Source: Escherichia phage vB_EcoS-G3B1
Reading direction: 5' to 3' (one strand)
Length of the DNA stretch: 51,299 bases
Sequence record: MZ234033.1
Part shown: in pieces, positions 1 through 51,299 of the stretch
Layout of the letters: each line of letters starts with the position of its first letter
How positions within the stretch are numbered: position 1 is the stretch's first letter
Notes under the pieces: model-generated
What the model was told of the DNA's origin: nothing
Database searches by the model: none
Seen by the model: the letters and a program-made list of their open reading frames with translations, nothing else
Program-made: the position numbers and the translations under genes

Positions 1-127
1 AAGGAGTCAATAAGCCACGATGAATTTATGGGGATCTTGTTGTTCGGTGACTCTTATCGTCTTGGTTACAAGATGGTTGAGCTTGTGGAAGAGGTCAAAT
101 TCTAAATAGCACTTTTTGTTAAAACTC
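1..127. repeat. Terminal 127-bp sequence identical to 51173-51299 (circular closure overlap)
   Basis: First 127 bases of the window are repeated exactly at its end; the ORF 51092..51277 reads through the junction. Confidence 0.9.
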
Positions 128-149
128 GAAAACGATAACCAGGCATAAT
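104..149 (+). promoter_or_regulatory. Cassette motif + CATAAT (copy also at 51276-51299)
   Basis: AAATAGCACTTTTTGTTAAAAC at 104-125 beginning on stop codon; CATAAT at 144-149. Confidence 0.55.
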
Positions 150-203
150 AAATCACATAGGGCGGCACTGCGTCGCCCACAAAACCAATCAGGAGAAAGC
201 ACC

Positions 204-1097
204 ATGTTAAAACTTGCTGACATTAAATTCCCGATCACCTTCGAATCTCGCGGCATTGGTCATTACATTTTTACCGATGAAAAAACATGCCATAAGGTTG
301 ATATGAATAGCGACAAACTAAGCCCATCAGACATGGAGATTGAACACTTTATTGATGCGCACAATACGCAGTACAACGCACTTAAAGACTATGGCTATGC
401 AATGCCAGGATATACCAGCTTCCACTACAAGCCATATAAAGGCCAGGTGTTGCCAGTGCGCTCACCGGAACGCGCAGAGATTCCGATGGTCGAGATGAAA
501 ACATGCGACTATAAAAAGCTGTGGTGCTTAAGTGTTGACAATATCAAGTATCCGATCACGTTCTACACGGTTGGTAATTCAACGATTCGATTCACATCGC
601 GCGACAATGGAGTTTATAGCGATGGTACGAAATCAGAGTTGAAAGTTGATTTCTTTGTTAACGGTCACAATAGATACAATCCGCACAACGAAGAGGATAA
701 AGTGTACTACGTGGAAGACATTACAAAACACTTGTTTGGAGAAACTCCATTCGGCGGCGGTAAGACGTCAATTCAAAAAATCATTGGCGATGAGATCCAC
801 AAAGCGGCTGCCGAAATGAAAGCGCCTGGAGGCTGGCGCATTGACAAGAGCGCATTTGCAAATCAAGAAATCGTAACGCAGGGCGCAATTGAAGATATGC
901 CAGTTGCAGCCACTCTAAAAGGAGTCCGGCTTGATGACGGCACCTGGTATGAAGTAACGGCTACGCCAAAGACGATCGAGATTCATGATGACGTTGTTAT
1001 CCTTCTGCTTCACTACGGCGGCTATAAAAACCGGACGATTGCAGGTGAGATCAGCATTAAGCGCGGAACGATGGTTAAGTGGAAGGTCAAAGTGTAA
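204..1097 (+). CDS. Hypothetical protein with internal duplication (297 aa)
   Basis: ATG preceded by AGGAG; two related segments (IKFPITFESRGIGHYIFTDEKT / IKYPITFYTVGNSTIRFTSRDNG); stop TAA embedded in cassette motif. Confidence 0.6.
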   Translation: MLKLADIKFPITFESRGIGHYIFTDEKTCHKVDMNSDKLSPSDMEIEHFIDAHNTQYNALKDYGYAMPGYTSFHYKPYKGQVLPVRSPERAEIPMVEMKTCDYKKLWCLSVDNIKYPITFYTVGNSTIRFTSRDNGVYSDGTKSELKVDFFVNGHNRYNPHNEEDKVYYVEDITKHLFGETPFGGGKTSIQKIIGDEIHKAAAEMKAPGGWRIDKSAFANQEIVTQGAIEDMPVAATLKGVRLDDGTWYEVTATPKTIEIHDDVVILLLHYGGYKNRTIAGEISIKRGTMVKWKVKV

Positions 1098-1140
1098 ATA
1101 GCACTTTTTGTTAAAACTCAAATGTGGGGCCAGGTATAAT
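1096..1140 (+). promoter_or_regulatory. Cassette motif + hairpin + TATAAT
   Basis: AAATAGCACTTTTTGTTAAAAC at 1096-1117; GGGCCAGGTATAATGGCCC with TATAAT at 1135-1140. Confidence 0.55.
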
Positions 1141-1170
1141 GGCCCTACTTTCAACGAAGGAGATAAAACG

Positions 1171-1392
1171 ATGTACATTAAAAAGAAGATGAAATGCGTT
1201 TCCGTTAACTATGCTTGCTCTGGCATGTTCAAGCCTGGCGAAATATATACGGCGCAAAAACTGAAATCATCAACCGGATCTTTTTACGTGAGCAATAGTA
1301 AGGGGCATCGCATGTTCCTGAACGGCGGCGAAGGCACTAAGGTTATGGCACACGCTATGGTAATGGCTGAATTTGAGGAAGTGAAACAATGA
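1171..1392 (+). CDS. Small hypothetical protein (73 aa), paralog of next gene
   Basis: RBS GGAGA upstream of ATG 1171; shares PGxxY...FLNGGEG...AEFEEVK pattern with 1389..1634. Confidence 0.55.
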   Translation: MYIKKKMKCVSVNYACSGMFKPGEIYTAQKLKSSTGSFYVSNSKGHRMFLNGGEGTKVMAHAMVMAEFEEVKQ

Positions 1393-1634
1393 TCATTGAA
1401 AACAATTTTCTTTGCGTTAAGAGCAATAGACCATTCTTCACGCCTGGCAAGGTGTACCAGGGCAAGAAGGACACAAGAGATGGTCACTCTTATCATGTTC
1501 ACTGCAACAACGGATACAAGTTTTACCTTAACGGCGAGAATGGAACAGAGATCGTTGCGTTTGAAAACGTAGTTGCCGAGTTTGAGCAGATTACAGACGC
1601 AGAATTTGAGGAAGTGAAAGATGAAAACAAATAA
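1389..1634 (+). CDS. Small hypothetical protein (81 aa), paralog of previous gene
   Basis: ATGA start/stop overlap with upstream gene; conserved YLNGENGTEIVAFENVVAEFE...EFEEVK. Confidence 0.55.
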   Translation: MIIENNFLCVKSNRPFFTPGKVYQGKKDTRDGHSYHVHCNNGYKFYLNGENGTEIVAFENVVAEFEQITDAEFEEVKDENK

Positions 1635-1842
1635 GCGCGTCAAGCACAGGTTTACTGATAACCACGGCGACGCGATTGATGTATACAAGTTTGGCGATCG
1701 AGTTTTTATTGATGGCACGTTTGAAGGTGGGCGTAGGCCGGATTTTAGGTCGATACTTACCGTTGACCAAGTGCGCAAGCTGGCAGATAAGTTAAATGAT
1801 CTGGCAGATGAAATAGAATACAAGCAAATCCATTTTAATTGA
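1621..1842 (+). CDS. Hypothetical protein (73 aa)
   Basis: ORF with overlapping start in early cassette array. Confidence 0.5.
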   Translation: MKTNKRVKHRFTDNHGDAIDVYKFGDRVFIDGTFEGGRRPDFRSILTVDQVRKLADKLNDLADEIEYKQIHFN

Positions 1843-1853
1843 TAGGTTTTATA

Positions 1854-2393
1854 ATGAAAAAATACACTTTCGAACTATGGGGCAAGAAGTACGAATTAAT
1901 AACCAGCAAGCCGATTGTTATCGTTGACCTGGACGGCACACTATCGGACGGATCGCATCGTTTGCATTTGCTGCCAACTGAAAACTTGCACCTTACGGAG
2001 TCGTGGAGCGAATTTAACAGGGCCGCCGCCGGAGATTCACCGATTAAAAGCACGATCGCGGTTATTAACGGTTTGTGGGTGTCGGGATTTGCCATCGTCA
2101 TCTTGACCGGACGCAGCGAAGAGGTGCGCTATGAAACCTGCAAATGGTTGAATGAGAGCGGCGTGAAGTTTGACGAAATCATCATGCGCCGCCAGGAGGA
2201 CAACCGAAAGGATACGGTTATTAAAGAAGAAGCCTTGCGCGCTATTGGCCTGGACAATATTGTTTGCGCCTTTGACGATTCGCCGAACGTTGTTAAGCAC
2301 TTCCGCAGCCTGGGAATCACAACCTATCAGGTCACGGAATACGACAAGCCGCACGCTCACCTGCAATCTCACGGCGTGGAGTGTTTAAAATGA
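1854..2393 (+). CDS. Polynucleotide 3'-phosphatase, HAD family (T4 Pnkp phosphatase-domain-like)
   Basis: DxDGT motif (VIVDLDGTL), TGRSEE and RRQEDNRKDTVIKEE segments, C-terminal AFDDSPNVV; resembles the phosphatase half of T4 Pnkp from memory. Confidence 0.7.
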   Translation: MKKYTFELWGKKYELITSKPIVIVDLDGTLSDGSHRLHLLPTENLHLTESWSEFNRAAAGDSPIKSTIAVINGLWVSGFAIVILTGRSEEVRYETCKWLNESGVKFDEIIMRRQEDNRKDTVIKEEALRAIGLDNIVCAFDDSPNVVKHFRSLGITTYQVTEYDKPHAHLQSHGVECLK

Positions 2394-2551
2394 CTTGGTT
2401 GCTTTTAATATTTGTCACAAGTTACAACTCCGCAGCTATTGAGTCGCAGGAGTTCCACGGCGAATCAAGATGCCAGGAAGCGCGAAAGCAAGTTATTCTC
2501 CACATGTCAGATAGTGGGAAGGATGTAACAGCGTTATGCGTTCGTAAATAG
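2390..2551 (+). CDS. Small hydrophobic-N-terminus peptide (53 aa)
   Basis: ATGA overlap with upstream stop; uninterrupted 54 codons translated by hand; stop TAG sits inside cassette motif; below the 60-aa ORF-track threshold. Confidence 0.3.
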   Translation: MTWLLLIFVTSYNSAAIESQEFHGESRCQEARKQVILHMSDSGKDVTALCVRK

Positions 2552-2596
2552 CACTTTTTGCAAAAAACAGATCATCGGGCTTGCTGTATAGTAAGC
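2546..2596 (+). promoter_or_regulatory. Cassette motif variant + hairpin with TATAGT
   Basis: AAATAGCACTTTTTGCAAAAAAC at 2546-2568; hairpin GGGCTTGCTGTATAGTAAGCCC. Confidence 0.5.
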
Positions 2597-2623
2597 CCAT
2601 CAACAACAAACGAGGATTAAATC

Positions 2624-2887
2624 ATGGCTAACAAGATCGAGTTTTTTAAAGCTGTAGACATTATCGACGGCGCGCCTAGCTTCTTTGCTATCCATTCTAT
2701 TGACGGCAAGGATATTGGGTACAACGTTATCCGTCGAGATGGAATATCAAAAATTAGTGACCTGGTAGGCCATATTGTGTCAAACGGGAAATGCGCATGG
2801 CCCGATTCGCCACGAGAGCCGCGCCGCCGCGACATGGTAGAGCCTGTTCTGCTTTACACTCTGGTAGTAGAGGGAGAAAATAAATGA
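2624..2887 (+). CDS. Hypothetical protein (87 aa)
   Basis: ATG 2624 preceded by GAGGA; downstream of cassette motif. Confidence 0.55.
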   Translation: MANKIEFFKAVDIIDGAPSFFAIHSIDGKDIGYNVIRRDGISKISDLVGHIVSNGKCAWPDSPREPRRRDMVEPVLLYTLVVEGENK

Positions 2888-3069
2888 TTTTGTTACTTGC
2901 TTTTTTGGTTGTTTTTCTTTACATTTCAGGCTTATTCACGTTCCGCGCGTTTGTGAAATATTCTGGCGCGACAAACAAGGACGATAAAATCGTTCTAGCT
3001 TTCTGGTTTGTTTGGGTGTGGTTAGCAATTTACGAGATCATCAGAGACAAACAGAAATTTGAGTGGTGA
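2884..3069 (+). CDS. Small membrane protein (61 aa, two predicted TM segments)
   Basis: ATGA overlap with upstream gene; hydrophobic stretches LLLAFLVVFLYISGLF and LAFWFVWVWLAIY. Confidence 0.5.
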   Translation: MILLLAFLVVFLYISGLFTFRAFVKYSGATNKDDKIVLAFWFVWVWLAIYEIIRDKQKFEW

Positions 3070-3125
3070 TTCTTGCTATGGCGCATTCATGCAGTGCGCC
3101 ATGTTGAGAAAACCTAAAGGGGGAA

Positions 3126-3278
3126 ATGATGCGTAACTTTGAAAAAATCATTACCAAAAAGAAGCGTCGCGGGTACGATGAGCATGTGGAGCTTGTGAAA
3201 AAGCAACGCAAGAAGCGCAACGAAGACAAGAAGCGCGGGAAAAAATTTAATGCGATTTTTCGCTATGGAGATCATTAA
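3126..3278 (+). CDS. Small highly basic protein (50 aa)
   Basis: Strong RBS AAAGGGGGAA before ATG; K/R-rich product (KKKRRG...KKQRKKRNEDKKRGKK); stop 3 nt before next ATG. Confidence 0.35.
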   Translation: MMRNFEKIITKKKRRGYDEHVELVKKQRKKRNEDKKRGKKFNAIFRYGDH

Positions 3279-3280
3279 TC

Positions 3281-3871
3281 ATGAAACGAGACATTATCAT
3301 CCTTAATGGGACGCCAGGTTGCGGGAAGGACACTATTGCAGCTTACCTAACGGGCCATAGTTACCCAGCGGTTAAGGCGTCATTCAAACAGCCGATGTTC
3401 GATATTGCGTTTTCCATGCTTGGCCCGACTCGATATGATGAGTTTATTGACCTGTACAACGACCGAGAGCAAAAAGAAAAGCCTCAAGTTATCTTAGGCG
3501 GCAAGTCACCTCGACAATTCATGATCTGGATTAGCGAGGATGTAATGAAGCCAGTCTTTGGGGATCACTATTTCGGGCGTCGAATGGTTGAAGAGATTAA
3601 CGAGATGTACCGAGATTTGGCGGTTGTGATCAGTGATGGCGGATTCCCCGAAGAAATCAAGCCGCTTGTTAAGGCAGGGCATGAAGTGCATATTTGCCGA
3701 TTGCATCGCGACGGCTTCACGTTTGCTGGCGATTCGAGAGACTACATTGACCTGAGCGGTTATCACTATCGAATCCATCACTATGACTTCCACTTGCAGG
3801 ACGGCAAGCCGGAACTGGCTGTAAACGAGATCGTCAATGCTGTCAAATGGAAGCACACACAGATTAAATAG
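3281..3871 (+). CDS. P-loop nucleotide or polynucleotide kinase (T4 gp1 dNMP-kinase-like Walker A)
   Basis: Walker A GTPGCGKDT near N-terminus; size 196 aa; adjacent to phosphatase gene cassette. Confidence 0.5.
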   Translation: MKRDIIILNGTPGCGKDTIAAYLTGHSYPAVKASFKQPMFDIAFSMLGPTRYDEFIDLYNDREQKEKPQVILGGKSPRQFMIWISEDVMKPVFGDHYFGRRMVEEINEMYRDLAVVISDGGFPEEIKPLVKAGHEVHICRLHRDGFTFAGDSRDYIDLSGYHYRIHHYDFHLQDGKPELAVNEIVNAVKWKHTQIK

Positions 3872-3911
3872 CACGAATTGCTAAACGCGGGGCGCAATGC
3901 CTCGCTATAAT
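3866..3911 (+). promoter_or_regulatory. Cassette motif variant + TATAAT
   Basis: AAATAGCACGAATTGCTAAAC at 3866-3886 on stop codon; TATAAT 3906-3911. Confidence 0.5.
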
Positions 3912-3941
3912 GCAAGCACCAATCAACGAGAGGAAACAATC

Positions 3942-4343
3942 ATGGTGGAGTTAAACGACATTCGCGTTGGAACAAAATTTCGCGTAACCTGGGCAGATAA
4001 ATATTGTGGCGTTAGCAAGGGCCAGGTTGTTGCGGTGGATAGTATTTATCGTGGTGTTAGTGGTGACTTTCGCCGTCCGCGCATCAATAATGGCTATATC
4101 ATTACTCGCCGTATTGGCTTTGATAATTATTGCGTAGTGGCGACTCAAGGAGTTTTGATTGAGCTTAAGAGAATCAGCGATCATCGCGGTCGTCATGTTA
4201 AGGCAATTAAAACACCATTTCAGCGAGCGAGATACGATGCGCGACGTATGCGCCGACTTGCGCGAAATGCGATCAAGTTCAAAAAGCCTGGCGATGATTT
4301 TTACGGCATGTATAAGGGGATTGCTCGCAATGCTGGGAAATAA
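3942..4343 (+). CDS. Hypothetical protein (133 aa)
   Basis: Downstream of cassette motif and TATAAT at 3906-3911; RBS GAGAGGAAA. Confidence 0.5.
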   Translation: MVELNDIRVGTKFRVTWADKYCGVSKGQVVAVDSIYRGVSGDFRRPRINNGYIITRRIGFDNYCVVATQGVLIELKRISDHRGRHVKAIKTPFQRARYDARRMRRLARNAIKFKKPGDDFYGMYKGIARNAGK

Positions 4344-4442
4344 CAATAACGCAACGAATCCTAAGCCACCTTTTGATTTTCATTCCGCAATGATTGCGGT
4401 ATTATCAATGCTACTTTTTCTTTATAGCATGAGGGCGCTACT

Positions 4443-4691
4443 ATGGTTTTTAACGCATTGAAACGACTGTTTAAGCCGGAATACCGGATCGTATTTTGCC
4501 GCGACTGTTCTACTTATCATGTGCAGCGACGCAGCTTAGGCGGCAATTGGCACTATGTTACAGACGACTTTTTCGGCATCATTGCCACTGAATTTAAGTA
4601 TTACAGCGATGCTTATATGTACGTCAAGAAGCGCCACCGCTTACGCAAGTGTCGTTTTTCCGTGCTGATTCACGTTAATGATTGTTACTGA
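4443..4691 (+). CDS. Hypothetical Cys-containing protein (82 aa)
   Basis: ORF in early array; FCRDCSTYH segment. Confidence 0.4.
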   Translation: MVFNALKRLFKPEYRIVFCRDCSTYHVQRRSLGGNWHYVTDDFFGIIATEFKYYSDAYMYVKKRHRLRKCRFSVLIHVNDCY

Positions 4692-4698
4692 GGTGAAA

Positions 4699-4881
4699 AT
4701 GAAAACTGGTGTTATTATTCTTTTTCTGATCCTTTTAGGCAGCCACTTAACCATTAACTATGAGGGCATTATGGCCTTTTGGGGCAACTTGATGATGTTT
4801 GCTGCTGGTTCAATTGCTGGCTACTCTGACGGGAAAAAGGATGGTGTGCGCAAGATGCTGATGGGGCTTAAACAAAAATAA
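4699..4881 (+). CDS. Small membrane protein (60 aa)
   Basis: RBS GAGGTGAAA before ATG 4699; hydrophobic VIILFLILLGSHL and LMMFAAGSIAGY. Confidence 0.5.
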   Translation: MKTGVIILFLILLGSHLTINYEGIMAFWGNLMMFAAGSIAGYSDGKKDGVRKMLMGLKQK

Positions 4882-4892
4882 GGGGATATGAA

Positions 4893-5183
4893 ATGGCAAA
4901 CAAAACTTACCGCAAACTACTGGTTAACGCTTTTGAAAACATCGCGCAGTGTAACAAGTGGAACGACTCTAAACACTCGCCAATCACAATGAAGCGCGCC
5001 GGATTCAAAAATACTCGTTCATGGGCGCGAGCTTTCGCAGCTTGCTATATGCCGGATGGCGGACTAGGGGTGATGAACGATTTTTTGATCAACATGATAG
5101 AGGAAGCGGCGCGAGAGGATCGACCGCTGACACAGCGAGATTTTGACGGCTTCGCGCGCGATGAGCTTTACTATCTGAGTTAA
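4893..5183 (+). CDS. Hypothetical protein (96 aa)
   Basis: RBS AGGGGA; stop TAA embedded in cassette motif at 5182. Confidence 0.55.
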   Translation: MANKTYRKLLVNAFENIAQCNKWNDSKHSPITMKRAGFKNTRSWARAFAACYMPDGGLGVMNDFLINMIEEAAREDRPLTQRDFDGFARDELYYLS

Positions 5184-5232
5184 TAGCACTTTTTGTTAAA
5201 ACTTCCGCAAGGGCATTTGGTAAAGTGCCCTT
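5182..5232 (+). promoter_or_regulatory. Cassette motif + hairpin
   Basis: AATAGCACTTTTTGTTAAAAC at 5182-5202; hairpin AAGGGCATTTGGTAAAGTGCCCTT. Confidence 0.55.
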
Positions 5233-5258
5233 ATTGAAGCGAAACAGAGGAAAGCGCA

Positions 5259-5471
5259 ATGAAAATCAAAATCACCAAAATCGACACTATCAACGGCGAC
5301 GGATCAATCACTCTTGAGCAATGTGGCTTGGTTGTTGGTGATGTGCTGGAAGTTGACGGACATTTCAGCGACGGATCTTATTGTGTTATTGCGCCGCGCA
5401 ACAGCGAGTTTATCAAGGCTGGCGACAATATTAGTGTTAACCATGACGAATGCGAGGTAGTAGAAGAATGA
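5259..5471 (+). CDS. Small acidic protein (70 aa)
   Basis: Downstream of cassette motif; D/E-rich, ends ECEVVEE. Confidence 0.55.
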   Translation: MKIKITKIDTINGDGSITLEQCGLVVGDVLEVDGHFSDGSYCVIAPRNSEFIKAGDNISVNHDECEVVEE

Positions 5472-5701
5472 TCACGATTAACCTTTCAGAGAAGCAAGCA
5501 TATCAAGTGATGCGCTACATTTCTGGCTTTGGTATGGAAGGCGCTATGGGTGAAGTTGCGGATCAGATTTGCCGTCAACTTACACCAGCACCAACGCGAG
5601 CGGCAGAAACTGCCGCATGGCGCAACGAGGCTGGATACATCCAGAAAGCTATTGAAGACTGGAAGCGCATAAACGAGACTATGGAGGAATCAGGTTTATG
5701 A
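5468..5701 (+). CDS. Hypothetical protein (77 aa)
   Basis: ATGA overlap; RBS GAGGTAG. Confidence 0.5.
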   Translation: MITINLSEKQAYQVMRYISGFGMEGAMGEVADQICRQLTPAPTRAAETAAWRNEAGYIQKAIEDWKRINETMEESGL

Positions 5702-6012
5702 TTTATATTCACTACTACCAAATCGGAACTAACGAGAACAAGAAAGAGCATCGTTTCATCCATGATGATTTGGACAAGGCAAAGGCACAGCAACAGGTTT
5801 TAGGCGGTGTCATTCAGGCTTTTGAGCCTGTAGAAGATATTGAGTACCGCGAGCATTTAAAAGATGTTGTTATTGATGAGATCTCTTGCTTGATTGATGA
5901 TATGACAAATCACGGCCCTGGTTCCCCGTGGGAAGATGCAGGATCTGTAACGTGGGATAAGGCCAAAGTTAAGACGCTAAACAACTTTCGAGAGATTCTC
6001 GACGGTTTTTAA
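5698..6012 (+). CDS. Acidic hypothetical protein (104 aa)
   Basis: ATGA overlap with upstream gene. Confidence 0.5.
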   Translation: MIYIHYYQIGTNENKKEHRFIHDDLDKAKAQQQVLGGVIQAFEPVEDIEYREHLKDVVIDEISCLIDDMTNHGPGSPWEDAGSVTWDKAKVKTLNNFREILDGF

Positions 6013-6082
6013 TTAAAAACGCATAGCCGTTAGAGCGCCTAAATCGCATTCTAACGAGCTATTTTTCTGGTAAGGTGATTTA

Positions 6083-6211
6083 ATGGATGAGTACAAACAA
6101 CCCTCGCAATGGTGCAAAGAGAAGCAGGAGGAAGCACTTGAGCGCGGAGATGTAGAAGAAGCTATGAACTATTTCAAACTTGCGGAAGAATGGAAGGGGA
6201 GAGGATACTGA
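6083..6211 (+). CDS. Small hypothetical protein (42 aa)
   Basis: RBS AAGGTGA before ATG 6083; stop overlaps next start. Confidence 0.3.
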   Translation: MDEYKQPSQWCKEKQEEALERGDVEEAMNYFKLAEEWKGRGY

Positions 6212-6441
6212 TGTTCGGCATGAACGAGGCGCAATTCAACGCAGCTAAACGCCAGGCTAAAAAGTGCGGCGAGGCAATGAAAGCGGATGTGGAAAAGCGC
6301 GGGAAGTATGTTGATGAAGTAATGAAGGGCATCATTGCAGAACACTACCAGCCAATCGCGCCAATGTTGACGATCACTCAATTCATTTGGCTATGTGGTT
6401 ACTTGCGCGGACGTTGGGGGAACGCTTTCGACAGGGAATGA
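6211..6441 (+). CDS. Hypothetical protein (76 aa)
   Basis: ATG 6211 after GGAGAGGA; ORF-track entry 6190..6441 trimmed to first ATG. Confidence 0.45.
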   Translation: MFGMNEAQFNAAKRQAKKCGEAMKADVEKRGKYVDEVMKGIIAEHYQPIAPMLTITQFIWLCGYLRGRWGNAFDRE

Positions 6442-6602
6442 TTGACAACTCTTTCCTGATTGGTTAGCATGGCGTCGTTTACATAAGAGCGGCTTTGTCC
6501 GAACGCGTGACGCGATAGTCACACAACAACGGCGATATGCAGGAGGTTTTTGCAATGCAAAATAATCCGTAAGACGTATCGCCTTTTTAATGGAGATCCA
6601 AA

Positions 6603-6836
6603 ATGATTAAATACAAATTAACCGTTTCTTTCCGTGATACCGTTATTCATCCTTTCTACAATAGCTTTGTTAACAGCTTTACAGTAGAAGCGACAAATGA
6701 TCAGCTTGGCGGTGACGAAACTTGCATTTCTATCGGCAATGTTGCTTATCCGATTCACAACATTACCAGCATTAAGCGTGAGGTTGTCGCTGATGAATTA
6801 CAAAGTGAAGATGACGATCCGGCGAATGGGGCGTAA
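6603..6836 (+). CDS. Acidic hypothetical protein (77 aa)
   Basis: RBS TGGAGA before ATG 6603. Confidence 0.5.
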   Translation: MIKYKLTVSFRDTVIHPFYNSFVNSFTVEATNDQLGGDETCISIGNVAYPIHNITSIKREVVADELQSEDDDPANGA

Positions 6837-6974
6837 CTGCCAATCATGCAAACAGGAATATGAATGCGTAGTTGATGCTCTTGATGAACTGGAAGCAGTA
6901 GCAAAAGCAAAAGAGCAATCGGGCGCTAATCCTGAAACACATCAATTTTCAATTAATCTTGTGAGGGCTTTACA

Positions 6975-7199
6975 ATGATCGCATTATCTTTCTGCATTGG
7001 TTTTATCATGGCTATCATTATCTTTTCCGTTGTCATGCGCTTTGCTTATAAGTTCGTGATTAATAAAGGTTGGTACGCTTCTGCCATCTGGAGCGAAAAA
7101 CAAAAGAAATGGCTTGTACGTGGTCAATACCTGATGATCGGCAGCAAGATCCTAAATTCCATTCGAGCCAAAGATGGAAAAGTAAAATATACAGCTTAA
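6975..7199 (+). CDS. Small membrane protein (74 aa)
   Basis: N-terminal TM segment IALSFCIGFIMAIIIFSVVM; followed by intrinsic terminator. Confidence 0.5.
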   Translation: MIALSFCIGFIMAIIIFSVVMRFAYKFVINKGWYASAIWSEKQKKWLVRGQYLMIGSKILNSIRAKDGKVKYTA

Positions 7200-7203
7200 A
7201 AAT

Positions 7204-7228
7204 TACCCGCCGCACGGCGGGTTTTTTA
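7204..7228 (+). terminator. Rho-independent terminator ending early + block
   Basis: GC hairpin CCCGCCGCACGGCGGG followed by TTTTTT. Confidence 0.6.
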
Positions 7229-7277
7229 TTGCCCGTTGTCTGGTATAATCAGGCATCTAACCAAAGGAGGATTAATA

Positions 7278-7805
7278 ATGGCTAAAAATGTTGAGCCTGC
7301 TGTAAAGGCATTAAATTTCAAAGAGTTATACAATAAAACTTATGGCGATATTGTCACGCTAAACAACCGCCACAAGTACACGCCGGAACAGGTTTTTGAT
7401 ATGGCGATCCGCTATTTCACTTGGGCCGAAGAGAATCACATCCAGGCGGCTGAAACTGCTTCCTTTCAGGGTGACGTGTACGAGAGCAGAGTTTACAAGC
7501 CTCGCGTTTTCACGGTTAACGGATTCAGCTTGTATCTCGGCGTGACTGAGGCTGCCGTAAGCAAATGGCGTAAAGAGCCTGGATTCTGCGATGTGATGGA
7601 GTTTGTTGATAAAGTAATTTACGAGCAAAAATTCCAGCTTGCGGCAAATAACATGATTAATGCTGGATTTATCGGTAAAGAGATCGGCGTAGAGAAGCCA
7701 GCAACAGTGAGCGTTGAAGCTAGCGCGGCAGCTAATGCAAGCATTGACGCAGTAACTGCCGATGAGGTGAAAGAGGCTGTTATTGATATTCTGGAGCAAC
7801 TTTAA
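7278..7805 (+). CDS. Terminase small subunit (putative)
   Basis: RBS AAAGGAGG before ATG 7278; immediately upstream of and overlapping terminase large subunit. Confidence 0.5.
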   Translation: MAKNVEPAVKALNFKELYNKTYGDIVTLNNRHKYTPEQVFDMAIRYFTWAEENHIQAAETASFQGDVYESRVYKPRVFTVNGFSLYLGVTEAAVSKWRKEPGFCDVMEFVDKVIYEQKFQLAANNMINAGFIGKEIGVEKPATVSVEASAAANASIDAVTADEVKEAVIDILEQL

Positions 7806-9373
7806 TGATCATATGGGAAGATTTGACGGCGGCGCAAAAGCGAGCCATTAAAGAAATCAGTGAGCATTCATTCGAAAAGATGATCAGAATCTGGTTTCAG
7901 TTATTGCAGGGGCAAAAATTCCAGAGCAACTGGCATTTTAGCTTATTGTGCAGTGAGGTAGAGAAGATCATCAATGGAGAGTCGCAGAATGTGATTTTCA
8001 ACATTACGCCAGGTAGCGGTAAGACTGAGATTTTCTCGATCCACATGTCACCCTACGCGTCATTGAAAAGTCGGAAGGTGAGAAACCTTAACCTTTCGTT
8101 TAGTGATGGACTTGTCCAGCAAAACAGCAACAGGATAAAGGAGATTATCGGTTCTCCTGAGTGGCAAGAGCTATGGCCAGGAAAACTGGCAAAGGCGAGC
8201 GCAAAAGATCTCATAGTTACGGATGGCGGCAAGGTTAAATTGCAAGTTAACTCACGTTCTATTGGCGGACAGGTAACAGGTTTGCGTGGCGGCTATATGG
8301 ATGATGGTTTTACTGGTATGCTGGTTCTGGACGATCCAGACAAGCCTGATGATATGCTTTCTAAGGTCAAGCGTGAGGCGATCCACATGAGGTTAAAAAA
8401 CACAGTGCGATCTCGTCGAATGAAAGACACCACGCCAATTGTTATGGTGCAACAGCGACTACACGTTAATGATTCCACCTGGTTCATGCTTAATGGCGGG
8501 ATGGGCGGTATTGAGTTTAAAGTTGTGAGCATTCCTGCGCTGGTTACGAAAGAATACCGCGAAACGCTTCCTGATTGGTTGAAGCCTGAATTTGATCGTG
8601 ATGTGTTGTCAAGTAAGCCAGTGATGATAGATGGAGTTGCTCATTATTCATTTTGGCCTGCAAAGGAAAGCGCGGAGGAATTGCTTGCATTGCGCAATGC
8701 AGATCCTTACACGTTCGCCAGCCAATACCAACAACAACCCATCGCGCTTGGCGGCAACGTGTTTAAAACAGAGTGGTTCCAGTATTACGGCAGCGGCGAA
8801 AAATGCGCACTTCCTAAACCGGATCGCTTTGAATACACATTTATTACTGGAGATACAGCACAGAAGGCCGGAGAGCTTAACGACTATTCAGTTTTTTGTT
8901 ATTGGGGGATGTATAAAAATCGCGTTTACTTCATTGATGGCATTCGCGGCAAGTGGGAAGCGCCAGATCTTGAATTAAATTTTATTGCCTTCGTTAATCA
9001 GTGCTGGAAGCGCAATAAGGAGTGTGGCAGCTTGCGACGTATTCACATTGAGGATAAGGCCAGCGGCACGGGTTTGATTCAGGGGGCCAAAAAGAAGATC
9101 CCGATTGATATAAATCCCGTTCAGCGAAGCAATGACAAGGTAACGCGAGCAATGGACGCCGCGCCAGTAATGAGGGCAGGACGTGTGGCACTGCCAGAAA
9201 GTCATCCCATGTTACCTGAGATACTGGCAGAGGTTGCAGCGTTCACTTTTGACGATTCTCATCCCCATGATGATATTGTCGATAATATAGTTGATGCTGT
9301 TAACGTCGAAATGAACTTGGCTGATGATCCTGTAGCAAGGATGAAAAAGCTGGCTGGTCTACGCAATAAATAG
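7805..9373 (+). CDS. Terminase large subunit
   Basis: Walker A TPGSGKT, 522 aa, followed by portal gene. Confidence 0.8.
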   Translation: MIIWEDLTAAQKRAIKEISEHSFEKMIRIWFQLLQGQKFQSNWHFSLLCSEVEKIINGESQNVIFNITPGSGKTEIFSIHMSPYASLKSRKVRNLNLSFSDGLVQQNSNRIKEIIGSPEWQELWPGKLAKASAKDLIVTDGGKVKLQVNSRSIGGQVTGLRGGYMDDGFTGMLVLDDPDKPDDMLSKVKREAIHMRLKNTVRSRRMKDTTPIVMVQQRLHVNDSTWFMLNGGMGGIEFKVVSIPALVTKEYRETLPDWLKPEFDRDVLSSKPVMIDGVAHYSFWPAKESAEELLALRNADPYTFASQYQQQPIALGGNVFKTEWFQYYGSGEKCALPKPDRFEYTFITGDTAQKAGELNDYSVFCYWGMYKNRVYFIDGIRGKWEAPDLELNFIAFVNQCWKRNKECGSLRRIHIEDKASGTGLIQGAKKKIPIDINPVQRSNDKVTRAMDAAPVMRAGRVALPESHPMLPEILAEVAAFTFDDSHPHDDIVDNIVDAVNVEMNLADDPVARMKKLAGLRNK

Positions 9374-9426
9374 CACTAATTGCTAAAAAGTTATATAATC
9401 AAGGCTGGATTTTTCCAGCCTTTTTT
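9368..9426 (+). promoter_or_regulatory. Cassette motif variant (AAATAGCACTAATTGCTAAAAAG), TATAAT at about 9394-9399, and hairpin plus T-run
   Basis: Motif starts on TerL stop codon; hairpin GGCTGGATTTTTCCAGCC followed by TTTTTT also acts as likely terminator. Confidence 0.5.
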
Positions 9427-9443
9427 ATTATGGAGATTTGACG

Positions 9444-10736
9444 ATGAGCGAAAAAACAAGGCTAGTTAAGGCCGATGGATACAACGAGATTTTCAAGGGT
9501 AGTAATGGCAATGGGCGTGTAGAGTTGCCTTTCTTTATGCAGGGGTTCGAATACACCACGCACGCTGATTTTTACATTCGTGACGGCCTAGCAAAACGAA
9601 TCATCGACGTTGTTCCAGAAGAAATGGTGACGCCTGGATTTAATATTGATGGCGTGGAAGATGAGGAAAGTTTTAGATCTTTGTGGGATGAGAAGCGACT
9701 AAACGATAAAATCATTGATGCGCTTTGCTGGTCGCGTCTTTTTGGTGGCGCTGCAATCGTGGCAATCGTCCAGGATGGCAGGTCGTTAAAGTCACCTGTA
9801 GCGCCTGGTGCAATCCTTGAAGATGTTCGCGTTTACGATCGCTTTCAGGTTAGGGTAGAAAAGCGCGAAACTAATCCACGCAAGGTAAGATATGGTGAGC
9901 CATTAATTTACACCATTTCACCTGGTGCCGACTTGCCAGAATACCAGGTTCACTATTCGCGAGTCTGTATTATCGACGGTGAGCGGCTACCAAATCAGCG
10001 GCGTCAATCAAATGATGGGTGGGGTGAGTCGATCCTGAATAAGAGACTTGTTGAGGCTATTTGTGATTATAACTACTGCGAAAACTTAGCAACTCAATTG
10101 TTGCGACGTAAGCAACAGGCGGTATGGAAAGTTAAAGGTCTTGCTGATCTTTGTGATGATGATGATGGTGTTAGTGCCGCACGTTTGCGACTTGCTCAAG
10201 TTGATGATGAGGGTGGCGTAGGCCGTGCGATCGGCATTGATGCGGAAGATGAGGAATATGATGTTTTAAATTCTGATATTTCTGCCGTCGATTCGTTCTT
10301 GGAAAAGAAGATGGATCGCATTGTATCTCTTTCCGGCATCCATGAAATCATCCTCAAAAACAAGAACGTTGGCGGTGTTAGCGCGAGCCAAAACACGGCG
10401 CTTGAAACCTTCTACAAGCTGATCGACCGAAAGCGAAAGGAAGAATACAAACCAATCCTTGAATTTCTGATCCCGTTCCTTATTCAAGAGGAAGAATGGA
10501 GCATTCAGTTTGCGCCGTTAAGCGTTCCAAGCGAAAAGGACCAGGCCGAAATCTTGAACAAGAACATTGATTCTTTGAGTAAGGCTATTGACGGTCAATT
10601 CATGGATGCAGAAGAGGCGCGCGACACATTGCGAGCCATTGCGCCTAACGTTAAACTAAAAGACGGCAATGACATTAAATTACCTGAGCAAGACGTAGAG
10701 CCGGAGCCAGGAACAACAGAGGGTAGCAATCAATGA
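9444..10736 (+). CDS. Portal protein (putative)
   Basis: Size 430 aa, position directly after terminase large subunit. Confidence 0.6.
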   Translation: MSEKTRLVKADGYNEIFKGSNGNGRVELPFFMQGFEYTTHADFYIRDGLAKRIIDVVPEEMVTPGFNIDGVEDEESFRSLWDEKRLNDKIIDALCWSRLFGGAAIVAIVQDGRSLKSPVAPGAILEDVRVYDRFQVRVEKRETNPRKVRYGEPLIYTISPGADLPEYQVHYSRVCIIDGERLPNQRRQSNDGWGESILNKRLVEAICDYNYCENLATQLLRRKQQAVWKVKGLADLCDDDDGVSAARLRLAQVDDEGGVGRAIGIDAEDEEYDVLNSDISAVDSFLEKKMDRIVSLSGIHEIILKNKNVGGVSASQNTALETFYKLIDRKRKEEYKPILEFLIPFLIQEEEWSIQFAPLSVPSEKDQAEILNKNIDSLSKAIDGQFMDAEEARDTLRAIAPNVKLKDGNDIKLPEQDVEPEPGTTEGSNQ

Positions 10737-11488
10737 TAGTGAAAGGCGTCGTTAAACAATGGCGCTTTCCTGAAGCAAGCGAGCGGCAATTGCGCCGCTC
10801 AATTCAGGAGGCGATAAGGGATCTTGTTGTGCTGATGCGCAGCAAAACAAAGGAAATGAAATTTGACGCGGACACCGAAGAAATCAACGCCGCAGAGGAT
10901 GAGATTAGTAGCTTCGCGTTAAAGCTAATAGCTGGCATCGCCGCATCACTTCCGGCTATCGGTCTTGCTGTTTATAAATTCAACGCGAAGCAATTTATTA
11001 ACGTAGCCAAATCAACGGGAGGCAAGTCAAATTCAGCCGTTATCATCCTTATGGCTATTGGGGCCAATGCGAATGAGAGTTGGTATAGGACGCTATACGG
11101 TCAATGGCATGACATGACGATCGCATCTCTTCAAAAGCTATTTGGAAACATCGTGTCTGACTGGTCAACCAATATTAGATTGGCAAACTTTCGCGGAATG
11201 AGAGATAGCCAGGTTAATGAATTGGCTGGTAAGAGGTTCGCAGTGTATAGCTCTTGGGGTAAGACAAGGGCGGAAAACATCATAGGCGCTTGGAATAGTA
11301 GACTCATGCGCCAGCGTCTTTATGATTCAAAAGTAACTCATTATTTTTGGCATGGTATGCTTGATGACAGAGAGCGATTGCAGCATGTACAATGGGAAGG
11401 TAAGCGCATTGCGCTAGATTCTGAACATGATTTTCCTGGTGAGCCTTTCGGTTGTCGTTGTTGGGCCATACCAGATTGGAACAGTTAA
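10733..11488 (+). CDS. Head morphogenesis / minor capsid protein (putative)
   Basis: ATGA overlap with portal; position between portal and scaffold-like gene. Confidence 0.4.
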   Translation: MIVKGVVKQWRFPEASERQLRRSIQEAIRDLVVLMRSKTKEMKFDADTEEINAAEDEISSFALKLIAGIAASLPAIGLAVYKFNAKQFINVAKSTGGKSNSAVIILMAIGANANESWYRTLYGQWHDMTIASLQKLFGNIVSDWSTNIRLANFRGMRDSQVNELAGKRFAVYSSWGKTRAENIIGAWNSRLMRQRLYDSKVTHYFWHGMLDDRERLQHVQWEGKRIALDSEHDFPGEPFGCRCWAIPDWNS

Positions 11489-11498
11489 GAGGTATTAA

Positions 11499-12614
11499 AT
11501 GAAGGCAAAACAAAGATTTGATAGCGCCAAAGTAAAGGCGCACTTTGATGATAACGGGTTTTTAGTTGATCGCCCTATCGTGGCGCGAATTGGTTTACAA
11601 GTCTATCAGACTCCTTTCGGTGAGCGCAGAGAATTTCGCCCTGCGTCAGAAGTATTCAAGGCCGACTCGCTCGCCACATTTGCAGGGAAGCCGGTCACGG
11701 TTGGTCACGTCACGGTAACGCCAGAAAATGCCGAAAAGGTTGTGGTTGGTTCTTGTGCTGGCGCTGGTGTGCCTAACGGGATCGGCGTAGAGGTTCCGTT
11801 AAGCATTTACTCAAAACGAGCAATCGAAAGCGCAAAGAAGCGAGACACGGCGGAAATTTCAGTTGGTTATACATCGGTTGATATTGATAAACCAGGCTGG
11901 GGCAATAATAAAACTGGTGAGTACGTTTTCGATGAGGACGTTAGCGAAGACTGGAAACCTGATTCTCCTGATTGGGTTAAGTTTGATGCAATCCAGACTG
12001 AAATCAAGGTAAACCACATCGCGTTAGTTTTCCGAGGTCGAGCTGGCATTGCAAAATTAAACCTTGATAGCCAGCAAGATTTTCCGTATAGTGACGACGT
12101 TATTAACAACAAAGAGGATCAAATCATGACTGTAAAAATTAAACTGGATGGCGCTGTAGAGTTTGACGTGCCGAAAGCGGTTGCGGATCACATTGAATCA
12201 CTGAAAGCTGATACCAAAGCGCAGAAAGAAAAGGCTGACAGCCTGGAAGCTGAGCGAGACGCACTGCAAACCAAAGTAGATGGCATTCAGGATCAGATTG
12301 ATGCCGCAGTCAAGAAGGCCAAAGAAGATGCCGAGCAATATGCTCAATTAGTGGCAGACGCTAAAGAGTTAGGCATCAAGTGCGACGGCCTGGATGCGAA
12401 AGCAATCAAGGTTGCATACATCAAGGAAGTTATGGGCAATGACGTTTCTGATAAAACTGATGCCTATATCGAAACAGCTTTCGACATCGCCAAAAACTCT
12501 GATAAAATGGCGGCGCAGCGTAAGAGCATTAAAGGTGACTCTTTCGCGAATGAAAAGCAGGATGACGCAGGTTCTAAGCTGAATCCTAACGCTCGTTTTG
12601 AGAAACTGAAATAA
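11499..12614 (+). CDS. Scaffolding-like head protein (putative)
   Basis: C-terminal half is charged and coiled-coil-like (KADTKAQKEKADSLEAERDALQTKVDG); position upstream of capsid genes. Confidence 0.4.
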   Translation: MKAKQRFDSAKVKAHFDDNGFLVDRPIVARIGLQVYQTPFGERREFRPASEVFKADSLATFAGKPVTVGHVTVTPENAEKVVVGSCAGAGVPNGIGVEVPLSIYSKRAIESAKKRDTAEISVGYTSVDIDKPGWGNNKTGEYVFDEDVSEDWKPDSPDWVKFDAIQTEIKVNHIALVFRGRAGIAKLNLDSQQDFPYSDDVINNKEDQIMTVKIKLDGAVEFDVPKAVADHIESLKADTKAQKEKADSLEAERDALQTKVDGIQDQIDAAVKKAKEDAEQYAQLVADAKELGIKCDGLDAKAIKVAYIKEVMGNDVSDKTDAYIETAFDIAKNSDKMAAQRKSIKGDSFANEKQDDAGSKLNPNARFEKLK

Positions 12615-12626
12615 GGAGTAATTAAA

Positions 12627-13136
12627 ATGGCTAAAATTGGAGCAAGTTATTTTGACACTATGGCGCGTGCGCTTCCTGGTCAGGTATCCGATACTTCGGC
12701 ATATAACATCGACGGCGCTTGTGTTCTTGACAAGGAAGACGGCATCCCAATCCTGGTTGGCGTGGCTGTTAAGCTAAAAGGCGTTGACTCAATGGGTAAT
12801 AAGCTGATCGACGCTATTTCTGGTAGTGGTGATGTTCCTTATGGCGTTGGCATCCGTTCGCACTTTCAAACTACGGCTGATAATGGACGAATGGTTTATG
12901 AGGCTGGCGGCGGAATCAACGTTATGACAGAGGGCCGCGTTTGGATGGTTGGCGATGATACCGACAAGAGCAAAAAACCATCGTATCGTGAGCCTGTAAA
13001 AATTGATGAAAACACTGGCAAGGTGAAAAGTGCTGGCACTATCAATACCAACTGGATTTACACGGGAGATAAAACCACATTTGGAACTGGCGATGATGTG
13101 TTGACTTTGTTTGAAGTTCAGGTCTTCCCAAGCTAA
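12627..13136 (+). CDS. Head-associated structural protein (decoration-like), paralog of next
   Basis: RBS AAGGAG; shares NIDG...G..V.V..KG...TEGRVWMV pattern with 13187..13975. Confidence 0.45.
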   Translation: MAKIGASYFDTMARALPGQVSDTSAYNIDGACVLDKEDGIPILVGVAVKLKGVDSMGNKLIDAISGSGDVPYGVGIRSHFQTTADNGRMVYEAGGGINVMTEGRVWMVGDDTDKSKKPSYREPVKIDENTGKVKSAGTINTNWIYTGDKTTFGTGDDVLTLFEVQVFPS

Positions 13137-13142
13137 AATTAA

Positions 13143-13166
13143 GGCGCTCGCTTGAGCGCCTTTTTT
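13143..13166 (+). terminator. Rho-independent terminator
   Basis: Hairpin GGCGCTCGCTTGAGCGCC then TTTTTT. Confidence 0.6.
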
Positions 13167-13186
13167 ATTATGTAAGGAGAAATGAA

Positions 13187-13975
13187 ATGGCTAAAGATTA
13201 TTCATCTGTTATGGGTCTTTCTTGCCCTGGTTGTTTGGTTGATTCTACTCGCTACAATATTGATGGAACTGGTGTTTGCGGATCTGAGTCGATCATTGCT
13301 GGCAAGGTTGTTTTCTTCAAAGAGAGAGTAGAAGGTTATAACATATTTGTTGATCAAAAAGAGGATAATGCAGTAGTTGCTGGTATTGCGCTAAGGAGCA
13401 ACATAACAACAACAGTTAACGAGGATGGCGGGTACTCTGACTACAAAGAAGGTGATCCTATTAGCGTTGTAACTCGTGGTCGCGTGTGGGTGTTAACTGA
13501 AAGTATTGATGAAGCTCCTTCACACGGTGAAAAAGTATATGTTAATAACGATGGATTTGTTGGCAAGTCCGGCGACCAGGTTGTTGATGGGTGGATTTTT
13601 ACAGGTGATTTTATGAAATTTGACAGTAGCATTAACATTGTAGGGATTCATATCAAACCTGTAATAGTACATGTTCAAAAGTTAACAGCGGCTATTATTG
13701 AAGATGTTGAAGGTAACAAGCCTGATGGAAACAGACCAAACAATGAGCCTGTTAATCTCAAGGTTACTGTAGAGCCTGAATATGCAACAGATAAAACTGG
13801 AACATGGGAGATTTCATTAGGAGGAGAATACGCATCAATTTCGCCAAGTGGTGACACGGCGCAAGTAACGCCATCAAGCAATGGTGATGTATATGTAAAC
13901 TGGGTGGCAAATGACGGATCTGGTGTATCTGACACATTTATCATCAACTTTGTAGATCCAGAGCCTGGCCCTTAA
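13187..13975 (+). CDS. Head-associated structural protein with C-terminal Ig-like extension (paralog of previous)
   Basis: Conserved N-terminal region (RYNIDGTGV...VTRGRVWVL) plus extra C-terminal domain. Confidence 0.45.
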   Translation: MAKDYSSVMGLSCPGCLVDSTRYNIDGTGVCGSESIIAGKVVFFKERVEGYNIFVDQKEDNAVVAGIALRSNITTTVNEDGGYSDYKEGDPISVVTRGRVWVLTESIDEAPSHGEKVYVNNDGFVGKSGDQVVDGWIFTGDFMKFDSSINIVGIHIKPVIVHVQKLTAAIIEDVEGNKPDGNRPNNEPVNLKVTVEPEYATDKTGTWEISLGGEYASISPSGDTAQVTPSSNGDVYVNWVANDGSGVSDTFIINFVDPEPGP

Positions 13976-13993
13976 CATAAAAACATCTTGCAC

Positions 13994-14044
13994 GTTTAAC
14001 AAAAAGTGCTATCATCTAGGCCGTTACATTTAACGGCCTTTTAT
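13994..14044 (+). promoter_or_regulatory. Inverted cassette motif (GTTTAACAAAAAGTGCTAT) plus hairpin and T-tract upstream of major capsid gene
   Basis: Reverse-complement form of the dispersed motif; hairpin GGCCGTTACATTTAACGGCC followed by TTTTAT. Confidence 0.5.
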
Positions 14045-14056
14045 GGAGGAAACAAA

Positions 14057-15028
14057 ATGGCTAAAAAATACGATGAATTAGATGCTACTATTGTAGCAAA
14101 TCATTTGCAGATTCAGGGTGTCAAGACCGACGCTTCTGATATGGGTATTTGGACCGCTCAAGAGCTACACAAGATCCGCTCAACCGCATACGAGAAAGAA
14201 TATCCGGCAGGTTCCGCGCTTCGCGTATTCCCTGTAACAAACGAGCTTTCTGATACTGATAAGACTTTTGAGTATCAGACTTTTGATAAGGTTGGCTACG
14301 CGAAAATTATCGCCGACTACACCGACGATCTGCCGACCGTGGACGCGCTGATGACTTCTGAATTTGGCAAGGTGTTCCGCCTGGGTAACGCTTTTCTGAT
14401 CTCCATTGATGAGATTAAAGCAGGTCAGCGAACTGGCAAGAGCCTGTCAACTCGCAAGGCTAACGCCGCGCAAAATGCGCATGATCAGTTGATTAACTTC
14501 CTGGTGTTCAAAGGTTCCAAGCCTCATAAGATCGTTTCCGTTTTCGATCACCCTAACCTTACGAAAATTGTTTCTAAAGGATGGATGAGCAAGGATGGAA
14601 GCACCAAGTTCCCTGATGTGGCAAGCGATGAACTGGAGGCTGCAATCGAGACTATCGAGGAAGTAACCAAAGGTCAGCACCGCGCGACTAACATCCTGAT
14701 CCCGCCGTCCATGCGTAAAGTCTTGACGGTTCGAATGGAAAATACCACTGAAAGTTATCTTGAATACTTCCAGAAGCAAAACGGCGGCATCACTATCGAC
14801 TCTATCGCAGAGCTTGAGGATATTGACGGCAAAGGTACGAAAGGTTGCTTGGTTTACGAAAAAGATCCAATGAACATGAGCATTGAGATTCCAGAAGCGT
14901 TTAACATGCTTCCGGCGCAGCCAAAAGACCTTCATTTCAAGGTTCCTTGCACTTCCAAGTGTACTGGCCTTACTATTTACCGTCCGTTTACGATGGTGCT
15001 TATTACTGGCTTGAAAAAGTCAGCTTAA
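14057..15028 (+). CDS. Major capsid protein (putative)
   Basis: RBS GGAGGAAA before ATG 14057 (ORF-track start 14006 trimmed); 323 aa; flanked by terminators. Confidence 0.6.
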   Translation: MAKKYDELDATIVANHLQIQGVKTDASDMGIWTAQELHKIRSTAYEKEYPAGSALRVFPVTNELSDTDKTFEYQTFDKVGYAKIIADYTDDLPTVDALMTSEFGKVFRLGNAFLISIDEIKAGQRTGKSLSTRKANAAQNAHDQLINFLVFKGSKPHKIVSVFDHPNLTKIVSKGWMSKDGSTKFPDVASDELEAAIETIEEVTKGQHRATNILIPPSMRKVLTVRMENTTESYLEYFQKQNGGITIDSIAELEDIDGKGTKGCLVYEKDPMNMSIEIPEAFNMLPAQPKDLHFKVPCTSKCTGLTIYRPFTMVLITGLKKSA

Positions 15029-15039
15029 TTAGATAACAT

Positions 15040-15068
15040 GGGGAGCCTTAAGGGTTCCCCTTTTTTTA
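15040..15068 (+). terminator. Rho-independent terminator after capsid gene
   Basis: Hairpin GGGGAGCCTTAAGGGTTCCCC then TTTTTTT. Confidence 0.65.
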
Positions 15069-15085
15069 TTTACGGAGTACACAAA

Positions 15086-15352
15086 ATGAGCAAAACTTTA
15101 AAACTTAAAGTAACTGGCGTTTGCATGATTATTATGGACGGTAAGCGTTATCACCCTGGTGATGAGATTGAAATTGAATCTGATCGCATTAATGATTCCG
15201 CAATTGAATACCTGATCGCTCGCGGCGATGTGGAAGTTAAAGACAATTCCGAAATTAACGAGCAAATCAAGGAGAAAGCGGAGAAGAAGCGCAAAAAAGA
15301 TCCTACCGAGGGCAAGAGCCGCAAAGAGCTAGAGGATGGCGGCGAATATTAA
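15086..15352 (+). CDS. Hypothetical head/neck protein (88 aa)
   Basis: RBS GGAGTACACAAA before ATG 15086; K/E-rich C-terminus. Confidence 0.45.
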
Positions 15353-15398
15353 TAATTGGGGCGCTTATGCGCCCCTTGTCATATCTGGAGAAAACAAA

Positions 15399-15818
15399 AT
15401 GGTAGATGAATTTTACACAGACGCTGAAATCGTTCAGCAAATCGTAAAGTTGGCCCCACCAATGCAGCAGGTTGATCCCGATTTAATTGTGGCATGGATT
15501 GAGCTTGCTAAAGAATTTGTTTGCAAAAAACGGTTTAAAAACTCATACCCGAAAGCGGTTGCGCTTTACACTCTTCACCTTATGACCTTAGACGGGGCAA
15601 TGAAACAGGAAGGTGAAAGCGTAGAAAGCTATTCCCGCCGCGTTGCATCGTTCACTCTGACTGGTGAGTTTAGTCAGACGTTTGATCGAATTTCTTCCGA
15701 TACAAGCGGAAAGCAGATCCGACAAACGCCGTGGGGCAAAATGTACGAAGTGTTAAACCGTAAGCACGGTGGCGGCTTTGGACTTGTAACTGGATTGCGC
15801 CGGAGATGTTGCCGATGA
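15399..15818 (+). CDS. Head-tail connector/adaptor protein (putative)
   Basis: RBS CTGGAGAAAACAAA before ATG 15399; position in neck module. Confidence 0.4.
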
Positions 15819-16189
15819 ATTACAATGAGATTGCAAGAATGGCTACTGCTGGGATTAACTTTTTCAGCGACGCTAACGGTATGTTTAAGTGCATCACGCA
15901 GCAGGGAGGGGTTGAGATTATCGGCGGAGAGGAAGTTACCAAGCCTGAGATTTCAGTGATGATAAAGGGGCTTGTTAGATCTCCGAGGACTAGAGAGGTT
16001 GACGGTGAAACGATCCGAGTAACCGACAAGTTGGGGGTATTCACCAATGAAACTGAGATCAAAAATGGTTATCAGATTGAAATTGATGGCGATCGTTATG
16101 TTGTCGTTGAAGCAAGACCAGTCAGACAGACTAACATCACGGCAGCTTATCGTCCGATATTAAGGAGGATTGCAGTGCATGGCGGATAA
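15806..16189 (+). CDS. Head-tail joining protein (putative)
   Basis: Overlapping start; neck module position. Confidence 0.4.
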
Positions 16190-16622
16190 TTATAAGATCA
16201 GGGAATTTCACGGTGATATAAGCAGGTGGATTGATTCAGTAAGCAGCGGCCTTGTTGATTGCGTTGAAATGTTCGCGACAAACGTCCACGAGGATCTTGT
16301 AAAGCGTTCGCCAGTTGATACGGGCCGATATAAAGCTAACTGGCAGGTAACAGCAAACAAGCCGCCGCTATATGCTCTCAATCAATACGATCGCGATGGT
16401 AGTAAAACCATTGCAGAAGGCAAGCGAGCAATATATGCAATCATGCGGGGCGGTGGCGCGGTGCGGTCAATCTATTTTTCAAACATGCTTATTTACGCCA
16501 ATGCGCTTGAATACGGGCATTCAAAACAAGCGCCGTCCGGCGTGCTGGGAATCGTGGCTGTAAAGCTGCGATCCTATATGACTAAGGCAATAAAGGATTC
16601 GAGGGCAAAAAATGCACTATGA
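16179..16622 (+). CDS. Tail completion / neck protein (putative)
   Basis: RBS AAGGAGG before ATG 16179. Confidence 0.4.
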   Translation: MADNYKIREFHGDISRWIDSVSSGLVDCVEMFATNVHEDLVKRSPVDTGRYKANWQVTANKPPLYALNQYDRDGSKTIAEGKRAIYAIMRGGGAVRSIYFSNMLIYANALEYGHSKQAPSGVLGIVAVKLRSYMTKAIKDSRAKNAL

Positions 16623-17013
16623 TTTAATGTTAGCGGCAAGAAAGGCGCTGGCGGAGGAATATGAATCACGATTCAAGATCGCCTATGAAAACGTTGATTT
16701 TGTTCCTCCTGGTGATGGTTCGATGTGGTTAAAATTTGACTACATGGAAGCCGACACAGATCGCATATCTCTTGATAGAAAATGCGTTTCTTATATCGGA
16801 TTGGTTCAGGTTGGAATTGTTATGCCTCCTGGCGGCGGCACTGATAAAGCGCGTTTGCTGGCTAAAGAGATTGCGAGATTTTTCTATGATGGTAGAATGT
16901 TTGAAACTGGCTATATTAGCGAGGGGGCAAACGTCCACGCATTACTAAAAAGTGAAACAGGTTGGTTCTTACCGATCCGTTTCAGTGTTAGGCTTGACAC
17001 AAAGGAGGAATAA
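16612..17013 (+). CDS. Tail terminator-like protein (putative)
   Basis: Position immediately upstream of major tail protein. Confidence 0.4.
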   Translation: MHYDLMLAARKALAEEYESRFKIAYENVDFVPPGDGSMWLKFDYMEADTDRISLDRKCVSYIGLVQVGIVMPPGGGTDKARLLAKEIARFFYDGRMFETGYISEGANVHALLKSETGWFLPIRFSVRLDTKEE

Positions 17014-17015
17014 TC

Positions 17016-17678
17016 ATGCACTTGCCTAATGGTTCTCAAATTTTCATCGGCGTTAATATGGGTGAGCCAATTAGCGCGACTCAAATCAGCAATGCTGATA
17101 ATCCTGTTTTTACAACCGAAAACACTCAAAGCATCAAAAAAGGCGCTTATGTTCTTATTGAAACATCTTCTTGGGGCAAACTTGTTAGTCGAGTGCTTCG
17201 AGTTAAGGAAGTATCAGATAATGTAAGTGTTACTCTTGAGGGTGTTAGCACTAAAGATACAAACGTATTTCCAGAAGGACAGAACACAGCAACTTTCCGA
17301 GAAGTGAAATCTTGGGTAGAGGTTCCTTGCGTACAGGATCTTGCGCAGGACGGCGGCGAGCAACAGTATTACACTTATCAGTGTTTGGCTGATGACCAGG
17401 AGCAGCAGTTGCCGACCTACAAGAGCGCGGTTTCTCTTACCTACACTTTCGCTCATGAATATGATAACCCGATTTATCCGATCTTGCGCGAGGCTGAGGA
17501 ATCCGGCGACGTAACCGCTTTGCGTATGTACGTGCCGAAAGCTAAAGAGATGCGTTGCTGGGCTGGCGTATTGTCTTTTAATGACATTCCGCAAACAACT
17601 ATGAACGAAATGGAAACTGTTTCCCTTTCTGTATCTCTGAAAGGCCGATTCACGTTCTTACCTTCCGACGTTAAGTAA
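17016..17678 (+). CDS. Major tail protein (putative)
   Basis: RBS AAGGAGG before ATG; followed by strong terminator, then chaperone and tape measure genes. Confidence 0.5.
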   Translation: MHLPNGSQIFIGVNMGEPISATQISNADNPVFTTENTQSIKKGAYVLIETSSWGKLVSRVLRVKEVSDNVSVTLEGVSTKDTNVFPEGQNTATFREVKSWVEVPCVQDLAQDGGEQQYYTYQCLADDQEQQLPTYKSAVSLTYTFAHEYDNPIYPILREAEESGDVTALRMYVPKAKEMRCWAGVLSFNDIPQTTMNEMETVSLSVSLKGRFTFLPSDVK

Positions 17679-17681
17679 AAC

Positions 17682-17705
17682 AAGGGGCGTTGCGCCCCTT
17701 TTTTC
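17682..17705 (+). terminator. Rho-independent terminator after major tail gene
   Basis: Hairpin GGGGCGTTGCGCCCC then TTTTTTC. Confidence 0.65.
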
Positions 17706-17744
17706 ATTCCTGTAAAATCAATCTATCAAATAAATTAATTCCAC

Positions 17745-17763
17745 TTTTAACAAAAAGTGCTAT
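17745..17763 (+). promoter_or_regulatory. Inverted cassette motif (TTTTAACAAAAAGTGCTAT) abutting RBS of tail chaperone gene
   Basis: Reverse-complement form of dispersed motif followed directly by AAGGAGA and ATG 17778. Confidence 0.5.
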
Positions 17764-17777
17764 AAGGAGATCTTAAG

Positions 17778-18095
17778 ATGGCAAAGATGAAACTAACGTT
17801 AGGCCCACTGCCTGATTTTAAGCTGCCTGTTTCTTTCGTGCTTCCAAATGGTGATGAGCAAGTTATTGTTTTTACCGTGCGCCACAAGAAGGCAAGCGAA
17901 ATTCACGAACGATACACGGCAGAAAAGCCGATGAGCGACGTAGAAATGATCACCTTCCTTGCTTCCGGTTGGGATCTGGAAGATGAATTTAACGAGGAAA
18001 ACGTTGCTAAATTGCTGGATTATTACCCGTCTGCGTCATTATCGCTGACTGGTCATTATATGAAAGCACTTGCGGGGCAGCGGGTAAAAAACTAA
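17778..18095 (+). CDS. Tail assembly chaperone (lambda G-like)
   Basis: Position between major tail and tape measure genes; ends in slippery heptamer. Confidence 0.65.
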   Translation: MAKMKLTLGPLPDFKLPVSFVLPNGDEQVIVFTVRHKKASEIHERYTAEKPMSDVEMITFLASGWDLEDEFNEENVAKLLDYYPSASLSLTGHYMKALAGQRVKN

Positions 18096-18412
18096 AGCGG
18101 GCGGTTTACCTGTTTTACCTCAAGCCGCCAACTGACGCACAATTAGAGGCCGTCGGCCTATCCCGTTCAGACTACGAAGGGGAGGAGCCGCCGGAGGTAA
18201 TTTTTGATGAATCAATGTTTCAATCTTGGGATCTGTTTTGCGCTATGCAGACGCAATGGAGATCGACTAGCGGCAGTGTGTATGGGTTCGACTATAACGT
18301 TTTGCCTATGCTTTTTGACATTTACAAGATTGAGGATCGGGAGATGGCGCTAAATGATTTGCGCATCATGGAACAAAAGGCGCTAGAAATGATTCATTCA
18401 AACAAAACATAA
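17778..18412 (+). CDS. Tail assembly chaperone frameshift-extension product (lambda GT-like; -1 shift at 18086-18092)
   Basis: A_AAA_AAC heptamer at 18086-18092 just before stop 18093-18095; -1 frame stays open (hand-translated, no stops) through ORF 18215..18412. Confidence 0.6.
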
Positions 18413-18432
18413 GCGCCGCGAGGCGCTTTTTT
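18411..18432 (+). terminator. Hairpin plus T-run before tape measure gene
   Basis: AGCGCCGCGAGGCGCT then TTTTTT. Confidence 0.45.
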
Positions 18433-18451
18433 AATATCTGGAGGTTTTAAA

Positions 18452-21133
18452 ATGGCTGAAAAATACGCTGGCCTAACGCTAGGCGTTGACGTGTCGCAGG
18501 TCAACAATGCTGTTAAATCATTGCAGCAATTCAAGAAGGCAAACGACGACGCAAAAAAAAGCGTTAATGAATTTGTTGATTCTGAGGTTGTGGCCCGACA
18601 GCAAGCAAAACAGCTTGCCGAAGAACTGGCGCGCCAGAAAGCAGAATTTAAGAAAATCCAGGAGTCAATTGATCCCACTGCATCAAAGATGGATAAGCTG
18701 CGAAAGGCAGCGACACAGCTTGATGCGCTATGGAAAAAGGGCGTTGTTCCTGATCAGACTTTTTTTGAGCTTGGGGCAATTCTTGAGACGCAGCAAAACA
18801 AGCTGATCGCAACCAAAAAAGCGATGACAGAGGAAGGCCGCGCGGCGCTTGAGGAATCAAAGAACAAGGCGCGTGCAGCGGAAGAGGCTAAAAAATTCGT
18901 CCAGGCTTTGCGTGAGCAGGAAGAAGCAGCAGGAAAAAGCAAGTCTGAATTGCTGGAAATGAAAGCGGCACAGCTTGGAGTTAGCCAGGAGGCAGCACCT
19001 TACATCGCAAGGCTGAAAGAGCAGGAAAAGCAGATCCAGAAACTTGGGATTTCTACAGGCCAATACAAACAAGCAATGGCGCAATTGCCAATGCAGATCA
19101 CAGACGTGGTGACTTCACTTGCTTCTGGTATGCCAGTTTGGTTGGTCGCAGTCCAGCAGGGTGGACAGATCAAGGATTCTTTTGGTGGTGCATCCAATGC
19201 TTTAAAAGCGTTGCTATCTTTCCTGAATCCGGTAAACGTGGCGTTTGGCTTGCTTTCCGGCACGCTGGCAATTGCTGCATATAATGCCTACAAAGCACAG
19301 ACAGAGCTTGAGGCAATTAAAAAAACCGTTCAGGAAACAACTGGCTTGAGTGGTGAGTTTGCCGAAAAGATTGCTATAGGAATCCAGGAGCTTTCCGACA
19401 AGACAGGCGAAAGCGCCGAAGATCTGGCAAAGGCTTACATAACAACGAAAGACGGCGCGAGCGAGGCGATTAAAAAACTGGTTGACGTTGGGATGACTTA
19501 TGATGACGCAAAAAAGAAAGTCAACGAGTACAAGGGCGCGTCTAGCTTTGTCAGCTTGAATAACGAAATTGCAAACCACAAAAACAAAGTCCTTGAGTTG
19601 GGCGATTCGTGGTATGAGGTTTTGAAAGCGAAGCGTGATTACGCTTCCCCGTCCGGCGGCCTGTTAGGTAAGGAGCTTGGCTATGTTAACCCTATGCTTA
19701 AGTTTGCACTTAACACTTATGAAGACATTGGAAAGGTCGTAAAAGATGCGAATAAGGACATGGCGGAACGAGCGGAGCGAATCGACAAAGAAAACCTGGC
19801 CTTAAACAGAGTGCGCGCAGCACAGGAGGCTTTAAACAAAGCCATTGAGGATCAGAAAAATGTGGCGCGTTCGGCTGATGAAGAACTGAAAAAGCGCGCG
19901 GCTGAAAACGTGGAGTTTAGGCGCAAAGAGCTTGAGGAAATCAAGAAGCAGGAGCAGAAAAAGAAAGAGGCTAAAGGGGGAATAGTTCGCGGCCCTACTG
20001 AGCAGCTTGATAAAGAGTTGTACGTTTTAAAGGCGCAACTGGAAACTCTTAAAGAGCATCGCACTGTTAACGATGTTATTTCTCGCCAGCGTAAATCTTT
20101 ATGGAGCATCGAAAAGCAGATCGAGATCCTGGAGAATGCGCAGAGCAAGCGTAAATTGACCGGAGCGGAACAGGCGCTACTAAACGAGCAAAAGGCCGTT
20201 CTTGAAATGGCAAGACAAAAAGCTGAGCTAGGGGATCAGATTGTTTTGCAGGAGCGCAAAAACAAGCTGGAGCAAGATAGTATTAAGTTTATCCGTGAAA
20301 CTGAGGCTGCTATTGATGCGATTGGCCTTAAGCAACTTGGATACACTGAAAAGCAGATCGAGCGTGAGCTAGAGTTACGCAAGCTGCGCACCGACTACGA
20401 GGCGCAAGGCGGAAGCGTTAGCGACGAAGTTTTTCAGCAAATGGAGACGAAACTTAAGCTGTATTACCAGGCACAAGACGAGGCGCAAGGCAACTGGTTA
20501 GCCGGAGCAAAGAACGCATGGGAGCTATTCGCGGAAGATGCAAACAATGCCTATGGCAATGTTCAGCAGATCGCAAGCGAGGCGTTAAACGGCCTTACAA
20601 ACCAATTAGCGAATTTTATCGCTACTGGCAAGGCAAACTTTAAAGACTTCTCGACGGCTATCATCAAAATGATTATTCAGATGATCACGAAAATGGTCGT
20701 CTTTAATGCGTTATCTGGCCTGATGGGTGGTCAAACCTGGACGATGGGGAGCTTGCTTAAGAATATTGGCGGATTTGCTGGCGGTGGATACACTGGCGAC
20801 GGCGGGAAGTATGAGCCAGCCGGAATTGTCCATAAAGGTGAATTTGTCATGACGAAGGAGGCGACGCAGCGTATTGGGGTAGGAAACTTGTACCGCATGA
20901 TGCGAGGCTATGCTAACGGCGGCGTTGTTGGTAGTTCCGGCTATACTGGCGGTGGCGCTGTAACTGGTGGAGCACCTCAATTTAACATCGGCGGGATTGA
21001 TGTTAGCATCACTAACGGAAACGATCCGAAGGGCATCGAAACTGGTGTTAAGATGATCTTTACTGATATGATTAAACGTTCCTGTATGCAGGGCGGCGAG
21101 GTTTACGAATTTGTTATGAGCAAGCGAGGTTGA
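18452..21133 (+). CDS. Tail tape measure protein
   Basis: 893 aa, long coiled-coil-like charged regions, glycine-rich C-terminal part; precedes M-L-K-I-J genes. Confidence 0.85.
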   Translation: MAEKYAGLTLGVDVSQVNNAVKSLQQFKKANDDAKKSVNEFVDSEVVARQQAKQLAEELARQKAEFKKIQESIDPTASKMDKLRKAATQLDALWKKGVVPDQTFFELGAILETQQNKLIATKKAMTEEGRAALEESKNKARAAEEAKKFVQALREQEEAAGKSKSELLEMKAAQLGVSQEAAPYIARLKEQEKQIQKLGISTGQYKQAMAQLPMQITDVVTSLASGMPVWLVAVQQGGQIKDSFGGASNALKALLSFLNPVNVAFGLLSGTLAIAAYNAYKAQTELEAIKKTVQETTGLSGEFAEKIAIGIQELSDKTGESAEDLAKAYITTKDGASEAIKKLVDVGMTYDDAKKKVNEYKGASSFVSLNNEIANHKNKVLELGDSWYEVLKAKRDYASPSGGLLGKELGYVNPMLKFALNTYEDIGKVVKDANKDMAERAERIDKENLALNRVRAAQEALNKAIEDQKNVARSADEELKKRAAENVEFRRKELEEIKKQEQKKKEAKGGIVRGPTEQLDKELYVLKAQLETLKEHRTVNDVISRQRKSLWSIEKQIEILENAQSKRKLTGAEQALLNEQKAVLEMARQKAELGDQIVLQERKNKLEQDSIKFIRETEAAIDAIGLKQLGYTEKQIERELELRKLRTDYEAQGGSVSDEVFQQMETKLKLYYQAQDEAQGNWLAGAKNAWELFAEDANNAYGNVQQIASEALNGLTNQLANFIATGKANFKDFSTAIIKMIIQMITKMVVFNALSGLMGGQTWTMGSLLKNIGGFAGGGYTGDGGKYEPAGIVHKGEFVMTKEATQRIGVGNLYRMMRGYANGGVVGSSGYTGGGAVTGGAPQFNIGGIDVSITNGNDPKGIETGVKMIFTDMIKRSCMQGGEVYEFVMSKRG

Positions 21134-21135
21134 TA

Positions 21136-21486
21136 ATGAAGCTGGATCAGTTTAAGTGGTGCACGCAGGTTCAGAACGGCGGCGGGTCCATGACGTCATC
21201 AAATAACGATCGAGAGATTGCATTCGGTAACGGATACACACAGGTAGCATCTGGAGGCTTTAACACAATCAGGCGAGAGTTTAGCATTGTTTACGCTGGG
21301 CTTGATTACAGAGATGTTGTCAAGTTCCTGAATGAGCACAGACTAAAACCTTTCTTGTGGATCATGCCTGATGGAAGCCCTGGATTGTTCAGAGTGAAAA
21401 GCGGTAGCGTCGGCCTTACTCCATTGTCGCCAACCGTTCAGGAAGTAAAAGCCACTTTTACGGAGCAATTTACATCAATGCAGTAA
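21136..21486 (+). CDS. Minor tail protein (lambda M-like)
   Basis: Size about 117 aa directly after tape measure gene. Confidence 0.6.
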   Translation: MKLDQFKWCTQVQNGGGSMTSSNNDREIAFGNGYTQVASGGFNTIRREFSIVYAGLDYRDVVKFLNEHRLKPFLWIMPDGSPGLFRVKSGSVGLTPLSPTVQEVKATFTEQFTSMQ

Positions 21487-21490
21487 TTTA

Positions 21491-21516
21491 AAGCCGCCTT
21501 TGTGCGGCTTTTTTAT
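21491..21516 (+). terminator. Hairpin plus T-run
   Basis: AAGCCGCCTTTGTGCGGCTT then TTTTTT. Confidence 0.5.
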
Positions 21517-21548
21517 TGATGTTACAATGAGCAAAAAGGAGGTAGAAA

Positions 21549-22310
21549 ATGGCTAATAAAGAATCAGGTAGAGTTGAATTTGAGAACTGCCTACAAAGTT
21601 TGTACCCAGGAGAAATTATAACGCTTGTAGAGATTGACGGGACGAAGTTCGGAGCAAATATTTACCGATTTCACAATGAGAACATCTCTTATACTGCCGA
21701 GGAATTAATGCAAGCGCAGCAAACCGGAATCTTGCCGCCGAAAGATATTATTTTTCAGGGTGATGTTTACGGAGCGCGGCCTTTCGGTGTGAGCGGGATT
21801 AACTTCACAAGTAACGGCAGGGCAGATAAGCCTCAGCTTATAGTGTCAAACCTTGACAGCAGGGTGAGCGCCATGATCAGAAATTACAATGGCATGATGC
21901 AAGCAAAGGTGACTTTCTGGATAACGGCAAAGGAATTTATCGGAGAAGGCGGAGCAATCAAAGATGGCGCTTACAGAAAATTGGTTTATTACATTGAGCG
22001 CCCAAGCCAGTACAATAGAGAGATAGCGAAATTTGATCTAACATCGCCTTACGATATGGATGGACTGATGATCCCGCCGCGCATCACTCAAAGCGTTTGC
22101 TATTGGGCGCAAAGGGGATGGTACAGGAGCGGAAAGGGTTGCTCTTATAACGGATCGGCAATGTTCGATAAAGACAATAAGCCAGTAACAGATCCATCAC
22201 AAGACTATTGCGCCGGAACTGTAACGGCTTGCAAATTGAGGTTCGGTCAGCAAAACGAATTGGATTTCGGCGGTTGCGCGGTTGCTTCACTGCTACGGAG
22301 GAATCAATAA
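21549..22310 (+). CDS. Minor tail protein (lambda L-like)
   Basis: 253 aa, position and C-terminal Cys cluster (CYWAQ...CSYNG...C). Confidence 0.6.
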   Translation: MANKESGRVEFENCLQSLYPGEIITLVEIDGTKFGANIYRFHNENISYTAEELMQAQQTGILPPKDIIFQGDVYGARPFGVSGINFTSNGRADKPQLIVSNLDSRVSAMIRNYNGMMQAKVTFWITAKEFIGEGGAIKDGAYRKLVYYIERPSQYNREIAKFDLTSPYDMDGLMIPPRITQSVCYWAQRGWYRSGKGCSYNGSAMFDKDNKPVTDPSQDYCAGTVTACKLRFGQQNELDFGGCAVASLLRRNQ

Positions 22311-23041
22311 TGATTAGTGCAAAAATTAAACTTGAAATAATGCAGCACGTTAAAGAGGAATACCCTAAAGAGGCTTGCGGCGTCATAACTCAAAAGTCAC
22401 GGGTACAGAAATATCACCGCATAACCAACGTGCATGACGATCCAGAAAATTATTTTGAAATGGACGCCGTAGAATACGCTGAATCGCTCGACAAAGGCGA
22501 ATTAATCGCGGTGGTGCATTCCCATTGCGGGGATGGTGCTAGCACGATACCGAGCGCGCACGACTCATGTATGTGCGATGAAATGGGTGTATCGTGGATT
22601 ATAGTTTCATGGCCCGAAGGTGATATGAGAATTGTCGAGCCGCAGGAGAGGCCGCTTATCGGTCGCCCGTGGTCGCTGGGGTCGTTCGATTGCTGGGGTC
22701 TTATCATGGCATGGCATAAACAGCACGGAGTAGTATTGAATGACTTCCGAAAACCTTACGAGTGGTGGAAGTCAGAATATGGTGAAAATCTTTACCAGGA
22801 TAATTATTTGAAAGAGGGATTTATTGAAACTAACGAGCCTCCAAAACCTGGTGATATGGTGATTATGCAGCTATCATCGCCAGTCTGGAATCATGCGGGG
22901 ATTTATTTGGGTAACAATCAGCTATTACATCATGCGTTTGGAAAGCTATCTCGCATTGACTTGTATTCTGGATGGTATCAGGAGCACACTGTAAAAATTT
23001 GCCGACATAAGGATCTGAAATATGACATTGAAAGTAATTAA
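22310..23041 (+). CDS. Tail assembly protein (lambda K-like; JAB/MPN plus NlpC/P60 peptidase motifs)
   Basis: HSHCGDGAS...SAHD (JAMM-like) and DCWGLIMAWH (Cys-His peptidase) motifs; ATG 22310 overlaps upstream stop. Confidence 0.75.
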   Translation: MISAKIKLEIMQHVKEEYPKEACGVITQKSRVQKYHRITNVHDDPENYFEMDAVEYAESLDKGELIAVVHSHCGDGASTIPSAHDSCMCDEMGVSWIIVSWPEGDMRIVEPQERPLIGRPWSLGSFDCWGLIMAWHKQHGVVLNDFRKPYEWWKSEYGENLYQDNYLKEGFIETNEPPKPGDMVIMQLSSPVWNHAGIYLGNNQLLHHAFGKLSRIDLYSGWYQEHTVKICRHKDLKYDIESN

Positions 23042-23618
23042 ACTATCTGGTTCCCTGGGGCGTAGATTTGGCGTCTTTCACAAAATGGCGGTTGACTCAT
23101 ACCCCGAAGCAATACGAGCGTTATCTTCCCAGGTTGATGGGTTCAAAGACTACATGCAAAGCGAAGTAGGATCGCGAATGAAGTATGCTGTATTTGTTGA
23201 TGGAAAAAACGTTAGTCAGCATGATGAAAAATCATGGAAGTGCGCGCGAGAGGTTCGAATAGTTCCCGTTCCAACTGGTTCTAAGTCCGGCGGCCTGTTC
23301 AATGTTGTTTTTGGTGCTGTAATTATGGCTACTGCGTTCTTTACTGGTGGTGCAAGCCTGGCGGCTATGGGCGCTTTTGCATCTTCCGCATTTATGATTG
23401 GTGGGGCTATCGCGTTGGGCGGTGTAATGCAAATGATCTCACCGCAGCAGGGAGGAATGAAACTGCAAAGCCAATCAGCAGAAAACAAGCCTTCTTACGC
23501 TTTCGGCGGTGCTGTAAATACCACGGCGGCAGGTTATCCGGTTCCTTTGCCATATGGATATAGGACAGTAGGCGGAGCAATCTGGTCGGCTGGCAGCTAC
23601 GCAGAAGATAAAGCATAA
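23022..23618 (+). CDS. Tail assembly protein (lambda I-like)
   Basis: 198 aa with Gly/Ala-rich hydrophobic C-terminal half; position between K-like and J-like genes. Confidence 0.6.
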   Translation: MTLKVIKLSGSLGRRFGVFHKMAVDSYPEAIRALSSQVDGFKDYMQSEVGSRMKYAVFVDGKNVSQHDEKSWKCAREVRIVPVPTGSKSGGLFNVVFGAVIMATAFFTGGASLAAMGAFASSAFMIGGAIALGGVMQMISPQQGGMKLQSQSAENKPSYAFGGAVNTTAAGYPVPLPYGYRTVGGAIWSAGSYAEDKA

Positions 23619-23624
23619 AAAAAT

Positions 23625-23648
23625 ACCCGCCTTGCGCGGGTTTTTTTG
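23625..23648 (+). terminator. Hairpin plus T-run before J-like gene
   Basis: CCCGCCTTGCGCGGG then TTTTTTT. Confidence 0.55.
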
Positions 23649-23696
23649 TGCATTTATAATGTGCAAACCAAGAAACAGCACAAAAGGTTAAAAGTC

Positions 23697-26600
23697 ATGG
23701 CTAAATATATGATAAGCGGCAGTAAGGGAGGCGGTCAAAAGCCCTACGTGCCAAAAGAGATGGAAGATAACCTGATCTCGATAAACAAGATTAAAGTTTT
23801 GCTGGCTGTATCTGATGGCGAGTGCGATCCAGATTTTACGTTGCGTGATCTTTATCTTGATGATGTTCCGGTTATTGCCAGCGATGGCACTGTTAACTAC
23901 GAGGGAGTTACGGCTGAATATCGACCAGGCACGCAGACGCAAGATTACATCCAGGGTTTTACTGACACATCAAGTGAGGTTACAGTTGCCAGAGATATTA
24001 CCGGAGACAATCCTTATGTTATTTCTGTTACAAATAAAAATCTATCTGCGGTAAGAATAAAGATCCTGATGCCAGTAGGCATTAAAACAGAGGATAACGG
24101 CGATCTTGTTGGCGTAAGGGTTGAGTATGCCGTAGATATGGCTGTTGATGGCGGTTCTTATAGCGAGGTTATGAGAGATGTAATTGACGGCAAGACAAGA
24201 TCAGGATACGACCGCAGCAGAAGGATTGATCTTCCTAAGTTTGATGAGCGCGTTTTAATCCGAGTAAAGCGACTGACTCCAGACAGCACATCTTCAAAGG
24301 TGACTGATAAAATCAAGCTGCAAAGTTACGCTGAGGTTGTTGATGCAAAATTCCGCTATCCTCTGACTGGACTTGTATTCGTAGAATTTGACAGCGAATT
24401 GTTTCCTACGCAAATCCCTAACATTTCTATAAAAAAGAAATGGAAGATTATTAATGTGCCAAGCAACTATGATCCAATATCAAGAGAATATCACGGGTCA
24501 TGGGATGGGACTTTTAAAAAAGCGTGGTCAAATAATCCTGCTTGGGTTCTTTATGATCTGGTGACAAATCAGCGTTATGGACTTGATCAGCGAGAGTTAG
24601 GAATACAGATCGACAAGTGGAGCTTATACGAGGCGGGCGTTTACTGCGATCAGAAAGTTCCAGACGGTAAAGGCGGCACTGAGCCTCGCTACCTATGCGA
24701 TGTGGTGATTCAGAATCAAGTTGAGGCTTATCAGCTAATCCGTGACATTTGCTCAATCTTTCGCGGAATGAGTTTTTGGAATGGTGAGAGCTTATCAATC
24801 GTGATTGATAAGCCGCGCGATCCATCATACGTGTTTACTAATGAAAACGTCATCAACGGTGATTTTCAGTACACAAACGCAAGCGAAAAAAGCATGTACA
24901 CGCAGTGTAACGTGACGTTTGACGACGAACAAAACATGTATCAGCAGGACGTAGAGGGGGTTTTTGATACTGAGGCGGCATTACGATTTGGATACAACCC
25001 AACAAGCATTACAGCGATCGGGTGTACGCGCAGGAGCGAAGCGAATCGTCGCGGTCGTTGGGTTTTGAAAACAAACCTTAGAAGCACTACTGTAAACTTT
25101 GCTACCGGACTAGAGGGGATGATTCCATCAATAGGTGATGTTATTGCTATCGCTGATAATTTTCAGAGTAGCAACCTAACGTTAAACCTATCGGGCCGAG
25201 TAATGGAAGTTTCAGGGCTGCAGGTTTTCGTTCCGTTTAAGGTTGATGCTCGCCCTGGTGATTTTATTATCATCAACAAGCCGGACGGCAAGCCAGTTAA
25301 GCGCACGATCTCAAAGGTTAGCGCAGACGGAAAAACCATTGAGTTAAATATTGGATTTGGTTTTGATGTTAAGCCTGATACTGTTTTTGCGATTGACCGT
25401 ACTGATCTTGCGTTGCAGCAATACGTTGTGACAACCATCAGCAAGGGTGATGACGAAAACGAGTTTACCTATTCAATCACGGCTGTAGAGTACGATCCGA
25501 ACAAATACGACGAGATTGATTATGGAGTAAACATTGATGACAGACCGACTTCAATTGTTCAGCCTGACGTGATGGCAGCGCCTGAGAACGTTAAGATCTC
25601 ATCTTATTCTCGCGTCGTGCAGGGTGTTAGCGTTGAGACTATGGTTGTTTCATGGGATAAGGTTCCTTACGCATCGCTTTATGAAATGCAGTGGCGAAAA
25701 GGTGATGGTAACTGGCTGAATACGCCGCAGACCGCTAACAAAGAGATAGAGGTAGAAGGGATTTACTCTGGCAACTACCAAGTAAGGGTGAGATCCGTTT
25801 CTGCAAGCGGTAACGCTTCCCCGTGGTCAAAGATTGCAACCGCCACTCTGACAGGTAAAGTTGGCGAGCCAGGAGCGCCGATTAATCTTACGGCTTCTGA
25901 TAATGAAGTTTTTGGCATTCGTGTCAAATGGGGTATGCCGGAAGGATCAGGCGATACGGCTTACATTGAGCTTCACCAATCGCCAGACGGAACGGTTGAA
26001 AACTCAAGTCTGCTTACGCTGATTCCATATCCTCAATATGAGTATTGGCATAGCACGTTACCAGCGGGGCAAGTTGTATGGTATAGAATCCGCAGCGTTG
26101 ACAGAATAGGCAACGTTTCAAGCTGGACTGACTTTGTTCGCGGCATGGCGTCAGATGACGTTGAATCTGTTTTGGGCGACATTCTGGACAAGATTTTTGA
26201 TACAGAAGCTGGTCAAGAAATCAAAGAGAACGCCATAGACAGTGCCAATAAAATCAAAGACCAGGCGCAATCAATCATACAGAACGCGTTGGCAAATGAT
26301 GCAGATGTGAAGTGGACGCGAGTGCAAAACGGAAAGCGCAAGGCTGAATATGGTCATGCTCTTGAGCTTATCGCCAATGAAACAGAAGCGCGCGTAACTC
26401 AAATCGAAGAGTTAAGGGCTTCAATTGATGGCGAGATAACATCAAGCATCAAGACAGTGCAGGAGGCAATTGCCACTGAATCAGAGACGCGAGCGACTCA
26501 AATTCAGCAGCTTGATTCTAAATTCACAAAAGAAATCGACGGCGTGCGCAAGGATACTTCTGCAAGCATTAGCGATGTAAGGCAGACAATCACTAACGAG

Positions 26601-27275
26601 TCAGAAGCGCGCGCTCAGGCCGTTCAGCAGCTTGACGCTAAGTTCACGAAAGAGATAAACGACCTTGACGGAGTTATCAAAACAGAAGTCGAGGCTAACA
26701 TCTCAGAAGTGAAACAGGCGATCGCCAATGAGACAGAGGCAAGGGTTCAGGCTGACCAGGCATTAACAGCACGATTTGGCGACGTTGAATCTGCATTGGT
26801 TGAAAAGTTGGATTCTTGGGCGAGCGTTGATTCAGTTGGGGCTAAATACGCTATGAAACTTGGCCTTACTTACAAAGGCCAGCAATACAGCGCAGGAATG
26901 GTGATGCAGCTTTCGCAGGGTTCATCCGGCCTTATCTCGCAAATTTTGTTTGATGCTAACAGGTTCGCCATTATGACTAGCTCTACTGGAGGGACTTTTA
27001 CTTTGCCTTTCGTGGTTGAGAATAATCAGGTTTTCATTAATAGTCTTTTGGTGAAGAACGGTTCAATCACTAATGCGATGATTGGTAATGTGATTCAGTC
27101 AAACAACTTTGTTCAAAACCAGCAAGGATGGAGGCTTGATAAAAACGGAATCTTTGAGAATTACGGATCAACGCCAGGAGAAGGAGCTACTAAATTCACC
27201 AATGAGGGATTGAAGGTAAAAGATGCAAACGGAGTATTGAGGGTTGAAGTCGGAAGGATTACCGGAAGATGGTAA
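23697..27275 (+). CDS. Tail tip / host specificity protein (lambda J-like) with C-terminal ~40-aa repeats
   Basis: 1192 aa after I-like gene; RBS AAAGG before ATG 23697; repeat units NETEARVTQIEEL.., SETRATQIQQLDSKFTKEI.., SEARAQAVQQLDAKFTKEI.. Confidence 0.8.
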   Translation: MAKYMISGSKGGGQKPYVPKEMEDNLISINKIKVLLAVSDGECDPDFTLRDLYLDDVPVIASDGTVNYEGVTAEYRPGTQTQDYIQGFTDTSSEVTVARDITGDNPYVISVTNKNLSAVRIKILMPVGIKTEDNGDLVGVRVEYAVDMAVDGGSYSEVMRDVIDGKTRSGYDRSRRIDLPKFDERVLIRVKRLTPDSTSSKVTDKIKLQSYAEVVDAKFRYPLTGLVFVEFDSELFPTQIPNISIKKKWKIINVPSNYDPISREYHGSWDGTFKKAWSNNPAWVLYDLVTNQRYGLDQRELGIQIDKWSLYEAGVYCDQKVPDGKGGTEPRYLCDVVIQNQVEAYQLIRDICSIFRGMSFWNGESLSIVIDKPRDPSYVFTNENVINGDFQYTNASEKSMYTQCNVTFDDEQNMYQQDVEGVFDTEAALRFGYNPTSITAIGCTRRSEANRRGRWVLKTNLRSTTVNFATGLEGMIPSIGDVIAIADNFQSSNLTLNLSGRVMEVSGLQVFVPFKVDARPGDFIIINKPDGKPVKRTISKVSADGKTIELNIGFGFDVKPDTVFAIDRTDLALQQYVVTTISKGDDENEFTYSITAVEYDPNKYDEIDYGVNIDDRPTSIVQPDVMAAPENVKISSYSRVVQGVSVETMVVSWDKVPYASLYEMQWRKGDGNWLNTPQTANKEIEVEGIYSGNYQVRVRSVSASGNASPWSKIATATLTGKVGEPGAPINLTASDNEVFGIRVKWGMPEGSGDTAYIELHQSPDGTVENSSLLTLIPYPQYEYWHSTLPAGQVVWYRIRSVDRIGNVSSWTDFVRGMASDDVESVLGDILDKIFDTEAGQEIKENAIDSANKIKDQAQSIIQNALANDADVKWTRVQNGKRKAEYGHALELIANETEARVTQIEELRASIDGEITSSIKTVQEAIATESETRATQIQQLDSKFTKEIDGVRKDTSASISDVRQTITNESEARAQAVQQLDAKFTKEINDLDGVIKTEVEANISEVKQAIANETEARVQADQALTARFGDVESALVEKLDSWASVDSVGAKYAMKLGLTYKGQQYSAGMVMQLSQGSSGLISQILFDANRFAIMTSSTGGTFTLPFVVENNQVFINSLLVKNGSITNAMIGNVIQSNNFVQNQQGWRLDKNGIFENYGSTPGEGATKFTNEGLKVKDANGVLRVEVGRITGRW

Positions 27276-27300
27276 AAAAGGGGGCATAGCCCCCTTTAAT
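27274..27300. terminator. Bidirectional intrinsic terminator between convergent genes
   Basis: A-run, hairpin GGGGGCATAGCCCCC, T-run. Confidence 0.65.
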
Positions 27301-27301
27301 T

Positions 27302-27916
27302 TTAATCATAGTGTGATGCATTTATAACCAAAACAGATGAAGCGGTGTAAATACCAACAGGTCCAGGAGTTTGTGCAACCTGCCTAGAAAAAGAGTAGAT
27401 CCCGTTACCATACGCGGCAGCTTGAGACTCAAAAATCATGAATCCACCTAAAGCCGGATTAGGAACAGAGTTTAATGCTGTCAGTGATGGCATTATGGCG
27501 CAAGGATAGCCCATGTTAACATCAAATGCGATCCCGCTTACGCCTACTTGCTTTGCATCTAGCGGCCTCATTTTTCCATGATAAACCATTTCACCATGAG
27601 CATTATAAAACGCTATGCCGTGACTACCTGGGGGAGTAACCATATTACTAAAAGCATAAACAATAACCTCACCCTGATTATCAGATCTATCAAGTCTTAT
27701 TGCGTGCCTTCCACCATTGTTAAATTGCGTGAATGATATGTATGATTTAGCGGTCAATCTAACAAAGAAAAAACATACCCTATCAACAGGAATTGACGAA
27801 GTAAAAACGGTTCCGGTATTAGCAGATATTACGGCCCGATCAATTAGATTAACTGGAGTGAAATCTGGACTTAACCATAACGATCCGTCTGATTTTTTTA
27901 TACTCATCCCGTACAT
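27302..27916 (-). CDS. Hypothetical tail-associated protein (204 aa)
   Basis: First ATG at 27916 preceded by GGGGGTGA; co-transcribed with lipoprotein gene downstream of J-like gene. Confidence 0.45.
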   Translation of the reverse strand: MYGMSIKKSDGSLWLSPDFTPVNLIDRAVISANTGTVFTSSIPVDRVCFFFVRLTAKSYISFTQFNNGGRHAIRLDRSDNQGEVIVYAFSNMVTPPGSHGIAFYNAHGEMVYHGKMRPLDAKQVGVSGIAFDVNMGYPCAIMPSLTALNSVPNPALGGFMIFESQAAAYGNGIYSFSRQVAQTPGPVGIYTASSVLVINASHYD

Positions 27917-27918
27917 TA

Positions 27919-28197
27919 TCACCCCCAAAAAGTATATATATATCTTGAATCAGATCCAGAAAGCCCACTCCATGTAACGGTGTCGCCACTCACCCCTAAG
28001 TTTGGTGCGCCAGGGTCGCCACCACGCCAGGAATTCATGCCAACATATATTGCTTTCAATGATTTACCTGGCGGCCTGTTTTGGTAAGTCTTGCTACCTG
28101 ATGGCTGAGTGAATTTATCAAGGAAGAAAACAGGCGTTAAAAGTCCTGTAACTTCCCTTCCTCGATCGTCATATATTGCATAACCATATTGCGCCAT
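27919..28197 (-). CDS. Hypothetical protein (92 aa)
   Basis: ORF between lipoprotein and 204-aa gene. Confidence 0.45.
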   Translation of the reverse strand: MAQYGYAIYDDRGREVTGLLTPVFFLDKFTQPSGSKTYQNRPPGKSLKAIYVGMNSWRGGDPGAPNLGVSGDTVTWSGLSGSDSRYIYTFWG

Positions 28198-28466
28198 TAA
28201 TTACACCTCAAATCAATAAATTTACTTTCATTTTGCCAACGGTTGATAAATTTAACTTCTTTATTGTCAACGCTCAACCTGTATTGCTTTTGGCTGAATC
28301 TGTTTTCGCGGACTGCATTAATTTTGACTTCATGGAATCCGTTAACAGGGAATGTTTTAACGTTAAATTTTGCCGTGCAATCGATCTCCTTGAAGTTGCC
28401 AGTAGGCGACGCTGCGCATCCTGTCAGAGCGGCTACAGTGGCGATAACTGCGATTAACTTTTTCAT
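28197..28466 (-). CDS. Cor-like outer-membrane lipoprotein (candidate superinfection exclusion)
   Basis: Signal peptide with lipobox LTGC (MKKLIAVIATVAALTGC), 89 aa, located by receptor-binding module. Confidence 0.6.
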   Translation of the reverse strand: MKKLIAVIATVAALTGCAASPTGNFKEIDCTAKFNVKTFPVNGFHEVKINAVRENRFSQKQYRLSVDNKEVKFINRWQNESKFIDLRCN

Positions 28467-28496
28467 CTTTATATCTCCTTAGTTGTTGTTGTTTTC

Positions 28497-28542
28497 AACT
28501 ATACACGATCTTGGGCATCGCGTTTAGCAAAAAGTGCTATTT
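28497..28542 (-). promoter_or_regulatory. Cassette motif (minus orientation) with TATAGT -10-like element for lipoprotein operon
   Basis: Minus-strand reading CAAATAGCACTTTTTGCTAAAC...TATAGT...AAGGAG ATG. Confidence 0.5.
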
Positions 28543-28967
28543 GTTATTTTTTGTTTTCCGGTGTTATCGAATTTAAGACGGCGTAAATTTAGCGCAAAAT
28601 TTAGACAACATAAGATCAATAAACAATCAATAAAATAGATATATACATATAAAATCAATAGTTTATTTATTTATGTATGTATATTTGTTTTTTCTTGTTA
28701 TCTGCGTTTCTTGTGGTTTTGGTTGTTTGTGGTGATTTTTCTTTCTGAGTATCTGTATGTGCCATCATTCATGTGTATGTATATAATCCGGCGTATCTGA
28801 GAGAACATGGTAACAAGAAAAATAACACACATTAATCATTAACTTATGAGTCAAATCTGTTTTCTTGCCATCTGAGAACGTTTAGAAAACAGAAAAAACA
28901 AAACAGCTATTGACTAAATCAACCAAATGGCTACAATGCACGCATAAAGCAACAAGGAGCATTAAAG
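28543..28967. promoter_or_regulatory. AT-rich divergent intergenic island with ATCAATA repeats, GT-rich tract and promoter-like TTGACT-N17-TACAAT
   Basis: About 425 bp with no credible ORF; paralogous blocks shared with 49473-50084. Confidence 0.5.
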
Positions 28968-30023
28968 ATGAGTGATTTTAACGCCTACACTAGCGAAGAA
29001 ATGAGCAACGAGCTTTATCATGATCCTAACGCGTGGACTGCTGAATATGTCAGCGGTTCCAGCCTAGCGGAGATTTACAGCACTTGCCCGGCGTACTGGA
29101 AGTACAAGCCGCGCCAGGAAACTAAGGCACTTGTTTTCGGTACGCAGTCGCATACCAACTTTGAAAGCAAGGAGCTATTCGAAAAAACATATCGCCGCGC
29201 ACCGTCGCAGGATGATTTTAAAGATCTGATCACTAGTCAAACGGCGTTAGCATCAAAGCTGAAATCTTTTGGCCTGAAAGGTACAACGGGTAAACAATAC
29301 CCTGAATTACTGGAAATGCTGTACAAGTGCGGCGAGGATCTCAATGTGTGGTGGCTTATCGAAATGATGGCAGAATGCCAGGCCGCAGCGGACGGAGTGC
29401 AGTTAATAGACGCTAAAGATTATGATGCCTGTGTAGCGATGCGGCGCGTACTTGAGGCCATACCGGAGCATAACGCTTGCATGAACAGCCCAACCGCGCA
29501 GCGTGAAATGTCAATATTTGGGATCATCAACGGCGTAAAAGTAAAAGTGCGTCTTGATCACGTTGACGTAAACAAGGATGTAAAGGCAACAATCATTAAC
29601 GGTTACGACGAAAAAGGCAGGCCGATTTATGAAGAAGTCACCTATCCAGAAGCGGTGATTATCACTGACTACAAAACAACGGTTAGCGCAAATCCGGTTG
29701 ACTTCCAGCGCCTGGCTTACAATCACGGCTATTATCTTAAAATGGCTTTGCAACATGACTTATTCAAAAAGGCTTATCCAGACGAGGAAAGGCCAGTAAT
29801 TGTAAGATTGCTTGCGCAGGAGAAGAAAGAGCCTTACTTGCCGCTTGCTTTCCGCATGAATATTGAGCAATTGAAGATCGGGCGCATCCAGTACATGAGC
29901 GTGATCAACAAGTTCAACGTTTGCCAGCAGTTAGACGAATGGCCTTCGTATGCAAACGGGCAACCGGAAATTGATCTTGATACTCCTGATTGGGTTCGTG
30001 CTCAATTCAGGCATTATCTTTGA
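28968..30023 (+). CDS. Exonuclease (RecE/PD-(D/E)XK-like, putative)
   Basis: 351 aa first gene of recombination module; IITDYK motif; followed by Erf and SSB genes. Confidence 0.45.
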   Translation: MSDFNAYTSEEMSNELYHDPNAWTAEYVSGSSLAEIYSTCPAYWKYKPRQETKALVFGTQSHTNFESKELFEKTYRRAPSQDDFKDLITSQTALASKLKSFGLKGTTGKQYPELLEMLYKCGEDLNVWWLIEMMAECQAAADGVQLIDAKDYDACVAMRRVLEAIPEHNACMNSPTAQREMSIFGIINGVKVKVRLDHVDVNKDVKATIINGYDEKGRPIYEEVTYPEAVIITDYKTTVSANPVDFQRLAYNHGYYLKMALQHDLFKKAYPDEERPVIVRLLAQEKKEPYLPLAFRMNIEQLKIGRIQYMSVINKFNVCQQLDEWPSYANGQPEIDLDTPDWVRAQFRHYL

Positions 30024-30098
30024 TAAACTAAACAAATAGCTAAACTTTTATAATGGTTGGTGATATAATTCGCCAACCAGATAACGGGAGAATGAGAA

Positions 30099-30356
30099 AT
30101 GACAGACAAAGACAATGCCACATTATTGCATTTAGAACGATTCATTGATCGAGTAACCATTGCAATGAAAGAATTTATTAAGCCGATGAACATTAAAGAG
30201 TCGGAAGAAATGAAGACTTACATCAAGGACGTGGTTGCATCCATTGACAACGTTATCCTTGTTGCAACGATGAGCAAGGGAAACAAAGAGCGCGAGAGGT
30301 TGGTTGCTGAATCAACAGAAGAATTTATTAAAATGCTTGAAAGCGAGAAGGAATAA
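30099..30356 (+). CDS. Hypothetical protein (85 aa)
   Basis: RBS GGGAGAATGAGAA; between exonuclease and Erf genes. Confidence 0.5.
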   Translation: MTDKDNATLLHLERFIDRVTIAMKEFIKPMNIKESEEMKTYIKDVVASIDNVILVATMSKGNKERERLVAESTEEFIKMLESEKE

Positions 30357-31013
<657 letters not shown>

Positions 31014-31018
31014 TAAAC

Positions 31019-31038
31019 GGGGCGCTTGCGCCCCTTTT
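31019..31038 (+). terminator. Hairpin plus short T-run
   Basis: GGGGCGCTTGCGCCCC then TTTT. Confidence 0.4.
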
Positions 31039-31056
31039 GTCATAGGAGAAAACAAA

Positions 31057-31515
31057 ATGCACGTTATTACAGGTGAGATTCGAAAAGAGCCAAAAGTAAA
31101 GCAAATGCCTAACGGCAGCACGCTATATGTTATTGAGCTTTCCGAACGATACAAAGACCGAGAAGGAAATTGGCAGTATACAAACTATGTGTTTTTCTTT
31201 AACGCGAAAACAGACGGCCTGAATGGTTGGTATGCCGAGGCGTTCCAGGTAGGCAAGGTTGTTTCTGTTTCCTGCGATACCTTGCGAGTTGAAACGCGAG
31301 AATACAACGGAAAGATTTACAGCACCGTGCAGCCTGGCGGATTTGCAAACTTGCTATTTAGCCAGAGAGGTGAAAGCCAGCAACAATATCAGCAGCGAAC
31401 GCAAGGAGGCTGGTGGCAACCACAACAGCAACAGCAACAGCAACAAAATACTCAACAGCAGCCGCAGCAAAGCAATCAGCCTCCGATTGACTTTGACGAC
31501 GATATACCATTCTGA
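31057..31515 (+). CDS. ssb: Single-stranded DNA-binding protein
   Basis: Gln-rich tail and acidic C-terminal tip DFDDDIPF characteristic of SSB; RBS AGGAGAAAACAAA. Confidence 0.8.
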   Translation: MHVITGEIRKEPKVKQMPNGSTLYVIELSERYKDREGNWQYTNYVFFFNAKTDGLNGWYAEAFQVGKVVSVSCDTLRVETREYNGKIYSTVQPGGFANLLFSQRGESQQQYQQRTQGGWWQPQQQQQQQQNTQQQPQQSNQPPIDFDDDIPF

Positions 31516-31524
31516 TAACAAAAA

Positions 31525-31549
31525 GCCCCGCATATGCGGGGCATTTTTT
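31525..31549. terminator. Bidirectional intrinsic terminator
   Basis: A-run, hairpin GCCCCGCATATGCGGGGC, T-run; between convergent ssb and fibre genes. Confidence 0.65.
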
Positions 31550-32222
31550 AGTCTAACGTGGTTGGTTTGTTTACCAGTGCCGCTACAACCGCTTTTAGCT
31601 CGTCAATTTCTTTTCTCATCTCATCGTTTTCCGCTTTCAGTTTCTTAACGTGGTGAATCAGTGGAACAGTGAGGCGGTCATACATAACGCCTTCCGCCAC
31701 CATGCCATTACTTGAAGCAATGGCAGGATCTTCTCCTTCTTGCAGCGGTCGCCAGTGAACGTACTCCGGCGCAATTTCTCCAACCTCTTCCGCGATTAGC
31801 CCGTACCATCCCCAATCTTTACGGTCGCTTTCACAAGTTGACCGATACCAAACAGGACGCATTTCAAGCATCAGATCCGCATATTCATCAATAACCGATT
31901 CTACGCTGCGCTTATAACGAGAAGAGGAAGTGGAGCGTAAAACTTGCGAAACTCCAGCATTTGGATCAAGCCATAAGTTTGCTGATTGAGCGGTTGTGTT
32001 AAGATTAAATAAATAAAATGCATCTTTACCAGTTAGGGGGTAAAAACTCCCACTATACCTTCCGCTACCCAACTCGGATGATAGATCAGTTTGTTTTAGA
32101 TACAACTTCAACTTATTGTCAACATCAGTAGTTGATGCTTTTCCTGCAACATCCTGTTTTAGTGTTGAAACGTCATTTTTCAGCTTCGTTATATCACTAG
32201 GTATAACAGTGACTGTAGCCAT
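31548..32222 (-). CDS. Short tail fibre-like protein with C-terminal S74-type intramolecular chaperone domain
   Basis: C-terminal segment SDRKDWGWYGLIAEEVGEIAPEYV...LKAENDEMRKEIDELK resembles self-cleaving chaperone domains of phage fibres; RBS AAGGAG. Confidence 0.5.
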   Translation of the reverse strand: MATVTVIPSDITKLKNDVSTLKQDVAGKASTTDVDNKLKLYLKQTDLSSELGSGRYSGSFYPLTGKDAFYLFNLNTTAQSANLWLDPNAGVSQVLRSTSSSRYKRSVESVIDEYADLMLEMRPVWYRSTCESDRKDWGWYGLIAEEVGEIAPEYVHWRPLQEGEDPAIASSNGMVAEGVMYDRLTVPLIHHVKKLKAENDEMRKEIDELKAVVAALVNKPTTLD

Positions 32223-32234
32223 TTTCCTAACTCC

Positions 32235-32513
32235 TTAAGCCCATTCTCTAATAGGCTGATCTAACTCAACCACGTATCCATTAAAAATTACGGCATCAAA
32301 CTTATCATCAATGATTCGCACATTAACGAAATAGCCGTCGTTCTTTCGCGCAATCTCCTCGCCATCGTCAGTTCGTGCAATTACTGTATAAGTATTGCCG
32401 ATTACATCGAGCAGGATTGCATCCTGAATGGATTCGTTATCATCCCAATTAATTTTTCCTAAAAAGGCCGAAAACTCGGCCTTGTCTGAAAATTTTAATG
32501 TTAAATCACGCAT
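32235..32513 (-). CDS. Hypothetical protein downstream of tail fibre (92 aa)
   Basis: Start overlaps tail fibre stop. Confidence 0.45.
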   Translation of the reverse strand: MRDLTLKFSDKAEFSAFLGKINWDDNESIQDAILLDVIGNTYTVIARTDDGEEIARKNDGYFVNVRIIDDKFDAVIFNGYVVELDQPIREWA

Positions 32514-34504
32514 TAAACAATTTCCCCCAATTGATGATCTGTTAGTGCCTTGTGCCAGATTCGCAAGTTCTTGACGTGTCCGAACAAGTGCCTGTTACCA
32601 GATGCAGACTGTCCGCCAATATTTATGTTTCCTGCAATGTATCGTTGCTTAGTCCACAATGAAGGAGACTCACTGCCAAGAACGCCATCAACTACAACTT
32701 GTAATTTTTTTTCTTCCGTAAATATGAATCCAGCAACAAACTTATTCTTAACTCTATCCCCATATGCTTTATATTCAGTTTTGCTACCTTTGCCGTTAGT
32801 GATTATCAACCTTCTTCCTCCGCTTGTTAAACCAAAATACATGTAACTCTCGTCTTGTATTTCAGTTGTAGATCCAGTAATTGATACATTTAGAAGTCTT
32901 GCTGATCCTTCTATGTTTGGCATTTTATTTACAGCGCCCCAATTAACATTAACCTCCATCAATGCGCATATAGGCGGAGTCGCCCAGTTCATAGGAATTG
33001 GAATGAGCACAATATCGCTAGCTCTTGTTGTTGGTGATCCTTCTGTTATTATGAATGATGATGCACACGAGCCAACCTCAATCTGAGGGGTTGTAAGATC
33101 CATAAAGCTAGTTTCATCAAGAATACCACCACCTGTTTTGTTGGCAATTGTAATAACACCTCTAACATGAGTTGTTTCATCTGTTATTTTATACACAACC
33201 TCTACAAAAACCCACTCACCAACACGAACAGCATTTTTTGCAACAATATTTTCTATATCGCCACCGGACAAATGAATACCTAGACTATCGCAATCAATGT
33301 ATGCAATTGCTACAGCAGATAGAGGATCGCCCTTATCAAATCTTGCACCAAATCTAACATTATTCCCTTTCGCTCTGAAAGATATAGTTACCATATCATT
33401 TTTTACAACTGGTATTTTATTTGGTGTCAGTCCTGCAATGACAGTATATGCACCAGTACCACCAGAAAATTCTCCTGGCTTGAATGTTGCATATTTAAAG
33501 CCTAATGGATCGGTCTTTGTTTTGCTTATTTCAAGCCCTGGGTTTGGATTCCATAACTCCGGTGAGTTTGAATTTATGAAATAGTTAGTTCTCTGACCTT
33601 CGATCAGTAAACCATCCCTTTCAAATCGAGGTTCATCAACATCTGCAATAGTAAGCACGCCAGCTTTATTTATGTAAGTTGCACCGGATGCGCGCTTAAA
33701 GTTGACAACCTTATCTGATGGCATTGTGATCACATCATCGCCAACAGTTATTTTTTTGTAACCAGGAGCAAAGCCGGTGATCATATCCAGGGAATCATTA
33801 AACGGTATCCACACGTCCGGCAACGGTTGCAATAAATCTTTGTAAGGTTCTGCGGCCTGCTTTGCGTATTCCTCCGCTTGATCTCGCGCGCTTTCAGCGC
33901 CTGCCTTTGCAGTGTTCGCAGCATCACGCGCAGTTTCAGCGCCTTCTCTTGCTGTTTCAGCGCCAGTCTTTGCAGTGTTTGCAGCGTCGCGCGCGGATTC
34001 AGCGGCAGCCTTTGCAGTATCAGCACCTTTCTTGCTATTCGCTGCATTTGTTGCGCTTGTCTTCGCGTTATTCTCGCTGGTTTTAGCTGCCTGCTGGCTT
34101 GCTGCTGCTGCGTCAGCATTTGTCTTTACGTCTTCCTGGATCTTCTGTAGCTTATCCCAATCAAAATCCTTGATGATCTCAATAAATCCAGCAAACTCAG
34201 ATTCCTTCCCCTGGTAATAACGCAGCGTTTCCGCTACGTCTTGCGCAAGACCGTCAACCGTTAACGAGTCATGAAGCAAGATCAGGTAATTTGTCTTCTG
34301 TACTACCGCGCCGCCAGTAGTAATTGCGCGAATGCTTGTATCGCTAATCACTTCAGTAATCACAGCAGCTTGCAAAGGTTGAGAAAGAAAGAAAATAGTT
34401 GCACCTGGGCGAATCAAGGTTAATTGCTCACGCCATTTTGTACCGTAACCAGTTACATAACCTTGCGCGTCCATAGACGCTTGGCCTTGTCTGTAAATCG
34501 CCAT
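32513..34504 (-). CDS. Side tail fibre protein with Ala-rich tandem repeats
   Basis: 663 aa; N-terminal MAIYRQGQA; repeat block AKTSATNAANSKKGADTAKAAAESARDAANTAKTGAETAREGAETARDAANTAKAGAESARD. Confidence 0.7.
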   Translation of the reverse strand: MAIYRQGQASMDAQGYVTGYGTKWREQLTLIRPGATIFFLSQPLQAAVITEVISDTSIRAITTGGAVVQKTNYLILLHDSLTVDGLAQDVAETLRYYQGKESEFAGFIEIIKDFDWDKLQKIQEDVKTNADAAAASQQAAKTSENNAKTSATNAANSKKGADTAKAAAESARDAANTAKTGAETAREGAETARDAANTAKAGAESARDQAEEYAKQAAEPYKDLLQPLPDVWIPFNDSLDMITGFAPGYKKITVGDDVITMPSDKVVNFKRASGATYINKAGVLTIADVDEPRFERDGLLIEGQRTNYFINSNSPELWNPNPGLEISKTKTDPLGFKYATFKPGEFSGGTGAYTVIAGLTPNKIPVVKNDMVTISFRAKGNNVRFGARFDKGDPLSAVAIAYIDCDSLGIHLSGGDIENIVAKNAVRVGEWVFVEVVYKITDETTHVRGVITIANKTGGGILDETSFMDLTTPQIEVGSCASSFIITEGSPTTRASDIVLIPIPMNWATPPICALMEVNVNWGAVNKMPNIEGSARLLNVSITGSTTEIQDESYMYFGLTSGGRRLIITNGKGSKTEYKAYGDRVKNKFVAGFIFTEEKKLQVVVDGVLGSESPSLWTKQRYIAGNINIGGQSASGNRHLFGHVKNLRIWHKALTDHQLGEIV

Positions 34505-34520
34505 TTTGTAAAATCCTCCT

Positions 34521-34537
34521 AAATAGCACTTTTTGCC
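34521..34537 (-). promoter_or_regulatory. Inverted cassette motif abutting RBS of tail fibre gene
   Basis: Minus-strand reading GGCAAAAAGTGCTATTTAGGAGG...ATG. Confidence 0.5.
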
Positions 34538-34570
34538 AATGACAATTCAGATAATAGCATTTTTAAATGC

Positions 34571-34596
34571 AAAAAAAAACCCCGCATAAGCGGGGC
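34571..34596 (-). terminator. Rho-independent terminator for minus-strand primase transcript
   Basis: Hairpin CCCCGCATAAGCGGGG with A9 on + strand (T-run on minus). Confidence 0.6.
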
Positions 34597-34611
34597 AATA
34601 CTAGCGGAGTT

Positions 34612-35541
34612 TTATAGCAGTGATTCAGGCTTGTAGAGTTTTCTTTCTACGCCCTGTTTAAAATTATCGTTAACAGGCATCATTATGTCAAGCCCTCTTT
34701 CCTCTGCCGCGATTATCACATCACGATCATCTTTCCGGCAGACTACGCGCATTCTTCTTTCTCCTTTATATCTATGCGCAACCATTTCAAGATTTGAAGG
34801 AGTAAAACAGGCCCACACCTCTTGACCAGTTGATAAATGAACATGCTGAGAATCAATCCAATCAAGGCACAAATAGATCGTCTTATCTGTACTACCTGTT
34901 TTAACAACAGATCCGCGCGTGTAGTCGCGAGCTAAAAACCAATCCTTTCCATCCTCATCAATGAAAAGCACGTTACACATTTCATCATCCAGCCCGTCAT
35001 CATGCACCAGGTGACAAGGTAGCGCGTGAATGTATCGACCATCCTTGACGCCGCAATCATAATGACAATCTTCCGGCGGATATATCCCCTCATAAACGCT
35101 TAAAGGTGTGCGATCGAATTTTAATGTTTTTGCCATCACTTTTTCGCAACATTCATGACTTGCCTGTTTCCCGAACGAGTAACCAGAAGAACGCGAAGCG
35201 CGTTTGTTTGCTCTGATCCTGTAATCTTGTGGCACTTTTCCGAGGAAGCGGCCCAAAATGTTGATGGCCTCGCTGTAAGGTTCGCCAGTTAATTTCATTA
35301 ACCAACCGATCCCCGTGTCGTTGCCGCACACGTTGCAGATCGCGCCGCCGTCGCCCTCTTCATTTAGCTTATCAGTCCATCTAAAACGATCCTTACCGCC
35401 GCAGTGTGGGCAAGGTTGATGCTTTTTGTTGAAAACATCGCTATGCAGTCCGCAAATGCTTTGTAGTGCTTCACGCCATAACCCCTTCATATATGGCAAA
35501 ACATCTTCTTTCTGATAGGTCATAAAGTTTTCAGTATTCAT
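34612..35541 (-). CDS. DNA primase (zinc-finger containing, putative)
   Basis: CPHCGG...CNVCG zinc-binding motif; RBS GAGG before ATG at 35541 (ORF-track start trimmed). Confidence 0.5.
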   Translation of the reverse strand: MNTENFMTYQKEDVLPYMKGLWREALQSICGLHSDVFNKKHQPCPHCGGKDRFRWTDKLNEEGDGGAICNVCGNDTGIGWLMKLTGEPYSEAINILGRFLGKVPQDYRIRANKRASRSSGYSFGKQASHECCEKVMAKTLKFDRTPLSVYEGIYPPEDCHYDCGVKDGRYIHALPCHLVHDDGLDDEMCNVLFIDEDGKDWFLARDYTRGSVVKTGSTDKTIYLCLDWIDSQHVHLSTGQEVWACFTPSNLEMVAHRYKGERRMRVVCRKDDRDVIIAAEERGLDIMMPVNDNFKQGVERKLYKPESLL

Positions 35542-35553
35542 GGCAAACCTCAA

Positions 35554-35590
35554 TAAAAAAGCCCAGCAAATATTATCATTTCGCTGGGCC
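35554..35590 (-). terminator. Hairpin plus T-run between HTH gene and primase (possible attenuator)
   Basis: Minus-strand GCCCAGCGAAATGATAATATTTGCTGGGC then TTTTTT. Confidence 0.4.
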
Positions 35591-35596
35591 TTATCA

Positions 35597-36073
35597 TTAG
35601 CTATTCGTGCTGTTATCACCTTTGTAGAATCGTCCGCCTGGTTCGTAGTCTGAATTTTTGACTACGCGCAACATATCGTATTTGTCGCAACGGGTAGTAA
35701 GAGGCTTACCGTTAGAATCAAACCGCAGATCTGGACGACAAAATGATGCGCGGTATCCTTTGCATCCATTATATTTGTAGTCGTTATGCACCTTTTGTGC
35801 TCCAGCGGCTGAAATCATACCACGCTTTCGCCACTGGTTAACGACTTGCTGAGATACGCGCAGACGTCGAGCCATAGCAGGAACGCCGCCGTAATACTCG
35901 ATCAGAATGTCAAGGCGAGATTTCAGGCTTGCTTTTACCTCATCTCGCAGGATAAGAAATCCGGTTCGGTGTTTTCGTGGTTTTTTGTCTTTACCTCGTC
36001 GCGTTCCGTTGTTACCGTTAATAGTGCGCTTGTCGATCTCACCCGTAGATACTGCAATTCGTGCATCTTTCAT
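35597..36073 (-). CDS. HTH DNA-binding protein (Cro/CI-type-like)
   Basis: Segment GGVPAMARRLRVSQQVVNQWRKRG typical of helix-turn-helix; 158 aa. Confidence 0.45.
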   Translation of the reverse strand: MKDARIAVSTGEIDKRTINGNNGTRRGKDKKPRKHRTGFLILRDEVKASLKSRLDILIEYYGGVPAMARRLRVSQQVVNQWRKRGMISAAGAQKVHNDYKYNGCKGYRASFCRPDLRFDSNGKPLTTRCDKYDMLRVVKNSDYEPGGRFYKGDNSTNS

Positions 36074-36084
36074 CTAGTCACCTC

Positions 36085-36160
36085 ATAGCATTTTTTGTTA
36101 AAACAGTTTATTGTAATGAGTCTATTATATACTCCAAATGGCATTTTTTAAAGGTTTAAG
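36085..36160 (+). promoter_or_regulatory. Divergent regulatory region: cassette motif variant (ATAGCATTTTTTGTTAAAAC) serving helicase (+) and abutting RBS of HTH gene (-)
   Basis: Motif lies 11 bp from the HTH gene start and about 55 bp upstream of helicase ATG with TATTATAT -10-like element. Confidence 0.45.
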
Positions 36161-38158
36161 ATGATTCCAAATATCGAAAAACAAATATCAGCATTAGGCG
36201 AGGCAGTAATAAAAAGCATCCAAGAGCGATTCACGGTTGGCAATATAGTGCCTTATCCTTATCAGTGCGTTGCGTATGCAGAGATCGCAAAGCGCATGAA
36301 AAACTATGAGCATCCTTTCTTTGTTAAGGCTTCTGTATCGGCTGGCAAAACATTGATGTTTGCGATGGTTGCGGCGCAATGCCGCAAAATGGGATTGAAA
36401 ATGATGGTCCTTGCTCGCCAGGCTGAAATTGTTGATCAGGATTCGGAGGAGATCAGCAATCTTGGCGTGCCAAACTCAATCTATTGCGCCGGACTGAAAA
36501 CAAAAAGCGCATACTTTCCGATCGTAGTCGGTTCTGAGGGCACTGTAGTAAACGGATTGTTTAAGTCGTTAGGTGATTATGTTCCGCACGTTATCGGTAT
36601 TGATGAATGTCACCAGGTGGATTGGGAGGATCTCGCGGACGCGATAGAAAATAATGAATCTTACCAGCAGATGACCACTAAGAAGGATTTGCCTGTACTG
36701 ATTGGAGAAGAACAGCAATTTGATTCCAATGGCGATCCAATGTTCGGAACAGGGCGCACACAGTACACCGTAATAATCATGGAAATGATGCGTAGGTGTC
36801 GCGAGGCATACGGGCACGAATTGCGAATATTCGGCATGACTGGATCTGAGTTTCGCGGCGTGGTTCCAATACTGGTTGAAGATAAGAACAAAAAGGGATT
36901 CTGGCGTGAGCAGGTGACTAACATAGACACAAACTACTTAATCAAATTCGGTTCGGTAGTGCCAACAAACTTCGGCGACGTAGGCGACCTGGGTTATGAC
37001 CTTTCAGAGTTCGAAGCCAGTAGCGAGGATGGCGTTTCAGACTTTGACGCTAAAACATTGCGCAAGATGGAAGAAAAGATCCATCAAGACGCAACAATGA
37101 CACAGAAAATCATGGCTAAAGTCCATGAGATATGCAAAGACAGGAACGGAGTTTTAGTTACATGCGCAGGGGAAAGGCACTGCAAGGAGGCCGCCGCCGC
37201 ACTGCCGCCAGGCGTTGAATACAGGATCATAACTGGCAAGACTGGAGATAATCAGCGTAAAGAGTGGCTGAGGGAGGCATACGAGGGAAAAGTAAAATAC
37301 ATCTTCCAGGTACAGGCGCTTACCACTGGCGTTAACGTTCCGTTTTGGGATACTTCGGTAATACTGAGAAAGATAGGATCTCTAACATTGCTTATCCAGC
37401 TTTTGGGGCGCGGCATGCGACTGCTTAAGCAATGGCACATTGAACAGGGATTCAAGAAAAAAGATCATCTTGTATTGGATTTTGCAGGTACTATGGATGA
37501 GTTAGGTGATTTGTATTTCGATCCAATCCTTGAGCAAGCGCAATTCCAAAAGAGATTTACAAACGGGAAAGAGCCTAAGACTTGTCCGATATGTGGAACG
37601 CTAAACAGCTTTTACGCTCGCCGATGTATGCACGTAGACGATAACGGGAAGCGATGTGAGCATTTTTGGACTTACAGAATTTGCGAGGACCAGGTAGATC
37701 AGAGAACGAAAAAGATAATCAAGCGCGGTTGCGGAACAAAAAACGACGTAGTGGCGAGAGTATGCCGTTGTTGCGATATTTCTCTTGTCGATCCTAACGA
37801 GAAGTTAAGCGGCAAGCACTACACCAAAAACGATTGGTGCAACGTTAAATCTTTCCGCGTTGATATGACGAAAAACCAGAAAGGAATTATTTTTTGCTAT
37901 GAGCTTGAGGCCAACGGCGACACGTTCAAGGCATACGAAAGATTTTTCCCTGAGTCAGAAAGCAACATTTGCCGGACGATATGGAGAAAAATAGCATTGC
38001 AGCACATACCGGATCGCAAGATTGCTGGTATGGTGGCGAGCTATAGAAATGCTCGTAAAATAATATCATACGCTCATCACATCATGCCGCCTGTACGCGT
38101 AACGCATCGCAAAAACGGCAAAGGTGAGGATAACATTGCAAAACGGGAGTTTGTTTAA
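36161..38158 (+). CDS. SF2 helicase (DEAD/DEAH-box type)
   Basis: Walker A SVSAGKT and motif II GIDECHQ; 665 aa; followed by VRR-NUC gene. Confidence 0.75.
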   Translation: MIPNIEKQISALGEAVIKSIQERFTVGNIVPYPYQCVAYAEIAKRMKNYEHPFFVKASVSAGKTLMFAMVAAQCRKMGLKMMVLARQAEIVDQDSEEISNLGVPNSIYCAGLKTKSAYFPIVVGSEGTVVNGLFKSLGDYVPHVIGIDECHQVDWEDLADAIENNESYQQMTTKKDLPVLIGEEQQFDSNGDPMFGTGRTQYTVIIMEMMRRCREAYGHELRIFGMTGSEFRGVVPILVEDKNKKGFWREQVTNIDTNYLIKFGSVVPTNFGDVGDLGYDLSEFEASSEDGVSDFDAKTLRKMEEKIHQDATMTQKIMAKVHEICKDRNGVLVTCAGERHCKEAAAALPPGVEYRIITGKTGDNQRKEWLREAYEGKVKYIFQVQALTTGVNVPFWDTSVILRKIGSLTLLIQLLGRGMRLLKQWHIEQGFKKKDHLVLDFAGTMDELGDLYFDPILEQAQFQKRFTNGKEPKTCPICGTLNSFYARRCMHVDDNGKRCEHFWTYRICEDQVDQRTKKIIKRGCGTKNDVVARVCRCCDISLVDPNEKLSGKHYTKNDWCNVKSFRVDMTKNQKGIIFCYELEANGDTFKAYERFFPESESNICRTIWRKIALQHIPDRKIAGMVASYRNARKIISYAHHIMPPVRVTHRKNGKGEDNIAKREFV

Positions 38159-38577
38159 TGGCTATAACTGATAAAGGAGATTATCTTGAGTTTTACGAAA
38201 GAGATCCAACCGACACGAGAAAGGAAGTTAATCACCAGATAGATAGCTTTCAGTGGTTGACTTATGCTCATCCTTATTTGCTAGCGTGGCATACGGTAAA
38301 CGAGAATGAGAAGTCGAAAGTAACGGCGATGATTGATCAGCAGTCCGGCTTGGTTAAGGGGGTAAGCGATTTCATCATCCTGATTGGTTCAAACGGAAAA
38401 TACCCCTTTGCAGCGATTGAGATCAAACGAGTTAATAAATCAGGCAAGGGGAAAGCATCACCAGTCAGCGATGAACAAAAGGCTTTTTTGCGTCGCGTTC
38501 GCAGCTTAGGAGGATTCGCTGCGGTCGCCTACGGATTTAATCAGTTTAAGTTAGCTATTGAATACATGCTTAAATAG
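38158..38577 (+). CDS. VRR-NUC family nuclease
   Basis: SDFIIL...AIEIKRV...SDEQKAFL pattern (PD-(D/E)XK-like); typical helicase-associated arrangement. Confidence 0.55.
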   Translation: MAITDKGDYLEFYERDPTDTRKEVNHQIDSFQWLTYAHPYLLAWHTVNENEKSKVTAMIDQQSGLVKGVSDFIILIGSNGKYPFAAIEIKRVNKSGKGKASPVSDEQKAFLRRVRSLGGFAAVAYGFNQFKLAIEYMLK

Positions 38578-38618
38578 CACTTTTTGTTAAAACTGGCGCG
38601 ATGGATTGCGCCATAATT
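38572..38618 (+). promoter_or_regulatory. Cassette motif + hairpin + ATAAT
   Basis: AAATAGCACTTTTTGTTAAAAC starting on stop codon, hairpin GGCGCGATGGATTGCGCC, then CATAAT. Confidence 0.55.
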
Positions 38619-38657
38619 CAATAACACGAGATTGCTTTTAATAGCGGAGAAATGAAA

Positions 38658-39383
38658 ATGGCTAAAGATATTTTAGATAAAGACACACATGACGCATTCG
38701 TTAGCTTTGAGCAGTTGGAGAGAGAAACGTTTATAGGAAATGCTCTTGCAACTGGAGGCCATTACCAGGCAGTAAAGCCAAATCAATATTATAAGGTAAG
38801 CGGCAACCGATACGCTGGAAGCACTACGCCGGACGTTGTGCGCGATATGTGGAGCACACCTCAAGAGATCGTGGAGTGGATGGAATCAGAATTTGGCGAA
38901 TACGATCTCGACGCGGCAGCAAGCCATGAAAACGCAGTTTGCGAGAAGTTCTATAGCAAGGAAACAAACTGCTTAAAGCGTTGGTGGGGTAGCAACAAGC
39001 ACGTATGGCTTAACCCGCCGTACAGCAACCCAACGCCATTTATCAAGAAAGCAATTGAGCAAATGGAGCACAACAACCAAATTGATGTTTTGCTGCCTGC
39101 CGACAATTCCACGGCCTGGTTTTATGAGGCGCAGAAAAACGCGGCTGAAATCATCTGGATCACTGGAGAAGTTTACGAAGAGGGGGGAGTGGAATATTCC
39201 CGCACCGGAAGAATCGCCTTTGTGTCTGGATTGACTGGCGAGCCTGTACAGGGCAACAATAAGGGAAGCGTGATTTTTGTCATGCGCAAACTTAAAGAAG
39301 GCGAGGAGCAGAAAACGCGATACGTTAAGATCAGCGATATTTGCCCCTCTGTAACCGAACGCCGCGCGCGCAAACGGAGCTAA
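38658..39383 (+). CDS. dam: DNA N6-adenine methyltransferase (phage Dam-like)
   Basis: Catalytic NPPY motif (VWLNPPYSN); ATG 38658 chosen over 38652. Confidence 0.75.
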   Translation: MAKDILDKDTHDAFVSFEQLERETFIGNALATGGHYQAVKPNQYYKVSGNRYAGSTTPDVVRDMWSTPQEIVEWMESEFGEYDLDAAASHENAVCEKFYSKETNCLKRWWGSNKHVWLNPPYSNPTPFIKKAIEQMEHNNQIDVLLPADNSTAWFYEAQKNAAEIIWITGEVYEEGGVEYSRTGRIAFVSGLTGEPVQGNNKGSVIFVMRKLKEGEEQKTRYVKISDICPSVTERRARKRS

Positions 39384-39387
39384 CACG

Positions 39388-39645
39388 ATGAAAAAAGAGA
39401 GAAGCGTTTATTTAAATGAAACTGGCGAGTGGTTGTTATTTCGCGCTATGGTGTGCGATGCACTTGATAAAAACCCTAACGTGAAAAAGATGATTGATTG
39501 CGATCCGTGGGAATTTTCAAGCGCATTAGATATGAGCTTTGATGAGACAAGAAAACTCCCTCTTGAAAAATGGCACGAACAAATCAGAAATGATATGCAA
39601 GAGTTTGTAGATTCGTGGAATTTTCAGAACGGAATGATCCACTAA
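39388..39645 (+). CDS. Hypothetical protein (85 aa)
   Basis: ORF directly after Dam gene; stop TAA embedded in cassette motif. Confidence 0.5.
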   Translation: MKKERSVYLNETGEWLLFRAMVCDALDKNPNVKKMIDCDPWEFSSALDMSFDETRKLPLEKWHEQIRNDMQEFVDSWNFQNGMIH

Positions 39646-39707
39646 TAGCACTTTTTGTTAAAACGCCCGGCATTTTGTCGGGCATAATTATTTCATCGAA
39701 ACGAACG
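39644..39707 (+). promoter_or_regulatory. Cassette motif + hairpin + CATAAT + conserved leader CATCGAAACGAAC
   Basis: AATAGCACTTTTTGTTAAAAC, hairpin GCCCGGCATTTTGTCGGGC, CATAAT, then TCATCGAAACGAACGTGAGGAAA. Confidence 0.55.
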
Positions 39708-39720
39708 TGAGGAAATGAAA

Positions 39721-39900
39721 ATGGTAGTATATAGCAAGAAAGCATTTGACCAGGCGCAACAAGCCGCACGAGAGGCGGTAAAAGGTGGAACGAAAAACAA
39801 TATGCAGCTTGATTGGGGCGCTGCAATGATTCTACTTCGCGTTGCATATGGTCACTACCCATTAGAATTTGCGGAGGCATATTATAAGCATGAAGGTTGA
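39721..39900 (+). CDS. Small hypothetical protein (59 aa)
   Basis: RBS GAGGAAATGAAA before ATG 39721. Confidence 0.45.
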   Translation: MVVYSKKAFDQAQQAAREAVKGGTKNNMQLDWGAAMILLRVAYGHYPLEFAEAYYKHEG

Positions 39901-40132
39901 ACAAGGTAGAGAGGCGGTATGGAATCACGCTAAAGAATGCGGAATAGCCGACGATATAAAGAAGATCGCGCAATACTTTGATATTGCAGATGTGAGCATA
40001 ATTAGCGGCGATAAGATGACTTTCCTCAAGGAAAGGCCGCGAAAAATGGTAAGAGTTCCAGCAGTTCCAACAAAAATTGATTTCAAAGAGGCAATGGCTA
40101 AAATCCGAGAGCCTCGCAAATATTATAAATGA
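39890..40132 (+). CDS. Hypothetical protein (80 aa)
   Basis: First ATG in ORF overlapping upstream stop. Confidence 0.4.
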   Translation: MKVEQGREAVWNHAKECGIADDIKKIAQYFDIADVSIISGDKMTFLKERPRKMVRVPAVPTKIDFKEAMAKIREPRKYYK

Positions 40133-40226
40133 GGATAGTTATCATGTGGCGCTTGTTTGTTCTACCGTTACCCGTTATCATCGCTGTTACAGTTATGTAC
40201 CATATAGTGATGAGATAGGTGGCAGA

Positions 40227-41342
40227 ATGAAAAATGTAAAAATTACAGATGAGCAATTCAAGATCGAACGGGCGGCGGGTAAGACATATAAACAGATCGC
40301 TCAAGAGTACGGAATGAATGTGAGAAGCGTCGAGCGTCGCGCGGCGCGACTTGCAAAGCAAGGCCAGGTATCCACCATTGGAGCGCCTGGTTTTGGCGTT
40401 CATGGTGAGTCAGTAATGACTGACAAAGAAGGCAACATAATCCTAAAGTGGACTAAAACCAGCAAGGATAAAGAGCAATTAGAAGCATTAATGCGCGCAG
40501 CAATGGAGGCATTTAGCGAGGAAGTGCCGCGATTAGATCCGGTTCCATTACAGGAGCGCGACTATAACGAAACGCTTTCCTTGTATCCGATCTTTGACAT
40601 GCACTTAGGCGCTATGGCCCATAAGCACGAATGCGGCGAAAATTGGGATACTGCCACGGCAGAGCGCGTTATGAATAACTTTATCGACTATGCTTTAATG
40701 TGCGCACCGGATAGCGAAAAGGCTGTCATCCTGATTGGTGGCGATATGCTGCATAGCGACGGCCTGGAGGCGGTTACACCTGCAAGCGGTCACGTACTGG
40801 ATCAAGATAGTCGATATGCAAAATTGGTTTACGTTGCCATCCGTGCAATGCGACGAGCAATCAATAAAATGTTGTTAAAGCATAAACATGTTGAAGTCCA
40901 GATCGTAGAGGGCAATCATGACCAATCAGGAATGATTTGGCTGCGCGCAGCAATGGCGGCAGCATATGAAAACGAGCCGCGCGTTTACGTTGATGTTTCC
41001 CCTCGCGTTGTGCACCACACGCAATACGGAAAAACTTTCCTTGCGTACCATCACGGGCACACAGTGCGTAAACCGGAGACTTTGCTAATGATGTGCGCGT
41101 CAGATTGGCGGGAGGACTTCGGAAACTCAAAAACGATGTATGCGCACGTAGGGCACTGGCATCACCAGACCGTAACGGAAACGTCGCTTGGCATCGTGGA
41201 AGTACATAGCACCCTGGCGGCAAAAGACGCATACGCAGCGCGCGGTGGCTGGCGATCTCGACGCCGTGCGGCGGTTATCATTTACGACAAAGAGCATGGA
41301 GAGGTTGGGCGATTTGTTCACTATCCAGAAATGATGAATTGA
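40227..41342 (+). CDS. HTH-domain fused to calcineurin-like metallophosphoesterase
   Basis: N-terminal HTH (TYKQIAQEYGMNVRSVERRAARL); phosphoesterase motifs GDMLHSDG, GNHD, GHWHH; RBS AGGTGG before ATG 40227. Confidence 0.6.
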   Translation: MKNVKITDEQFKIERAAGKTYKQIAQEYGMNVRSVERRAARLAKQGQVSTIGAPGFGVHGESVMTDKEGNIILKWTKTSKDKEQLEALMRAAMEAFSEEVPRLDPVPLQERDYNETLSLYPIFDMHLGAMAHKHECGENWDTATAERVMNNFIDYALMCAPDSEKAVILIGGDMLHSDGLEAVTPASGHVLDQDSRYAKLVYVAIRAMRRAINKMLLKHKHVEVQIVEGNHDQSGMIWLRAAMAAAYENEPRVYVDVSPRVVHHTQYGKTFLAYHHGHTVRKPETLLMMCASDWREDFGNSKTMYAHVGHWHHQTVTETSLGIVEVHSTLAAKDAYAARGGWRSRRRAAVIIYDKEHGEVGRFVHYPEMMN

Positions 41343-41388
41343 TGAATTTTTATTTAAATCAATGACAAATTAAATCAAAAACTTGCAA

Positions 41389-41418
41389 AGGGGCGGCGTT
41401 TGTCGCCTCTTTTTTTTG
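41389..41418 (+). terminator. Rho-independent terminator before lysis cassette
   Basis: GC-rich hairpin (GGCGGCGTTTGTCGCC) then T8. Confidence 0.6.
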
Positions 41419-41487
41419 TTTAATTTTTTACCATGTACGTTTATCATGCGGTCAATATATTGACTTTAATTAATATGGAGAATAAAA

Positions 41488-41703
41488 ATGAAAGATTTTA
41501 TTAACGCAGCTACCGCTGGATCTGGCGGTTCATCTATCGCAAGCGCCGCTACAGGGCAGTTAACCATTGCTATTGCCAGCTTTGTTTTAATGGCTGCATT
41601 CGGTGCATGGGGCGCTTACCTTCGCTGGCGTGATAGTAAAAAATTCCACGAAGCGATCGAAAAAGGTGATATTCAAAAAGCTATTGAAATCAGGGGCAAG
41701 TAA
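41488..41703 (+). CDS. Holin (putative)
   Basis: 71 aa, hydrophobic core [21 protein letters not shown] with charged C-terminus; immediately upstream of endolysin. Confidence 0.6.
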
Positions 41704-42194
41704 TGAGCATAAAGAACAGGGTAGCGGCTGCGGCCTTTGGCGTTGCGGTTGCCTTGACTTCTCCACTTCTTGAAGAGATCGAAGGGGTAAGATACAAGCC
41801 ATACAAAGATATTGCTGGAGTATGGACTGTTTGCGCAGGAATCACCGGACCAGATGTTATCCTGGGGAAAACGTACACTAAAAAAGAGTGTGATGCTTTG
41901 TTGGCTAAGCATATCCAGGTTGCTAAAAAGGAAGTTGACAAGCAAGTTAAGGTTGATATTCCTGATAGTATGCGTGCAGCAATGTACTCATTCACTTACA
42001 ATGCAGGTGTGGGAGCTTTCAGAAATTCAACAATGCTGAAACTCATCAACCAGGGGAAATTAAACGAGGCTTGCGATCAGCTTTATCGTTGGACTTATTA
42101 CCATAACCAAAAAACAGGAAAGCGCGAGAAGTCTAAAGGCTTACTTAACAGGCGCAAGGTCGAATACAAATATTGCACAATGGATCTGAAATGA
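41703..42194 (+). CDS. SAR endolysin (lysozyme-like muramidase)
   Basis: N-terminal weakly hydrophobic signal-anchor ([14 protein letters not shown]) and E-x8-D-x5-T catalytic spacing ([16 protein letters not shown]). Confidence 0.75.
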
Positions 42195-42586
42195 TGAAGA
42201 ATTTTTTACTTACACCAATCGCAATGGCGGTGATCTTGTCTGGATGTTCAAGCGTTACGCCACTGACCGGATTAATCGGCAGTAAGCCGGAAATCACAGC
42301 ACAGGCTGGAGCGGAGAACGTGAAGCAGACAGTTGGCATTACAGCAAAGCAGGACGCCAGCACAAAACAGGAAACCACAATAAAGGAATCTGCGGTTGAC
42401 AAGGTGGACACGTCCAGCAAGAAGGATTTCACAACATCAACCATTCAGGCCAATACCATCAAGGCAGACAAAATTCAGGTCGTGCAGGGTAATAACGGCA
42501 GATGGTACGATCCAGTAATCATATGCGTGGTTGTGTTTCTTGTGCTGATTTGTCTTTACTGGAGAGAAAAGAAAAAGGAGGCTTAA
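42191..42586 (+). CDS. Unimolecular spanin (T1 gp11-like)
   Basis: N-terminal lipoprotein signal with lipobox LSGC plus C-terminal TM helix ([16 protein letters not shown]); last gene of lysis cassette. Confidence 0.7.
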
Positions 42587-42602
42587 TGCCTCCTTTATTT
42601 TT
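42576..42602. terminator. Bidirectional intrinsic terminator
   Basis: A-run, hairpin GGAGGCTTAATGCCTCC, T-rich tail; between convergent spanin and minus-strand genes. Confidence 0.6.
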
Positions 42603-42825
42603 ATGCGTCGGGCCACATATGAGTTTCGTTTGTTGGCTTGTTCGATTCGTCGTACTGCCTTACTTCAATGCTGCAAGTGTCGCCGTACATTTCTGCAATC
42701 TTGCGCTCATTTTCAACCGCCGATTGCTCACTCCAGCCTGAATCCTTATCGTAAACTGTCGGAATTTCAGAAGAAGATCCATTTGCATGATTGTATACGC
42801 GAACTACTAAAAACTTGCTGGACAT
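42601..42825 (-). CDS. Small hypothetical protein (74 aa)
   Basis: ATG 42825 preceded by AAGGAAAA and cassette leader; ORF-track start trimmed. Confidence 0.5.
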   Translation of the reverse strand: MSSKFLVVRVYNHANGSSSEIPTVYDKDSGWSEQSAVENERKIAEMYGDTCSIEVRQYDESNKPTNETHMWPDA

Positions 42826-42845
42826 AATTTTTCCTTTTTGGTTGG

Positions 42846-42907
42846 TTCGTTTCGATGAAACAAATATACCCGACACAAGGTCGGGAGTTTTAACAAAAAA
42901 TGCTATT
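42846..42907 (-). promoter_or_regulatory. Cassette motif variant + hairpin + TATATT + conserved CATCGAAACGAAC leader (minus)
   Basis: Minus-strand GGAATAGCATTTTTTGTTAAAAC, hairpin CCCGACCTTGTGTCGGG, TATATT, TTTCATCGAAACGAACC. Confidence 0.55.
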
Positions 42908-43023
42908 CCATACGCTTTACTGTAACCAATAACACACCATCATCATTGCATAAAACGTGTTCAGTGGTGCTAAAAGCTCGCATATCTGAATAAAGTAGCG
43001 TAAGTAAAGCATGAATAAAATCA

Positions 43024-43419
43024 TCATGTGATATTGAATTTACGGCGCAGTGCTTCAAGATCTTGTCTATTAGCTTTTGCCTGGAACAATTCATCATCGC
43101 CCATCTCCCCTATTCTAGCTATATCCCTGATCCAGTCGTTGCGCATACCATCCAGGCTATACAATTCGAATCCGAAAGGCCGCTTTGACGATCCTTTGGA
43201 CCAGTATTTTCCGCAGACTCCATCTATATAACCAGCCGTCATCATTCTTGCGCAAAATTCCTTAGATGCAAGGCTGGCGAACATTCGCGGCGTAAGTCCG
43301 GCGGCCCGTGCGAGCCGCTCACATTCTCTATGCTGATAGATAAATTTGGCTATGTGCTGCCTGTTAAACCAATCGTATGACTCACACCATTTATACAGAT
43401 CAAGCAAAAACATAATCAT
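43024..43419 (-). CDS. Hypothetical protein (131 aa)
   Basis: Start overlaps stop of upstream P-loop gene. Confidence 0.5.
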   Translation of the reverse strand: MIMFLLDLYKWCESYDWFNRQHIAKFIYQHRECERLARAAGLTPRMFASLASKEFCARMMTAGYIDGVCGKYWSKGSSKRPFGFELYSLDGMRNDWIRDIARIGEMGDDELFQAKANRQDLEALRRKFNIT

Positions 43420-44996
43420 CCCAGCAGTATTGGATTGACAAAAATAACACCATTAATCACACAAACATAATTTCTTTCTTCCAGCATTGGCAGTAAGTGC
43501 CCTTCTATCCTTTTCATTACTCCAGCCTGACCAACGAAAGGTTTTACCTTTCTCGCTGATTCGTACAGGGCGCGGATATTCAGAATCCCTTTATTAGCCT
43601 TGCCGTGCCTCGTGATCAATTCAATCAATTTACCCATTTCAGCATCATCACCAGCATAACCAGAAGCATTGGCGGCGCTAATGTATGTTTTGCTCAATTC
43701 CTGAAACATGATCAACGCCTCTTGCATTGTTTCCACGTCGATCTCTTTCGACTTCTGCGGGTATCCGGCAGGATTAAACCAGTTACGGATAACATGCAGG
43801 ACGGAAGCAAGCCTGATCACCTGTTTATCCATTTTACCCAGCGCACCGCGTAACATTGTATGAGAATACTTTCCTCCGTCTGCAAGATGCGGTTCCATAT
43901 CCTGGCGAGCAATGTTGAGCACTCGCATAGCTGAACGGCTTATTTTCAGCGATATATTTGATTCGCTCATGATGTTATGCACCAATTGATAATATTGGGC
44001 TTTCAATTCAGAATCCACCGCCTCATAGGTAGAATCACCATTTTCATCAATGAATGAGCGACGGCCTAAGAATGATTCCTCTCGGACCAACAAAAAACGC
44101 TCACTAACACCGATGCCTCGCGATCCAGCGTCCATGATTCCGCTTATCGTTTCATCCTGGGCTATGACGCTCATACATCCAAGCGCGCGAAAACTCATAT
44201 TATTGTCAGCATTAGCACGGGCAATTGATACGTGACCATTATCCCACGCCTTAAGCACTAACTCACTGTTAGTCTTCCTTTCGCTATTTGCATATGTCAA
44301 GCCTAACAGACTGTTAATACTTGTTGCTTCATCAGATATTACGGCAAAGTTACCTTGCTTGTTGTTGATTTTCGCCAAGCCTTCTGGAGTTGTATCTGAA
44401 ACAGGAAAAGTTATATCACACATTTTTTCCAGCTTTTCCTCCAGATCCTCTTTTTCCTGGTATAGAGATTCCATATCAGCGCCGGATCTTTCGCTTTTCA
44501 TCTCCTTTGCAAGACCTGCCAGCTTTGCCTGTATTTTCTTTCTTTCCTTGCGGCGTTGCTCGTTGATCTTCTCAACTTCCGCAATCATCGGAGCAATAGC
44601 CATGCTGTTGATCGCAGATTTACCAGTTGACGGCGGCTGGCTTGTAACGACGTAAAGCGCAGTCGGCTGATCGGTTCCGTGATAGTCAACCGTAAAGCGT
44701 CCAAGCATAGCGGCAGAAATGCAGCCGATAAAGTGCATGTAAGCCGATGATTCAGGGAATTGAACGGATCGCGCAATGCTGCGTGATAACTTGCCGACAA
44801 CATCAATATCATTACCAAGAGAAATAACGGGGTAGCGATCGTGACCGCTATTCACATCCTTTACGTCGCCCCAAAAGCTGGACGACTGGCGATAGCCGTT
44901 AGCCTGAATTGATACGCGAACTGGCGAAAGGTTCTGGCTTTCAGCCATAGCGATTATTTGTTGTGGAGTTAATTTGTTCGTTTCTAATGAAAACAT
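43416..44996 (-). CDS. P-loop NTPase of unknown function (526 aa)
   Basis: Walker A SQPPSTGKSA and Walker B-like AVISDEAT; RBS AAAGGAGAAG before ATG 44996; first gene of a cassette. Confidence 0.6.
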   Translation of the reverse strand: MFSLETNKLTPQQIIAMAESQNLSPVRVSIQANGYRQSSSFWGDVKDVNSGHDRYPVISLGNDIDVVGKLSRSIARSVQFPESSAYMHFIGCISAAMLGRFTVDYHGTDQPTALYVVTSQPPSTGKSAINSMAIAPMIAEVEKINEQRRKERKKIQAKLAGLAKEMKSERSGADMESLYQEKEDLEEKLEKMCDITFPVSDTTPEGLAKINNKQGNFAVISDEATSINSLLGLTYANSERKTNSELVLKAWDNGHVSIARANADNNMSFRALGCMSVIAQDETISGIMDAGSRGIGVSERFLLVREESFLGRRSFIDENGDSTYEAVDSELKAQYYQLVHNIMSESNISLKISRSAMRVLNIARQDMEPHLADGGKYSHTMLRGALGKMDKQVIRLASVLHVIRNWFNPAGYPQKSKEIDVETMQEALIMFQELSKTYISAANASGYAGDDAEMGKLIELITRHGKANKGILNIRALYESARKVKPFVGQAGVMKRIEGHLLPMLEERNYVCVINGVIFVNPILLG

Positions 44997-45014
44997 TCGT
45001 TAGCTTCTCCTTTG

Positions 45015-45070
45015 TGGGCCGTAAATTTTAACGGCCCAATACTACCCCGTTTTGTCAAAAAGTGCTATTT
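45015..45070 (-). promoter_or_regulatory. Cassette motif variant + hairpin (minus)
   Basis: Minus-strand AAATAGCACTTTTTGACAAAAC then hairpin GGGCCGTTAAAATTTACGGCCC then RBS. Confidence 0.5.
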
Positions 45071-45286
45071 GATCCGCTCTATTGCAACCAGAAGTCGATC
45101 AGGCTGGCGGTCGCTGTAGCATTCTCCTGTAATCCCATCCTTAAACGTAAAGTAAAGCGCCTTATGATATGAAAAACCAATCAGCCAACCTACCGCCGTT
45201 TTTTTGGTTGGCCTGACTATATCGCCAGGCTTGAAAGTCTTTGTGGTAGAATGCGTTACTTTGTAACGGTTCTCACTGTTTATCAC
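45065..45286 (-). CDS. Small hypothetical protein (73 aa)
   Basis: ORF in minus cassette array with overlapping start. Confidence 0.5.
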   Translation of the reverse strand: MINSENRYKVTHSTTKTFKPGDIVRPTKKTAVGWLIGFSYHKALYFTFKDGITGECYSDRQPDRLLVAIERIK

Positions 45287-45669
45287 AGATATTTGCCCTC
45301 AAACAGATAACATCCGCCAGCAGAGAATCCGACCTCTTCACGGTACAGGTTCCAGCGGTCGCCGCACTCATCAAAAACATAACCCGCAACGCTTCCAAGC
45401 GGTCGCCCTTTCTCGATCTGGTATCGCTTTCCCTGCTTAAAGTGCTTTTTGCACGGCATGTTATGATCTACAAACGTGCAAATAACGGTTTTTGTGTTAA
45501 TTGCGCGGTAATCATCTCGGTTTGCTGGAAGCCAACGGCTACCCTTAACAAGCGTCTTAACCTGGAACTCTTCCAACTCGATCACATCATTACTTCCTGC
45601 AATCTTCTGATAAACCGTTTTAAAACGGCCTTTCATCAATACGTTGGTTTCATTACAGATAACATTCAT
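45283..45669 (-). CDS. Hypothetical Cys-containing protein (128 aa)
   Basis: RBS AAAGGAGATCTAATC before ATG 45669; first gene after cassette motif. Confidence 0.55.
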   Translation of the reverse strand: MNVICNETNVLMKGRFKTVYQKIAGSNDVIELEEFQVKTLVKGSRWLPANRDDYRAINTKTVICTFVDHNMPCKKHFKQGKRYQIEKGRPLGSVAGYVFDECGDRWNLYREEVGFSAGGCYLFEGKYL

Positions 45670-45689
45670 GATTAGATCTCCTTTGTTTG

Positions 45690-45744
45690 TTCGATGTGAT
45701 TATGCCAGGTTTTTACACCTGGCTTTTAACAAAAAGTGCTATTT
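45690..45744 (-). promoter_or_regulatory. Cassette motif + hairpin + CATAAT + CACATCGAAC leader (minus)
   Basis: Minus-strand AAATAGCACTTTTTGTTAAAA, hairpin GCCAGGTGTAAAAACCTGGC, CATAATCACATCGAACAAAC. Confidence 0.55.
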
Positions 45745-46455
45745 TGAGTTTGACTCAAATACGGCGCGAGCAAATCCGCGCGGAGTGAGGGAGCGGATCA
45801 TCTTTGTGCGTGATGAATTGCCGCCAGTTTTGGCCCACCCTGGATTATCTTTGTCTTTCTCTTTCGGCAGGATTAAAGCGCGTGGAGGAATAACAAAGCC
45901 GTTGCCAGTCCAGAGGCATGTTTTCTTAAAGTAGCGATCCCGCGCCGGAATAATATCAGGGAAGTCGGGATGTTTATCATCTTCCGGCAGATAGCCAGCG
46001 TAATCGCACGGATGGAACGTATAATCAGGCTTTCGCCATAACGTTGACAACTTGCCAACCGGATTTTCGATCATGTATGGAACACCGAAATAATCAGCTA
46101 TATCAGCCGCGATCCTGCAAGTGTCTGCGGCCTCATCCTGGAAAGATGGATTTTTAAGGCGCTTTTTAGCCCAATGGCGAGATCCGCTATTTGCAAGGTC
46201 GGTGCATGGTGGGAAGGCCATAATAAAATCAGGATTGCCCCACTCATTATTGATTGCCTTAACATAAAAAGCATCATCAATCCAGACGTTAACGTATTCG
46301 ATATTCTCATGCTGTATGCGCACTGACTGGTAATCACCGTGATCGCCGCCGTCAGCATTAAAGCAAATGCACTTATAGCCATTATCAGCCCAATCTTTAA
46401 CGGCTTTACCAGATCCATCAAATAGGGAGAATATTAAACCTTTATACATCGTCAT
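45739..46455 (-). CDS. Minimal C5-cytosine-methyltransferase-like protein (no obvious target-recognition domain)
   Basis: Motif I-like FSLFDGSG, PC dipeptide in MAFPPCTDLANSG, ENV-like MIENPVG, C-terminal RSLTPRGFARA; only about 238 aa. Confidence 0.4.
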   Translation of the reverse strand: MTMYKGLIFSLFDGSGKAVKDWADNGYKCICFNADGGDHGDYQSVRIQHENIEYVNVWIDDAFYVKAINNEWGNPDFIMAFPPCTDLANSGSRHWAKKRLKNPSFQDEAADTCRIAADIADYFGVPYMIENPVGKLSTLWRKPDYTFHPCDYAGYLPEDDKHPDFPDIIPARDRYFKKTCLWTGNGFVIPPRALILPKEKDKDNPGWAKTGGNSSRTKMIRSLTPRGFARAVFESNSK

Positions 46456-46459
46456 TACC

Positions 46460-46684
46460 TCAAAACGGAAAACAGCGTGGACAACTAGGATCAAAATCGC
46501 ATCCACAATCATTAACAATCATAGTGGGATCTGCAAATATTGCGCTTGATTCAAGATCCATATCCATATCACCTAAAGCCTCATCAAGAGTCTTAATTTT
46601 ATATGCCACTTCAAGCGCCGCCTCTTTATTTAGTCCGGCATCTTCTGCCATTTGAAGGCGTTCAAAAAATCCGTCTTGACTCAT
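46460..46684 (-). CDS. Small acidic Cys-cluster protein (74 aa)
   Basis: D/E-rich with C-terminal CGCDFDPSCPRC; translationally coupled to neighbours. Confidence 0.5.
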   Translation of the reverse strand: MSQDGFFERLQMAEDAGLNKEAALEVAYKIKTLDEALGDMDMDLESSAIFADPTMIVNDCGCDFDPSCPRCFPF

Positions 46685-46797
46685 CGCATAATCCCCTTAA
46701 TAACAGCCAAGATAATAGCTAGGCCAGCAGCAGTAACCAAAAAACCAACCGCGCCAATAATCGAATAAAAAAAGAAATCAATAGCTTTATCTATCAT
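46681..46797 (-). CDS. Small hydrophobic peptide (38 aa)
   Basis: RBS GAGGTGGAA before ATG 46797; hand translation MIDKAIDFFFYSIIGAVGFLVTAAGLAIILAVIKGIMR; ATGA overlap with next gene. Confidence 0.3.
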   Translation of the reverse strand: MIDKAIDFFFYSIIGAVGFLVTAAGLAIILAVIKGIMR

Positions 46798-46838
46798 TTC
46801 CACCTCATTTAAAAGGCGGCAAAACGCCGCCAGATTAA

Positions 46839-47066
46839 TCAAAGAGCGCGCCAACTTTGAATATAGAAAGCATTTTCTTCCAGTAATTCTTTTACCTGAT
46901 CTTTATTGTATTTGCGCACCTTACCGCCTGGATGGATACCAATAAGATAGCCGCCTTTGCCCTCGGTGATAGTGATTTGGCTAATTCCGCAAGACTTATC
47001 AAGTTTTACAGCCACGCGGTGATGAGCGTCAATAGTTGACATAATGTTTAAAACTTTTGCTTTCAT
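46839..47066 (-). CDS. Small hypothetical protein (75 aa)
   Basis: ORF followed by hairpin GGCGGCAAAACGCCGCC. Confidence 0.5.
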   Translation of the reverse strand: MKAKVLNIMSTIDAHHRVAVKLDKSCGISQITITEGKGGYLIGIHPGGKVRKYNKDQVKELLEENAFYIQSWRAL

Positions 47067-47174
47067 TTAAATATCCTCAATTGAAATATGAATGGCGTCG
47101 TGCTCTTTTTCCGTCGCCGCCGTAATGGTCATTTGCAACCGCTACCATCCAGGCATTTTTAAAAATAAATAGCC

Positions 47175-47387
47175 TCATTTCTTATTTTTCATCTTAAATT
47201 TATGGCCCGGAACACCAGCGCCAATATAGCCATCGTTGTATTCCATCAAATAAAGGTGAAGACCATTATCTGAAATTAAATGAGGATCTTCTTTGAGGTT
47301 TCCCATTAGTGGGTATTCTTTTCCGCGCGTAAATTTCCAAATTGAGTTATAAGTTTCTACGCATTTAAGTTTTAATTGCTTTGCCAT
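47175..47387 (-). CDS. Small hypothetical protein (70 aa)
   Basis: Start overlaps upstream stop. Confidence 0.5.
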   Translation of the reverse strand: MAKQLKLKCVETYNSIWKFTRGKEYPLMGNLKEDPHLISDNGLHLYLMEYNDGYIGAGVPGHKFKMKNKK

Positions 47388-47584
47388 TAAATGATCTCCA
47401 TGTATGTTTCAAAGCCATTTAACTTGAACAGGCCGTTTTCACATTTGCGCACGTTCCAAGTTAGCCCTGAGTGGTACGCCTCCATATCATCAAGGTCAAT
47501 GGTGATTTCAGCACCTTTCTTAAACAAACCCTTTTCGTGAGACTTGTCGCGCTTAACAACTTTAACATCAACCTGATTTTCCAT
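47387..47584 (-). CDS. Small hypothetical protein (65 aa)
   Basis: RBS GAGGATTTAAAG before ATG 47584 after cassette leader; ORF-track start trimmed. Confidence 0.5.
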   Translation of the reverse strand: MENQVDVKVVKRDKSHEKGLFKKGAEITIDLDDMEAYHSGLTWNVRKCENGLFKLNGFETYMEII

Positions 47585-47599
47585 CTTTAAATCCTCGCT

Positions 47600-47660
47600 T
47601 GTTGTCGATGGGTGTAATATACCATTCAGGCGCACATCGTTTTTAACGAAAAGTGCTATT
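47600..47660 (-). promoter_or_regulatory. Cassette motif variant + TATATT + CCCATCGACAAC leader (minus)
   Basis: Minus-strand AATAGCACTTTTCGTTAAAA ... GGTATATTACACCCATCGACAACAAGCGAGGA. Confidence 0.5.
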
Positions 47661-47946
47661 CAACAACTTTTCCAGTTAAAGAGATAAGTTGCCTTGTAAT
47701 CTTGTGGCGGCGATACTTACGCGCAACAACAGGAAGGCTTTCACCGCTTTGATGACCAAAGCAGATCGGCAATTCACCTTCAAGGGAGCGGAAGCCACCA
47801 AATTCAAGATCCCGCACTGGCTTAGCGCGCCAGGCTTCAATAAATCCGCGTTCGTCACGAGTGATATAGCGGTATATGTTCGGGAGGGGCAATTGTATCC
47901 CCTCAAAATCCACGGTATCGGTATAGCTATAAAACTTAGAACTCAT
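47656..47946 (-). CDS. Small hypothetical protein (96 aa)
   Basis: Start taken at ATG 47946 (MSSKFYSY...); stop embedded in cassette motif. Confidence 0.45.
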   Translation of the reverse strand: MSSKFYSYTDTVDFEGIQLPLPNIYRYITRDERGFIEAWRAKPVRDLEFGGFRSLEGELPICFGHQSGESLPVVARKYRRHKITRQLISLTGKVVE

Positions 47947-48088
47947 AGTCAACAACTCCAAACTCATTGACGATTTGCGCCTTGTAGAATCCGCCATTTT
48001 TCGCCAGGTTGTAACAAGCGGCTACGGTTTCAAATTCGCGCGCTTCCGGCTGGCTGTTTTCGTGTTCCCAGGTAATCAGAGTAACCAT
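47936..48088 (-). CDS. Small hypothetical protein (50 aa)
   Basis: RBS GAGGATTTGAAA before ATG 48088 right after cassette leader; hand-translated MVTLITWEHENSQPEAREFETVAACYNLAKNGGFYKAQIVNEFGVVDYEF. Confidence 0.3.
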   Translation of the reverse strand: MVTLITWEHENSQPEAREFETVAACYNLAKNGGFYKAQIVNEFGVVDYEF

Positions 48089-48094
48089 TTTCAA

Positions 48095-48167
48095 ATCCTC
48101 GCATTCGTTGTCGATGCGTGTAATGTACAGGAATACGAGGATTGAGTTTTAACAAAAAGTGCTATTT
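48095..48167 (-). promoter_or_regulatory. Cassette motif + TACATT + CGCATCGACAACGA leader (minus)
   Basis: Minus-strand AAATAGCACTTTTTGTTAAAAC ... TACATTACACGCATCGACAACGAATGCGAGGA. Confidence 0.55.
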
Positions 48168-48429
48168 AGTCCAGAAATTCGATTTCACGCTCTCCAGTTA
48201 ACGGATCTGCAAGCCAGAATCCGAGCGGTTCGCCGTGAGCACCGCCATAGAATCCAAGCGCCGCCAGATCTTCACCTTTAACGAATACCAGATTTCCGCT
48301 ACGACTTACGTGAGAAACGTTAACGATAACCGGAAATGTGCGATCCTTAAATGCAGGCCGCAGGGCGTAACATCCGTTATTGAGCAAACGTGCTTTGCGC
48401 TTAACTGGAATAGGTGCATTAATTTTCAT
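48166..48429 (-). CDS. Small hypothetical protein (87 aa)
   Basis: RBS GGAGTAATAACC before ATG 48429. Confidence 0.5.
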   Translation of the reverse strand: MKINAPIPVKRKARLLNNGCYALRPAFKDRTFPVIVNVSHVSRSGNLVFVKGEDLAALGFYGGAHGEPLGFWLADPLTGEREIEFLD

Positions 48430-48655
48430 GGTTATTACTCCTTATCGTAAAGATTTAAAGACGTATAGTTTATTTCGGTAACTATATATCCGCATTGTTA
48501 TTTCTCGCAGCGCAATATATTCCTTCCTGTTTTCCGGAAGACTGGCGAGCAACAACAGACAGTATTTATAAGCGCGGTCAAGATTCCTTTCCGTGCCCCT
48601 GCAATATCCCTTATTGCGCCTGGAGCGGTACAGCCATAACAATTTCTTGAACATT
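48430..48655 (-). promoter_or_regulatory. Probable noncoding regulatory island inside the minus cassette array
   Basis: Inverted repeat TATAGTTA-N8-TAACTATA near 48463-48490 and TTTTCCGGAAG element; the overlapping ORFs lack an RBS and are arginine/tyrosine-rich. Confidence 0.35.
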
Positions 48656-48865
48656 TCAGATCCGCCCATACAGATCGCAAACTTCGTTGATAAAACAGCG
48701 TTGAGAATCTTTATCCTGCTTCTCAAAAATTGCGCGGCATTCAAACTTAAGATTATGCACGATGACTACAACCATATTTTCAGGCATTGAGCGGTTATAG
48801 CGTCGCGCGTCAGTGATTAAAACATCCATACCCATCTCATGTGCTTTCTTGATCACATCCAACAT
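48656..48865 (-). CDS. Small hypothetical protein (69 aa)
   Basis: RBS GGAGAAG before ATG 48865; ORF-track start trimmed. Confidence 0.45.
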   Translation of the reverse strand: MLDVIKKAHEMGMDVLITDARRYNRSMPENMVVVIVHNLKFECRAIFEKQDKDSQRCFINEVCDLYGRI

Positions 48866-49119
48866 TTTTTCTTCTCCTGCAATAAGCAAACATCATTGAT
48901 AAAATCAGCACGGCCCTTAATGTTGCTGATGTGGAACGTCTTTTCAGCGTACAGGCCATCACCTTCAATCACGATCATTACGCGAGTCGGTTTATTCACG
49001 GGCGCACACGAAAAGAGTGGTCGCGCCGGAAGAAATTTAGTGGTCACATCCAGGTTAGCCCTTGCGGCCCTGCAAAATGCCTCCGCCAGATCCAAATCAT
49101 TTTCGGTAATCACCGCCAT
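48853..49119 (-). CDS. Small hypothetical protein (88 aa)
   Basis: Start overlaps upstream stop. Confidence 0.5.
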   Translation of the reverse strand: MAVITENDLDLAEAFCRAARANLDVTTKFLPARPLFSCAPVNKPTRVMIVIEGDGLYAEKTFHISNIKGRADFINDVCLLQEKKKCWM

Positions 49120-49391
49120 TACTTCTTGATCTCCTTACTGATAAATTTCAGCACCTGGCGCAAGAAAACTTCGTTGTTGATAGTCGCTGGCAATTCTTCT
49201 TTCACTTCTTGCGGCAGATAGATATTGCCGTGCCAGGTCAAGCAATCGTAGTTGATACGATAAGAGCAAAGCCACTCGCAATCGTTATCTGCTTCCCAAA
49301 TGCAGAGTTGCAGAACATCGCCAAAATCTTCAACAGTCAGATCCAGACCGTGACGCTTGGCGAAATTGAAAGTGGTTTTGCTGATGTTCAT
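49119..49391 (-). CDS. Small acidic hypothetical protein (90 aa)
   Basis: First gene after cassette leader; RBS CAGGAGATAG. Confidence 0.5.
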   Translation of the reverse strand: MNISKTTFNFAKRHGLDLTVEDFGDVLQLCIWEADNDCEWLCSYRINYDCLTWHGNIYLPQEVKEELPATINNEVFLRQVLKFISKEIKK

Positions 49392-49411
49392 TTACTATCT
49401 CCTGAGCGGTT

Positions 49412-49472
49412 CGTTTCGATGTGTGTAATGTACCCGATCAGGTGGCCTGAGTTTTAACAAAAAGTGCTATTT
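49412..49472 (-). promoter_or_regulatory. Cassette motif + TACATT + CACATCGAAACGAAC leader (first minus cassette)
   Basis: Minus-strand AAATAGCACTTTTTGTTAAAAC ... GGGTACATTACACACATCGAAACGAACCGCTCAGGAG. Confidence 0.55.
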
Positions 49473-50084
49473 GACAGTTAGCACCAGGATTGTGATCGAA
49501 ATAATCAAAAGTAATCATTCGTAATCAAATCACGTCAAAATGATGATTGTCTTTGCAAATTTGATGAGAAAAGTAATCACGTTTAATCATTGGTTGCAGG
49601 GGAGATAGTGAAACCTTCCCCTCTTGCCTCACTTTTCCGCCTGGCTGTCAGTGGTTGTTGTCTTTTGTTCACCACTGTTACCGATTTCATGCGGCGTGTT
49701 TCCGCGCGGTTTTCCGGTGTATCGAAAACGGAAAAAACAAAAAAAATCCTTTATAATACATTGAAAATAAAGATTATTTATTTATATATATCTATAATGT
49801 TTTCTTTTTGTTCTCACTGTTACAGTGCTTTTTGTTGGGTGTGGTGTGGTTGTGTGTTGGTATATATGGATAGTTGCGCGCGCGGCGGATTGCATATGTA
49901 TATATACTTTTTCCGGCGGATTGCGTTAACAGCGTGAACAGAAAAATAACAGCACTGAAATCAATAACTTGCGCATGATTTTGTAGTTTTTCGATATTGG
50001 TAACGTTTTGAATACAACAAAAACATTGACACGCACCAAATAGCTTTTATAATGCGCCAACAGTCAACAACTGGAGGAAAGGAA
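49473..50084. promoter_or_regulatory. AT-rich divergent intergenic island with GTAATCA iterons, GT-rich tract and near-consensus sigma70 promoter (TTGACA 50026-50031, TATAAT 50048-50053)
   Basis: About 610 bp without credible ORF; shares GTTTTCCGGTGT(T)ATCGAA, GT-rich and TGTATGTATATA blocks with 28543-28967. Confidence 0.55.
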
Positions 50085-50549
50085 ATGGAACAGAAGACCA
50101 CTAAGGACTATTGCGATTGGCTTCGCGAGCTTGGTCGCCGCCTGGCTAGTGGCGATATTGAAGAGTATAAAATGTCACTAATTGACCTGGCCGGAATGTT
50201 AAGCGGTGACGACTGCTACAAGATCACGCGCAGTTCATCCTACAGCCGGACCATTATCAACCGCGTTCCAGAAGTAAGGGCCGCAGGTCGGGTAAGCATC
50301 AAGGTAGAGGAAACGGAAGATGATAAATTTTACGTTTTCCGCATGGTCCGCGAATCGAAAAGGAAAATCATCACACCCGAAGAATTGCCAGCCATCAAGG
50401 CAAGGGCGATCAAAAAGTTTGCCGATCGCATACTGGCAGCAATCCCGAATATCGTGGACCTGGAAGGGGATAAACTGGCTGGGGCTTGCGAGGGTGTAAG
50501 CCGCTACCAGGATATGATCCGCGAAATCATCAAAGAGGAAGAGCAATGA
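50085..50549 (+). CDS. Hypothetical early protein (154 aa)
   Basis: RBS GGAGGAAAGGAA before ATG 50085, directly downstream of consensus promoter; ORF-track start 50052 lies inside the -10. Confidence 0.55.
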   Translation: MEQKTTKDYCDWLRELGRRLASGDIEEYKMSLIDLAGMLSGDDCYKITRSSSYSRTIINRVPEVRAAGRVSIKVEETEDDKFYVFRMVRESKRKIITPEELPAIKARAIKKFADRILAAIPNIVDLEGDKLAGACEGVSRYQDMIREIIKEEEQ

Positions 50550-50818
50550 AAAAGGCATTAATCAGCGTTTTGGCGGCAATGGCATTCCTGACCGGATGCA
50601 AAGAAGATGGCGCGCATGTTGGCAATGTGCAGATGGCTAACCCTGGCGATGACTACAGCGTAAGGGAGCTATTCACCGCTGACGGTTGCACCGTTTACCG
50701 ATTCTATGACGATCGCACTGTTTACTTCACCAACTGCAAGGGCACTACTAGCTGGGAAGTGTCGAAAAGCAATGGCAAAGGCACGAAGACAGAACATATG
50801 ACCGTCGAGACAAAATAG
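50546..50818 (+). CDS. Early lipoprotein (90 aa; candidate superinfection exclusion or receptor-masking protein)
   Basis: Signal peptide with lipobox LTGC (MKKALISVLAAMAFLTGC); ATGA overlap with upstream gene. Confidence 0.55.
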   Translation: MKKALISVLAAMAFLTGCKEDGAHVGNVQMANPGDDYSVRELFTADGCTVYRFYDDRTVYFTNCKGTTSWEVSKSNGKGTKTEHMTVETK

Positions 50819-50874
50819 CACTTTTTGTTAAAACGCCAGGCGCAAAGCCTGGCATAATAGCCTCATCGAAACGA
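50813..50874 (+). promoter_or_regulatory. Cassette motif + hairpin + CATAAT + CATCGAAACGAGATTG leader
   Basis: AAATAGCACTTTTTGTTAAAAC on stop codon, hairpin GCCAGGCGCAAAGCCTGGC, CATAAT, CTCATCGAAACGAGATTGAGGAAA. Confidence 0.55.
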
Positions 50875-50890
50875 GATTGAGGAAACAAAA

Positions 50891-51076
50891 ATGGCACGTC
50901 GCATCACCAAAGACCTTAAAGTCCTGAACAAAGAAAACGTAGTTAAAATCCTGGTTATCTGGGGCTACAACGAAGAAACAGCAAAGCAGAAGGTAGAGGC
51001 AGGTTATGACCTGGCTGTAAAAGCAATGCCAAACGATGACGCCAAAGGCATTGCAAACTATGTAGCGTTCTTTTAA
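50891..51076 (+). CDS. Small hypothetical protein (61 aa)
   Basis: First ORF after cassette leader. Confidence 0.5.
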   Translation: MARRITKDLKVLNKENVVKILVIWGYNEETAKQKVEAGYDLAVKAMPNDDAKGIANYVAFF

Positions 51077-51091
51077 TTAGCAGGTGAATAG

Positions 51092-51277
51092 ATGAAAACG
51101 AAACTAGTCCATAAGTCAGAAATCAAGATCGGCGATACTGTGATTCACAACGGCGAGCTTAGAACGGTTGGCAAGGAGTCAATAAGCCACGATGAATTTA
51201 TGGGGATCTTGTTGTTCGGTGACTCTTATCGTCTTGGTTACAAGATGGTTGAGCTTGTGGAAGAGGTCAAATTCTAA
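51092..51277 (+). CDS. Small hypothetical protein (61 aa), runs across the circular junction
   Basis: RBS AGGTGAATAG; C-terminal ELVEEVKF resembles the EFEEVK ends of 1171..1634 proteins; stop inside cassette motif. Confidence 0.5.
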   Translation: MKTKLVHKSEIKIGDTVIHNGELRTVGKESISHDEFMGILLFGDSYRLGYKMVELVEEVKF

Positions 51278-51299
51278 ATAGCACTTTTTGTTAAAACTC

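What the first reader, a model, noticed from the sequence alone, without database searches (positions are those of the whole stretch)
1171..1634. Tandemly duplicated small genes with shared C-terminal EFEEVK motif, echoed in the junction-spanning gene
The 73-aa and 81-aa products share PGxxY ... (F/Y)LNG(G/E)(E/N)GT ... (M/V)AEFE ... EFEEVK, and the gene at 51092..51277 ends in the similar ELVEEVKF. This points to a small protein family expanded within the early region.
Basis: seen in the sequence. Interest (0 to 1): 0.35.

Follow-up and report, generated by a model that had tools for sequence, protein, structure and literature searches.

The report
Two stacked alleles of a small phage gene
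Two neighbouring small early genes of this T1-like coliphage are real but distant relatives, and their identical "EFEEVK" ending comes from an exact 18-base DNA repeat that also holds the ribosome-binding site of the next gene and marks where the second gene is gained or lost.

Summary
The window is a Warwickvirus genome (Drexlerviridae, T1-like coliphage), about 99% identical to phages tinuso, tonn and swan01.

- **A and B are true paralogues.** Gene A (1171..1392, 73 aa) and gene B (1389..1634, 81 aa) give BLASTP E=1e-14 at 34% identity. The shuffle z-score is 20.7, and 14.2 without the tail. Both match PHROG 9122.
- **The third gene is unrelated.** Gene C (51092..51277) scores z=-0.4, hhalign probability 0.18%, and belongs to a different PHROG.
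- **The shared EFEEVK is not ordinary family conservation.** B carries its own homologous last strand (AEFEQI) plus a second copy. That copy is encoded by an exact 18-nt direct repeat (1369-1386 and 1602-1619) that brackets B, while the gene bodies are only 50% identical in DNA.
- **The repeat carries a strong Shine-Dalgarno sequence.** GAGGA (-9.9 kcal/mol) lies 8-9 nt before the start of the next gene, B or D.
- **Relatives show three arrangements.** They are A-only, B-only, or A+B. A-only phages equal A+B minus exactly one 233-nt repeat unit, sometimes in flanks 99.5% identical.
- **The junction is reused.** The same junction precedes five other downstream sequences in relatives.

The tandem pair is most likely two diverged alleles stacked by recombination at a boundary sequence that encodes a translation start region. 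Protein function is unknown. The predicted all-beta fold matches only uncharacterised phage proteins. This is ordinary phage mosaicism and of low interest.

The parts
1098..1140 (+). Promoter-like element in front of gene A. It consists of the conserved 20-mer ATAGCACTTTTTGTTAAAAC, then TTAAAA (1111-1116), an 18-nt spacer and TATAAT (1135-1140).
   Evidence: This is the best sigma-70-like site in 1..3400, matching 10 of 12 positions. The 20-mer recurs 18 times in the window, always upstream of a (T/C)ATAAT-like hexamer. The same promoter precedes A in A-only phages and B in B-only phages.
1171..1392 (+). Gene A, 73 aa, small all-beta early protein of PHROG 9122. It ends ...VMAEFEEVKQ*, and its stop codon overlaps the B start (ATGA, 1389-1392).
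   Evidence: The SD AAGGAG lies at 1157-1162, duplex energy -8.8 kcal/mol. The BFVD model of the phage tonn homologue superposes on the B model at TM 0.79-0.87, rmsd 1.2.
1366..1386 (+). Junction repeat, copy 1: GCTGAATTTGAGGAAGTGAAA, encoding AEFEEVK of A. It contains GAGGA (1375-1379) 9 nt upstream of the B start codon.
   Evidence: exact 18-nt match 1369-1386 = 1602-1619; 0.16 matches expected by chance even allowing 3 mismatches. Anti-SD duplex -9.9 kcal/mol; only about 3% of random window positions reach -8 or lower.
1389..1634 (+). Gene B, 81 aa, diverged paralogue of A (34% identity). Its own homologous last strand AEFEQI is encoded at 1575-1592. It is followed by an extra tail, TDAEFEEVKDENK, that is shared with A-only alleles.
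   Evidence: The AlphaFold2 model has mean pLDDT 86.9, six beta strands, and a helix at residues 70-79 formed by the extra tail at lower confidence.
1387..1619 (+). The 233-nt unit, from one repeat copy to the next, that is present in A+B phages and absent in A-only phages. An equivalent description of the same unit is 1369..1601.
   Evidence: The DNA alignment of the window with JLBYU16 and tiwna shows a single clean 233-nt gap bounded by the repeat, with one mismatch to JLBYU16 and four to tiwna in the shared sequence. A-only proteins read A body + EFEEVKDENK.
1599..1619 (+). Junction repeat, copy 2: GCAGAATTTGAGGAAGTGAAA, encoding AEFEEVK of B. It contains GAGGA (1608-1612) 8 nt upstream of the D start codon.
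1621..1842 (+). Gene D, 73 aa, PHROG 14011, function unknown. Its start lies 14 nt inside the end of B, or of A in A-only phages. In two relatives it is fused in frame to A.
   Evidence: Fusions in tonnikala and JLBYU41 arise from two different 1-nt deletions.
51092..51277 (+). Gene C, 61 aa, PHROG 3623. It was examined because the finding names it, and it is excluded from the A/B family.

Best explanation
A and B are two diverged versions of one small all-beta early protein of Tempevirinae phages. They sit in tandem as the first genes of a transcription unit.

They were most likely not made by a local duplication. In the phage population this position, behind one conserved promoter, holds allele A, allele A' (58% identical to A) or allele B (34% identical). 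Some genomes carry an A-type allele and B stacked together.

The stacking and un-stacking happen at a short boundary sequence, GAATTTGAGGAAGTGAAA. This sequence has two roles. It encodes the end of the upstream protein (EFEEVK). It also holds the Shine-Dalgarno sequence, GAGGA placed 8-9 nt before the ATG, of whichever gene follows.

Because the sequence is needed to start the next gene, it is kept identical. It therefore offers a patch of homology at which cassettes can be joined or deleted. B carries both its own homologous last strand (AEFEQI) and a second copy, AEFEEVKDENK, inherited from the recipient locus.

Shown here:
- the paralogy of A and B;
- the exact repeat bracketing B;
- the 233-nt presence/absence polymorphism, with one repeat copy left behind;
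- the reuse of the junction in front of several different genes;
- the strong predicted SD.

Inferred:
- that recombination at the repeat produced these haplotypes, and in which direction;
- that the SD is actually used;
- that the proteins are dispensable accessory early factors that act on the host. Their biochemical function remains unknown.
For: - **Paralogy.**
- **Same family.** A matches PHROG 9122 at E=1.8e-4 and B at 2.6e-10. Both ityhuna homologues are annotated pVOG VOG9991.
- **Exact repeat bracketing B.** The 18-nt repeat is exact, while codon-aligned DNA identity of A and B is only 50%.
- **B-type alleles carry both copies of the motif.** Every full-length B-type protein recovered has AEFEQ(I/V)TD followed by AEFEEV.
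- **A-only haplotypes.** JLBYU16 and tiwna equal the window minus one 233-nt repeat unit, and their protein ends AEFEEVKDENK. JLBYU16 is 99.5% identical to the window in the flanks.
- **B-only haplotypes.** Henu8 and Jahat have B directly behind the same promoter.
- **Counts among phage records.** About 100 carry the family, 24-25 have two copies, and about 29 carry B.
- **A'+B haplotypes.** They use the same A-to-B junction (L008).
- **Junction reuse.** TTTGAGGAAGTG plus 3-8 nt plus ATG precedes D, B, a D variant (SECphi27, tunus), a predicted 60-aa membrane protein (Jahat), and two further sequences in L012 and L014.
- **SD strength.** -9.9 kcal/mol for B and D, against -8.8 for A and a background mean of -2.6.
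- **Co-transcription is plausible.** The strongest promoter-like site in 1..3400 lies just upstream of A; weaker 9-of-12 matches fall inside the block, and no terminator-like site lies within A-B-D.
- **Dispensability.** One lineage has a nonsense codon in A and D cut to 4 codons.
- **Precedent.** In mycobacteriophage Island3, gp68 shares its C-terminal 18 residues with the upstream gp67 through a ~50-bp DNA repeat, and Brujita lacks the gene (PMC3029335).
Against: - **A protein-level constraint also exists.** The C-terminal strand AEFE-V is conserved in distant family members with different DNA: P0037 ends ...ARFEAVE and P0044 ends ...AEFEIVEE. Part of the motif's conservation is therefore not a consequence of the RBS.
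- **The left joint of B has almost no homology.** There is only microhomology (AAA-N-ATGA) to the B-only upstream sequence. The event that first created A+B cannot have been simple homologous exchange.
- **The direction of change is not resolved.** It could be insertion or deletion, and the haplotypes were not mapped on a genome phylogeny.
- **SD spacing is long in one context.** In SECphi27/tunus the distance from GAGGA to the ATG is about 12 nt. There, termination-reinitiation rather than the SD may matter.
- **No experimental data** on expression, recombination or function.
Confidence: 0.7

Rival explanations
1. An old tandem duplication arose in place and then diverged. Under this view EFEEVK is a functional C-terminal peptide kept identical by selection on the protein, and single-copy phages are independent losses.
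For: AEFE-V at the C-terminus is conserved in distant family members. A and B have the same predicted fold. The two genes are adjacent and co-oriented.
Against: Selection on a peptide does not explain identity at every synonymous site over 18 nt when the rest of the genes is 50% identical in DNA. B already has the homologous strand (AEFEQI), and the EFEEVK is an extra, second copy. A, A' and B each occur alone behind the same promoter. The A-only allele carries the tail found on B in tandem genomes, which is exactly the product expected from exchange between the repeats.
Confidence: 0.15
2. B is a mobile cassette (homing or transposon-like) that inserted into the end of A and created a target-site duplication of 18-21 nt.
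For: Direct repeats flank B exactly, and an 'empty site' with one copy exists in relatives.
Against: No endonuclease, transposase or integrase lies in or next to the unit; Pfam and NCBIfam find nothing in A, B or D. The inserted gene is a homologue of the gene it sits in, which a random mobile element would not be. B also occurs alone at the same locus behind the promoter. The 'HNH endonuclease' label on the A-like and D-like genes of PP988008 has no support.
Confidence: 0.05
3. One reading: a three-member family (A, B and the gene at 51092..51277) that shares a C-terminal E-E-V-K motif and is expanding in the early region.
For: Only the visual resemblance of ELVEEVKF to EFEEVK. All three are small, predicted beta-rich early proteins.
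Against: BLASTP finds no alignment at E<=100. Shuffle z-scores are below 0. hhalign probability is 0.18%. The PHROGs differ. The codons differ: GTGGAAGAGGTCAAATTC against TTTGAGGAAGTGAAA. The motif is lost in divergent C homologues. A Foldseek search with the C model returns only its own family, though that model is of low confidence at pLDDT 65.9.
Confidence: 0.02

Closest known systems
PHROG 9122 / pVOG VOG9991: uncharacterised small proteins of T1-like (Drexlerviridae, Tempevirinae) phages
   Same: Both A and B match this family over its whole 64-position profile. The two homologues in phage ityhuna are both annotated VOG9991. All are 65-81-aa proteins encoded just upstream of the polynucleotide kinase/phosphatase gene.
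   Different: The database families carry no function and no note of the tandem arrangement, the repeat or the allele structure. Another A-type allele, in tiwna, is filed under a different pVOG, VOG7062.
Mosaic joints at short conserved boundary sequences in phage genomes, for example mycobacteriophage Island3 gp67/gp68 against Brujita (Pope et al. 2011, PMC3029335). The lambdoid 'boundary sequence' idea is from my own knowledge of the Susskind-Botstein and Clark et al. literature.
   Same: An extra small gene shares its C-terminal residues with the upstream gene because of a DNA repeat at both ends of the inserted unit. A relative lacks the unit and keeps one repeat copy.
   Different: Here the repeat is shorter (18-21 nt against about 50 bp). 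The inserted gene is itself a diverged homologue of its neighbour. The repeat coincides with the Shine-Dalgarno sequence of the following gene and is reused in front of several different genes.
Translationally coupled overlapping genes, with ATGA or TAATG overlaps and the SD inside the upstream ORF (general bacterial and phage operon feature; own knowledge)
   Same: A/B overlap by ATGA, and B/D overlap by 14 nt. A strong SD lies within the last codons of the upstream gene.
   Different: Coupling itself was not measured. What is particular here is that the same start-region cassette is duplicated and serves as the recombination joint.
Small SH3-like beta-barrel domains
   Same: The B model is a small six-stranded all-beta protein. 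A few SH3 or SH3-like chains appear among weak Foldseek hits.
   Different: No significant match: best PDB hit E=0.53, TM<=0.36. This is not a demonstrated member of any solved fold family.

Membership tests
PHROG 9122 (small uncharacterised Drexlerviridae proteins) | Significant full-length match to the family profile | tested here: met
   B: E=2.6e-10, profile positions 5-63 of 64. A: E=1.8e-4, positions 2-63 of 64. A is weaker, but it is independently linked to B by BLASTP at 1e-14.
A/B family: does gene C (51092..51277) belong? | Sequence or profile similarity above chance to A/B | tested here: not met
   No BLASTP alignment at E<=100. Shuffle z-scores -0.39 and -0.48. hhalign probability 0.18%. 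hmmsearch of the window ORFs does not list it. It belongs to a different family, PHROG 3623.
Boundary-repeat mosaic joint (Island3 gp67/gp68 type) | Direct DNA repeat at both ends of the variable unit, located at gene ends | tested here: met
   Copies at 1366-1386 and 1599-1619, 18 nt exact. Each lies in the last codons of a gene.
Boundary-repeat mosaic joint (Island3 gp67/gp68 type) | Close relatives that lack the unit retain exactly one repeat copy with otherwise collinear flanks | tested here: met
   JLBYU16 and tiwna show a clean 233-nt gap. JLBYU16 flanks are 99.5% identical to the window.
Boundary-repeat mosaic joint (Island3 gp67/gp68 type) | Recombination between the repeats actually occurs | not testable with these tools
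   This needs sequencing of phage populations or genetic crosses.
Translationally coupled gene pair | Stop/start overlap or close abutment, with an SD inside the upstream ORF at working distance | tested here: met
   ATGA overlap at 1389-1392, and a 14-nt overlap at 1621-1634. GAGGA lies 9 and 8 nt before the two ATGs, duplex energy -9.9 kcal/mol.
Translationally coupled gene pair | Downstream translation depends on upstream translation or on the SD | not testable with these tools
   This needs reporter fusions with synonymous SD mutations or premature stops.
HNH endonuclease (label given to the A-like and D-like genes in record PP988008) | Match to an HNH or other nuclease domain model | tested here: not met
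   Pfam gives no family for A or B at E<=1, and for D only a sub-threshold Dip match. NCBIfam gives none for A or D and only a chance-level PrpE match for B. The annotation was seen.
Any solved protein fold or family | Significant structural or sequence match to a PDB chain | tested here: not met
   Foldseek against PDB: best E=0.53. The PDB profile search returns only designed 'Cake' propeller repeats whose score grows with repeat number and in which no single stretch passes, so it is judged spurious.

The most novel reading that the evidence does not exclude
The locus may be a small cassette-exchange site for accessory early genes, possibly for host take-over or counter-defence. In this reading a conserved linker that encodes a translation start region works as a portable, enzyme-independent recombination site. 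It lets diverged alleles (A, A', B) be swapped or stacked, and lets different downstream genes be plugged in.

In the same reading, A or B acts together with D as a two-part module. Two observations hint at this. Two independent single-base deletions fuse A to D in frame (tonnikala and JLBYU41). One lineage has lost A and D together while keeping B.
Probability: 0.2. Interest if true: 0.45.

Novelty: new member of a known kind. Interest (0 to 1): 0.2.

Why it matters
The main value is as a correction and a clean textbook example.

- **A caution for sequence-only reading.** An identical C-terminal 'motif' in neighbouring phage genes can be a DNA repeat left by recombination, and can double as the next gene's ribosome-binding site. 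It need not be a protein signature.
- **A small illustration of the boundary-sequence model.** The locus shows how short conserved sequences at gene boundaries can generate presence/absence and allele-stacking polymorphism among nearly identical virulent phages.
- **A candidate locus for follow-up.** The locus is variable and dispensable, so it is a reasonable place to look for host-range or anti-defence determinants in Tempevirinae phages. Nothing here shows such a function.

Tried and rejected
- **Curated family libraries.** Pfam and NCBIfam give nothing for A, B or C. The only hits are a chance-level PrpE match for B and a sub-threshold Dip match for D.
- **Exhaustive profile search of 1.84 billion representatives.** True relatives are a handful of 42-78-aa proteins or fragments. 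The hits to proteins of 438-3288 aa are multi-stretch partial matches; the six checked against Pfam were mostly repeat proteins (Ig, PA14, beta-trefoil, propeller-like). I rejected these large hits as additive artefacts.
- **PDB by sequence.** Only designed 'Cake' propellers, the same kind of artefact.
- **PDB by structure.** Nothing significant.
- **BFVD by structure.** Only uncharacterised phage proteins, so no functional transfer is possible.
- **Structure of gene C.** Confidence was low (pLDDT 65.9), and its fold search returned only its own family.
- **IMG/VR scan.** It gave only 8 loci, too few for a population survey.
- **Programmed frameshift at the A-run in the B/D overlap.** I considered this and dropped it. 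There is no canonical slippery site or stimulator at working distance, and the fused forms in relatives are explained by real 1-nt indels.
- **The 'HNH endonuclease' annotation in PP988008.** Rejected.
- **C-D similarity.** The shuffle z-score is 4.2. I noted it but did not pursue it.

Full report
**What the window is.** A 1-kb stretch around the finding is 98.8-99.3% identical to the Escherichia phages tinuso, tonn, swan01 and Phunderstruck. Close relatives fetched here, such as ityhuna, are classified as Drexlerviridae; Tempevirinae; Warwickvirus, i.e. T1-like virulent siphophages. The first 127 bases of the window repeat its last 127. The window is therefore a circularly assembled genome of 51,172 bp with an assembly overlap. 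The 'junction-spanning' gene 51092..51277 is an ordinary gene.

**Check of the observation.**
- ORFs A (1171..1392, 73 aa) and B (1389..1634, 81 aa) exist as described.
- BLASTP aligns them over 71 residues at 34% identity, E=1e-14.
- Their Smith-Waterman score is 115 against 23.5 +/- 4.4 for 2000 shuffles (z=20.7). With the AEFE tails cut off, z is still 14.2.
- Both match PHROG 9122 over the full profile, and more weakly PHROG 10169.
- In phage ityhuna both homologues are annotated with the same pVOG, VOG9991.

A and B are therefore real paralogues. Gene C (51092..51277, ending ELVEEVKF) is not related.
- BLASTP finds no alignment at E<=100.
- Shuffle z-scores are -0.39 and -0.48.
- hhalign between a 16-sequence A/B alignment and a 17-sequence C alignment gives probability 0.18%.
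- C belongs to PHROG 3623.
- The ending ...EEVKF is lost in the more divergent C homologues.
- The codons differ from those of EFEEVK in A and B.
- A Foldseek search with the low-confidence C model returns only C's own family.

**What the shared EFEEVK really is.** The protein alignment pairs A's ...VMAEFEEV with B's ...VVAEFEQI. B then continues with a second copy, TDAEFEEVKDENK.
- At the DNA level, A's tail and B's extra tail are an exact 18-nt direct repeat, GAATTTGAGGAAGTGAAA, at 1369-1386 and 1602-1619. With one mismatch it extends to 21 nt. The start-to-start spacing is 233 nt.
- The two genes are otherwise only 50% identical in codon-aligned DNA. The repeat is therefore not residual homology.
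- The repeat brackets gene B exactly. Copy 1 ends 2 nt before B's ATG, and the A stop overlaps the B start as ATGA. Copy 2 ends 1 nt before the ATG of the next gene, D (1621..1842), which overlaps the end of B by 14 nt.
- Each copy holds GAGGA 9 or 8 nt upstream of that ATG. The predicted duplex with the 3' end of 16S rRNA is -9.9 kcal/mol. This is stronger than gene A's own site (-8.8) and all but one of the other gene starts tested. The background mean is -2.6, and 3.4% of random positions reach -8 or lower.

**Relatives.** tblastn against 50,697 phage records finds the family in about 100 records, all Escherichia, Shigella or Salmonella phages of this group. About 24-25 records have two copies. 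About 29 carry a B-type gene at 80% identity or more. The rest carry only an A-type gene. Three allele classes occur: A, A' (58% identical to A, e.g. tunus, XY3, NorthRox) and B.
- **A-only phages.** JLBYU16 (99.5% identical to the window in the flanks) and tiwna encode A's body ending in AEFEEVKDENK, which is the tail that B carries in the window. The DNA alignment shows one clean 233-nt gap bounded by the repeat.
- **B-only phages.** Henu8 and Jahat_MG145 have B directly behind the same promoter and leader that precede A in the window. B still carries the double AEFEQ..AEFEEV ending.
- **A'+B phages.** L008 uses the same A-to-B junction with TAATG instead of CAATGA; NorthRox carries A' and B at 0-3 nt apart with a junction that was not recovered in the motif scan.
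- **Reuse of the junction.** Across 20 loci, TTTGAGGAAGTG followed by 3-8 nt and ATG precedes D, B, a D variant (SECphi27, tunus), a predicted 60-aa membrane protein (Jahat), and two further sequences (L012, L014).
- **More distant members.** Members from metagenomes end ...ARFEAVE* with TAATG, and ...AEFEIVEE* with GGAGGA before the next ATG. The last strand is therefore conserved at the protein level, and a start signal for the next gene is again embedded in it.

**Interpretation.** The pair is best read as two diverged alleles of one accessory early gene, stacked at a boundary sequence that encodes both the family's C-terminal residues and the translation start region of the next gene.
- Because that sequence must stay functional for the downstream gene, it stays identical between otherwise diverged cassettes. 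It therefore provides homology for exchange.
- Recombination between the two copies in an A+B genome gives exactly the A-only allele seen in nature.
- The event that first placed B behind A cannot have been plain homologous exchange. The left joint shares only AAA-N-ATGA with the B-only leader.
- The direction and number of events were not resolved.
- This is the same kind of structure described for mycobacteriophage Island3 gp67/gp68 against Brujita. There an extra gene shares its C-terminal 18 residues with the upstream gene through a ~50-bp repeat (PMC3029335). That paper also cites the general proposal that mosaic joints can form at short conserved boundary sequences.

**Expression context.** A strong promoter-like site (TTAAAA-18-TATAAT, 10 of 12 matches) lies at 1111-1140. 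It sits within a conserved 20-mer that recurs 18 times in the window. Only weaker promoter-like matches (9 of 12) and no terminator-like site fall within A, B or D. The three genes are probably co-transcribed, with B and D initiated from the junction cassette. This is inferred.

**Protein function.** Unknown.
- AlphaFold2 on the family alignment gives a confident small all-beta model for B: pLDDT 86.9, six strands. The extra tail forms a lower-confidence helix.
- The model has no significant PDB match; the best is E=0.53.
- In BFVD it matches only uncharacterised proteins. The top hits are the A and B homologues (TM 0.79-0.98). Below them come small proteins of other T1-like and siphophages at TM 0.5-0.8.
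- The exhaustive profile search finds only a few small relatives. The large repeat-protein hits are artefacts, as are the designed propellers in the PDB sequence search.
- Several features fit a non-essential accessory early gene: presence/absence variation, strongly diverged alleles in near-identical genomes, and a lineage in which A has a nonsense codon and D is cut to four codons. My guess, at low confidence, is a host-directed or counter-defence role.

**Verdict.** This is a neat but ordinary case of phage mosaicism, in a family already clustered (without function) in PHROG and pVOG. It is a new member of a known kind, and of low interest.

Noticed in passing
window 1..127 and 51173..51299: The two ends of the window are identical over 127 nt. 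This is an assembly overlap of a circularly permuted genome; the true length is 51,172 bp.
   Followed up: yes
window, 18 sites, e.g. 106, 1098, 2548, 5183, 38574, 39645, 50815 (+) and 49470, 48165, 45742, 42906 (-): The conserved 20-mer ATAGCACTTTTTGTTAAAAC (up to 3 mismatches) is usually followed after about 16-18 nt by a (T/C)ATAAT-like hexamer (not evident at a few sites, e.g. 36085 and 14012), so this looks like a family of phage promoters. In several copies the spacer contains an inverted repeat (e.g. GCCCGGC...GTCGGGC at 39665). The TAA stop of the upstream gene often abuts the motif directly.
   Followed up: partly
window 92-130 and 1084-1122: A 39-nt direct repeat at 92% identity covers the last codons of gene C and of the 297-aa gene, plus the promoter 20-mer. 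The last few codons of gene C therefore lie inside a different DNA repeat, unrelated to the EFEEVK repeat.
   Followed up: partly
window 204..1097: The 297-aa protein upstream of A matches the 173-position PHROG 7116 profile in two stretches. It shows an internal repeat (IKFPITF... / IKYPITF...). The JLBYU16 homologue is only 190 aa and tonnikala has it split. This points to an internal domain duplication that varies between relatives.
   Followed up: partly
L017 1201-1638 (tonnikala) and L020 701-1138 (JLBYU41); corresponds to window ~1613-1634: Two different single-A deletions in the A-rich overlap GATGAAAACAAATAAG fuse gene A in frame to gene D, giving a 145-aa protein. The joints read ...DENNKR... 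and ...DGTNKR.... This hints that A and D act together, or that the A-run is prone to slippage.
   Followed up: partly
L022 1284-1866 (metagenome lineage of P0003; listed in 484 index blocks): A widespread lineage has a TGA nonsense codon at codon 36 of A. It also has one extra A in the same A-run, which extends B to 121 aa in a third frame and cuts D to 4 codons. A and D therefore seem dispensable.
   Followed up: partly
window 47175..47387 (-): A 70-aa ORF (MAKQLKLKCVETYNSIWKFTRGKEYPL...) may be a distant third member of the A/B fold family. Support is weak: hmmsearch E=0.016 among 594 ORFs, hhalign probability 16.6% (E=0.0015) over 42 columns, PHROG 10169 E=0.029. This is suggestive only.
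   Followed up: partly
L001 1675-1827 (ityhuna) against window ~1098-1170: Many relatives carry an extra ~225-bp insertion between the 297-aa gene and A. In ityhuna it holds a 50-aa ORF (VOG8694) with a hydrophobic N-terminal stretch. Jahat instead has a 67-aa gene there. The stretch upstream of A is thus another indel hot spot.
   Followed up: no
L021 (PP988008, phage phiE31-2): This public record labels the A-like and D-like genes 'HNH endonuclease' and the 297-aa homologue 'tail fiber protein'. None of the profile searches run on the window's A and D supports the endonuclease label; the tail-fibre label was not tested beyond a PHROG match of unknown function.
   Followed up: yes
window 51092..51277 against 1621..1842: Gene C and gene D score z=4.2 in the shuffle test, with 6 of 2000 shuffles reaching the observed score. 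This may be a distant relationship or chance.
   Followed up: no

What the first reader, a model, noticed from the sequence alone, without database searches (positions are those of the whole stretch)
1854..3871. Split polynucleotide end-healing pair: stand-alone Pnkp-like 3'-phosphatase and separate P-loop kinase, no ligase seen
In T4 the kinase and phosphatase are fused in Pnkp and act with RNA ligase to repair tRNA cut by host anticodon nucleases. Here a HAD phosphatase with clear Pnkp-like motifs (1854..2393) and a P-loop kinase (3281..3871) are separate early cassette genes, and no ligase-like gene is recognisable. Either the kinase is a dNMP kinase unrelated to end healing, or this is a ligase-independent counter-defence or DNA-end processing system.
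Basis: partly seen in the sequence, partly recalled or inferred. Interest (0 to 1): 0.55.

Follow-up and report, generated by a model that had tools for sequence, protein, structure and literature searches.

The report
Linked 3'-phosphatase and dNMP kinase genes
A T1-like coliphage carries a T4-Pnkp-type 3'-phosphatase and, 0.9 kb downstream, a T4-gp1-type deoxynucleotide kinase; the two are ordinary, already-annotated phage genes, but gene order and rare natural fusions show they work together, most likely in recycling host DNA into phage DNA precursors rather than in RNA repair.

Summary
Both ORFs are real. The window is a T1-like phage (Drexlerviridae, Warwickvirus), 99% identical over the searched 3-kb stretch (window 1500-4500) to phages tinuso and AV105, where these genes are already annotated as "polynucleotide kinase/phosphatase" and "dNMP kinase".

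ORF 1854-2393 is a stand-alone HAD phosphatase of the T4 Pnkp type (PF25109, E 5e-21). Its catalytic residues are conserved and its best structural matches are the T4 Pnkp phosphatase domain.

"Unrelated" is not:
- The phosphatase lies upstream of the kinase on the same strand in 69 of 80 related loci.
- The two genes overlap in Webervirus and in Autographiviridae.
- Single-ORF phosphatase-kinase fusions exist (403 and 461 aa).

Most likely the pair is a nucleotide-salvage or DNA-precursor module in a phage that degrades host DNA and has no polymerase, RNR or ThyA. A non-orthologous end-healing enzyme remains possible but less likely. Interest is modest.

The parts
1854..2393 (+). Stand-alone HAD (DxDxT) phosphatase of the T4 Pnkp 3'-phosphatase type, 179 aa. 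Catalytic residues: D25 and D27 (motif I), T85 (motif II), K119 (motif III), D141/D142 (motif IV). It has an N-terminal beta-hairpin and a family-specific conserved insert (residues 30-62) between motifs I and II.
   Evidence: PF25109 E 5.2e-21; PF03767 (class B acid phosphatase) also above its cut-off. phrog_415 E 6e-65. PDB sequence hits are only Pnkp1 (4xrp) and T4 Pnkp. hhalign to T4 Pnkp 157-298. Foldseek top hits 5uj0/1ltq/2ia5/4xrp. AF2 model pLDDT 75.8, with residues 30-62 below 50.
3281..3871 (+). P-loop kinase of the T4 gp1 deoxynucleoside-monophosphate kinase family, 196 aa. Walker A is G10-x4-G15-K16-D17-T18. Family-invariant residues include K36, R78, E86, E125, D151 and R153.
2381..3278 (+). 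Four small intervening ORFs (2381-2551, 2624-2887, 2884-3069, 3126-3278) of unknown function. They are lineage-specific insertions between the two enzyme genes and are probably not part of the enzymatic pair.
   Evidence: ORF list. Only function-unknown PHROGs match. In other lineages the two enzyme genes are directly adjacent or overlapping.
40077..41342 (+). Possible third partner, located elsewhere in this genome: an HTH plus metallophosphoesterase-type 'DNA repair exonuclease'. It carries the motifs DxH, GD, GNHD and GHxH. Its homologue sits immediately upstream of the phosphatase-kinase pair in Webervirus and other phages.
   Evidence: phrog_704 'DNA repair exonuclease' E 8e-149. Invariant D174/H176, G222/D223, G279-N280-H281-D282 and G359-H360-x-H362 in alignment A5. 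Gene order in KP36, L054 and Tapenade. PMC13164509 reports PNK and dNMP kinase as the genes most often following this exonuclease. The link to the pair is inferred from synteny only.

Best explanation
The two genes encode a functionally coupled pair that acts on nucleotides or DNA breakdown products, not an RNA-repair system.

The kinase is a gp1-type dNMP kinase. It converts dNMPs released from the degraded host chromosome into dNDPs, and host Ndk then makes dNTPs for the host replisome that copies the phage genome.

The phosphatase is a Pnkp-type aspartyl-phosphate (DxDxT) 3'-phosphatase. It removes 3'-phosphates from DNA fragments, oligonucleotides or 3'-(deoxy)nucleotides, so that breakdown products can be processed to 5'-dNMPs. 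Alternatively it trims nucleotide pools as a nucleotidase.

What is shown: family membership, catalytic residues, fold, synteny and the existence of fusions. What is inferred: the substrates, the salvage role, and any physical complex between the two proteins.
For: Kinase is gp1-type.
- It falls in the same PHROG as T4 gp1.
- hhalign to gp1 extends well beyond the P-loop.
- gp1 residues R68, R132, M135, W152, D175, E181, R197 and G225 map to family-conserved R62, R78, M81, F98, D119, E125, R140 and G175. Residue roles are taken from PMC10653934 Table 2.
- A gp1-like dNMPK supplies essential TMP kinase activity in vivo in P. putida (PMC10653934).

Phosphatase is Pnkp-type. T4 Pnkp phosphatase itself works on the mononucleotide 3'-dTMP as well as on RNA ends (PMC3592404).

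The two are coupled.
- The phosphatase lies upstream on the same strand in 69 of 80 IMG/VR loci that hold the kinase, and within 200 nt in 31 of them.
- The genes overlap by 4 nt in KP36 and 8 nt in Aeromonas phage phiAS7, an Autographiviridae member.
- Fusions exist: P0258 (403 aa, three contigs from at least two samples) and P0265 (461 aa). Each has HAD_PNKP at the N-terminus and the kinase at the C-terminus. P0258 is 49% and 43% identical to the two window proteins.

The context is nucleotide metabolism.
- In Vequintavirinae the kinase overlaps an NT5C-like HAD nucleotidase next to ThyA and RNR.
- In Chaseviridae it sits next to dUTPase.
- T1 and TLS degrade host DNA and reuse the nucleotides, and have no polymerase gene (PMC11447400).
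- The window encodes no ligase; no polymerase, RNR or ThyA is annotated in the 99%-related AV105 genome.
Against: No biochemistry exists for either protein in any Drexlerviridae member that I could find.

Two gp1 dNMP-phosphate ligands are not conserved: K37 maps to F40 (an invariant K36 lies nearby) and R177 maps to G121.

E. coli DNases that degrade DNA generally leave 5'-phosphates (established knowledge). A need for a 3'-phosphatase in DNA salvage is therefore not obvious.

The kinase also sits directly next to a DNA ligase in SP6-like and Chaseviridae phages, which fits an end-repair reading equally well.

Most syntenic loci are related Drexlerviridae, so much of the 69/80 figure reflects common descent.
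Confidence: 0.55

Rival explanations
1. Non-orthologous end-healing enzyme. The gp1-like kinase has been recruited as a polynucleotide 5'-kinase and works with the 3'-phosphatase to convert 5'-OH/3'-P breaks, mainly in DNA, into ligatable ends. Sealing would be by a phage DNA ligase where one is present and by host LigA in T1-like phages. This would be a Pnkp analogue with inverted domain order and a different kinase lineage.
For: The kinase is coupled and sometimes fused to a bona fide Pnkp-type phosphatase. Erwinia phage Tapenade has phosphatase, kinase and DNA ligase in consecutive, nearly overlapping genes. Kinase-ligase adjacency is also seen in L039 and in Fougasse. An Mre11/SbcD-like metallophosphoesterase 'DNA repair exonuclease' sits upstream of the pair in several lineages. 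Some kinase homologues carry an SSB-like DDIPW tail.
Confidence: 0.17
2. Two independent enzymes. The kinase is a plain dNMP kinase. The phosphatase separately repairs or processes RNA or DNA 3'-phosphate or 2',3'-cyclic phosphate ends, for example as counter-defence. Their proximity would reflect only inheritance of a common gene block.
For: In this window the genes are 888 nt apart with four unrelated small ORFs between them. About 10 of 80 kinase loci lack the phosphatase within 8 kb. The phosphatase family is much wider than the kinase family: 3557 versus 1486 phage records. In Dickeya phage BF25/12 no kinase is annotated next to the phosphatase; the following gene is a 128-aa hypothetical protein that I did not test.
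Against: Single-ORF fusions occur in independent samples. Overlapping stop and start codons are seen in two phage families. The pair has moved as a unit between genome positions within Drexlerviridae (PMC13164509). A different HAD nucleotidase pairs with the same kinase family in Vequintavirinae.
Confidence: 0.18
3. T4-like tRNA repair without a ligase. The pair would heal tRNA cut by anticodon nucleases and a host enzyme would seal the break.
For: The phosphatase is homologous to the T4 Pnkp and Pnkp1 RNA-repair phosphatases.
Against: There is no RNA ligase or any other ligase in the window. The kinase is not Pnk-type. E. coli RtcB joins 3'-P or 2',3'>P ends to 5'-OH ends directly, so removing the 3'-phosphate would destroy its substrate (established knowledge). 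There is no PADLOC or defence-related signal, and the genomic context is DNA and nucleotide metabolism.
Confidence: 0.05

Closest known systems
Bacteriophage T4 polynucleotide kinase-phosphatase (Pnkp, pseT; PDB 1LTQ, 2IA5, 5UJ0)
   Same: The window phosphatase is homologous to the Pnkp C-terminal DxDxT domain. It has the same nucleophile and general acid (D25/D27 = D165/D167), the same phosphate contacts (T85 = S211, K119 = K258) and the same Mg ligand (D142 = D278). T4 Pnkp gives the best structural matches (residue roles from PMC3592404).
   Different: The window protein is stand-alone. It has an extra N-terminal hairpin and a conserved insert about 15 residues longer after motif I. Its partner kinase belongs to a different lineage (gp1-like, not Pnk-like) and lies downstream rather than fused upstream. 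No RNA ligase partner is present.
Bacteriophage T4 gp1 deoxynucleoside monophosphate kinase (PDB 1DEK/1DEL)
   Different: The window kinase is 45 residues shorter and lacks the gp1 insert around residues 97-129. K37 and R177 are not conserved in place. Sequence identity is only 15-17%. Substrate range is unknown.
Pseudomonas putida PP_1964 dNMPK (PMC10653934)
   Same: It is a gp1-like dNMP kinase on a mobile element, with demonstrated in vivo TMP kinase function.
   Different: It is not reported to be paired with a HAD phosphatase.
Vequintavirinae kinase plus NT5C-like HAD nucleotidase pair (phages Seu621, PMBT16)
   Same: The kinase is from the same family (phrog_139). It overlaps a HAD phosphatase gene inside a ThyA/RNR nucleotide-metabolism cluster.
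   Different: The HAD belongs to a different subfamily (phrog_420, with a PF06941 NT5C match in PMBT16), and the gene order is kinase then HAD.
Natural HAD_PNKP-kinase fusion proteins P0258 and P0265 (uncultured phage contigs)
   Same: Both domains belong to the same subfamilies as the window proteins (49% and 43% identity for P0258) and stand in the same order as the window genes.
   Different: They are one polypeptide with a 60-110 residue linker. In P0258 the motif III Lys is replaced by Ser.

Membership tests
Pnkp-type HAD 3'-phosphatase domain (Pfam PF25109 HAD_PNKP) | Profile score above the curated gathering threshold | tested here: met
   75.7 bits against a 27.6-bit cut-off, E 5.2e-21, covering profile positions 3-140 of 143.
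Pnkp-type HAD 3'-phosphatase domain (Pfam PF25109 HAD_PNKP) | Motif I DxDxT with an Asp nucleophile and an Asp general acid/base | tested here: met
   D25-L-D27-G-T29 aligns to T4 D165-V-D167-G-T. D25, D27 and T29 are invariant in 19 homologues. Roles from PMC3592404.
Pnkp-type HAD 3'-phosphatase domain (Pfam PF25109 HAD_PNKP) | Motif II Ser/Thr, motif III Lys and motif IV Asp-Asp | tested here: met
   T85 = S211, K119 = K258 and D141/D142 = D277/D278. K119 is at least 90% but not 100% conserved in the family.
Pnkp-type HAD 3'-phosphatase domain (Pfam PF25109 HAD_PNKP) | Fold closest to known Pnkp phosphatase domains | tested here: met
   Foldseek ranks 1-19 are T4 Pnkp and Pnkp1 chains (E 8e-8 to 3e-6). 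The model has medium confidence: pLDDT 75.8, with residues 30-62 unreliable.
Pnkp-type HAD 3'-phosphatase domain (Pfam PF25109 HAD_PNKP) | Hydrolysis of polynucleotide 3'-phosphate ends | not testable with these tools
   This needs an enzyme assay. Homology cannot separate polynucleotide from mononucleotide substrates, because T4 Pnkp uses both.
Bifunctional T4-type Pnkp end-healing system | Pnk-type P-loop 5'-kinase domain | tested here: not met
Bifunctional T4-type Pnkp end-healing system | Kinase and phosphatase in one polypeptide, kinase at the N-terminus | tested here: not met
   They are separate genes 888 nt apart, with the phosphatase first. The related fusions have the phosphatase at the N-terminus.
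Bifunctional T4-type Pnkp end-healing system | Cognate RNA ligase partner | tested here: not met
   No ligase was found in the window by annotation transfer, tblastn or Pfam/PHROG scans.
gp1-type deoxynucleoside monophosphate kinase (PHROG 139; PDB 1DEK) | Profile match shared with the characterised T4 gp1 | tested here: met
   Window kinase: E 3.5e-50 at profile positions 81-261. T4 gp1: E 1.8e-65 at positions 83-261. The gp1 sequence was verified as 100% identical to X03016.
gp1-type deoxynucleoside monophosphate kinase (PHROG 139; PDB 1DEK) | Walker A variant G-x4-G-K-D-T | tested here: met
   G15, K16 and D17 are invariant and T18 is present in 35 of 37 sequences, aligned to gp1 G13-K14-D15-T16.
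gp1-type deoxynucleoside monophosphate kinase (PHROG 139; PDB 1DEK) | Fold closest to 1DEK | tested here: met
gp1-type deoxynucleoside monophosphate kinase (PHROG 139; PDB 1DEK) | dNMP phosphate- and base-binding residues of gp1 | tested here: inconclusive
   Conserved: R68 = R62, R132 = R78, M135 = M81, D175 = D119, E181 = E125. Not conserved: K37 maps to F40, R177 maps to G121, and the 204-209 'locking' loop aligns ambiguously (roles). This rests on a sequence alignment only, not a structural superposition.
gp1-type deoxynucleoside monophosphate kinase (PHROG 139; PDB 1DEK) | ATP-dependent phosphorylation of dNMPs | not testable with these tools
   This needs an enzyme assay or complementation of E. 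coli tmk/cmk/gmk mutants.

The most novel reading that the evidence does not exclude
The HAD_PNKP phosphatase plus gp1-like kinase, separate here and fused in P0258/P0265, would be a second, independently evolved kinase-phosphatase enzyme with inverted domain order. It would act on nucleic-acid ends or on 3'-phosphorylated nucleotides. One version is a DNA end-healing unit working with an Mre11-like exonuclease and a phage or host DNA ligase. Another is a dedicated pathway converting 3'-phosphorylated breakdown products of the host chromosome into dNDPs.
Probability: 0.2. Interest if true: 0.6.

Novelty: new member of a known kind. Interest (0 to 1): 0.3.

Why it matters
T1-like phages are known to destroy the host chromosome and rebuild their DNA from it. 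The genes responsible have not been identified (PMC11447400).

The coupled phosphatase-kinase pair, often preceded by a metallophosphoesterase exonuclease, is a concrete and testable candidate for the downstream part of that pathway.

There is also a practical annotation point. The widespread label "polynucleotide kinase" on the phosphatase gene is wrong as to kinase activity, and the presence of this gene should not be read as evidence for tRNA repair or anti-anticodon-nuclease capacity in Drexlerviridae.

If the minority reading were true, it would add a new architecture to the Pnkp-like end-healing enzymes.

Tried and rejected
1. Sequence and profile search of the kinase against PDB chains gave only P-loop matches and did not find 1DEK. 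Fold comparison was needed.
2. Pfam and NCBIfam give nothing specific for the kinase.
3. I looked for the characterised T5 dNMP kinase in T5 coordinates 36-86 kb. It is not annotated there and local tblastn found nothing, so I dropped this. The rest of T5 was not searched.
4. I tested whether the T1p16-like exonuclease family (A5) is homologous to the Autographiviridae metallophosphoesterase (A6) that occupies the same position. hhalign gave probability 0.5%, so this is not supported. They share only superfamily signature motifs. The A5 profile against PDB hit only the HTH.
5. A PADLOC scan of both proteins and of the fusion gave no defence-system match.
6. Literature searches for experimental work on these genes in T1-like phages, or for a counter-defence role, found only annotation-level mentions. 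The retron Eco2 paper mentions both terms only incidentally.
7. The promoter and terminator scan of 1-8000 was no richer than shuffled controls, so no operon boundaries are claimed apart from the strong hairpin at 7205-7222.
8. The 236-264-aa gene calls for phosphatase homologues turned out to be C-terminal extensions, not an upstream start.
Full report
**Identity of the window.** Megablast of window 1500-4500 finds 138 phage records. The best are Escherichia phages tinuso, AV105 and Tuinin at 99% identity over the whole stretch. AV105 is classified as Drexlerviridae, Tempevirinae, Warwickvirus, that is, a T1-like siphovirus. In these records the two flagged genes already carry the names [quoted passage not shown] and "dNMP kinase / ATP-binding protein". 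Two papers on T1-like phages list both genes under nucleotide metabolism (PMC11447400; PMC13164509). At the annotation level the finding is therefore not new.

**Observation check.**
- Both ORFs are present as described.
- The phosphatase ORF (1854-2393, 179 aa) starts 12 nt after the preceding ORF.
- The kinase ORF (3281-3871, 196 aa) has a GGAG Shine-Dalgarno sequence and starts 3 nt after a 50-aa ORF.
- Four small ORFs of unknown function lie between them.
- No ligase is detectable. AV105 has none annotated. tblastn with two phage DNA ligases gives only E > 0.7. Pfam and PHROG scans of the larger ORFs identify helicases, primase, an exonuclease VIII-like protein, Erf, methyltransferases and a metallophosphoesterase-type exonuclease, but no ligase or polymerase.
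- There are no tRNA genes.

**The phosphatase.**
- It passes the Pfam threshold for HAD_PNKP (75.7 bits, E 5e-21). It also passes the threshold for class B acid phosphatase PF03767.
- Its only sequence relatives among solved structures are the phosphatase domains of Capnocytophaga Pnkp1 and T4 Pnkp.
- hhalign of a 19-sequence alignment against T4 Pnkp covers residues 157-298 with probability 96.6. It pairs D25/D27 with the nucleophile D165 and the general acid D167, T85 with S211, K119 with K258, and D141/D142 with D277/D278. The roles of these T4 residues are taken from PMC3592404.
- The AF2 model (pLDDT 75.8) finds T4 Pnkp and Pnkp1 as its top 19 Foldseek hits.
- Residues 30-62 are modelled poorly. 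This segment is strongly conserved (HRLHLLPTxDLHLTESWSEFNxAA) and is longer than the equivalent T4 segment. I could not tell what it does to substrate access.
- T4 Pnkp dephosphorylates 3'-dTMP as well as RNA 3'-P and 2',3'>P ends. Homology therefore does not say whether this enzyme prefers nucleotides or polynucleotide ends.

**The kinase.**
- Pfam, NCBIfam and PDB sequence searches see only the P-loop.
- PHROG 139 ("deoxynucleoside monophosphate kinase") matches at E 3.5e-50. T4 gp1, whose sequence I verified as 100% identical to GenBank X03016, matches the same profile region at E 1.8e-65. T4 Pnkp matches PHROGs 505 and 415 but never 139.
- hhalign of the 30-sequence kinase alignment against gp1 extends over 74 columns. 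Against T4 Pnkp it covers only the 25-column P-loop.
- In a MAFFT alignment of 37 family members with gp1, these gp1 residues are conserved: the GKDT Walker motif, R68, R132, M135, W152 (as Phe), D175, E181, R197 and G225. K37 and R177 are not conserved. Residue roles come from Table 2 of PMC10653934. That paper also shows that a gp1-like dNMPK supplies essential TMP kinase activity in vivo.
- I conclude that the protein is a gp1-family dNMP kinase. Its substrate range is unknown.

- Among 80 IMG/VR loci that encode a relative of the kinase, 69 have the phosphatase upstream on the same strand within 2.2 kb. In 31 of these the tblastn matches are less than 200 nt apart. About 10 have no phosphatase within 8 kb.
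- In Klebsiella phage KP36 (Webervirus) the genes overlap by 4 nt. In Aeromonas phage phiAS7 (Autographiviridae) they overlap by 8 nt.
- In Erwinia phage Tapenade (Autographiviridae) the order is phosphatase, kinase, DNA ligase.
- An exhaustive profile search of 1.84 billion representative proteins found two proteins in which a HAD_PNKP domain is fused N-terminally to this kinase: P0258 (403 aa) and P0265 (461 aa). P0258 is encoded as one ORF on three contigs from at least two samples, in a phage-like context. It is 49% and 43% identical to the two window proteins.
- Within Drexlerviridae the pair occupies different genome positions. In KP36 it lies next to the lysis cassette. Here it lies in the small-gene cluster before the terminase genes. 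So the pair moves as a unit (PMC13164509).

**Context of the kinase family elsewhere.**
- In Vequintavirinae the kinase overlaps a different HAD protein, which matches the NT5C deoxynucleotidase family in PMBT16. Thymidylate synthase and ribonucleotide reductase follow.
- In Chaseviridae it lies between a DNA ligase and dUTPase.
- In an SP6-like contig it overlaps a DNA ligase, with no phosphatase present.
- In Kuravirus it carries an N-terminal extension and precedes a 5'-3' exonuclease.
- In several lineages the gene upstream of the pair is a metallophosphoesterase. In Drexlerviridae this is the phrog_704 "DNA repair exonuclease". Its copy in this window is at 40077-41342 and carries the signatures DxH, GD, GNHD and GHxH. 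In Autographiviridae a different metallophosphoesterase family holds that position. Homology between the two families is not supported by hhalign.

**Interpretation.**
- The best-supported reading is a coupled nucleotide or DNA-precursor module. T1-like phages degrade the host chromosome and reuse its nucleotides (PMC11447400), and neither polymerase, RNR, ThyA nor ligase is found in the window or annotated in the near-identical AV105 genome.
- A broad dNMP kinase is the obvious first step from dNMP to dNTP.
- The 3'-phosphatase would clear 3'-phosphates from breakdown products, or act as a nucleotidase. This parallels the kinase-NT5C pairing in Vequintavirinae.
- The substrates and the salvage role are inferred, not shown.
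The fusions, the adjacent ligases and the upstream Mre11-like exonuclease fit this reading. The fold, the profile and the conserved nucleotide-binding residues argue against it.
- A T4-style tRNA repair function is unlikely. There is no RNA ligase, the kinase is not Pnk-type, and removing 3'-phosphates would work against the host RtcB ligase (established knowledge).

**Verdict.** Both are new members of known and widely annotated families. The modestly interesting points are the Rosetta-stone fusions and the cross-family synteny, which make a joint function testable, and the systematic mislabelling of the phosphatase as a "polynucleotide kinase". Interest is 0.3.

Noticed in passing
Kinase homologues P0060, P0093, P0094, P0098, P0104, P0105, P0120 (alignment A1); absent from window 3281-3871: Several kinase homologues from other T1-like phages carry a C-terminal extension ending in D-D-I-P-W. 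This closely resembles the E. coli SSB C-terminal tip DDDIPF (recalled from memory). It suggests recruitment to SSB-binding replication or repair proteins.
   Followed up: no
Phosphatase homologues P0121, P0136, P0154; window 2381-2551: Many phosphatase homologues are 206-264 aa because of C-terminal additions. One is a roughly 57-aa small domain. The other is a CxxC...CxxC zinc-ribbon-like insert (KPKIECEGEHCFSVVDGKCLRCG). In the window the phosphatase ends at 2393, and an overlapping 56-aa ORF with a hydrophobic N-terminus follows instead.
   Followed up: partly
window 40077-41342 (+): The T1p16-like 421-aa protein (phrog_704 'DNA repair exonuclease') combines an N-terminal LuxR/sigma-70-region-4-like HTH with a domain carrying all the metallophosphoesterase signature motifs. 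Pfam does not detect this domain in the window copy. Its homologues sit directly upstream of the phosphatase-kinase pair in KP36, L054 and Tapenade.
   Followed up: partly
L088 4387-6533 (Erwinia phage Tapenade); L039 7998-9523; L086 2716-4531: Tapenade has HAD phosphatase, kinase and ATP-dependent DNA ligase as three consecutive, nearly overlapping genes. An SP6-like contig has kinase-ligase without the phosphatase. Chaseviridae has ligase-kinase-dUTPase.
   Followed up: partly
L087 3498-4698; L085 3498-4699 (Vequintavirinae): A kinase of the same family overlaps a different HAD protein (phrog_420, NT5C-like). ThyA and class Ia RNR follow. This is an analogous kinase-nucleotidase pairing.
   Followed up: partly
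window 1108-1392 and 1389-1634 (+); also 204-1097: Two adjacent small ORFs look like paralogues by eye. They share the pattern F.PG.[IV]Y ... [FY]LNG..GT ... AEFE. The 297-aa ORF at 204-1097 matches its PHROG in two stretches, which suggests an internal repeat. The C-terminal add-on of some phosphatase homologues resembles this small-domain family.
   Followed up: no
Literature lead (PMC13092281), not in the window: The validated E. coli defence system DS-9 consists of a metallophosphatase plus a HAD phosphatase of unknown substrate. The same two enzyme classes are adjacent in the phage modules seen here (metallophosphoesterase then HAD then kinase). Homology between the phage and DS-9 proteins was not tested.
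   Followed up: no

What the first reader, a model, noticed from the sequence alone, without database searches (positions are those of the whole stretch)
18086..18412. Programmed -1 frameshift site in the tail assembly chaperone gene (lambda G/GT-type)
The chaperone ORF ends with heptamer A_AAA_AAC (18086-18092) immediately before its stop (18093-18095). The -1 frame is open from 18092 through the downstream ORF to 18412 (hand-translated, no stop codons), so a fusion of about 210 aa would be made. This conserved recoding device is directly visible here.
Basis: partly seen in the sequence, partly recalled or inferred. Interest (0 to 1): 0.5.

Follow-up and report, generated by a model that had tools for sequence, protein, structure and literature searches.

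The report
Tail chaperone G/GT ribosomal frameshift site
This is the standard "slippery" spot where a few ribosomes slip back one base at the end of a T1-like coliphage's tail-assembly chaperone gene to make a longer second protein; it is real and well conserved, but already known for this phage family.

Summary
The 105-codon tail assembly chaperone ORF (17778-18095, Pfam Phage_TAC_4) ends ...GTA AAA AAC TAA. The heptamer A_AAA_AAC (18086-18092) is in the X_XXY_YYZ phase and abuts the stop. The -1 frame is open from 18011 to 18412 and adds 106 codons (DUF1799), giving a 211-aa, 24.3-kDa fusion.

The gene lies between the major tail gene and the tape measure gene. The window is a Warwickvirus (Drexlerviridae) coliphage, 100% identical here to phage tonn.

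In 53 of 57 relatives kept for analysis, the heptamer plus an adjacent stop is unchanged while neighbouring wobble positions vary freely. Third-position variability switches from the 0 frame to the -1 frame exactly at the heptamer. The -1 peptide (LKRAVYL..KPPTD) is conserved from its first codon, yet there is no start codon before ATG 18215, and that ATG has no ribosome-binding site.

A hairpin 7 nt downstream (18100-18129) is more stable than synonymous recoding predicts (z = -3.3). It is a likely stimulator, present only in some lineages.

The frameshift is already annotated or described in relatives: Stevie, OzMSK and Skenny. One correction: canonical tandem slippage predicts the junction ...QRVKN|LKRAVY, not VKK. 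Verdict: genuine, ordinary, already known.

The parts
17016..17678 (+). Major tail (tube) protein gene, upstream neighbour (context)
   Evidence: Pfam Phage_tail_3, E = 2e-62. Annotated as major tail protein in relatives.
17682..17700 (+). Terminator-like hairpin with T-run between the tube gene and the chaperone gene
   Evidence: 8-bp stem with 6 GC pairs, followed by TTTTTCATT. A rho-independent terminator is annotated at the same place in T1, Stevie and Sip.
17764..17769 (+). Shine-Dalgarno AAGGAG of the chaperone gene, 8 nt before ATG 17778
   Evidence: Read directly from the sequence.
17778..18095 (+). Gene G analogue: tail assembly (tape measure) chaperone, 105 aa, 11.9 kDa; the product of normal decoding
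   Evidence: ORF. Pfam Phage_TAC_4, E = 5e-31, full length. phrog_17368 and phrog_569. Molecular weight.
18086..18092 (+). Slippery heptamer A_AAA_AAC (0-frame codons AAA 18087-89 and AAC 18090-92)
   Evidence: Phase verified. Identical in 53 of 57 relatives kept for analysis; the other 4 are the 'GCA AAG GTC TAA' lineage. Its three wobble-equivalent positions are invariant outside the JK06 lineage, while 0 of 42 other wobble positions are invariant.
18093..18095 (+). Zero-frame stop TAA directly abutting the heptamer
   Evidence: TAA in all relatives that have the heptamer, or TGA in two of them. Only A/G changes occur at the middle base, and both keep a stop.
18100..18129 (+). Candidate stimulatory hairpin. 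5' arm GGCGGTTT 18100-18107, 14-nt loop, 3' arm AAGCCGCC 18122-18129; it starts 7 nt after the heptamer
   Evidence: Minimum-free-energy structure of -13.2 kcal/mol against -4.6 +/- 2.6 for 2000 synonymous recodings, z = -3.3, fraction at least as stable 0.0045 (fold). Present and stronger (-14 to -20 kcal/mol) in 25 of 35 other distinct relatives, T1 included. Stem wobble entropy 0.83 against 1.39 bits elsewhere, p = 0.001. Covariation is weak.
18092..18412 (+). -1-frame extension (T analogue): 106 codons plus TAA 18410-12, reachable only by the shift. Fusion GT = join(17778..18092, 18092..18412), 211 aa, 24.3 kDa
   Evidence: Open frame. Pfam DUF1799 over residues 23-101, E = 1.5e-12. phrog_17368 positions 109-211 and phrog_680 from residue 9. 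The peptide LKRAVYL.Y.KPPTD.. is conserved from codon 1 in all relatives. Variability is highest at the third position of the -1 frame: 1.16 against 0.40 and 0.26 bits.
18215..18217 (+). First start codon in the -1 frame (Met at codon 42 of the extension); the start used by annotators for a separate 65-aa ORF
   Evidence: No ATG/GTG/TTG lies in this frame from 18011 to 18214. The nearest GGAGG (18193-97) is 17 nt upstream, and no SD-like motif lies at -16..-5 in any of 51 distinct relatives.
18411..18428 (+). Terminator-like hairpin overlapping the end of the T frame, before the tape measure gene
   Evidence: 7-bp stem followed by TTTTTAATA. Annotated as a terminator in T1, Stevie, Sip and Motto.
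18452..21133 (+). Tape measure protein gene, downstream neighbour (context); GGAGG 18440-44 lies 7 nt before its ATG
   Evidence: Pfam TMP_2, E = 8e-36, and Tape_meas_lam_C, E = 2e-22. Sequence read.

Best explanation
This is a programmed -1 ribosomal frameshift in the tail assembly chaperone gene of a T1-like (Drexlerviridae, Warwickvirus) coliphage.

Most ribosomes read 17778-18092, terminate at TAA 18093 and release the 105-aa chaperone G. A minority slip back one nucleotide on A_AAA_AAC. In that slip, tRNA-Lys moves from AAA 18087-89 to 18086-88, and tRNA-Asn moves from AAC 18090-92 to AAA 18089-91. These ribosomes then read CUA AAG CGG... from 18092 and make a 211-aa fusion, GT, with junction ...QRVKN|LKRAVY....

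The slip is probably helped by an 8-bp hairpin that starts 7 nt downstream (18100-18129). The stop codon directly after the heptamer may also help.

By analogy with lambda, the shared G part binds the tape measure protein and the T part recruits the tail tube protein. The low frameshift rate would then set a high G:GT ratio needed for correct tail assembly, with neither protein ending up in the virion.

Shown here: the anatomy, the coding status of the -1 extension, its dependence on a frame change, and conservation of the site. Inferred: the ribosomal mechanism (as opposed to RNA polymerase slippage), the efficiency (a guess of a few percent or less, because AAC is a weaker A-site shifter than AAG in E. 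coli), the role of the hairpin, and the assembly functions.
For: 1. Anatomy.

2. Gene identity and position: Phage_TAC_4 lies between Phage_tail_3 and TMP_2/Tape_meas_lam_C.

3. The -1 extension is a real protein domain with no start of its own. DUF1799 matches from residue 23, phrog_680 from residue 9, and phrog_17368 spans G (1-107) and T (109-211) contiguously. There is no ATG/GTG/TTG before codon 42, no conserved earlier start in 51 distinct relatives, and no SD for the codon-42 Met.

4. Comparative evidence. A_AAA_AAC followed by a stop is identical in Tempevirinae, Tunavirinae (T1 included), Braunvirinae and Eclunavirus at down to about 65% DNA identity. Third-position variability is in the 0 frame upstream of the heptamer (1.56 against 0.66 and 0.45 bits) and in the -1 frame downstream (1.16 against 0.40 and 0.26 bits). 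The -1 peptide is conserved from the first codon after the heptamer.

5. One Rogunavirinae lineage (JK06, Sf12, Opt-79) replaces the heptamer with GC A_AAG GTC TAA. A_AAG is the best -1 tetramer in E. coli (PMC4066793), and an A3 run is too short for polymerase stuttering. This favours a ribosomal mechanism for the family.

6. Hairpin: synonymous-shuffle z = -3.3 here and -3 to -5 in 25 of 35 other distinct relatives. Stem wobble positions are less variable than others, p = 0.001.

7. Precedent. A_AAA_AAC is a proven -1 site in E. coli in IS1 (PMC4066793) and is used for g-t in HCTV-2 (PMC5009743). The joined CDS is annotated in Stevie and OzMSK and described in PMC4319613 and PMC6763657.
Against: There is no experimental evidence for this phage or, as far as I found, for any T1-like phage. 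Every line of evidence is sequence-based.

AAC is a 'heterogeneous' A-site codon and a weaker shifter than AAG or AAA in E. coli (PMC4066793), so efficiency may be low.

The hairpin is absent in several lineages that keep the heptamer: Henuseptimavirus, Braunvirinae, Rogunavirinae, Eclunavirus, CRES7 and L061. It is therefore not essential. Its covariation support is weak: 5 double-change cells, and the sequences are related. In this window it is the weakest version, because CAG became CTC and removed the inner stem.

No conserved upstream SD-like stimulator is apparent by eye: the Ala-Gly codons ahead of the heptamer vary between relatives (GCGGGG, GCAGGG, GCTGGT). Most GenBank records of this genus annotate two separate ORFs or only G.
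Confidence: 0.9

Rival explanations
1. There is no recoding. The downstream ORF is translated independently from ATG 18215 as a 65-aa protein, as most GenBank records of this genus annotate it, and the heptamer is coincidental.
For: ATG 18215 is the only start in the frame, and this Met is conserved in nearly all relatives. JLBYU19, PeterMerian and Sip annotate a separate 198-nt CDS. The OzMSK record notes an 'independent RBS' for its T part. A heptamer somewhere in a 28-codon overlap has about a 10% chance.
Against: The 41 codons upstream of the ATG are strongly conserved as protein, with a -1-frame wobble pattern and no start codon. Family profiles align to them. No SD lies 5-16 nt before ATG 18215 in any relative, and GGAGG is 17 nt away, whereas G and the tape measure gene have SDs at 8 and 7 nt. 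The heptamer is invariant where all other wobble sites vary.
Confidence: 0.03
2. The fusion is made by transcriptional slippage. RNA polymerase adds one A in the A6 run (18086-18091), and the A7 mRNA is then decoded normally to give ...QRVKK|LKRAVY..., the junction the first reader wrote.
For: A homopolymeric A6 run is present and invariant. Transcriptional slippage is a documented alternative route to such fusions in bacteria (PMC5009743). Sequence alone cannot separate the two routes.
Against: From my own knowledge, efficient slippage in bacteria generally needs runs of about 8-9 or more A/T. The conserved feature here is the phased heptamer including the final C and its position relative to the codons, not just the run. 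The JK06, Sf12 and Opt-79 lineage keeps the same G/GT arrangement with only AAA in GC_A_AAG, which fits ribosomal slippage and not polymerase slippage. The same A6C motif in IS1 is listed as a proven case of ribosomal -1 frameshifting (PMC4066793). A hairpin at 7 nt is the classical spacing for a ribosomal stimulator.
Confidence: 0.05
3. This is an assembly or sequencing artefact, or a decaying gene. G and T would really be one continuous ORF, with the apparent frame break caused by a homopolymer miscall.
For: Homopolymer runs are error-prone. Three IMG/VR assemblies (L021, L056, L060) show A5 instead of A6 at this site.
Against: More than 50 independently sequenced genomes from four subfamilies have exactly A6C followed by a stop. 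An A7 or A5 version would not give both a G with a normal end and an in-frame T. The three A5 assemblies carry other frame-breaking indels in the same genes, so they are the erroneous ones.
Confidence: 0.01

Closest known systems
Phage lambda G / GT tail assembly chaperones (Levin, Hendrix & Casjens 1993; Xu, Hendrix & Duda 2004, 2013, 2014; summarised in PMC5009743)
   Same: The gene order is the same: tube gene, then chaperone, then a -1 extension, then the tape measure gene. In both, a short product comes from normal decoding and a low-abundance C-terminally extended product comes from a -1 slip on a heptamer near the end of the upstream ORF. The downstream frame lacks its own start. The lambda G:GT ratio of about 30:1 is needed for tail assembly.
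   Different: The heptamer is A_AAA_AAC here, against G_GGA_AAG in lambda (the motif is named in PMC5009743; its use by lambda is from my own knowledge). The Pfam families hit here are Phage_TAC_4 and DUF1799; lambda G and T were not compared directly. Here the zero-frame stop abuts the heptamer, and a hairpin lies 7 nt downstream in many relatives. My recollection, not checked here, is that no stimulator was found for lambda.
Annotated G/GT frameshifts of other T1-like phages: Citrobacter phage Stevie (KM236241, PMC4319613), Escherichia phage OzMSK (PQ659294), Klebsiella phage Skenny (PMC6763657)
   Same: The genes are homologous, with the same heptamer plus TAA and the same -1 peptide LKRAVYL.... 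Stevie and OzMSK carry a two-piece joined CDS named tape measure chaperone. The papers describe a conserved translational frameshift.
   Different: These are different genera, at about 70% DNA identity or less in this region. In the Warwickvirus records examined (tunus RefSeq, JLBYU19, PeterMerian, Sip), the join is not annotated. The window's hairpin lacks the inner CUG/CAG stem that Stevie and T1 have.
IS1 insA-insB' -1 frameshift at A_AAA_AAC
   Same: The slippery heptamer is the same, decoded by E. coli ribosomes. It is a proven, low-efficiency -1 frameshift that makes a fusion protein (PMC4066793).
   Different: The biology is unrelated (a transposase). IS1 has no established stimulator, whereas a downstream hairpin is likely here.
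E. coli dnaX and IS911/IS3-type -1 frameshift cassettes (heptamer plus 3' stem-loop or pseudoknot)
   Same: A lysine-rich A_AAA_AAN heptamer is followed after a short spacer by a GC-rich stem-loop. This is the classical bacterial -1 signal architecture (PMC4066793).
   Different: The A-site codon is AAC rather than AAG. No conserved upstream SD-like enhancer is apparent here by eye. [quoted passage not shown]

Membership tests
Conserved -1 programmed frameshift of dsDNA-phage tail assembly chaperones (lambda G/GT type, Xu et al. 2004) | The two ORFs lie between the major tail (tube) gene and the tape measure gene | tested here: met
   Phage_tail_3 at 17016-17678 and TMP_2 plus Tape_meas_lam_C at 18452-21133. 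Same order in all relatives examined.
Conserved -1 programmed frameshift of dsDNA-phage tail assembly chaperones (lambda G/GT type, Xu et al. 2004) | The upstream ORF is a tail assembly chaperone | tested here: met
   Pfam PF08748 Phage_TAC_4, 107.9 bits against a cutoff of 21.1, full length.
Conserved -1 programmed frameshift of dsDNA-phage tail assembly chaperones (lambda G/GT type, Xu et al. 2004) | The downstream ORF overlaps in the -1 frame and lacks its own initiation signals for its conserved N-terminal part | tested here: met
   The -1 frame is open from 18011 to 18412, an 85-nt overlap. There is no start before codon 42, and 41 conserved codons lie upstream of it. No SD is present.
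Conserved -1 programmed frameshift of dsDNA-phage tail assembly chaperones (lambda G/GT type, Xu et al. 2004) | An in-phase slippery sequence (X_XXY_YYZ) lies inside the overlap and is conserved among relatives | tested here: met
   A_AAA_AAC at 18086-18092. It is invariant in all good-quality relatives except one lineage that uses A_AAG.
Conserved -1 programmed frameshift of dsDNA-phage tail assembly chaperones (lambda G/GT type, Xu et al. 2004) | Purifying selection switches frame at the slip site | tested here: met
   Mean entropy by codon position is 0.66/0.45/1.56 bits (0 frame) upstream and 0.40/0.26/1.16 bits (-1 frame) downstream.
Conserved -1 programmed frameshift of dsDNA-phage tail assembly chaperones (lambda G/GT type, Xu et al. 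2004) | Both G and the GT fusion are actually produced, at a low GT:G ratio, and both are required for tail assembly | not testable with these tools
   This needs a Western blot or mass spectrometry and genetics. No experimental report for a T1-like phage was found in the library searches.
Sequence homology to lambda gpG / gpT themselves | The proteins fall in the same Pfam families as lambda G and T | not tested
   The only Pfam hits are Phage_TAC_4 and DUF1799. Lambda G and T were not compared directly. The resemblance claimed is of mechanism and gene position, not of family.
Bacterial heptamer plus 3' hairpin -1 frameshift cassette (dnaX / IS3-type) | A stable stem-loop starts about 5-9 nt 3' of the heptamer and is maintained by selection | tested here: inconclusive
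   The hairpin starts 7 nt after the heptamer, with synonymous-shuffle z = -3.3 and reduced stem wobble variability, p = 0.001. However, it is absent in 10 of 35 other distinct relatives, and compensatory changes are few.
Bacterial heptamer plus 3' hairpin -1 frameshift cassette (dnaX / IS3-type) | An upstream SD-like enhancer lies 6-17 nt 5' of the heptamer | tested here: not met
   Judged by eye, not with a formal scan. The upstream sequence is GCGGGGCAGCGGGT here, and GCAGGG, GCTGGT or GCCGGA in relatives. No conserved GGAGG- or AGGGAG-like element is visible.

The most novel reading that the evidence does not exclude
The T1-family G/GT signal is more elaborate, and more changeable over evolution, than the bare heptamer usually assumed for phage G/GT sites. 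Three features support this reading. First, the zero-frame stop is kept immediately 3' of the heptamer; only TAA-to-TGA changes are tolerated, although other Leu codons would be synonymous in the -1 frame. Second, a selected stem-loop 7 nt downstream tunes efficiency in Tempevirinae and Tunavirinae but has been lost in other subfamilies. Third, one Rogunavirinae lineage has swapped the heptamer for an A_AAG tetramer. If the hairpin and the abutting stop really set the G:GT ratio, different genera would run different frameshift rates. This Warwickvirus lineage, whose inner stem is broken by a Gln-to-Leu change, would have a lower rate than T1.
Probability: 0.45. Interest if true: 0.3.

Novelty: already known. 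Interest (0 to 1): 0.15.

Why it matters
Mainly for annotation. GenBank and RefSeq records of this genus (tunus, tonn, JLBYU19, PeterMerian, Sip) list either only G or a spurious stand-alone 65-aa 'T' ORF. The correct gene model is join(17778..18092, 18092..18412), which encodes a 211-aa GT protein.

Biologically, this is one more instance of the near-universal tail-chaperone frameshift of long-tailed phages. The only mildly new points are the lineage-specific downstream hairpin, the strictly conserved heptamer-stop juxtaposition, and the tetramer replacement in one subfamily. Together they make this large, well-sampled phage family a convenient natural series for studying how G:GT ratios are tuned.

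Tried and rejected
- Rfam scan of 17900-18500 at E <= 10: only two sub-threshold chance hits and no known frameshift element.
- PDB sequence search with the fusion: nothing relevant. NCBIfam: no family.
- Covariation test of the hairpin: 83.6% of cells are paired against 36-53% in the slid controls, but only 5 double-change cells, so it does not prove structure. The 85-nt fold with a dinucleotide shuffle was not significant (z = -0.9). Only the synonymous-recoding null model was informative.
- Pseudoknot: the loop CCUC (18118-21) could pair with GAGG (about 18146-49). That is only 4 bp, and in relatives the loop is occupied by an inner stem instead, so I rejected it.
- Upstream SD-like stimulator: none is apparent by eye in the aligned upstream sequences.
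- The 0-frame ORF 18204-18353 (ATG 18207, 9 nt after GGAGG 18193-97) looked like a possible hidden gene. In most relatives that frame has a stop about 3 codons after the equivalent ATG, and the ATG arises from the conserved Asp-Glu codons of the -1 frame, so it is spurious.
- Genome-wide scan for other heptamer plus long -1 extension sites. The only similar geometry (T_TTA_AAA at 2384-2390) is an ordinary ATGA start/stop overlap, and the next gene there has its own ATG.
- A literature search for the bare string AAAAAAC was uninformative. The Xu et al. 2013 and 2014 papers are not held in the library, so lambda details come from the review PMC5009743 and from memory.
- First hairpin wobble test: I selected hairpin-bearing sequences by the stem sequence itself, which was circular. 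I redid it on all sequences.

Full report
**What is there**

The window is a T1-like coliphage. Region 17778-18451 is 100% identical to Escherichia phage tonn. The region 17000-18500 is 98-99.9% identical to about 20 other records, and those whose taxonomy was checked are Drexlerviridae; Tempevirinae; Warwickvirus.

ORF 17778-18095 encodes 105 aa and has the SD AAGGAG 8 nt upstream of its ATG. It ends CGG GTA AAA AAC TAA. The heptamer A_AAA_AAC occupies 18086-18092 in the X_XXY_YYZ phase, and TAA 18093-95 abuts it.

The -1 frame is open from 18011 to the TAA at 18410-12.

**Identity of the parts**

- G is a full-length Pfam Phage_TAC_4 tail assembly chaperone (E = 5e-31).
- The gene upstream is the tail tube protein (Phage_tail_3).
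- The gene downstream is the tape measure protein (TMP_2 plus Tape_meas_lam_C).
- The -1 extension matches DUF1799 from its residue 23 and phrog_680 from residue 9.
- The 213-position profile phrog_17368 is matched by G at positions 1-107 and by the extension at 109-211, so that family is built from fused proteins.
- Terminator-like hairpins bracket the unit at 17682-17700 and 18411-18428. T1, Stevie and Sip annotate terminators at the same places.

**Is it more than chance?**

The heptamer string alone is not unusual: 26 copies in the window against 21.9 expected. In-phase heptamers occur about once per 290 ORF codons. What makes this site significant is its context and its conservation.

I collected 19 GenBank loci and 42 IMG/VR loci, reaching down to about 65% DNA identity. 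After removing three poor assemblies, 57 sequences remained. Of these, 53 have AAAAAAC followed at once by TAA (or TGA in two) at the end of G.

Across 48 distinct sequences, all seven heptamer bases are invariant. In a second computation that also includes JK06 (49 distinct sequences), none of 42 other wobble positions within about 60 nt upstream and 100 nt downstream is invariant: mean entropy 1.39 bits, minimum 0.64.

Positional variability has codon periodicity in the 0 frame upstream of the heptamer (0.66/0.45/1.56 bits). It has periodicity in the -1 frame downstream (0.40/0.26/1.16 bits), so the selected reading frame changes exactly at the heptamer.

The -1 peptide LKRAVYL.Y.KPPTD.EL...GL.R.DYE... 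is conserved from its very first codon in every relative.

**Independent translation is not an adequate explanation**

In this window there is no ATG, GTG or TTG in the -1 frame between 18011 and ATG 18215, which is codon 42 of the extension. Among 51 distinct relatives, no earlier start is conserved. In none of them does the codon-42 Met have an SD-like motif 5-16 nt upstream. Here the nearest GGAGG is 17 nt away, whereas G and the tape measure gene have SDs at 8 and 7 nt.

A 0-frame ORF starting at ATG 18207, which does sit 9 nt after that GGAGG, is interrupted in most relatives and is spurious.

**Mechanism**

A_AAA_AAC is a proven -1 site for E. coli ribosomes in IS1, and it is the predicted g-t shift site of the archaeal virus HCTV-2 (PMC4066793; PMC5009743). 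AAC is a 'heterogeneous' A-site codon and therefore a weaker shifter than AAG or AAA. That fits the need for a minor GT product, since lambda's G:GT ratio is about 30:1.

The canonical two-tRNA slip incorporates Asn.

An 8-bp hairpin (GGCGGUUU 18100-07 with AAGCCGCC 18122-29) starts 7 nt after the heptamer. It folds at -13.2 kcal/mol, against -4.6 +/- 2.6 for 2000 recodings that keep the -1 protein sequence and the phage's codon usage (z = -3.3).

In 25 of 35 other distinct relatives, T1 included, the hairpin is extended by an inner CUG/CAG stem to -14 to -20 kcal/mol (z = -3 to -5). The window's lineage lost that inner stem through a Gln-to-Leu change. Wobble positions inside the stem vary less than others (0.83 against 1.39 bits, p = 0.001, all sequences). 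Sites where change is neutral for pairing (A/G opposite U, and the loop) vary freely.

The evidence for the hairpin has limits. Compensatory changes are few. The hairpin is absent in Henuseptimavirus, Braunvirinae, Rogunavirinae, Eclunavirus, CRES7 and L061, all of which keep the frameshift. I therefore rate it as a probable, dispensable stimulator.

The stop abutting the heptamer is also constrained. Only A-to-G changes occur at its middle base, and both keep a stop. It may contribute to the shift. No upstream SD-like element is apparent by eye, and Rfam has nothing for this region.

**Ribosomal versus transcriptional slippage**

Sequence cannot settle this formally. However, five Rogunavirinae-type records (JK06, phiJLA23, e4/1c, Sf12, Opt-79) match this segment at 93-100% identity. 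The three I fetched (JK06, Sf12, Opt-79) keep the same G/GT arrangement with GC A_AAG GTC TAA and the -1 peptide ...RKGLKRAVY.

A_AAG is the best -1 tetramer in E. coli (PMC4066793), and an A3 run cannot support polymerase stuttering. The family as a whole therefore looks ribosomal.

**Relation to what is known**

This is the lambda G/GT device in mechanism and gene position. The Pfam hits here are Phage_TAC_4 and DUF1799, and lambda G/T were not compared directly, so no claim of sequence-family membership is made.

Within the T1 family it is already recognised:
- Citrobacter phage Stevie and Escherichia phage OzMSK carry a two-piece joined 'tape measure chaperone' CDS over the homologous site.
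- The Stevie and Skenny genome papers mention the conserved frameshift.

The Warwickvirus records I inspected, as well as T1's RefSeq record, do not annotate it. They list G only, or G plus a stand-alone C-terminal fragment.

**Verdict**

Confidence is 0.9 that a -1 ribosomal frameshift here produces a 211-aa GT protein. It is a textbook case and already known for this phage family, so interest is low. Its practical value is a corrected gene model, join(17778..18092, 18092..18412). The modest residual novelty lies in the lineage-specific hairpin, the fixed heptamer-stop juxtaposition, and the heptamer-to-tetramer replacement in one subfamily.

Noticed in passing
L014:821-833 (JK06), L063 (Sf12) and L064 (Opt-79), at the end of their G genes: One Rogunavirinae lineage lacks the heptamer. 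G ends GCA AAG GTC TAA, and the -1 frame reads ...RKGLKRAVY. The likely shift site is therefore the tetramer A_AAG, one codon before the last sense codon. The sequence is identical in the three records fetched, and two more (phiJLA23, e4/1c) match the segment at 99.7-100%, so it is not a sequencing error.
   Followed up: partly
L021:1105, L056:1109, L060:1105 (IMG/VR UViG 2974728900, 2974632794, 2706796530): Three viral contigs have A5 instead of A6 at the slip site (GTAAAAACTAAAA), plus other frame-breaking indels in G or T. They look like homopolymer sequencing errors, not natural variants.
   Followed up: partly
window 17682-17700 and 18411-18428: The G/GT cistron is bracketed by two intrinsic-terminator-like hairpins with T-runs. 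One follows the tube gene and one overlaps the T stop just before the tape measure gene. T1, Stevie, Sip and Motto annotate terminators at the same places. This may be partial termination that sets the tube : chaperone : tape-measure stoichiometry.
   Followed up: partly
window 18204-18353 (+): A 49-codon ORF lies in the G (0) frame. Its ATG 18207 sits 9 nt after GGAGG 18193-97, so it looks like a good start. It is not conserved: most relatives have a stop about 3 codons later. The ATG is a by-product of the conserved Asp-Glu codons of the -1 frame.
   Followed up: yes
window 2384-2393 (+): T_TTA_AAA is in phase at the end of ORF 1839-2393, with 53 open -1 codons after it. This mimics a frameshift site, but it is an ordinary ATGA start/stop overlap: the next ORF has its own ATG at 2390.
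   Followed up: yes
window 15806-16189 (homologue at L001:316-690 and L002:316-690): A small ORF in the head-tail joining module is annotated 'ribonucleoside-triphosphate reductase' in JLBYU19 and in RefSeq tunus. That is implausible for a protein of about 125 aa in this position, so it is probably a propagated misannotation.
   Followed up: no
L009 (MG065679, 'Campylobacter phage A13a', UNVERIFIED); also MG065680 and MG065687: About 20 records labelled Campylobacter jejuni phages are Hanrivervirus-like Drexlerviridae, 72-74% identical to this E. coli phage region. The host attribution looks doubtful.
   Followed up: no
L018 (MW032452, Enterobacter phage N5822, 78 kb 'circular'): G is truncated at 89 aa by a frame break, and the tape measure gene is split into pieces. 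The record length is also atypical for the family. It is probably a low-quality or chimeric assembly.
   Followed up: no

What the first reader, a model, noticed from the sequence alone, without database searches (positions are those of the whole stretch)
26330..26800. Approx. 40-aa tandem repeats in the C-terminal region of the J-like tail tip protein
Units of the form (N/S)E(T/S)EAR(V/A)TQ(I/V)..LD(S/A)KFTKEI... recur at least three to four times before the extreme C-terminal domain, likely forming an extended coiled or fibrous spacer ahead of the receptor-binding end. This is an unusual addition to a lambda J-like protein.
Basis: seen in the sequence. Interest (0 to 1): 0.4.

Follow-up and report, generated by a model that had tools for sequence, protein, structure and literature searches.

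The report
Hairpin repeats in phage tail-tip fibre
The repeats are real: four 33-44-residue units in the central tail fibre of a T1-like E. coli phage, matching a shaft that in F-type pyocins was recently shown to snap from a three-stranded helical rod into a compact beta-prism to open the tail, so this is a new example of a just-described device.

Summary
The gene at 23697-27275 (+) encodes a 1192-aa lambda-J-like central tail fibre of a Warwickvirus (Drexlerviridae). Residues 883-1041 hold four tandem units with periods of 33, 40 and 44 aa. Units B, C and D are far more alike than any pair in 1000 shuffles; unit A is weaker.

The segment is not unusual: T1 gp33 has it, and 1640 phage records carry this C-terminal module. 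Lambda J itself has only about 37 aa there. It is probably more than a spacer.

- Each unit is reverse strand, NETE-type turn, forward strand, DG turn.
- The strands carry the alternating SxSxxMxxLxS motif that He et al. [quoted passage not shown]
- AlphaFold2 with a 49-sequence alignment gives a confident beta-meander. With the single sequence it gives one unbroken 159-residue helix.
- Hydrophobic periodicity is 3.64 residues (hendecad-like), unbroken across all units.
- A profile of homologues aligns the region to the F2 pyocin coiled-coil shaft.

Most likely this is a metastable trimeric coiled coil that converts to a beta-prism on receptor binding. That step is inferred, not shown. The receptor binder is probably encoded downstream, not in J. 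Verdict: a new member of a known kind.

The parts
23697..27275 (+). Gene for the 1192-aa J-like central tail fibre (tip attachment protein)
   Evidence: ORF. Pfam FNIII-A_GpJ 2.5e-40, Phage-tail_3 1.1e-22, Phage_Tail_Tip 3.4e-39. Full-length match to T1 gp33 (PDB 9l9p_S, E = 0); lambda J 3e-119. 99.9% nt identity to the orkinos 'tail fiber protein'.
23970..24347 (+). FNIII-A_GpJ domain (aa 92-217)
24714..25160 (+). Phage-tail_3 hub domain (aa 340-488)
26157..26294 (+). Helical linker (aa 821-866), helical in both AF2 models. Candidate 'spine' segment.
   Evidence: The analogy to the F7 pyocin spine (PMC12874032) is an inference.
26343..26441 (+). Repeat unit A (aa 883-915, 33 aa): ...LELIA-NETE-ARVTQIEELRA-SIDGE
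   Evidence: This is the weakest unit; its reverse strand does not fit the motif.
26442..26561 (+). Repeat unit B (aa 916-955, 40 aa): SSIKTVQEAIA-TESE-TRATQIQQLDS-KFTKEIDGVRKDTS
26562..26693 (+). Repeat unit C (aa 956-999, 44 aa): ASISDVRQTIT-NESE-ARAQAVQQLDA-KFTKEINDLDGVIKTEVE
26694..26819 (+). Repeat unit D (aa 1000-1041): ANISEVKQAIA-NETE-ARVQADQALTA-RFGDVESALVEKLDSW. It marks the end of the segment predicted helical from the single sequence.
26802..27191 (+). Phage_Tail_Tip (PF09327) domain, aa 1036-1165. Beta in both models. Probable non-switching beta-prism seed and docking end.
   Evidence: Aligns to lambda J 843-933.
27302..28466 (-). Three small genes downstream of J (208, 92 and 89 aa). 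Probable receptor-binding and superinfection-exclusion locus.
   Evidence: phrog_425 1e-49, phrog_557 4e-20, Cor-like phrog_1119 8e-08. The locus type is described in PMC8594841 and 10.64898/2026.04.02.716166. The role here is inferred.

Best explanation
Residues 883-1041 of this T1-like central tail fibre are four copies of a hairpin-forming unit. Each unit is reverse strand, N/T-E-S/T-E turn, forward strand, D-G turn.

In the assembled virion the three chains most likely form a trimeric, hendecad-type coiled-coil shaft about 24 nm long. It carries the C-terminal beta-prism domain and a separately encoded receptor-binding protein. In each ETEAR motif the Arg lies on the core face and the Glu four residues before it lies at the edge of that face. 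This places one polar layer per unit in the core. A Gly sits at the other turn.

On receptor binding the shaft is proposed to refold into a short, wide beta-prism, nucleated from the C-terminal prism strands, as solved for the homologous shaft of the F7 pyocin. That would shorten the fibre by roughly 19 nm, pull the tip to the outer membrane, displace the fibre sideways, open the tip and release the tape-measure protein.

Shown here: the repeats, the motif, homology to the pyocin shaft, the two alternative predicted folds and the helical periodicity.
Inferred: the trimeric state, the switch itself, its trigger and its consequences.
For: - The repeats are significant.
- Seven consecutive matches to SxSxxMxxLxS alternate strictly in orientation: 898F, 916R, 931F, 956R, 971F, 1000R, 1015F.
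- In 48 homologues the S positions are A 71%, S 9%, T 8%, V 8%. The L positions are L 57%, I 30%, V 7%. The M positions are V/I/L 76% and D/E 16%. He et al. report for S: A 68%, S 11%, T 7%, V 8% (PMC12874032).
- AF2 with the 49-sequence alignment gives mean pLDDT 87.7, about 95 across the repeats, as an antiparallel meander. Its turns fall exactly on NETE, TESE, NESE, NETE and on the DG sites.
- AF2 on the single sequence gives one helix over aa 883-1041 with pLDDT 73-91. This deep-versus-shallow split is the one He et al. used to call fold switchers.
- Hydrophobic periodicity is 3.64 residues with power 5.2. None of 2000 shuffles reaches it, and power at 3.5 is 0.01.
- Unit lengths are 33 = 3x11, 40 = 33+7 and 44 = 4x11, all of which keep the helical register.
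- The Arg of each ETEAR motif lies on the core face (angles -41, -18, -22 and +10 degrees), with Glu at i-4 at the edge of that face. This matches the buried Glu-Arg i/i+4 pairs described for F7.
- The profile of homologues hits the F2 pyocin fibre 25vf_A at 1e-116, aligned through its solved coiled-coil shaft, and 9ze4_N at 6.5e-30.
- He et al. list the Drexlerviridae phages TLS and Shfl1 among predicted switchers.
Against: - There is no experimental structure of this segment in any T1-like phage. T1 gp33 residues 821-1172 were not resolved (PMC11945409).
- Both predictions here are monomers, whereas the real object is a trimer.
- AF2's beta model could reflect alignment-driven bias. The single-sequence helix could be AF2's default for amphipathic sequence.
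- Small residues at the S positions could also be explained by coiled-coil packing alone.
- The motif is loose: 38 of 5000 composition-matched shuffles reach the observed total of nine matches in aa 821-1040, of which the seven alternating ones are part.
- The periodicity is hendecad-like, unlike the heptad register reported for the F2 shaft (F2 peak 3.52).
- Structure searches did not recover a pyocin prism.
- He et al. is a preprint, and it notes that lambda and T5 do not use this switch.
Confidence: 0.6

Rival explanations
1. The segment is a static trimeric coiled-coil shaft. It is a length-setting spacer, possibly also the docking platform for side fibres, and it stays helical throughout infection.
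For: There is a strong, unbroken 3.64-residue amphipathic periodicity and a single-sequence helix. In F2 pyocin the homologous shaft is a coiled coil to which side fibres attach at a Gly kink. The window has Gly at each DG site: 912, 949 and 992. Copy number varies from 0 to at least 16 units among J-like proteins, as expected for a spacer.
Against: It does not explain the strict alternation of oriented SxSxxMxxLxS motifs. It does not explain the confident beta-meander from the alignment, with turns exactly at the conserved motifs. It does not explain a conserved polar Glu/Arg layer in the core once per unit. The homologous F7 shaft was seen in both states, and beta-prism-destabilising mutants were inactive.
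Confidence: 0.25
2. The segment is a constitutive beta structure, an extension of the C-terminal beta-prism or central straight fibre as in lambda J, and is never helical.
For: The alignment-based AF2 model has very high confidence, with pLDDT about 95. Its best Foldseek matches are lambda J central-fibre chains. He et al. report that AF3 predicted a prism for 30% of related fibres.
Against: Hydrophobic power at period 2.0-2.2 is negligible (0.14-0.26) against 5.2 at 3.64. Insertions relative to T1 are 7 and 11 residues, the register-preserving lengths for a helix. The homologous pyocin shaft is helical in the native particle in three independent studies. The Foldseek TM-scores are poor, 0.23-0.28.
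Confidence: 0.1
3. The similarity between units is a by-product of biased coiled-coil composition rather than true repeats.
For: Tandem Repeats Finder finds nothing at the DNA level. Unit A is weak. Pfam reports only sub-threshold generic coiled-coil families over the region.
Against: Composition-preserving shuffles never reach the B-C, C-D or B-D scores (0 of 1000). The units align in register with the four units of T1. T1 carries an exact 33-aa duplicate that close relatives lack.
Confidence: 0.02

Closest known systems
Central fibre protein of F-type pyocins (F7 CFP; F2 PA0641/PyoF10): coiled-coil shaft that switches to a beta-prism
   Same: - J-like hub followed by FNIII domains, a long helical shaft and a Phage_Tail_Tip-type beta-prism end.
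- Profile-level homology through the shaft.
- Alternating SxSxxMxxLxS motif with the same residue classes.
- Glu-Arg i/i+4 pair at a core position.
- Switch region of similar size: 159 aa here against 163 aa in F7.
- Receptor binders encoded by separate genes.
   Different: - The periodicity here is hendecad-like (3.64), whereas a heptad register is reported for F2.
- The units here are clearly recognisable tandem repeats with a conserved NETEAR turn.
- This is a genome-injecting phage, not a bacteriocin.
- Neither state has been observed experimentally for this protein.
Phage T1 gp33 central fibre (PDB 9l9p, PMC11945409)
   Same: Full-length homologue (E = 0), with four units at the same positions 895, 928, 961 and 994, the same hendecad periodicity (3.66) and the same C-terminal domain.
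   Different: T1's units are all 33 aa, and two of them are exact duplicates. In the window, units B and C are lengthened by 7 and 11 aa at the DG hairpin tip. This region of T1 was not resolved and was only modelled with AlphaFold3.
Lambda gpJ central tail fibre (PDB 8iyk, 8xcj)
   Same: Hub domains, FNIII domains and the Phage_Tail_Tip domain are homologous. The gene order is also the same.
   Different: Lambda has only about 37 aa of helix where this protein has about 212 aa. It has no hairpin repeats. It carries its own C-terminal receptor-binding domain, which is absent here.
TLS and Shfl1 J proteins (Drexlerviridae), listed by He et al. as predicted fold switchers
   Same: Same family. 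TLS is 45% identical over the C-terminal module and has the same unit type.
   Different: TLS has three turn motifs rather than four, and it has a C-terminal receptor-binding extension. He et al. report a helical insert between strands 3 and 4; none is predicted here.

Membership tests
Lambda gpJ-like central tail fibre / tip attachment protein | Signature hub and FNIII-A domains plus a Phage_Tail_Tip domain | tested here: met
   Pfam hits above the curated cut-offs: 138, 81 and 134 bits.
Lambda gpJ-like central tail fibre / tip attachment protein | Full-length homology to structurally defined J proteins | tested here: met
   T1 gp33 E = 0; F2 pyocin 2.7e-225; lambda J 3.1e-119 over aa 12-846.
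Lambda gpJ-like central tail fibre / tip attachment protein | Position directly after the tail assembly (gpI-like) gene in the tail module | tested here: met
   The upstream ORF 23022-23618 matches phrog_32 'tail assembly protein' at 3e-67. The orkinos annotation agrees.
Lambda gpJ-like central tail fibre / tip attachment protein | Own C-terminal receptor-binding domain, as in lambda J | tested here: not met
   The protein ends 27 aa after the tail-tip domain, and lambda J aligns only up to its residue 933. This is a feature of lambda, not of the wider family.
Fold-switching coiled-coil to beta-prism central-fibre segment (He et al. 2026) | Homology of the C-terminal ~400 aa to the F-pyocin central fibre | tested here: met
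   The profile of 49 sequences hits 25vf_A at 1e-116 through its shaft, and 9ze4_N at 6.5e-30.
Fold-switching coiled-coil to beta-prism central-fibre segment (He et al. 2026) | SxSxxMxxLxS motif on each strand, alternating in orientation | tested here: met
   Seven alternating matches. Residue-class frequencies in homologues match the published ones. The motif count alone is only modestly significant (38 of 5000 shuffles).
Fold-switching coiled-coil to beta-prism central-fibre segment (He et al. 2026) | High coiled-coil propensity | tested here: met
   Periodicity of 3.64 residues with 0 of 2000 shuffles reaching it; a single-sequence helix. CoCoNat, the predictor used in the paper, was not available.
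Fold-switching coiled-coil to beta-prism central-fibre segment (He et al. 2026) | Both folds predicted: beta from deep alignments, coiled coil from shallow ones | tested here: met
   Both are monomer models, not the trimer or CF-random protocol of the paper.
Fold-switching coiled-coil to beta-prism central-fibre segment (He et al. 2026) | Non-switching beta-prism strands immediately C-terminal, acting as a seed | tested here: inconclusive
   Strands from about aa 1070 are beta in both models. However, the single-sequence model has pLDDT below 50 there.
Fold-switching coiled-coil to beta-prism central-fibre segment (He et al. 2026) | Two states observed experimentally, with function lost when the beta state is destabilised | not testable with these tools
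   Shown only for the F7 pyocin. The T1 C-terminus is unresolved.
Canonical heptad coiled coil | 3.5-residue hydrophobic periodicity | tested here: not met
   Power at 3.5 is 0.01 and the peak is at 3.64, close to 11/3. The register is hendecad-type.

The most novel reading that the evidence does not exclude
The ~33-residue NETEAR/DG hairpin unit may be a general, copy-number-variable 'spring' module of phage fibres. Its length would be quantised (33, 36, 40 or 44 residues) so that it satisfies both a hendecad coiled coil and a beta-hairpin. The number of units (0 in lambda, 3-4 in T1-like phages, at least 16 in P0051) would then set the stroke length and the stored energy of the tail tip. The module would also have spread to non-J fibres, including pb4-spike-containing and collagen-containing ones.
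Probability: 0.25. Interest if true: 0.6.

Novelty: new member of a known kind. Interest (0 to 1): 0.4.

Why it matters
How non-contractile phage tails find the energy to open and breach the outer membrane is a long-standing question. The coiled-coil to beta-prism switch was proposed only in 2026, and only for a pyocin.

T1-like coliphages, including this Warwickvirus group and the near-identical SECphi27, are easy to grow and mutate. Here the segment is a clean four-unit repeat with identifiable turn, core and small-residue positions. That gives precise mutations to test whether the switch operates in a real, DNA-injecting phage.

The correction also matters for annotation. The region is not a receptor-binding determinant, and it is not an oddity of this one protein.

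Tried and rejected
- Tandem Repeats Finder on the DNA found nothing, because the copies are too diverged and unequal.
- A PDB sequence search with the repeat region alone found only T1 gp33; the remaining hits were chance coiled coils.
- Foldseek of the alignment-based model against the PDB gave lambda J open-state chains at the top, but with TM-scores of 0.23-0.28.
- The supplementary tables of He et al., which list the 24 phages analysed, are not held. I could only establish from a figure legend that TLS and Shfl1 were included.
- The simple count of motif matches is not strongly significant on its own. The strict alternation and the conservation in homologues carry the weight.
- I considered whether the LD(S/A)KFTKEI extension marks receptor specificity, given that NupG-associated GpJ segments were reported in 10.64898/2026.04.02.716166. 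I could not test this.
- I rejected a canonical heptad coiled coil and a compositional artefact.
Full report
**What is there.** The finding lies in a 3579-nt gene at 23697-27275 on the + strand. The mechanical ORF list starts it at a TTG at 23646. The ATG at 23697 matches the annotation of phage orkinos and the alignment to T1 gp33. The 1192-aa product has Pfam FNIII-A_GpJ (aa 92-217), Phage-tail_3 (aa 340-488) and Phage_Tail_Tip (aa 1036-1165), all above the curated cut-offs. It aligns end to end with the central fibre gp33 of phage T1 (PDB 9l9p_S). Its first ~840 residues align with lambda J and with the F2 pyocin fibre. The gene is 98-99.9% identical in nucleotides to the central-fibre gene of orkinos, tinuso, swan01, JK16, SECphi27 and others. 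Orkinos is classified as Drexlerviridae, Tempevirinae, Warwickvirus. No ORF of 80 aa or more overlaps the region on the opposite strand.

**Check of the observation.** Coordinates 26330-26800 correspond to aa 878-1035. E[TS]E[AT]R occurs four times, at aa 895, 928, 968 and 1012, giving periods of 33, 40 and 44 aa. I compared 28-residue cores starting at aa 883 (A), 916 (B), 956 (C) and 1000 (D). B-C share 15/28 residues, C-D 17/28 and B-D 11/28. None of 1000 composition-preserving shuffles of aa 821-1040 produced a best pair as good as any of these three. Unit A is weaker, matched by 4-17 of 1000 shuffles. At the DNA level there is a four-copy family of 60-77% identity and an 82% pair. Tandem Repeats Finder sees nothing. 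The unit length is not a fixed ~40 aa. The LD(S/A)KFTKEI part belongs only to units B and C.

**Anatomy of a unit.** Each unit reads: an 11-residue segment of pattern SxLxxMxxSxS, a four-residue N/T-E-S/T-E segment, an 11-residue segment SxSxxMxxLxS, then a variable stretch containing D-G. Here S means small, L means Leu/Ile/Val and M is mostly hydrophobic. Seven such segments alternate strictly in orientation: 898F, 916R, 931F, 956R, 971F, 1000R, 1015F. This is the motif that He et al. derived for the strands of the fold-switching region of F7 pyocin and related phage central fibres (PMC12874032). In 48 homologues aligned to the window protein, the S columns are A 71%, S 9%, T 8%, V 8%. The L columns are L 57%, I 30%, V 7%. 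The M columns are V/I/L 76% and D/E 16%. He et al. report for S: A 68%, S 11%, T 7%, V 8%. The motif is loose. Nine matches in aa 821-1040, which include the seven alternating ones, are reached by 38 of 5000 shuffles. The alternation and the conservation are therefore the informative part.

**Two predicted folds.**
- AlphaFold2 on aa 820-1192 with a 49-sequence alignment gave mean pLDDT 87.7, about 95 over the repeats. It shows helices for aa 822-865 and then a continuous antiparallel beta-meander.
- The turns of that meander fall exactly on NETE (893-896), TESE, NESE and NETE on one edge, and on IDGE, IDGV and LDGV on the other.
- Strand lengths are 14, 14, 18, 18, 20, 20, 14 and 14. These account for the unequal periods.
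- The same tool given the single sequence predicts one unbroken helix from aa 883 to 1041, with pLDDT 73-91.
- This deep-beta versus shallow-helix split is the criterion He et al. used, with CF-random, to of 24 phage fibres fold switchers.
- Both models here are monomers, so the three-chain geometry is not tested.

**Evidence that the helical state is selected.** Hydrophobic residues over aa 883-1041 have a single sharp periodicity of 3.64 residues with power 5.2. The maximum over 2000 shuffles is 2.33. Power at 3.5 is 0.01 and at 2.0-2.2 is 0.14-0.26. That is 11/3, a hendecad register, held in phase across all four units. T1 gp33 gives 3.66. The F2 pyocin shaft gives a weak 3.52, in line with the heptad register reported for it. 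The unit lengths 33 (3x11), 40 (33+7) and 44 (4x11) all preserve the helical register. Relative to T1, the window protein has insertions of exactly 7 and 11 residues, placed at the DG hairpin tips. On the helical wheel the Arg of each ETEAR motif lies on the core face (angles -41, -18, -22 and +10 degrees), and the Glu four residues earlier lies at its edge. So each unit puts one polar Glu/Arg layer into the core. This corresponds to the buried i/i+4 salt bridges He et al. describe. These polar layers, and the Gly residues, sit exactly where the beta model makes its turns. I read them as built-in weak points, but that is an inference.

**Homology to the solved switch.** A profile of the 49 sequences hits the F2 pyocin central fibre (25vf_A) at 1e-116. 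The alignment runs through residues ~960-1084, inside the shaft solved as a trimeric coiled coil. It also hits 9ze4_N at 6.5e-30. Lambda J is matched only through the tail-tip domain. Three independent studies show the pyocin shaft as a coiled coil in the native particle, and two of them show that it is the attachment site for side fibres. He et al. additionally solved the post-ejection state, in which the 163-residue coil has become a beta-prism. They also showed that Gln substitutions at S positions abolish killing without affecting assembly. Their figure legend names TLS and Shfl1, both Drexlerviridae, among the predicted switchers. The window protein is 45% identical to TLS over the C-terminal module. 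For T1 itself, residues 821-1172 could not be resolved and were only modelled (PMC11945409).

**Is it unusual?** It is not.
- Lambda J has about 37 residues between the end of its FNIII domains and the tail-tip domain, against about 212 here.
- Even so, tblastn finds the C-terminal module in 1640 phage records, and 852 of them cover at least 80% of it. The hosts include Escherichia, Klebsiella, Pseudomonas, Ralstonia and others.
- Unit number varies. T1 carries an exact 33-aa duplicate that its close relatives CLB_P3 and Sfin-3 lack. TLS has three turn motifs.
- A search of 1.84 billion representative proteins found a 1922-aa J-like protein (P0051) with at least 16 units over about 760 residues.
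- That search also found the same unit in fibres of other architectures: one with a collagen repeat, one with a PB4 spike.

**The 'receptor-binding end'.** The protein ends 27 residues after the tail-tip domain and has no counterpart of lambda's receptor-binding domain. Downstream on the minus strand are three small genes. Their products match phrog_425 (membrane-associated protein), phrog_557 (outer membrane protein) and a Cor-like superinfection-exclusion family. In Drexlerviridae the receptor-binding proteins are thought to be encoded in exactly this locus and attached non-covalently to J. The tip domain of GpJ is suggested to provide compatibility with the receptor binder (PMC8594841; 10.64898/2026.04.02.716166). 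Warwickviruses closely related to this one were reported not to depend on FhuA alone, and their receptor is unknown (PMC10373560).

**Most likely mechanism.** A trimeric hendecad coiled coil spans 159 residues. At about 0.15 nm per residue that is roughly 24 nm (my estimate). It holds the beta-prism tip and the receptor binder away from the hub. Receptor engagement lets the coil refold from the C-terminal prism strands into roughly ten stacked strands, about 5 nm tall. This shortens the fibre by roughly 19 nm, moves it aside, opens the tip and releases the tape-measure protein. All steps after 'coiled coil' are transferred from the F7 pyocin and are not shown for any phage. I put 0.6 on this reading, 0.25 on a purely static shaft or side-fibre dock, 0.1 on a constitutive beta structure and about 0.02 on an artefact.

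**Verdict.** This is a real, significant repeat, and its location was correctly reported. The 'coiled spacer' reading is half right, 'unusual' is wrong, and the receptor-binding role is probably misplaced. The segment is a new, particularly clean member of the just-described class of predicted fold-switching central-fibre shafts. It has a hendecad register and quantised unit lengths as small additional points. Interest is 0.4.

Noticed in passing
P0051 (1922 aa), aa ~1016-1777: A J-like protein (FNIII-A_GpJ plus Phage_Tail_Tip) in which the same NETEAR unit is expanded to at least 16 copies over about 760 residues. Spacings are 33, 36, 40, 66 and 72 aa, and the hydrophobic period is 3.60. If helical it would be a shaft of roughly 110 nm. 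Its source is unknown.
   Followed up: partly
P0052, P0053, P0056: The same unit (AISDE(S/E)(E/Q)ARA...LD(T/A)KF..., spacing 33-36 aa, period 3.6-3.66) occurs in large fibre proteins of other architectures. One has a collagen triple-helix repeat. Another has Phage-tail_3 plus a T5 PB4-spike domain. No Pfam family describes the unit.
   Followed up: partly
T1 gp33 aa 921-986 (NC_005833 27812-27910 and a second place): T1 and vB_SsoS_008 carry two exact copies of the 33-aa unit VIATETEALSREIDQLKAQIGDDIQASLTDIRE. Close relatives CLB_P3 and Sfin-3 carry one. This points to recent gain or loss of a whole hairpin unit.
   Followed up: partly
window 27302-27928 (-), 27919-28197 (-), 28197-28466 (-): Three small genes converge on the end of J. 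Their products match phrog_425 (membrane-associated protein), phrog_557 (outer membrane protein) and a Cor-like superinfection-exclusion family. This is the hypervariable receptor-specificity locus type described for Drexlerviridae. The receptor was not identified.
   Followed up: partly
window 23618-23697 versus orkinos MN850586 17676-18152 (L003 4447-4923): Orkinos has an extra 477-nt hypothetical ORF between the tail assembly gene and J. The window has only a 78-nt gap there.
   Followed up: no
GenBank MG0656xx records: Eighteen records named 'Campylobacter phage' (for example A136, A118, A121, C4) carry this T1-like coliphage J gene at 73-82% identity, in genomes of about 48-50 kb. Some have a 12-aa longer repeat region. 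The host labels look doubtful.
   Followed up: no
window 23697-27275 (homologue in SECphi27, 98.8% nt identity): The SECphi27 central tail fibre is the protein to which the bacterial Bil defence system conjugates its ubiquitin-like protein (10.1101/2023.09.04.556158). The modified site relative to the repeat shaft was not stated in the text read.
   Followed up: no
window 23646-23696: The mechanical ORF begins at a TTG 51 nt upstream of the ATG used in related annotations. Residues before MAKYMISGSKGG have no counterpart in T1 gp33.
   Followed up: yes
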